A stretch of 14,769 bases of DNA from Methanothrix sp. (GTDB lineage: Archaea > Halobacteriota > Methanosarcinia > Methanotrichales > Methanotrichaceae): the NCBI GenBank assembly GCA_037128175.1, contig JBAXWY010000058.1, positions 1 through 14,769 on the forward strand, read 5' to 3'. The notes under the pieces were generated by a model that made no database searches, was not told where the DNA came from, and saw only the letters and a program-made list of their open reading frames with translations. Position 1 is the first letter of the stretch; each line of letters starts with the position of its first letter. Positions 1 through 14,769 of this stretch are shown here, piece by piece. The position numbers were made by a program, and so were the translations under genes.

Positions 1-49
1 ATGATTATATATAAAACCTTATCCTTAGGTTTATATCAGCCCAGCTGTA

Positions 50-826
50 CTAGATGGTTCAGTTCCTGAAATTCATGATGCCTGCCGAGGGGTGGGAAGC
101 TTCAAGAAAGCCATGGAAGGGATAGCCTGCCTAAAGAGTTATCAAATTCCGTTGACTGTAAGGGTGACCATCAATCGGTACAATGTGAACGATTTGGAAA
201 ATATCGCAGAACTATTGCTAGAAGAAATAGGACTGCCAAGTTTCTCCACAAATAGTGCAACACATTTTGGGCTATGCAAAAACAATGCAGAGCAAGTCCA
301 ACTTACTCCAGATGAACACTATCTAGCGATGAATACTCTTCAGATATTGAATATTAGATATTCAGATCGAATTCAAGCCCAGGCAGGGCCCCTTGCCAAT
401 TTGAAAGCATGGAACAAAATGAAAAAATCCCTCGCACAGGGCTTAGAAGAGCCATCAAATCTAGGTTTTGGTCATTTGACCTCTTGTGGAGGTCCAATGA
501 CGAATATAGCAATACGGGCGGATGGGGTTATTGTACCATGTAGCTTGCTTAGCCACATTGAGCTGGGTAGAATAAACGAAGATAACCTAACGGAAATATG
601 GTCCCATCATCCCCAGCTAATTAGACTTAGGGAGAGACACAAGATTTCGCTCAAAGATTTCAAATTCTGCAGAGGATGTGATTACATTGAGTATTGCAGG
701 GGAGGTTGTCCTGCCGTCGCCTACAACATTTTAGGCAACGAATATCATCCCAGCCCAGATTCATGTCTAAAGAGATTCCTTGAGGCTAGCGGCACATTGC
801 TCACGAAAAGGTGCGAGACACCATGA
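50..826 (+). CDS. scmE: 5'-truncated radical SAM/SPASM protein, SynChlorMet cassette ScmE-like (C-terminal two thirds only; probably disrupted)
   Basis: The frame is open upstream of the GTG at 92 and reads LDGSVPEIHDACRGVGSF from nt 50, the radical SAM 'S(I/L)DG...HD..RG.GSF' motif. A SPASM cysteine array is present (SCGG...RADGVIVPC...CRGCDYIEYCRGGC...HPSPDSCLKRFL). There is no CxxxCxxC, and an in-frame TAG lies at 26-28. Confidence 0.8.
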   Translation, partial: LDGSVPEIHDACRGVGSFKKAMEGIACLKSYQIPLTVRVTINRYNVNDLENIAELLLEEIGLPSFSTNSATHFGLCKNNAEQVQLTPDEHYLAMNTLQILNIRYSDRIQAQAGPLANLKAWNKMKKSLAQGLEEPSNLGFGHLTSCGGPMTNIAIRADGVIVPCSLLSHIELGRINEDNLTEIWSHHPQLIRLRERHKISLKDFKFCRGCDYIEYCRGGCPAVAYNILGNEYHPSPDSCLKRFLEASGTLLTKRCETP

Positions 827-1929
827 ATAAAGCCATCCATGACAACAAGAGTTTCCCACTCAACGTGCTATATTTCTATCTAACAAAAGGGTGCAATTTG
901 GCTTGTCGTCATTGCTGGGTTGCACCTAAGTATCAAAAAGATGATCAGATTTATCCTAGCCTTCCCCTAGATCTATTCAGATCTATAATATATCAGGCAA
1001 AACCCTTGGGCCTCAATAGCATAAAACTCACGGGAGGAGAACCGTTACTCCATCCTAAAATTGTAGATATTCTTGAGTTGACCAGGATAGAGAAGCTTAG
1101 GCTAGTTGTGGAAACAAATGGCGTCCTTTGTTCTCCGATCTTGGCGAGAAAGATCGCTGAGTGCAAAGACCCTTCTGTTTCAGTTAGCATCGACGGTACT
1201 GATGCCGAGACGCACGAATGGCTCCGGGGCGTTCCAGGATGCTACGAAGCTGCTTTAAATGGCGTACGTAACCTTGTTGATGCAGGACTTAAACCCCAGC
1301 TTATCATGACTTTGAACAAGAGAAACAAGAATCAAAAAGAAGATTTCTTAGAACTAGCTGAATCCTTAGGTTGCGGTTCAATAAAATTTAATATGGTACA
1401 GAATGTGGGACGCGGAGAGATAATGCATCGAGATGGAGAAACCTTAACTATTGAGGAACTTGTCGCCACCAATGAATATTTAGAAAATAGCCTTTCCAAG
1501 TCGACAAAGCTTACGGTGTTTGCCAGTCATCCACTTGCATTTCGCCCTCTAAGTAGGATGTTTGGTTCTCTCGGGAATGGATGTCAGACCTGTGGTGTTC
1601 TTGGAATTCTAGGCGTTCTTGCAGATGGTTCCTATGCACTCTGTGGTATTGGCGAAACCATTCCGGAACTTATTTTCGGTAATGCAGCCCGAGATAAATT
1701 AGCGGATATTTGGGAAAAATCAATTTTACTTCAGGAAATCCGCAAAGGAGTACATGAGCACTTAAAGGGAATTTGCAGCGAGTGTATTGTAAAGAACATG
1801 TGTCTCGGGCATTGTATAGCAAATAACTACCACAATAGTAAAGACCTATGGGCACCACACTGGTATTGCGAAGAAGCTTATAAAGCAGGGCTGTTTCCAG
1901 AGAGCAGACTAACTAAGGGAATATCTTAA
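823..1929 (+). CDS. scmF: Radical SAM/SPASM protein, SynChlorMet cassette ScmF-like
   Basis: Motifs: YFYLTKGCNLACRHCW (CxxxCxxC), KLTGGEPLLHP, ETNG, VSIDG, and SPASM cysteines (CQTC...YALCGIG...CSECIVKNMCLGHC...WYCE). I prefer the ATG at 823 (ATGA overlap with the upstream stop at 824-826) over the GTG at 811. Confidence 0.88.
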   Translation: MNKAIHDNKSFPLNVLYFYLTKGCNLACRHCWVAPKYQKDDQIYPSLPLDLFRSIIYQAKPLGLNSIKLTGGEPLLHPKIVDILELTRIEKLRLVVETNGVLCSPILARKIAECKDPSVSVSIDGTDAETHEWLRGVPGCYEAALNGVRNLVDAGLKPQLIMTLNKRNKNQKEDFLELAESLGCGSIKFNMVQNVGRGEIMHRDGETLTIEELVATNEYLENSLSKSTKLTVFASHPLAFRPLSRMFGSLGNGCQTCGVLGILGVLADGSYALCGIGETIPELIFGNAARDKLADIWEKSILLQEIRKGVHEHLKGICSECIVKNMCLGHCIANNYHNSKDLWAPHWYCEEAYKAGLFPESRLTKGIS

Positions 1930-1938
1930 TTTGGCTTA

Positions 1939-2058
1939 AGGGCTGACGGGTGATAAAGTATCCAAATTTTGGCTCCCGCAGTAAGAAAATCGCTATCATT
2001 AAACGAAGTGATTTCAGGCATGCCTTTGGAAATGAGTAAATTATCTCCCGTCAACCCC
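1939..2058. mobile_element. 120-bp MITE (non-autonomous element, IS5/IS1031-like ends)
   Basis: 18-bp terminal inverted repeats AGGGCTGACGGGTGATAA (1939-1956) and TTATCTCCCGTCAACCCC (2041-2058) match at 15/18. They are flanked by a TTA direct repeat at 1936-1938 and 2059-2061. Confidence 0.75.
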
Positions 2059-2151
2059 TTAGGGCAACTTCGTATAATCAACCGCAGGATTATCAAAGTA
2101 ATAGTAATAGAGGCATCGTGGCTATATCCATCACTGCGTTTCACCATTCAT

Positions 2152-2166
2152 CAAAATGATTATATG
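2152..2166 (+). promoter_or_regulatory. Putative archaeal BRE/TATA promoter for the DUF1616-like gene
   Basis: CAAAATGATTATATG begins 39 nt upstream of the ATG at 2191, a spacing that fits a leaderless or short-leader transcript. Confidence 0.4.
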
Positions 2167-2190
2167 TAACCTGCAATATCTACGCATGAT

Positions 2191-3066
2191 ATGGAGGGCA
2201 CAGAAAAAACCATAGCGTATGCATTCGCTGCTGCCTGTGTCTTGGGAATAATAATTGTTGGCGCGCTGGTACTGACGAGCCATACGACCGAAGAAGAGTT
2301 CTCAGAAATATATTTTGAAGATCCAGATAGGCTTCCCAGTATGGTCAAAATAGGCGACAAGATCGATTTCGCATTCACTACCATATCGCATGAGAAAAAG
2401 CAGACCGCCTATGATTATAAAGTAACCTATGATGGCCATGACATAATGTCTGGATCCTTCTCTCTTGAGCCCTCCAGTTCAAAGACGATAAATGTAAACA
2501 TAACGCCCGAGAACACAAGCCAGGTCAAAATGACAGATCCTGTCGTGAACTTATCCAAAATGAAATATAAAGCTGCATCGTGCACCATATCAAGACAAGA
2601 CGACGGATTTGATCGGATGGAATTATTACCACCACCTAATGGCTACTCATTGGTATTATGCGGCGCAAATGCAATCAGACTTCAGATCATGGATAGTGTT
2701 GGCCTATTGATATTTGATCCAAAATTAAAGGAATCATACAATACCAGCTTTCGTACCGTAATCCCAGAAGTACGCATAGCGTCATCAGATGGACCATTTC
2801 TCTCTAATTTAGGATATATGATACGTCGCGATGACTGGAATATAGTCAATGACAGAGGCAACATCGATATCATGCACAAGAATTCCAGTACTATCTATCG
2901 TTATGGCTTAAAGAAGGTATCCGTGAAGGTGTCATCTGCGAATTCTGAGATACGTGGAGCTGGAGCCAAACCCGCAGTTAGTGAGACGCGGACTGGTTCT
3001 GAATACGAGATTCATTTTAGGATTACGGTAAAGGAAGATCCAGATAAGCTGCTGAACATTTTGTGA
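2191..3066 (+). CDS. DUF1616-like membrane-anchored archaeal surface protein
   Basis: One N-terminal hydrophobic helix (IAYAFAAACVLGIIIVGALVL), then EEFSEIYFEDPDRLP...DFAFTTISHEKKQTAYDYKV, and C-terminal KKVSVKV...YEIHFRITVKE. This resembles the DUF1616 pattern. Confidence 0.6.
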   Translation: MEGTEKTIAYAFAAACVLGIIIVGALVLTSHTTEEEFSEIYFEDPDRLPSMVKIGDKIDFAFTTISHEKKQTAYDYKVTYDGHDIMSGSFSLEPSSSKTINVNITPENTSQVKMTDPVVNLSKMKYKAASCTISRQDDGFDRMELLPPPNGYSLVLCGANAIRLQIMDSVGLLIFDPKLKESYNTSFRTVIPEVRIASSDGPFLSNLGYMIRRDDWNIVNDRGNIDIMHKNSSTIYRYGLKKVSVKVSSANSEIRGAGAKPAVSETRTGSEYEIHFRITVKEDPDKLLNIL

Positions 3067-3173
3067 TACGACAAAGCTCGCGCACGCACCGAATCGATTT
3101 TGATGATAGTTGCTTTCGGTCTGCAGATCTGGTGCATCAACGCGTATGCATTCAATATCTAACGCTAATAGGG

Positions 3174-3187
3174 CAAAATTGATTATG
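3174..3187 (+). promoter_or_regulatory. Putative BRE/TATA promoter of the glycan operon
   Basis: CAAAATTGATTATG begins 39 nt upstream of the ATG at 3213, the same motif and spacing as before 2191. Confidence 0.35.
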
Positions 3188-3212
3188 TTGAAGCCCTAAT
3201 GAACTTCTTGAT

Positions 3213-4220
3213 ATGGAGTTCTTGCTTTCTCTGTGCGTGCTGATCAGCTTTCTAACCACTTTGATTATTACACCTAAGTGGATTCGTAAAGCTCTGAAGA
3301 TCGGCCTGCATGGTTATGATATGAACAAGCCCGGTAAGCCAAAGGTTGCTGAGATGGGTGGGATCTGCGTCGTCTTCGGCTTTGTGCTTGGGATGCTGGC
3401 CTATATCGGCCTCATGACTTTCTACTTGCATAGTCCGAAATACATTGATCTCATGGCTGTTCTCTGCACCGTGCTCATGACCTGCATAATCGGGATGATG
3501 GATGACCACCTGGGCTGGAAGAAGGGGCTACGGCAGTGGCAGAAGCCGATCTTCACTCTATTTGCCGCCCTGCCCATGATGGTCGTGAACGCAGGGCACT
3601 CCACCATGAACCTGCCCATTCTGGGCACCATAGATTGGGGCATCCTCTATCCGCTCTTGATAGTTCCCCTCGGAATAGTCGGAGCTTCGAACGCCTATAA
3701 CCTGCTGGGTGGGTATAACGGGCTTGAGGCCGGGATGGGAGTGATAATATTATTAGTACTTGGCTATGTCGGGCTGCAGAATGGTAAATCGGATGCATCT
3801 GTTCTTGCCCTGGTTATGGTGGGCGCTCTGCTGGCATTTCTCTATTTCAACTGGTATCCTGCCAAGGTTTTTCCCGGCGACACGCTGACGTACTCCGTGG
3901 GCGCGCTCGTAGCCTGCGTGGCGATTTTGGGAGACATGGAAAAGATTGCGATTTTACTCTTCATACCTTATGTAATTGACTTCATTCTGCCCATGCGAAA
4001 GGGGCTCAATGTAGAGGCATTTGCCAAGGTGAACGAGGATGGAAGCCTGGAGCAGCCCTATGATAAGATATATGATACCACGCATCTGGCGATTGCGGTA
4101 CTAAGAAATATAAAGCGGAAGGTCTATGAGAGGGATGTGGTGGTGTTTATATATTTGATGGAAATTGTAATGGTAGGATTAGTGTGGATTGTGTATTTGA
4201 GAGAAAATGCGATTTTATGA
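3213..4220 (+). CDS. aglH: UDP-GlcNAc:dolichyl-phosphate GlcNAc-1-phosphate transferase (AglH/GPT, MraY-WecA superfamily)
   Basis: Polytopic membrane protein with DMNKPGKPKVAEMGG, IGMMDD, NAYNLLGGYNGLEAG and FNWYPAKVFPGD. These are the archaeal/eukaryotic GPT-type motifs. Confidence 0.88.
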   Translation: MEFLLSLCVLISFLTTLIITPKWIRKALKIGLHGYDMNKPGKPKVAEMGGICVVFGFVLGMLAYIGLMTFYLHSPKYIDLMAVLCTVLMTCIIGMMDDHLGWKKGLRQWQKPIFTLFAALPMMVVNAGHSTMNLPILGTIDWGILYPLLIVPLGIVGASNAYNLLGGYNGLEAGMGVIILLVLGYVGLQNGKSDASVLALVMVGALLAFLYFNWYPAKVFPGDTLTYSVGALVACVAILGDMEKIAILLFIPYVIDFILPMRKGLNVEAFAKVNEDGSLEQPYDKIYDTTHLAIAVLRNIKRKVYERDVVVFIYLMEIVMVGLVWIVYLRENAIL

Positions 4221-4252
4221 TGATAATAATAAGTGAGGAGGGCTAACAATAA

Positions 4253-5341
4253 ATGAAGGTATTATTTGATATAGGGCATCCGGCAGACGTCCATTTGTTT
4301 AAATATACTATTAAGAATTTAGAAAAAGATAATCATGAGATTAAGATATGTATTAGAGAACGAGAAAATATAGTTAAAAAATTATTAGATTACTATGAGT
4401 TTAATTATGAAAATTTAGAAAAGAATACCCCCGGATTGTTTAATAAAGCAATTACGATGTTTAAAAATGATTATAAATTAATTAAAATATCTAAAAGATT
4501 TAATCCTGATATTTATGTGAGTTTATCCTCTCCATATTCTGCACAGGTTAGTAAATTATTAGGACGCCATTCTATCACCTTTACCGATTCGGAACCTACG
4601 AGATTAACGCTAGCTTTAACCATGCCCTTTACGGATGTAATTATAACTCCTAGCGGATTTGCAGGGGATTTAGGCAAAAAGCAAATTCGAATTAGCGGAT
4701 ACAAAGAACTTGCATATCTTCATCCCAATTGGTACAAGCCCAAATCGGACATTTTGAGAATACTCGGTGTATTAAAAGATGAACCATATGTGATTCTTCG
4801 ATTTAGCGCCTTCGATGCAAGCCATGATATCGGGATTAAAGGATTCTCTTTGGAAGACAAACGGAGATTGGTCAAGGAATTAGGCAAATATGCGAAGGTA
4901 TTTATATCGTCCGAGGTAAAACTGCCATTAGATCTCAAAAAATATAGCTTAGATATACCACAACATAGAATGCATGATGCATTGTATTATGCATCGATGT
5001 TGGTAGGTGATACACAAACCTCGACAACGGAAGCTGCTTGTCTTGGCACACCAGCAGTACGATGCAATTCATTCGTTGGTCAAAATGATATGAGCAACTT
5101 TATAGAGCTAGAAAAAATATATGGCCTAATTTTTAATTATAATCTGCCAGAAAATGCAATAGAAAAGTCAATCGAGCTAATTCAACAGCAAGATCTTAAG
5201 GAAAAATGGATAAATAAAAAAGAAAAATTGTATAAAGAGAAAATTAATGTGACCGCTTTCCTGACATGGTTTATTGAGAATTATCCCGAGAGCTTAAGGA
5301 TGACGAAAGAAAATCCATCTTTCCAGGAACGTTTTAGATGA
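4253..5341 (+). CDS. DUF354 family protein (predicted GT-B fold)
   Basis: Motifs: MKVLFDIGHPADVHLFK, FTDSE, GYKELAYLHPNWYKP, YVILRF...ASHD, GDTQTSTTEAACLGTPA. An RBS-like GAGGAGG lies upstream. Confidence 0.85.
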   Translation: MKVLFDIGHPADVHLFKYTIKNLEKDNHEIKICIRERENIVKKLLDYYEFNYENLEKNTPGLFNKAITMFKNDYKLIKISKRFNPDIYVSLSSPYSAQVSKLLGRHSITFTDSEPTRLTLALTMPFTDVIITPSGFAGDLGKKQIRISGYKELAYLHPNWYKPKSDILRILGVLKDEPYVILRFSAFDASHDIGIKGFSLEDKRRLVKELGKYAKVFISSEVKLPLDLKKYSLDIPQHRMHDALYYASMLVGDTQTSTTEAACLGTPAVRCNSFVGQNDMSNFIELEKIYGLIFNYNLPENAIEKSIELIQQQDLKEKWINKKEKLYKEKINVTAFLTWFIENYPESLRMTKENPSFQERFR

Positions 5342-6435
5342 AAATTGCATGTGTTATAGGCGTAAGACCCGAATTCGTTCAAGCAGAGCCAGTTATAAAC
5401 AATTTAAAGAAACATGATGTAATTCTTGTGCATACAGGTCAACATTACGATTATGAGATGTCAAAGGTTTTCTTTAACGAGCTGGATCTACCTGAGCCAA
5501 ATTACCACCTGGAAGTCGGATCCGGATTGCATGGATACCAGACGGGAATAATGCTAAAAAGCATTGAAGACGTATATATAAAAGAGGAACCAGATAGCGT
5601 ATTAGTATTTGGTGATACAAATACGACTTTAGCAGGGGCACTAGCTGCTGTAAAGCTGCACATCCCTCTGGCGCATGTCGAAGCCGGATTGAGGAGTTTC
5701 GATAGGCGAATGCCTGAGGAGATAAATCGAGTTGTAGTTGATCATGTTTCGAATATGCTCTTTGCACCTACAAGCACGGCAGTAATCAATCTTTCTAATG
5801 AAGGAATTTCTGAATGTGTTTTTAATACGGGCGATGTAATGTATGATTCATTGCTTCAGAAGACGGACTCTATTAAAAATAATCGAGATATTTTAGATGA
5901 ATATCATCTGCAGGCGCAAAAATATTTTTTGATAACACTTCATAGATCAGAAAATACAGAGTGCTTTGAGAATTTGAAGAATATACTTCTCGCAATCAAC
6001 GAATCGGGTAAACAATTTATATTCCCAATCCATCCCAGAACCAAGAAGTTTATAGAAAAATATTCTTTGTCACCTCTATTGAATAAAATGGATAATATTC
6101 TGATAATTAAGCCACTTGGTTCTCTAAATTTCCTGAGGATCTTGCAGGGGGCCAAGAAAGTTTTGACCGACTCAGGGGGAATTCAAAAGCAGGCATTTAT
6201 GCTGGGAATACCCTGCATCACCCTCCGAGAGAATACAGAATGGGTTGAAACTGTGGAAATGGGATGGAATGTATTGGTTGGCACGGATAAAGAAAAAATC
6301 AAAAAAATGATAAATATTTTTAGCCCCCAAGGAGAGCGCCCCAGAGTATATGGAGAAGGAAAAGCAAGCAAAAAAATATCTGAAATATTGACATCTATGG
6401 CAGATAAGAAAAGAGGGAGCCAGAAAAGAATATGA
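5338..6435 (+). CDS. wecB: UDP-N-acetylglucosamine 2-epimerase (non-hydrolysing) family
   Basis: Motifs: GVRPEF, VHTGQHYD, GDTNTTLAGAL, HVEAGLRSFDRRMPEEINR, TLHRSEN, TDSGGIQK, TLRENTEWVETV. ATGA overlap with the upstream gene. Confidence 0.93.
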   Translation: MKIACVIGVRPEFVQAEPVINNLKKHDVILVHTGQHYDYEMSKVFFNELDLPEPNYHLEVGSGLHGYQTGIMLKSIEDVYIKEEPDSVLVFGDTNTTLAGALAAVKLHIPLAHVEAGLRSFDRRMPEEINRVVVDHVSNMLFAPTSTAVINLSNEGISECVFNTGDVMYDSLLQKTDSIKNNRDILDEYHLQAQKYFLITLHRSENTECFENLKNILLAINESGKQFIFPIHPRTKKFIEKYSLSPLLNKMDNILIIKPLGSLNFLRILQGAKKVLTDSGGIQKQAFMLGIPCITLRENTEWVETVEMGWNVLVGTDKEKIKKMINIFSPQGERPRVYGEGKASKKISEILTSMADKKRGSQKRI

Positions 6436-7652
6436 TGTTAAAAAAGTCTAATTTATTGATAATATCTGACCGGTATCCCCATGAAAAGGATACAATAAGC
6501 TCATCCTTTGTGAAGGGCCAGGTCGATTGCTTGAAAAATTACGTTGCCCATATCGATGTAATCGCATTGACCCCCTTTGTCCCCAGGTTTCTCTCTCAAT
6601 TCTCGTTCATGAACCCCAGATGGCGGAGAGATGCCTTTGCAAAGGATTATAAGTACGATAATGTAAGCGTATTTTTTGCCAGGTATTTTACTCTGCCGTT
6701 TGAGTTCTCAAGGAGGTGGCGAGGGGATGAAGCATTTAAAGTTGTGGAGAAAATAATAAGAAGAAGAAAAATGCATTTTGATTTAATACACGCACACTTC
6801 ACGTATCCCTCAGGATATGTCGGAGCAAAGCTCAAAGAAGACTATAAAACGCCTGTGATTCTAACTGTGCATGAAGACCATGATGTGTTTTTAAGGGAGA
6901 TTCTATCGAATAACAGGAACATAATTTATACATGGAATTCTGTAGATAAAATTATCCGGGTTAATAAAAAAGATCTAATGGAATTCAAACGATTACAGAT
7001 CGATGAGTCTAAACTGATGTTCTTACCAAATGGCTATTCCCAAGACCTGTTTTTCCCAATGGACTCGAATAATGCGCGCATAAAGCTCAAATTGCCTTTA
7101 GATAAGACGATCCTCGTCAACATAGCCAGCCTGGAAGCTTACAAAGGCCAGAAATATCTGATTGAAGCCATGAAAAAAATTTTGGTTATAAGACAAGATA
7201 TAATGCTCTATATCGTAGGCCAGGGGTCCTTGGAAAATAGCCTTTCGTCGCTTATAAATAAGTATGGCCTTCAAGATAATGTCATCCTGGCAGGAGGAAA
7301 CAAGCCTCGTGAAGAGATCGCTCTCTGGATGAATGCCTGCGATGTCTTTGTCCTGCCAAGCCTGAGCGAGAGCTTCGGGATCGTGCAGATCGAGGCTATG
7401 GCCTGCGGCAAGCCCGTTGTGGCAACGAGAAACGGTGGCAGCGAGGAAATTGTCATAGATGACAAGCTGGGTATACTAGTTGAATCAAGGGATAGTGAAG
7501 GGTTAGCGAGAGCGATATTCACTGTGCTAAATGAAGGGTGGGATCAGAAGTATATCCAAGAATACGCAAAGAAGTTTACTTGGGATCGGATAACAAATAA
7601 ATTAATGATAACATATAGTGAAATTCTCAAGACGGATCTCTTTGGAGATTAG
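6432..7652 (+). CDS. Glycosyltransferase family 4 (GT-B, TuaC-like)
   Basis: Motifs: DLIHAHFTYPSG, YKGQKYLIEA, ACDVFVLPSLSESFGIVQIEAMACGKPVVATRNGG (EX7E motif). ATGA overlap with wecB. Confidence 0.92.
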   Translation: MMLKKSNLLIISDRYPHEKDTISSSFVKGQVDCLKNYVAHIDVIALTPFVPRFLSQFSFMNPRWRRDAFAKDYKYDNVSVFFARYFTLPFEFSRRWRGDEAFKVVEKIIRRRKMHFDLIHAHFTYPSGYVGAKLKEDYKTPVILTVHEDHDVFLREILSNNRNIIYTWNSVDKIIRVNKKDLMEFKRLQIDESKLMFLPNGYSQDLFFPMDSNNARIKLKLPLDKTILVNIASLEAYKGQKYLIEAMKKILVIRQDIMLYIVGQGSLENSLSSLINKYGLQDNVILAGGNKPREEIALWMNACDVFVLPSLSESFGIVQIEAMACGKPVVATRNGGSEEIVIDDKLGILVESRDSEGLARAIFTVLNEGWDQKYIQEYAKKFTWDRITNKLMITYSEILKTDLFGD

Positions 7653-9353
7653 ATGAAGCTGACGAGCCGAAATATAAATATGAATTGGAAAAAGCAATAT
7701 GCAGGTGTGGAGATCCTTAGACGTTTATGGAGTCTATTTGAGAATATGAAAAGAGGTTTGCAAAGGACTATGCTTCCACATGCAATTGAGATATTCAAAA
7801 TAGATTTATTTTCACCATATTATCTATTTCCGAGTATATATATTTTGTATTTTACATTTGGATGTATTAAGTTAACAAACCTACCATATCCATCACGCGA
7901 GTCTATTATATTTATTATTATTGGCATTATATTTTATTTTATAGGTGCATGTGTCTCAACGAGAGCGTTTAAGCGTAACGATTTTCTTTATTGCCAATGT
8001 CAAAAGAGTTCAAATATTGGAAAATTAATTCTCGCGTTTATTTCAATATCTATATTTGGTGCAATTATCGCCATGACAATACAAACCATTTTTTATGGAG
8101 TGCCACTATTAGATCCGAGCATACGCCTAGCCATGTCTCCCAAAATATTATCTGCTATTATTATATTACCATTATCATTAAATTATTATTTATCGATTAA
8201 ATTAAATGAAGCGATTAGTGATAGGATGAAAATATTATATATCGTTCTCATTTTCGCAATAGGCATAATCACTTCATTATTTACTGCATATAGAATTCTT
8301 GTTGTAGTTTTCCTTCTAACATTTATAGTAATAATAAACGTCTCTTTTAGAAGGATTAAACTAATTTATCTCTCAATCGCAGGATTCATTTTAGGATTAA
8401 TTATCGTTGGGCTTCAACAATATCGCCTTCAAAAAACAATTGGTTCCTCTTCGTTTGATTATCTTAACCCCCACGGATATCCAAACATCCTTATTGCAGC
8501 ACACTTGCCATGTCATGAAGGAGCAACGGTATTTTCGGATATCGTGCGTTTATTTCCCGTCAGCGGATGGCTTCATGGCCAATTTTTCCGAATGAGCTTG
8601 GAAGTAATCAAGCCCGGAATTCAATTAGGACCAAGTAGTTTTATATCGCTGGTTCGGGGAACAAATCTGGAAAGTGGAACTACAGCCAGTATTCTTGGAG
8701 GTCCATACCTGGATTTCGGCTTTTTTGGGATTACGGTATTCATGTTTTTGGTTGGTTTTGCATTGATGTTGCTTTATAATAATATGAAATGCACGAAAAC
8801 CGATGCGTTTTGTGATAGTGTCGGAGTTATATCTTACGCATATTCATTGGCGATTTTTATTGTTTCAATTCATGTAGATCTATTTTCTAGCACTATATTA
8901 ATGGCGTCATTATTTTTCGTTATATTTCTACAGATTATCGTAAGCAAATGGTACAAGAATTGGAAAATATTAGCAATTACCGGACTGATTATTATTAGTG
9001 CCTTTGCCATAATTTTAACCCCGAATATATTCAATGAGACAGGAATTGAGTCCTCTGCCATAAAATTTTGCTCCACGAATTTGAATAATGACGAAATGAT
9101 TCTTGTAGACAAATATTCGGCAAGAACAGGACTTACATTCAAAAATAATATATTTAGTCCTATTGATTATTATTCAACTAATTCGAATATGTGGAATATA
9201 CTAAAAAATCATAATAATATAAATATAAAATACATTTTTTTGAATAAACACGCACCGATTTTAAAAAGCAAACTGCCAGAAGAGATCAACGATATCGCCA
9301 TAAACAATATATATGCCAGCGATGACATTAATATATATGATATGAACTATTAA
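7653..9353 (+). CDS. Oligosaccharide repeat-unit polymerase (Wzy-like) with additional C-terminal soluble domain
   Basis: Roughly 11-12 hydrophobic segments with GVPLLDPSIR, FTAYR and TTASILGGPYLDFGFFG, as in archaeal O-antigen-polymerase-like proteins. It sits next to a flippase. The true start may be a later Met. Confidence 0.72.
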   Translation: MKLTSRNINMNWKKQYAGVEILRRLWSLFENMKRGLQRTMLPHAIEIFKIDLFSPYYLFPSIYILYFTFGCIKLTNLPYPSRESIIFIIIGIIFYFIGACVSTRAFKRNDFLYCQCQKSSNIGKLILAFISISIFGAIIAMTIQTIFYGVPLLDPSIRLAMSPKILSAIIILPLSLNYYLSIKLNEAISDRMKILYIVLIFAIGIITSLFTAYRILVVVFLLTFIVIINVSFRRIKLIYLSIAGFILGLIIVGLQQYRLQKTIGSSSFDYLNPHGYPNILIAAHLPCHEGATVFSDIVRLFPVSGWLHGQFFRMSLEVIKPGIQLGPSSFISLVRGTNLESGTTASILGGPYLDFGFFGITVFMFLVGFALMLLYNNMKCTKTDAFCDSVGVISYAYSLAIFIVSIHVDLFSSTILMASLFFVIFLQIIVSKWYKNWKILAITGLIIISAFAIILTPNIFNETGIESSAIKFCSTNLNNDEMILVDKYSARTGLTFKNNIFSPIDYYSTNSNMWNILKNHNNINIKYIFLNKHAPILKSKLPEEINDIAINNIYASDDINIYDMNY

Positions 9354-9372
9354 TTTATAGTGGATGTAAATT

Positions 9373-10785
9373 ATGTTTAGCAAACAAATAATGATTAAAA
9401 ATACTATTCTCACAGGACTCGCGCTTGCCTTTACAGGACTGACTCGAGTAATTTACAGCATTGCGGTTGCAAAAAGCTTTAATGCAGATATCCTGGGTCA
9501 AATGAATTTAATCATTTCCATTACCATGCTGCTTTCTTTGGCCATCTCAATAATAACGGAAAGCTCCGCTACAAAATTCTTGAGCGAATTTCCCTCAGAT
9601 AGTGATAGGAAAAACACTTTTGCTTTGCTTTTGCGGTGGCTGCTGATTGGATCATTGATTCTAATAGTTGCGACTTATTCTTTGCAGAATTACATGCTGC
9701 AATATATCAAAATAGACAAAAGCATATTTATGATCAGTCTTCCGCTTATATTATTAATATCAGCTCACCATTTTTGTAGGGGCTGCTTTTACGGCCTCAA
9801 TGCTATCGATAAATATCTTAAGTTAGAACTTGTTTCTGCTGCGCTTTTTTTTCTGGTCCTTGGGGCAGACATATTCGTATGGAGACAGAATTTGCTGTGG
9901 CCATTTCTGGCATACTATCTTCTATTCACCTTATTGGGCGTAGTTAGCTTAAAAGAATACTTTCGGCCTTCAAAGAAGTCATTTGCTTTAAGTAGATATA
10001 TTGGGATCTATGGCATCATCGCTGCGATTGGAACATTAGCCAGCACATCCAAGGCATATATAGCCAATATATCAATTGGAATTTATCTATCTCCTGAACA
10101 GGTTGGGTTTTATTCGGCTGCCATATCAATAACAACGATTCTTATGTACGCGCCAACAATCCTTGGACGTGTCCTTCTTCCTACCATATCTTCTTCGTAT
10201 GGAGCTGGCGATGTTCATACAATCAAGAAATTACTGGATATTACAACAGTATGGCTCTCCATGGCAGTATTCTTCTTGGGTGGCATATTAATCATTTTAT
10301 CTAAAGAAATACTTATCTTACTATTTACACCCGCGTTCAAAGAAGCAGCTTTTTCACTCCAAACGCTAATATTGGATTTATGTCTTGCTACCATGGTTTT
10401 GCCCGCCGTCAGCGCTTTAGTTGGAACAAAGTACGTTAGAATCCCAGCATTCGCCGCCATTTTTGGTACTTTAGTGAGCATAGCTGTTTGGCCCTACCTC
10501 ATACCAACGTTTGGGATCGACGGTGCTGCAGCAGGTTACATCATAGGAACTATCGTGTGCACAATAGTTCCTCTGTTTTACGCTAAAAAGTACTTCGACA
10601 TGGATCTGAGAAAGCTTAGTTTCATGATTTTGCTTTCGCTTTTCCTATTTGGCTTTGCTACGGCGATAGGTCATTACGCAAAATACTCCTGCTGGATAAC
10701 TGCGTTCATATTTGCAGCGTTATTCTTAATAACTTTAAGAAAGGACCTTAGCGTGATATTTTATGAGCTTAAAAAGAATTTATAA
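9373..10785 (+). CDS. wzx: Polysaccharide/oligosaccharide flippase (Wzx/RfbX, MOP superfamily)
   Basis: 470 aa with about 14 hydrophobic segments. Motifs: IKNT, LSPEQVGFYSAA, VLLPTISSSY, LIPTFGIDGAAAG. Confidence 0.85.
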   Translation: MFSKQIMIKNTILTGLALAFTGLTRVIYSIAVAKSFNADILGQMNLIISITMLLSLAISIITESSATKFLSEFPSDSDRKNTFALLLRWLLIGSLILIVATYSLQNYMLQYIKIDKSIFMISLPLILLISAHHFCRGCFYGLNAIDKYLKLELVSAALFFLVLGADIFVWRQNLLWPFLAYYLLFTLLGVVSLKEYFRPSKKSFALSRYIGIYGIIAAIGTLASTSKAYIANISIGIYLSPEQVGFYSAAISITTILMYAPTILGRVLLPTISSSYGAGDVHTIKKLLDITTVWLSMAVFFLGGILIILSKEILILLFTPAFKEAAFSLQTLILDLCLATMVLPAVSALVGTKYVRIPAFAAIFGTLVSIAVWPYLIPTFGIDGAAAGYIIGTIVCTIVPLFYAKKYFDMDLRKLSFMILLSLFLFGFATAIGHYAKYSCWITAFIFAALFLITLRKDLSVIFYELKKNL

Positions 10786-10802
10786 CAAGTATGACAATCC
10801 AT

Positions 10803-10838
10803 AAAAAAGTAGTCGGCTATTTTTGGTATAAAATAGCC
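10803..10838 (-). terminator. Hairpin plus T-tract between convergent wzx and helicase genes
   Basis: Perfect 9-bp stem GGCTATTTT (10815-10823) / AAAATAGCC (10830-10838) with a 6-nt loop. It is followed on the - strand by T6 (10803-10808). Confidence 0.6.
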
Positions 10839-10871
10839 TCAACCCGGATTTTCCAGTCTTTTTCAACCTAA

Positions 10872-12137
10872 CTAGCGTCGCCTGACAGGATACGGCTTTC
10901 TGGGTGCTGATTTGTGCGCGCTCTCCTGTCTGGACCCTCTGGCCGTGGCCCTCCCTCGATAGGAATTGGCAGACTCGGCTGCGGCCCCCACGGCCATCTT
11001 TGCCGTTTCGGAATGGTACTGGTGCTCCATGACTGCTACTTTCGTCCGTATCAGCCGTTCAATGCTGCGCAGGAAATTGCGTTCATCTGCAGCGCAAAAC
11101 GAATATGCTTTGCCATCCGCCCCGGCACGCCCCGTGCGACCGATGCGATGGATATAGCTCTCCGGCTCGTTGGGCAGATCGAAGTTAATCACATGGGATA
11201 TTTCATCAACGTCAATTCCCCTCGCGGCAATATCCGTTGCCACAAGTACCCGCAAGCGGCCGGATTTGAAATCATGCATGGCCTTGGTGCGCTGGTTTTG
11301 CGACTTGTTGCCGTGAATGGCATCTGCGTTGATCCTGCTCTTGTTGAGCGCCTCAGCGATCTTATCCGCCCGGTGCTTGGTTCGGGAGAAGATCAGGACG
11401 CGTTCCATATCTTCATCTACGATAAGCCTCTGCAATAGCGGAAACTTATTGTTTTGATCCACAAAGAAAACGCTCTGCTTGATGCACTCGAGAGTGCTGG
11501 CCTGGGGAGTGACCTCGATGCGTACGGGATCGGTGAGAAGCTTTTCTGCAAACTCGCCTGTCTCCCGGGACACTGTGGCCGAGAAGAAAAGCGATTGATG
11601 CTTTGGCGGCAGAGCTGCGACTATCCTTTTCATATCCTTGATGAAACCCATGTCAAGCATGCGGTCTATCTCATCCAGGACGAAGAACTCTACGCCCCTC
11701 AGCATAATGTAGCCCTGATTCATCAGGTCGAGCAGCCGGCCGGGTGTGGCAACCAGGACATCGACGCCTTGAGAAAGCATCTTGACCTGTGGCCCTTGAC
11801 GAACCCCACCGAATACGACTGTATGCCGGAAACGCATAAACTGGCCGTATGTGGCAAAGCTCTGGTCTATCTGTGCGGCCAGTTCTCTGGTAGGTGCGAT
11901 AATCAGAGCGCGCGGAACTCCGGGGGGGGAGGGCCTGTGCTGTTCTGATATCTTTTGCAATATGGGCAGCACGAATGCTGCGGTCTTGCCTGTGCCTGTC
12001 TGAGCGATGCCCATCAGGTCTTTTCCATTCAAAAGATGGGGTATAGCCAGCGTCTGTATGGGAGTCGGTGCAGTGTATCCTTCCTTGGCCAATGCTCGGC
12101 AAAGCGGATCTATGATATTTAAATTTCCAAATGACAT
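10872..12137 (-). CDS. rhlE: ATP-dependent DEAD-box RNA helicase (RhlE-like)
   Basis: Q motif (GYTAPTPIQ), AQTGTGKT, PTRELA, GG, TPGRL, DEID, SAT, TDIAARGID, YIHRIGRTGRAG, and a basic C-terminal tail. Confidence 0.95.
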   Translation of the reverse strand: MSFGNLNIIDPLCRALAKEGYTAPTPIQTLAIPHLLNGKDLMGIAQTGTGKTAAFVLPILQKISEQHRPSPPGVPRALIIAPTRELAAQIDQSFATYGQFMRFRHTVVFGGVRQGPQVKMLSQGVDVLVATPGRLLDLMNQGYIMLRGVEFFVLDEIDRMLDMGFIKDMKRIVAALPPKHQSLFFSATVSRETGEFAEKLLTDPVRIEVTPQASTLECIKQSVFFVDQNNKFPLLQRLIVDEDMERVLIFSRTKHRADKIAEALNKSRINADAIHGNKSQNQRTKAMHDFKSGRLRVLVATDIAARGIDVDEISHVINFDLPNEPESYIHRIGRTGRAGADGKAYSFCAADERNFLRSIERLIRTKVAVMEHQYHSETAKMAVGAAAESANSYRGRATARGSRQESAHKSAPRKPYPVRRR

Positions 12138-12287
12138 TCTTGCCTCTAGATAATTCTAAGTTTCGACCTTCGATTTGGTTGAAGTCCTTTGATGTGGATC
12201 CGAAAAGAAACTGGTTGAGTCGTATCTGTTGTCTCTTAATACGGAGAGATACTTCAACCGGCTGCAGAGGCACTTGGGGAAGAATGC
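12134..12287 (-). promoter_or_regulatory. Structured 5' leader of the helicase gene, able to sequester RBS and start codon
   Basis: Complementary segments: 12135-12140 with 12281-12286, and 12141-12147 with 12266-12272. Internal hairpins lie at 12211-12261 and 12165-12186. Confidence 0.55.
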
Positions 12288-12351
12288 TACTTTGTTAAAA
12301 CGAAATGACAATAATATTATAATCAAATCCTTTTAATATCGCCTTGATTGC

Positions 12352-12522
12352 TTAGCAGGCCTTTCGCCTGTGCTTTTGGCAAGCATTCCTGGGAATATGC
12401 AGGCCTGGATCCTTTTTTTCAGGGAAAGGTGTCACGGTACCACGTCCCAAATCGGAACATGCCACGTCTGTCGTCTCTCCTGGACCAATATTCAAGCCGT
12501 CTCTGCCATTTCCAAATCTCAT
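12352..12522 (-). pseudogene. Degenerate CxxC-x17-CxxC small zinc-ribbon protein gene (56-codon ORF, below the ORF-track cutoff)
   Basis: Translates as MRFGNGRDGLNIGPGETTDVACSDLGRGTVTPFPEKK. The -1 frame continues GSRPAYSQECLPK, and the 0 frame resumes KHRRK. Together these resemble the family pattern GPRE...CSDCG..T.VPF.P..GRPVYC.ECLPKHR with two Cys lost. Confidence 0.62.
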
Positions 12523-12686
12523 TTTTTCTATTTATCCTTTATATCGATTCCAAAGAACCGATCGGTGCTCGCAAAAACATCTCAACAGCTTTTTTGAATC
12601 AATGCAAATGAAGCCTATTAACGAGGTGCACTTTAGTCTATATACCTGTCGGTCAAATATCTGCCCGTTAAATCTTCTTGATCTTC

Positions 12687-12711
12687 AAAAAAATCGCCAT
12701 TTAATTGATGG
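12687..12711 (-). terminator. T7 tract with weak hairpin downstream of the tRNA 3' end
   Basis: The - strand reads CCATcaattaaATGGcgaTTTTTTT starting 7 nt after the tRNA discriminator. Confidence 0.4.
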
Positions 12712-12717
12712 TTTTTA

Positions 12718-12791
12718 TGCGGGATACGGGATTCGAACCCGCGAACTCCTGCGAGACAGGATCTTAAGTCCTGCGCCTTTAACCACGCTTG
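12718..12791 (-). tRNA. tRNA-Leu(TAA), 5'-truncated (pseudo-tRNA / att-site copy)
   Basis: The - strand reads CAAGCGTGGTTAAAGGCG-CAGGA CTTAAGA TCCTG-TCTCGCAGGAGTTC-GCGGG TTCGAAT CCCGT-ATCCCGC-A. The anticodon TAA is at 12764-12766, with a long variable arm and intact T arm. The 5' acceptor strand (expected GCGGGAT) is absent and replaced by ATCATCTCTGAG. Confidence 0.88.
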
Positions 12792-12916
12792 CTCAGAGAT
12801 GATAAGATCTCTTCGCTGCGCTCCGATTTTAGCCCAATTTCAGTGCCGCTTCTACATTAAAATTGATGTTTCGAATATAAATACTTTCTCGACACCTTAA
12901 TCTTAATCCTGTCACC

Positions 12917-13300
12917 TGAAAATCCCAAGCCTCCTCCCAGCAGCCTCTCATAATACTCAGCATCAAACTCCGAATCATCCCTTTCAGTATCCTCTTCCCA
13001 CTTTTTGGCATCCCTCATCACATATCCGACCTCGATTCCCGGAGCCAACTGCAACCTTGCATCTGACAAGCCTTAACATCCGAAGTTCCTGCACATCTTC
13101 GCGAATAGTTCACCCTGCTCAACCTGCGCTGGATGGCAAGATCCCTTACATCCGCGCCCACAAGCTCCAGCATGTACCAGGACTTCGAACAACTCCGGTT
13201 GCATCCGGCGCACATATTCAGGTGTGTCACCTTTGCGAGCCATAACACCCCGAATCTTCATCTTACCTGTGTCAAGTCTGCAAAATTGCGGTTGAAGTCC
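12917..13300 (-). pseudogene. Frameshifted C-terminal remnant of a family B DNA polymerase (PolB2/PolII-like)
   Basis: Pieces in different frames join into a PolB palm/thumb end: FNRNF / RLDTGKMKIRGVMARKGDTPEYVRRMQPELFEVL / ADVRDLAIQRRLSRVNYSRRC / LAPGIEVGYVMRDAKKWE...EFDAEYYERLL / WEEA. Boundaries are approximate. Confidence 0.72.
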
Positions 13301-13381
13301 ATTGAGGCGTCGCCAATGAATCCCTGAGATTTCTGGGTCAAATGATAAGAAAGAAGTACATTTAGGTAGAAGACAACGCAT

Positions 13382-14449
13382 ATGGATCTATTCACTCAGT
13401 ACGAATTAGGTAGTTTCAGACTTTCGAACCGCATGGTTATGGCACCAATGACCCGTTGTCGCGCGATTGAAGGGAATATCCCCAATCCGTTATCCATTAC
13501 GTATTACGTACAGAGATCCCAAGCAGGTCTAATTATCACGGAAGGATCGCAAGTTAGCTCTCAAGGAGTTGGCTACATTCGTACCCCTGGAATCTATTCC
13601 TCTGAGCAGGTTGCAGGTTGGAGAAAAGTGACTGACGCGGTTCACCAATCAGGAAGCAAGATTTTCCTTCAACTCTGGCATGTAGGAAGGGTATCACATC
13701 CTGATTTTCTCAGTGGAGAACTACCTGTTGCACCTTCTGCACTTCCCGTTGAAGGCGACATCCATACTCCATTTGGCAAGAAGAAAATGGAGATACCACG
13801 TGCTCTTGAACTCGAAGAGATACCAAGTATCATCAATCAATTTAGAAGAGGAGCCGTGAACGCAAAAGCGGCTGGTTTTGACGGCGTCGAAATACATGGA
13901 GCCAATGGCTATTTGCTTGATCAATTCTTGAGAGACGGTTCAAACCACAGAACAGATCAATATGGTGGTAGTTTGCATAATCGAGCGCGTCTTCCGCTTG
14001 AAGTCGTTGAAGCTGTTATTGATGTATTTGGTGCAGAAAGGGTTGGATATAGAATTTCACCCCACTTCCAAAATTATTCAATGAATGATTCGAATCCACA
14101 TGAAACCTTTTGCTATTTTGCAGAGGAACTAAGCCGCTTTAACCTTGGATTTCTTCATATGATAGAGCGCGTTGGAGAACCGATGCGTGTAGCACCTGGG
14201 GCACAATTTGCCTCGATTATTCGCAGCATATTTAATAGAACTTTTATATTAAATGGAGGCTATGACGCAGATAAAGGAAATGCTACGATTCAAAAAAGTG
14301 AAGCTGACCTTATCTCCTATGGCTCCCTTTTCTTGGCAAATCCAGACCTGCCTGAACGCTTCAGGAAGAACGCTCCGCTTAATACCCCCGACATAACGAC
14401 CTTTTATGCAGGTGAAGAAAGAGGCTATATCGACTACCCGGTATTGTAA
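13382..14449 (+). CDS. nemA: Old Yellow Enzyme family FMN-dependent alkene reductase (N-ethylmaleimide reductase-like)
   Basis: Motifs: NRMVMAPMTRCRA, YYVQRS..GLIITEG, QLWHVGRVSH, GFDGVEIHGANGYLLDQF (catalytic H/N/Y), RTDQYGGS..NRAR, ANPDLPER, GYIDYP. Confidence 0.95.
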   Translation: MDLFTQYELGSFRLSNRMVMAPMTRCRAIEGNIPNPLSITYYVQRSQAGLIITEGSQVSSQGVGYIRTPGIYSSEQVAGWRKVTDAVHQSGSKIFLQLWHVGRVSHPDFLSGELPVAPSALPVEGDIHTPFGKKKMEIPRALELEEIPSIINQFRRGAVNAKAAGFDGVEIHGANGYLLDQFLRDGSNHRTDQYGGSLHNRARLPLEVVEAVIDVFGAERVGYRISPHFQNYSMNDSNPHETFCYFAEELSRFNLGFLHMIERVGEPMRVAPGAQFASIIRSIFNRTFILNGGYDADKGNATIQKSEADLISYGSLFLANPDLPERFRKNAPLNTPDITTFYAGEERGYIDYPVL

Positions 14450-14502
14450 CTGATAAGAGACTTGACTACTTCAGGACAAAATCTGTAAAAAGTCTACAAA
14501 CC

Positions 14503-14548
14503 CCCCTTGATAATACCTTTAATTATAAGGGGAAATGTTTACTTTTTT
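14503..14548 (+). terminator. Putative terminator after the OYE gene
   Basis: Stem CCCCTT(G)ATAAT (14503-14514) / ATTATAAGGGG (14522-14532), followed by TTTACTTTTTT. Confidence 0.45.
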
Positions 14549-14665
14549 CGGATTTCTTAGTTCCAATGGCATTTGAATCATGTCTGCGAGCAAGCACTGA
14601 TGATATCGACCAAAATTCAGATCAGGGATAAAGAAAGAAAAACTGGCTAACTGGTTATCGATTTT

Positions 14666-14767
14666 TCACTTTAGTTTTACGCTTGCTTCGGATGATTCAA
14701 CAATAATTTGCACTGGTTCAATCTTTATGTTAGATGTTGCGATAGCTGTACCACCTGGCACGGTATT
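14666..14767 (-). CDS. Possible 3' end of a gene entering from beyond the window
   Basis: An open frame runs from the edge: NTVPGGTAIATSNIKIEPVQIIVESSEASVKLK-stop. It is only 33 codons and I recognise no family. Confidence 0.3.
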   Translation of the reverse strand, partial: NTVPGGTAIATSNIKIEPVQIIVESSEASVKLK

Positions 14768-14769
14768 AA

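Follow-up and report, generated by a model that had tools for sequence, protein, structure and literature searches.

Does the mRNA of a methanogen RNA helicase fold back over its own ribosome-binding site, and could such a fold act as a translational switch? The question is raised by a 14,769-nt stretch of Methanothrix sp. DNA (the window), in which an earlier note, made from the letters alone, had marked the region before a DExD-box helicase gene as an undescribed cis-regulatory RNA. The features needed to examine this proposal are as follows (b' and c' can also pair with upstream words, decoys b and c, described below).

10872 to 12137, minus strand: gene for an RhlE-like DExD-box RNA helicase of 421 aa with motif II DEID, recognized as an ORF and by domain models
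12134 to 12147, minus strand: Shine-Dalgarno (SD) sequence, spacer, and AUG of the helicase gene, with an alternative local hairpin at 12150-12126 (local MFE, -8.3)
12264 to 12272, minus strand: b', UGCCUCUGC, anti-SD arm or partner of decoy b, with 0 substitutions in 25 leaders and 7/7 pairs with the SD in 29/40
12280 to 12287, minus strand: c', GCAUUCUU, anti-AUG arm or partner of decoy c, with 0 changes in 25 leaders and 8/8 pairs with either partner in 25/25
12211 to 12261, minus strand: hairpin 1, identified by conservation and two-sided changes, whose 5' arm may alternatively pair with 12185-12177
12165 to 12186, minus strand: hairpin 2 of the earlier note, not conserved (~60% paired)

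The helicase finds its best match in RhlE models, while missing the equivalog cutoff of PRK10590 (475 versus 743 bits). Orthologs at an E value of ≤1e-90 are present in 79 of the 105 genomes of the family Methanotrichaceae. Elsewhere in the window, a gene for the radical SAM protein ScmF of the SynChlorMet cassette (811-1929, plus strand) scores over its cutoff and is followed by ORFs of a surface-glycan gene cluster up to 10785.

We compared 89 upstream regions, comprising 43 leaders of the long type seen in the window, 13 short ones (10 by pattern, G008 and G052 reassigned by eye, and G090 added on reading), 3 with an insertion, 2 minimal ones, and 18 of an unrelated type, the others being outgroup or too short. 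G000 is the genome of the window, and other G, L, and C numbers denote genomes, loci, and contigs of relatives. Alignment A1 holds 41 of the 43 long-type leaders after removal of two near-duplicates; the 40-leader sets used for helix scanning exclude G061, G012, and G022; and a main clade of 25 leaders, mutually kin, served for rates of change. Motif II reads DEID in 43/43 long-type genes and DEID or DEMD in 11/12 short-type genes, with one unread, versus DEAD in the 18 genes with the unrelated leader type and in seven outgroup genes. That unrelated leader (~190 nt; 18 genomes; L085, L089, L093, and other g21/g12 loci) is itself strongly conserved and has a different TATA word. In L074, L076, and L092 (G083, G078, and G082), the leader carries an insert of ~230 nt with inverted ends GTGAC...GTCAC and no Rfam match, which we take to resemble IS200/IS605-derived elements. 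Two helicase loci, C96 and C165, occur in the assembly of G059, one of the long and one of the short type; the short one, at branch length 0 to G007, may be contamination (6%).

The closing motifs lie exactly where they had been placed: GCAUUCU (12287-12281) and UGCCUCU (12272-12266) are complementary to AGAGGCA (12147-12141) and AGAAUGU (12140-12134), and hairpins 1 and 2 occupy precisely 12261-12211 and 12186-12165. The MFE structure of 12125-12295 (z score, -2.42; 4 of 200 shuffles equally good) contains both closing helices, but in it GGUUGAAGU pairs with ACUUCAACC and the two internal hairpins of the earlier note are absent. The duplex over SD and AUG, at -16.7 kcal/mol, was equalled by 1 of 1,000 shuffles of the 150 nt upstream and 6 of 1,000 of the 464 nt upstream; at control ORF starts of the same genome, it was equalled in 5 of 405 cases (150 nt) and 16 of 405 (whole leader). 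It is uncommon, though not unique.

Pairing across the 41 orthologous leaders reaches 95.4% in the SD helix, without any two-sided change, and 87.7% in the AUG helix, which 25 leaders have in complete form. RNAalifold on A1 returned only a 6-bp SD helix, again without a two-sided change. Of 26 main-clade leaders, 25 have the same spacer between SD and AUG, while the 18 leaders of the unrelated type show 9 variants. In G076 and G077, the anti-SD is retained although the SD has changed. An exact scan for the anti-SD motif found 22 genome records, 21 of them Methanothrix, Methanosaeta, or Methanotrichaceae and one a proteobacterium.

Rates of change on the tree of the 25 main-clade leaders reveal how strongly the arms are held. 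Fourfold-degenerate sites have undergone 3.72 changes per site and are invariant at 4% of positions; the anti-AUG arm (7 nt) and the anti-SD arm (9 nt) show no change at all, and the 8 nt between them show 2.25 per site. Pairing in 41 leaders and invariance of the arms support the proposal that the mRNA of a methanogen DExD-box helicase carries a conserved, cis-acting structure that covers its SD and AUG. Of the conservation and covariation that the earlier note asked for, the arms show the first; two-sided covariation is nearly absent.

The internal hairpins fared differently from each other. Two-sided changes occur at 5 pairs of hairpin 1, which over 41 leaders is 94.5% paired in its outer part and 85.2% in its inner part; the most distant clade retains this hairpin in other letters. 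Its median z score is -2.95, with 33 of 42 under -1.5, values flattered by boundaries picked from the hairpin itself. The alternative pairing of its 5' arm with 12185-12177 is 92.8% paired, with no excess over shuffles. Hairpin 2 is complete in only 1 of the 41 leaders.

How long is the leader? The upstream landmarks are these.

12566 to 12616, minus strand: 5' box (A block) with a possible hairpin of 5 + 4 bp, which the genome's three intact CxxC-x17-CxxC genes also have
12638 to 12652, minus strand: conserved BRE/TATA-like promoter motif, present in most long and short leaders
12718 to 12788, minus strand: 3' part of a tRNA-Leu(UAA), outside the element (Rfam tRNA, 30.9 bits; no ARAGORN call)

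In most leaders of the long and short types, the promoter motif precedes the AUG by 153 to 572 nt; it has undergone 0.47 changes per site versus 4.27 in the spacer behind it. From its position, we place the transcription start site (TSS) provisionally near 12615, which would give a leader of ~480 nt. A scan with a sigma-70 promoter model, which is unsuited to archaea, gave chance-level counts. The 5' end of the RNA had been put at GCAUUCU, which is probably not the transcript start, because the conserved promoter motif stands ~330 nt further upstream. In the 4 RNA runs examined, out of 13 listed, contigs from the RNA libraries of two studies extend from the helicase gene to 12506 and 12492, although such contigs fix neither strand, TSS, nor a single transcript and DNA carry-over is uncontrolled. 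They bridge 12266, so that these data do not bear out the first ground for refutation named in the earlier note, a TSS downstream of that point, which would leave the anti-SD untranscribed. The four runs leave 10700-10780 uncovered and have nearly nothing above 12643, and one contig stops at 12599 in adapter letters; this pattern fits a TSS near 12615, yet we do not count it as evidence, since the contigs show no ends and RNA runs alone were compared. Libraries containing the window's stretch come from freshwater, lake, sediment, and soil. An intact tRNA-Leu(UAA) lies on contig C38, and the gene is intact at the same place in 7 of 9 loci compared; the partial copy here beside intact ones in relatives suggests an integration site.

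In Methanotrichaceae, the RhlE-like helicase gene thus probably has a leader of ~480 nt, of which the proposed element is the 3' third. The idea of a self-contained 157-nt domain with two internal hairpins is not supported, given the length of the leader, the unconserved hairpin 2, and the conserved partners that the blocking arms have further upstream.

These partners lie mainly in the remains of a protein gene.

12333 to 12522, minus strand: decayed, frameshifted CxxC-x17-CxxC zinc-finger gene (47% identity to the intact paralog L002; E value, 3e-9)
12512 to 12518, minus strand: decoy a, GAUUUGG, pairs with a' (7/7 pairs in 28/40 leaders)
12501 to 12506, minus strand: decoy b (anti-anti-SD), GCAGAG, pairs with CUCUGC at 12269-12264 (6-bp core complete in 37/40)
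12383 to 12390, minus strand: decoy c, AGGAAUGC, pairs with c' (8/8 in 25/25 main-clade leaders; missing or disrupted in the remaining 15)
12172 to 12178, minus strand: a', CCAAAUC, with two alternative partners, decoy a and helicase codons 2-4 (12132-12127)
12378 to 12383, minus strand: CUUGCC, a second possible anti-SD for GGCAAG at 12144-12139 (6/6 in 25/25 main-clade leaders)

The dead gene begins at an upstream ORF (uORF) ATG at 12522 and has an in-frame stop at 12354-12352 and the ancestral R-Y-stop at 12341-12333. At its place, the protein family TIGR04272 passes the cutoff in G085 and G086, whereas the window's own pieces do not match that model (four Cys, >36 bits); the window therefore holds a remnant, not a member. 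Copies in relatives carry frameshifts, deletions, and lost Cys. The model of the 5' box (R1) matches four places in G000 at an E value of ≤2e-4, namely, the helicase leader and contigs C18, C20, and C31, and it matches in 22 of 30 other genomes of the family and in 0 of 30 outside it. The box has no Rfam match, and its hairpin is 98.5% paired with covariation not above shuffles; possibly, the ~50-nt box marks a small regulon. The promoter is common to two intact CxxC-x17-CxxC paralogs whose flanks match by DNA search. The relationship of the dead gene, together with the 5' box and promoter shared with intact paralogs, suggests that the locus was originally a zinc-finger-plus-helicase unit under the zinc-finger promoter. 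A long-leader HMM found no match among 32 zinc-finger loci, so the 3' half of the leader is not a copied zinc-finger 3' untranslated region. Intact CxxC-x17-CxxC genes also occur 1 to 3 kb from the helicase gene, often on the opposite strand (G076 C1, G077 C11, G078 C21, G085 C227, and G088 C26). TIGR04272 proteins have been shown to bind zinc, and the accessible text of the source gives no function for them and describes no leader RNA (PMC12704099); the leader owes its middle to a gene of this kind, whose promoter and 5' box it keeps, with the difference that the copy here is decayed.

Selection within the dead gene follows the decoys. Its first 26 nt, which hold decoys a and b, have undergone 0.19 changes per site, the middle has undergone 2.64, and a second block at 12404-12378 has undergone 0.44, so that constraint tracks the helix ends. 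It could be argued that the ORF still makes a functional peptide and that the words are kept for coding: its start is invariant in the 25 leaders and the frame is open in several. The many frameshifts, deletions, and lost Cys, conservation that includes third positions and stops at helix ends, and G017 and G064, in which the start is deleted while decoys a and b are kept, make this explanation scarcely credible. In G059, G005, and G009, most of the interior is lost and b' and the SD are kept; in G085, G086, L199, and L210, b is mutated and b' has decayed too. Among 44 metagenome loci chosen by their helicase start, 38 have the anti-SD motif and 4 are long-type leaders in which it is altered or lost; of the remaining two, one is short and the other has no upstream DNA. 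The 18 distinct main-type metagenome leaders, some of them duplicates of genomes already used, all have a, c, c', b', and the SD spacer intact, and 15 have a' intact; the base just beyond helix b differs in 6 of them.

An unguided scan of the main clade found 12 conserved helices of ≥6 bp versus a control mean of 1.8 (maximum, 7; 0 of 100 controls as high), and in all 40 leaders it found 7 versus 0.12, the 100 controls preserving the conservation profile. Helices a, b, and c are nested, with a:a' enclosing b and c, and are incompatible with the closed fold. Complementarity and conservation, rather than probing, thus define mutually exclusive conserved folds over the start site. Helix b reaches 8 bp in nine leaders of two other clades, and the complete three-arm network is confined to one clade. 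In models of nascent RNA that ends 22 nt short of the AUG, decoy b, the partner of the anti-SD, has a probability of >0.5 in 30 of 37 leaders at 15°C, not being favored in G047, G002, G071, G057, G060, G076, and G077; for decoy c, the corresponding numbers are 3 of 25 leaders at 15°C and 9 of the same 25 at 30°C. Two-sided changes are absent from the SD helix and amount to one cell each in a few other helices; the clearest is the single one of the second possible anti-SD (12383-12378), in G057. Pairing is not proven by covariation, since two-sided changes are nearly absent, as expected where partners are fixed twice.

Thermodynamic models were then consulted, with the caveat that folding predictions at ~500 nt are unreliable. 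In the full leader, the SD helix has a modeled probability of 0.001 at 10°C, 0.20 at 37°C, and 0.42 at 45°C, and its occupancy goes up with temperature in 27 of 39 leaders, down in 5, and is flat in 7. As a class, a melting RNA thermometer of the ROSE or FourU type is not supported: the modeled helix gains with heat, the opposite of melting open, and Rfam gave no match. The broader notion of a self-contained melting thermometer on a short transcript, perhaps started from the TATA-like stretch at 12322-12315, draws on the nonrandom, conserved closing helices and on this AT-rich word standing ~25 to 30 nt before GCAUUCU. Besides the predicted rise of the SD helix with heat, it has against it the RNA-library contigs that reach 12506 and the leaders of G016 and G042, which lack the stretch between the TATA-like word and GCAUUCU and retain the arms, and it leaves the decoys unexplained; we consider it quite unlikely. 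When folds were forced, going from 10 to 37°C shifted 5 of 14 leaders towards the closed fold and 8 towards the decoy fold, with 1 unshifted; the two were within 2 kcal/mol in 7 of 14 leaders at 10°C and 9 of 14 at 37°C. Forcing the uORF ATG unpaired raised the SD helix in 16 of 19 leaders, as expected by construction.

With the decoy fold forced, the start site became cheaper to open by ≥1 kcal/mol in just 3 of 19 leaders, because the local SD:AUG hairpin forms instead. In G000, the cost is 11.2 kcal/mol free and 11.5 with the decoy fold forced, which is ordinary, as 28 of 80 control genes are as high. A start site that stays closed in the decoy models, together with the paucity of covariation and a U-rich run 3' of hairpin 1, would suit folds acting on mRNA stability, processing, termination, or protein binding rather than on translation, and bacterial helicase leaders, in the portions of the reports at hand, work by stability and termination (PMC7430678; PMC5472812). 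The window's U run, however, is a deletion junction, the arrangement of the partners, nested and in reverse order, accords with RNA pairing, and the clade with a frozen SD-AUG spacer is the very one that has a perfect anti-AUG arm. On balance, such action without gating of translation seems improbable, though it deserves weight.

The origin of the complementarity is illuminated by the short leaders, through one further feature.

12256 to 12317, minus strand: segment inverted in short-leader orthologs (short-leader HMM on the other strand, E value of 3e-4 versus the whole genome; blastn, 63 nt, 75%)

In these leaders (~190 to 230 nt; L016, L018, L072, L083, and others), the ~60-nt segment 12317-12256 is reversed and directly follows the 5' box. 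On the opposite strand, the short-leader HMM matches 41 of the 43 long leaders; the long-leader HMM, in turn, matches 12 of 12 short ones. Short leaders have a conserved fold of their own, with an 11-bp helix formed with the 5' box (60/60 and 66/72 cells paired) that is crossed by a 15-bp helix; these helices, at 93.6% pairing and with 2 two-sided changes confined to G116, show no excess over shuffles. On the helicase tree (46 rows; 17 near-duplicates omitted), long and short forms interleave with 6 and 7 changes, and the short-type G072 is sister to the long-type G014 with support of 97/94. Repeated template switching at imperfect inverted repeats, horizontal exchange, or old paralogy may account for this.

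Part of the complementarity may have been inherited from the inversion and from similar gene starts. Could all of it be a functionless relic of these two? The anti-SD segment is the reverse complement of the short-leader segment, zinc-finger and helicase starts are alike, and the tree leaves the polarity of the inversion unsettled. But invariant arms beside near-saturated neutral sites require present selection; inversion can explain how the complementarity arose, not how it has been held invariant, and a relic is very unlikely.

We therefore return to a conserved cis-acting switch between two states, anti-SD and decoy, in the ~480-nt helicase leader. We put its probability at about 0.62, with models among its supports, and infer that both folds form and alter translation. 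In the closed fold, the arms 12287-12280 and 12272-12264 would cover AUG and SD; in the decoy fold, the same arms would be held, nested, by look-alike words in the upstream dead gene. Refolding from decoy to closed would lower helicase synthesis. The decoys are transcribed first, so the anti-SD would be trapped before the SD exists. Unwinding of short helices is the usual work of DEAD-box proteins. Conversion of the decoy fold to the closed fold would need short helices unwound, which favors feedback by the helicase, and Escherichia coli deaD (PMC7430678) and Caulobacter rhlE (PMC5472812) serve as precedents.

Given a switch, our first, tentative choice of trigger is, by analogy, the helicase itself, which might unwind the decoy helices of 6 to 8 bp; this would give negative feedback that slackens when unwinding limits, e.g., in the cold. 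Folding kinetics set by temperature alone is possible and comes a close second. Ribosomes at the retained start of the dead gene, which would strip decoys a and b, are a somewhat doubtful but still close third, and another RNA-binding protein is unlikely. A more far-reaching version, which we offer as speculation, is that a dead protein gene became an RNA decoy in three parts, which mimic the SD, AUG, and first codons of the gene downstream, and that the helicase or dead-gene ribosomes reset it, and that sister lineages fold differently via the inverted 60-nt segment. If true, the switch would report the unwinding or translation capacity of the cell in the cold.

The word "undescribed" stands as far as Rfam goes: the window gives only the tRNA and two chance matches, with none for the leader, and 10 related loci give none. 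A literature search, in which subscription journals were thinly covered, found no description of this leader. The earlier note had cited deaD of Methanococcoides burtonii, a cold-induced DEAD-box helicase gene of a methanogen (cited in PMC3590241, available in part). This comparison is an analogy only, as the helicase here is RhlE-like and below the RhlE cutoff; the A-block model is without match in the 30 genomes outside the family. Escherichia coli deaD is closer in having a very long leader (838 nt) on a DEAD-box helicase gene and a proposed remodeling by its own product; the gene here differs in being RhlE-like, and the E. coli leader acts through mRNA stability and Rho termination, with no SD decoy described in the sections available (PMC7430678). 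Caulobacter rhlE, cold induced, with a structured 186-nt leader and a reporter that is higher in the rhlE mutant, belongs by best match to the same helicase subfamily; it differs in that the part of the report at hand gives no defined alternative fold, and it is likened by description, not sequence (PMC5472812). The Sri hibernation factors proved unrelated, judging from the available part of their report (PMC13454478), and the accessible portion of PMC5378194 does not mention helicases.

With these bacterial genes, the locus appears to share a long leader on a DExD-box helicase gene. To our knowledge, Rho is not an archaeal factor, and defined cis-acting RNA switches are scarce in archaea. Methanothrix relatives are major converters of acetate to methane, including in cold sediments, and the element supplies exact, testable pairs for how a methanogen may tune a helicase of a cold-linked family. 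It also lets one trace a prokaryotic pseudogene kept as putative regulatory RNA, since living relatives show it intact, decaying, deleted, and inverted. In the cspA mRNA thermoswitch, a long leader adopts mutually exclusive folds, one of which is translated better; the leader here differs in having no Rfam match, no consistent equilibrium shift with temperature, and decoys that come from a pseudogene. In the leader-peptide attenuators of ermC and cat, a uORF overlaps the anti-anti-SD, with the anti-SD and SD downstream. Here too, the uORF start at 12522 overlaps the anti-anti-SD, and its ATG is invariant in 25 leaders; the uORF, however, is a decayed protein gene, with no conserved stalling peptide (frameshifts, deletions, and a lost start in relatives), and the polarity would be reversed, in that a ribosome on it would close the switch. 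If the switch is real, at the probability given above, the leader would work like cspA-type and attenuator-type switches while standing outside every described family.
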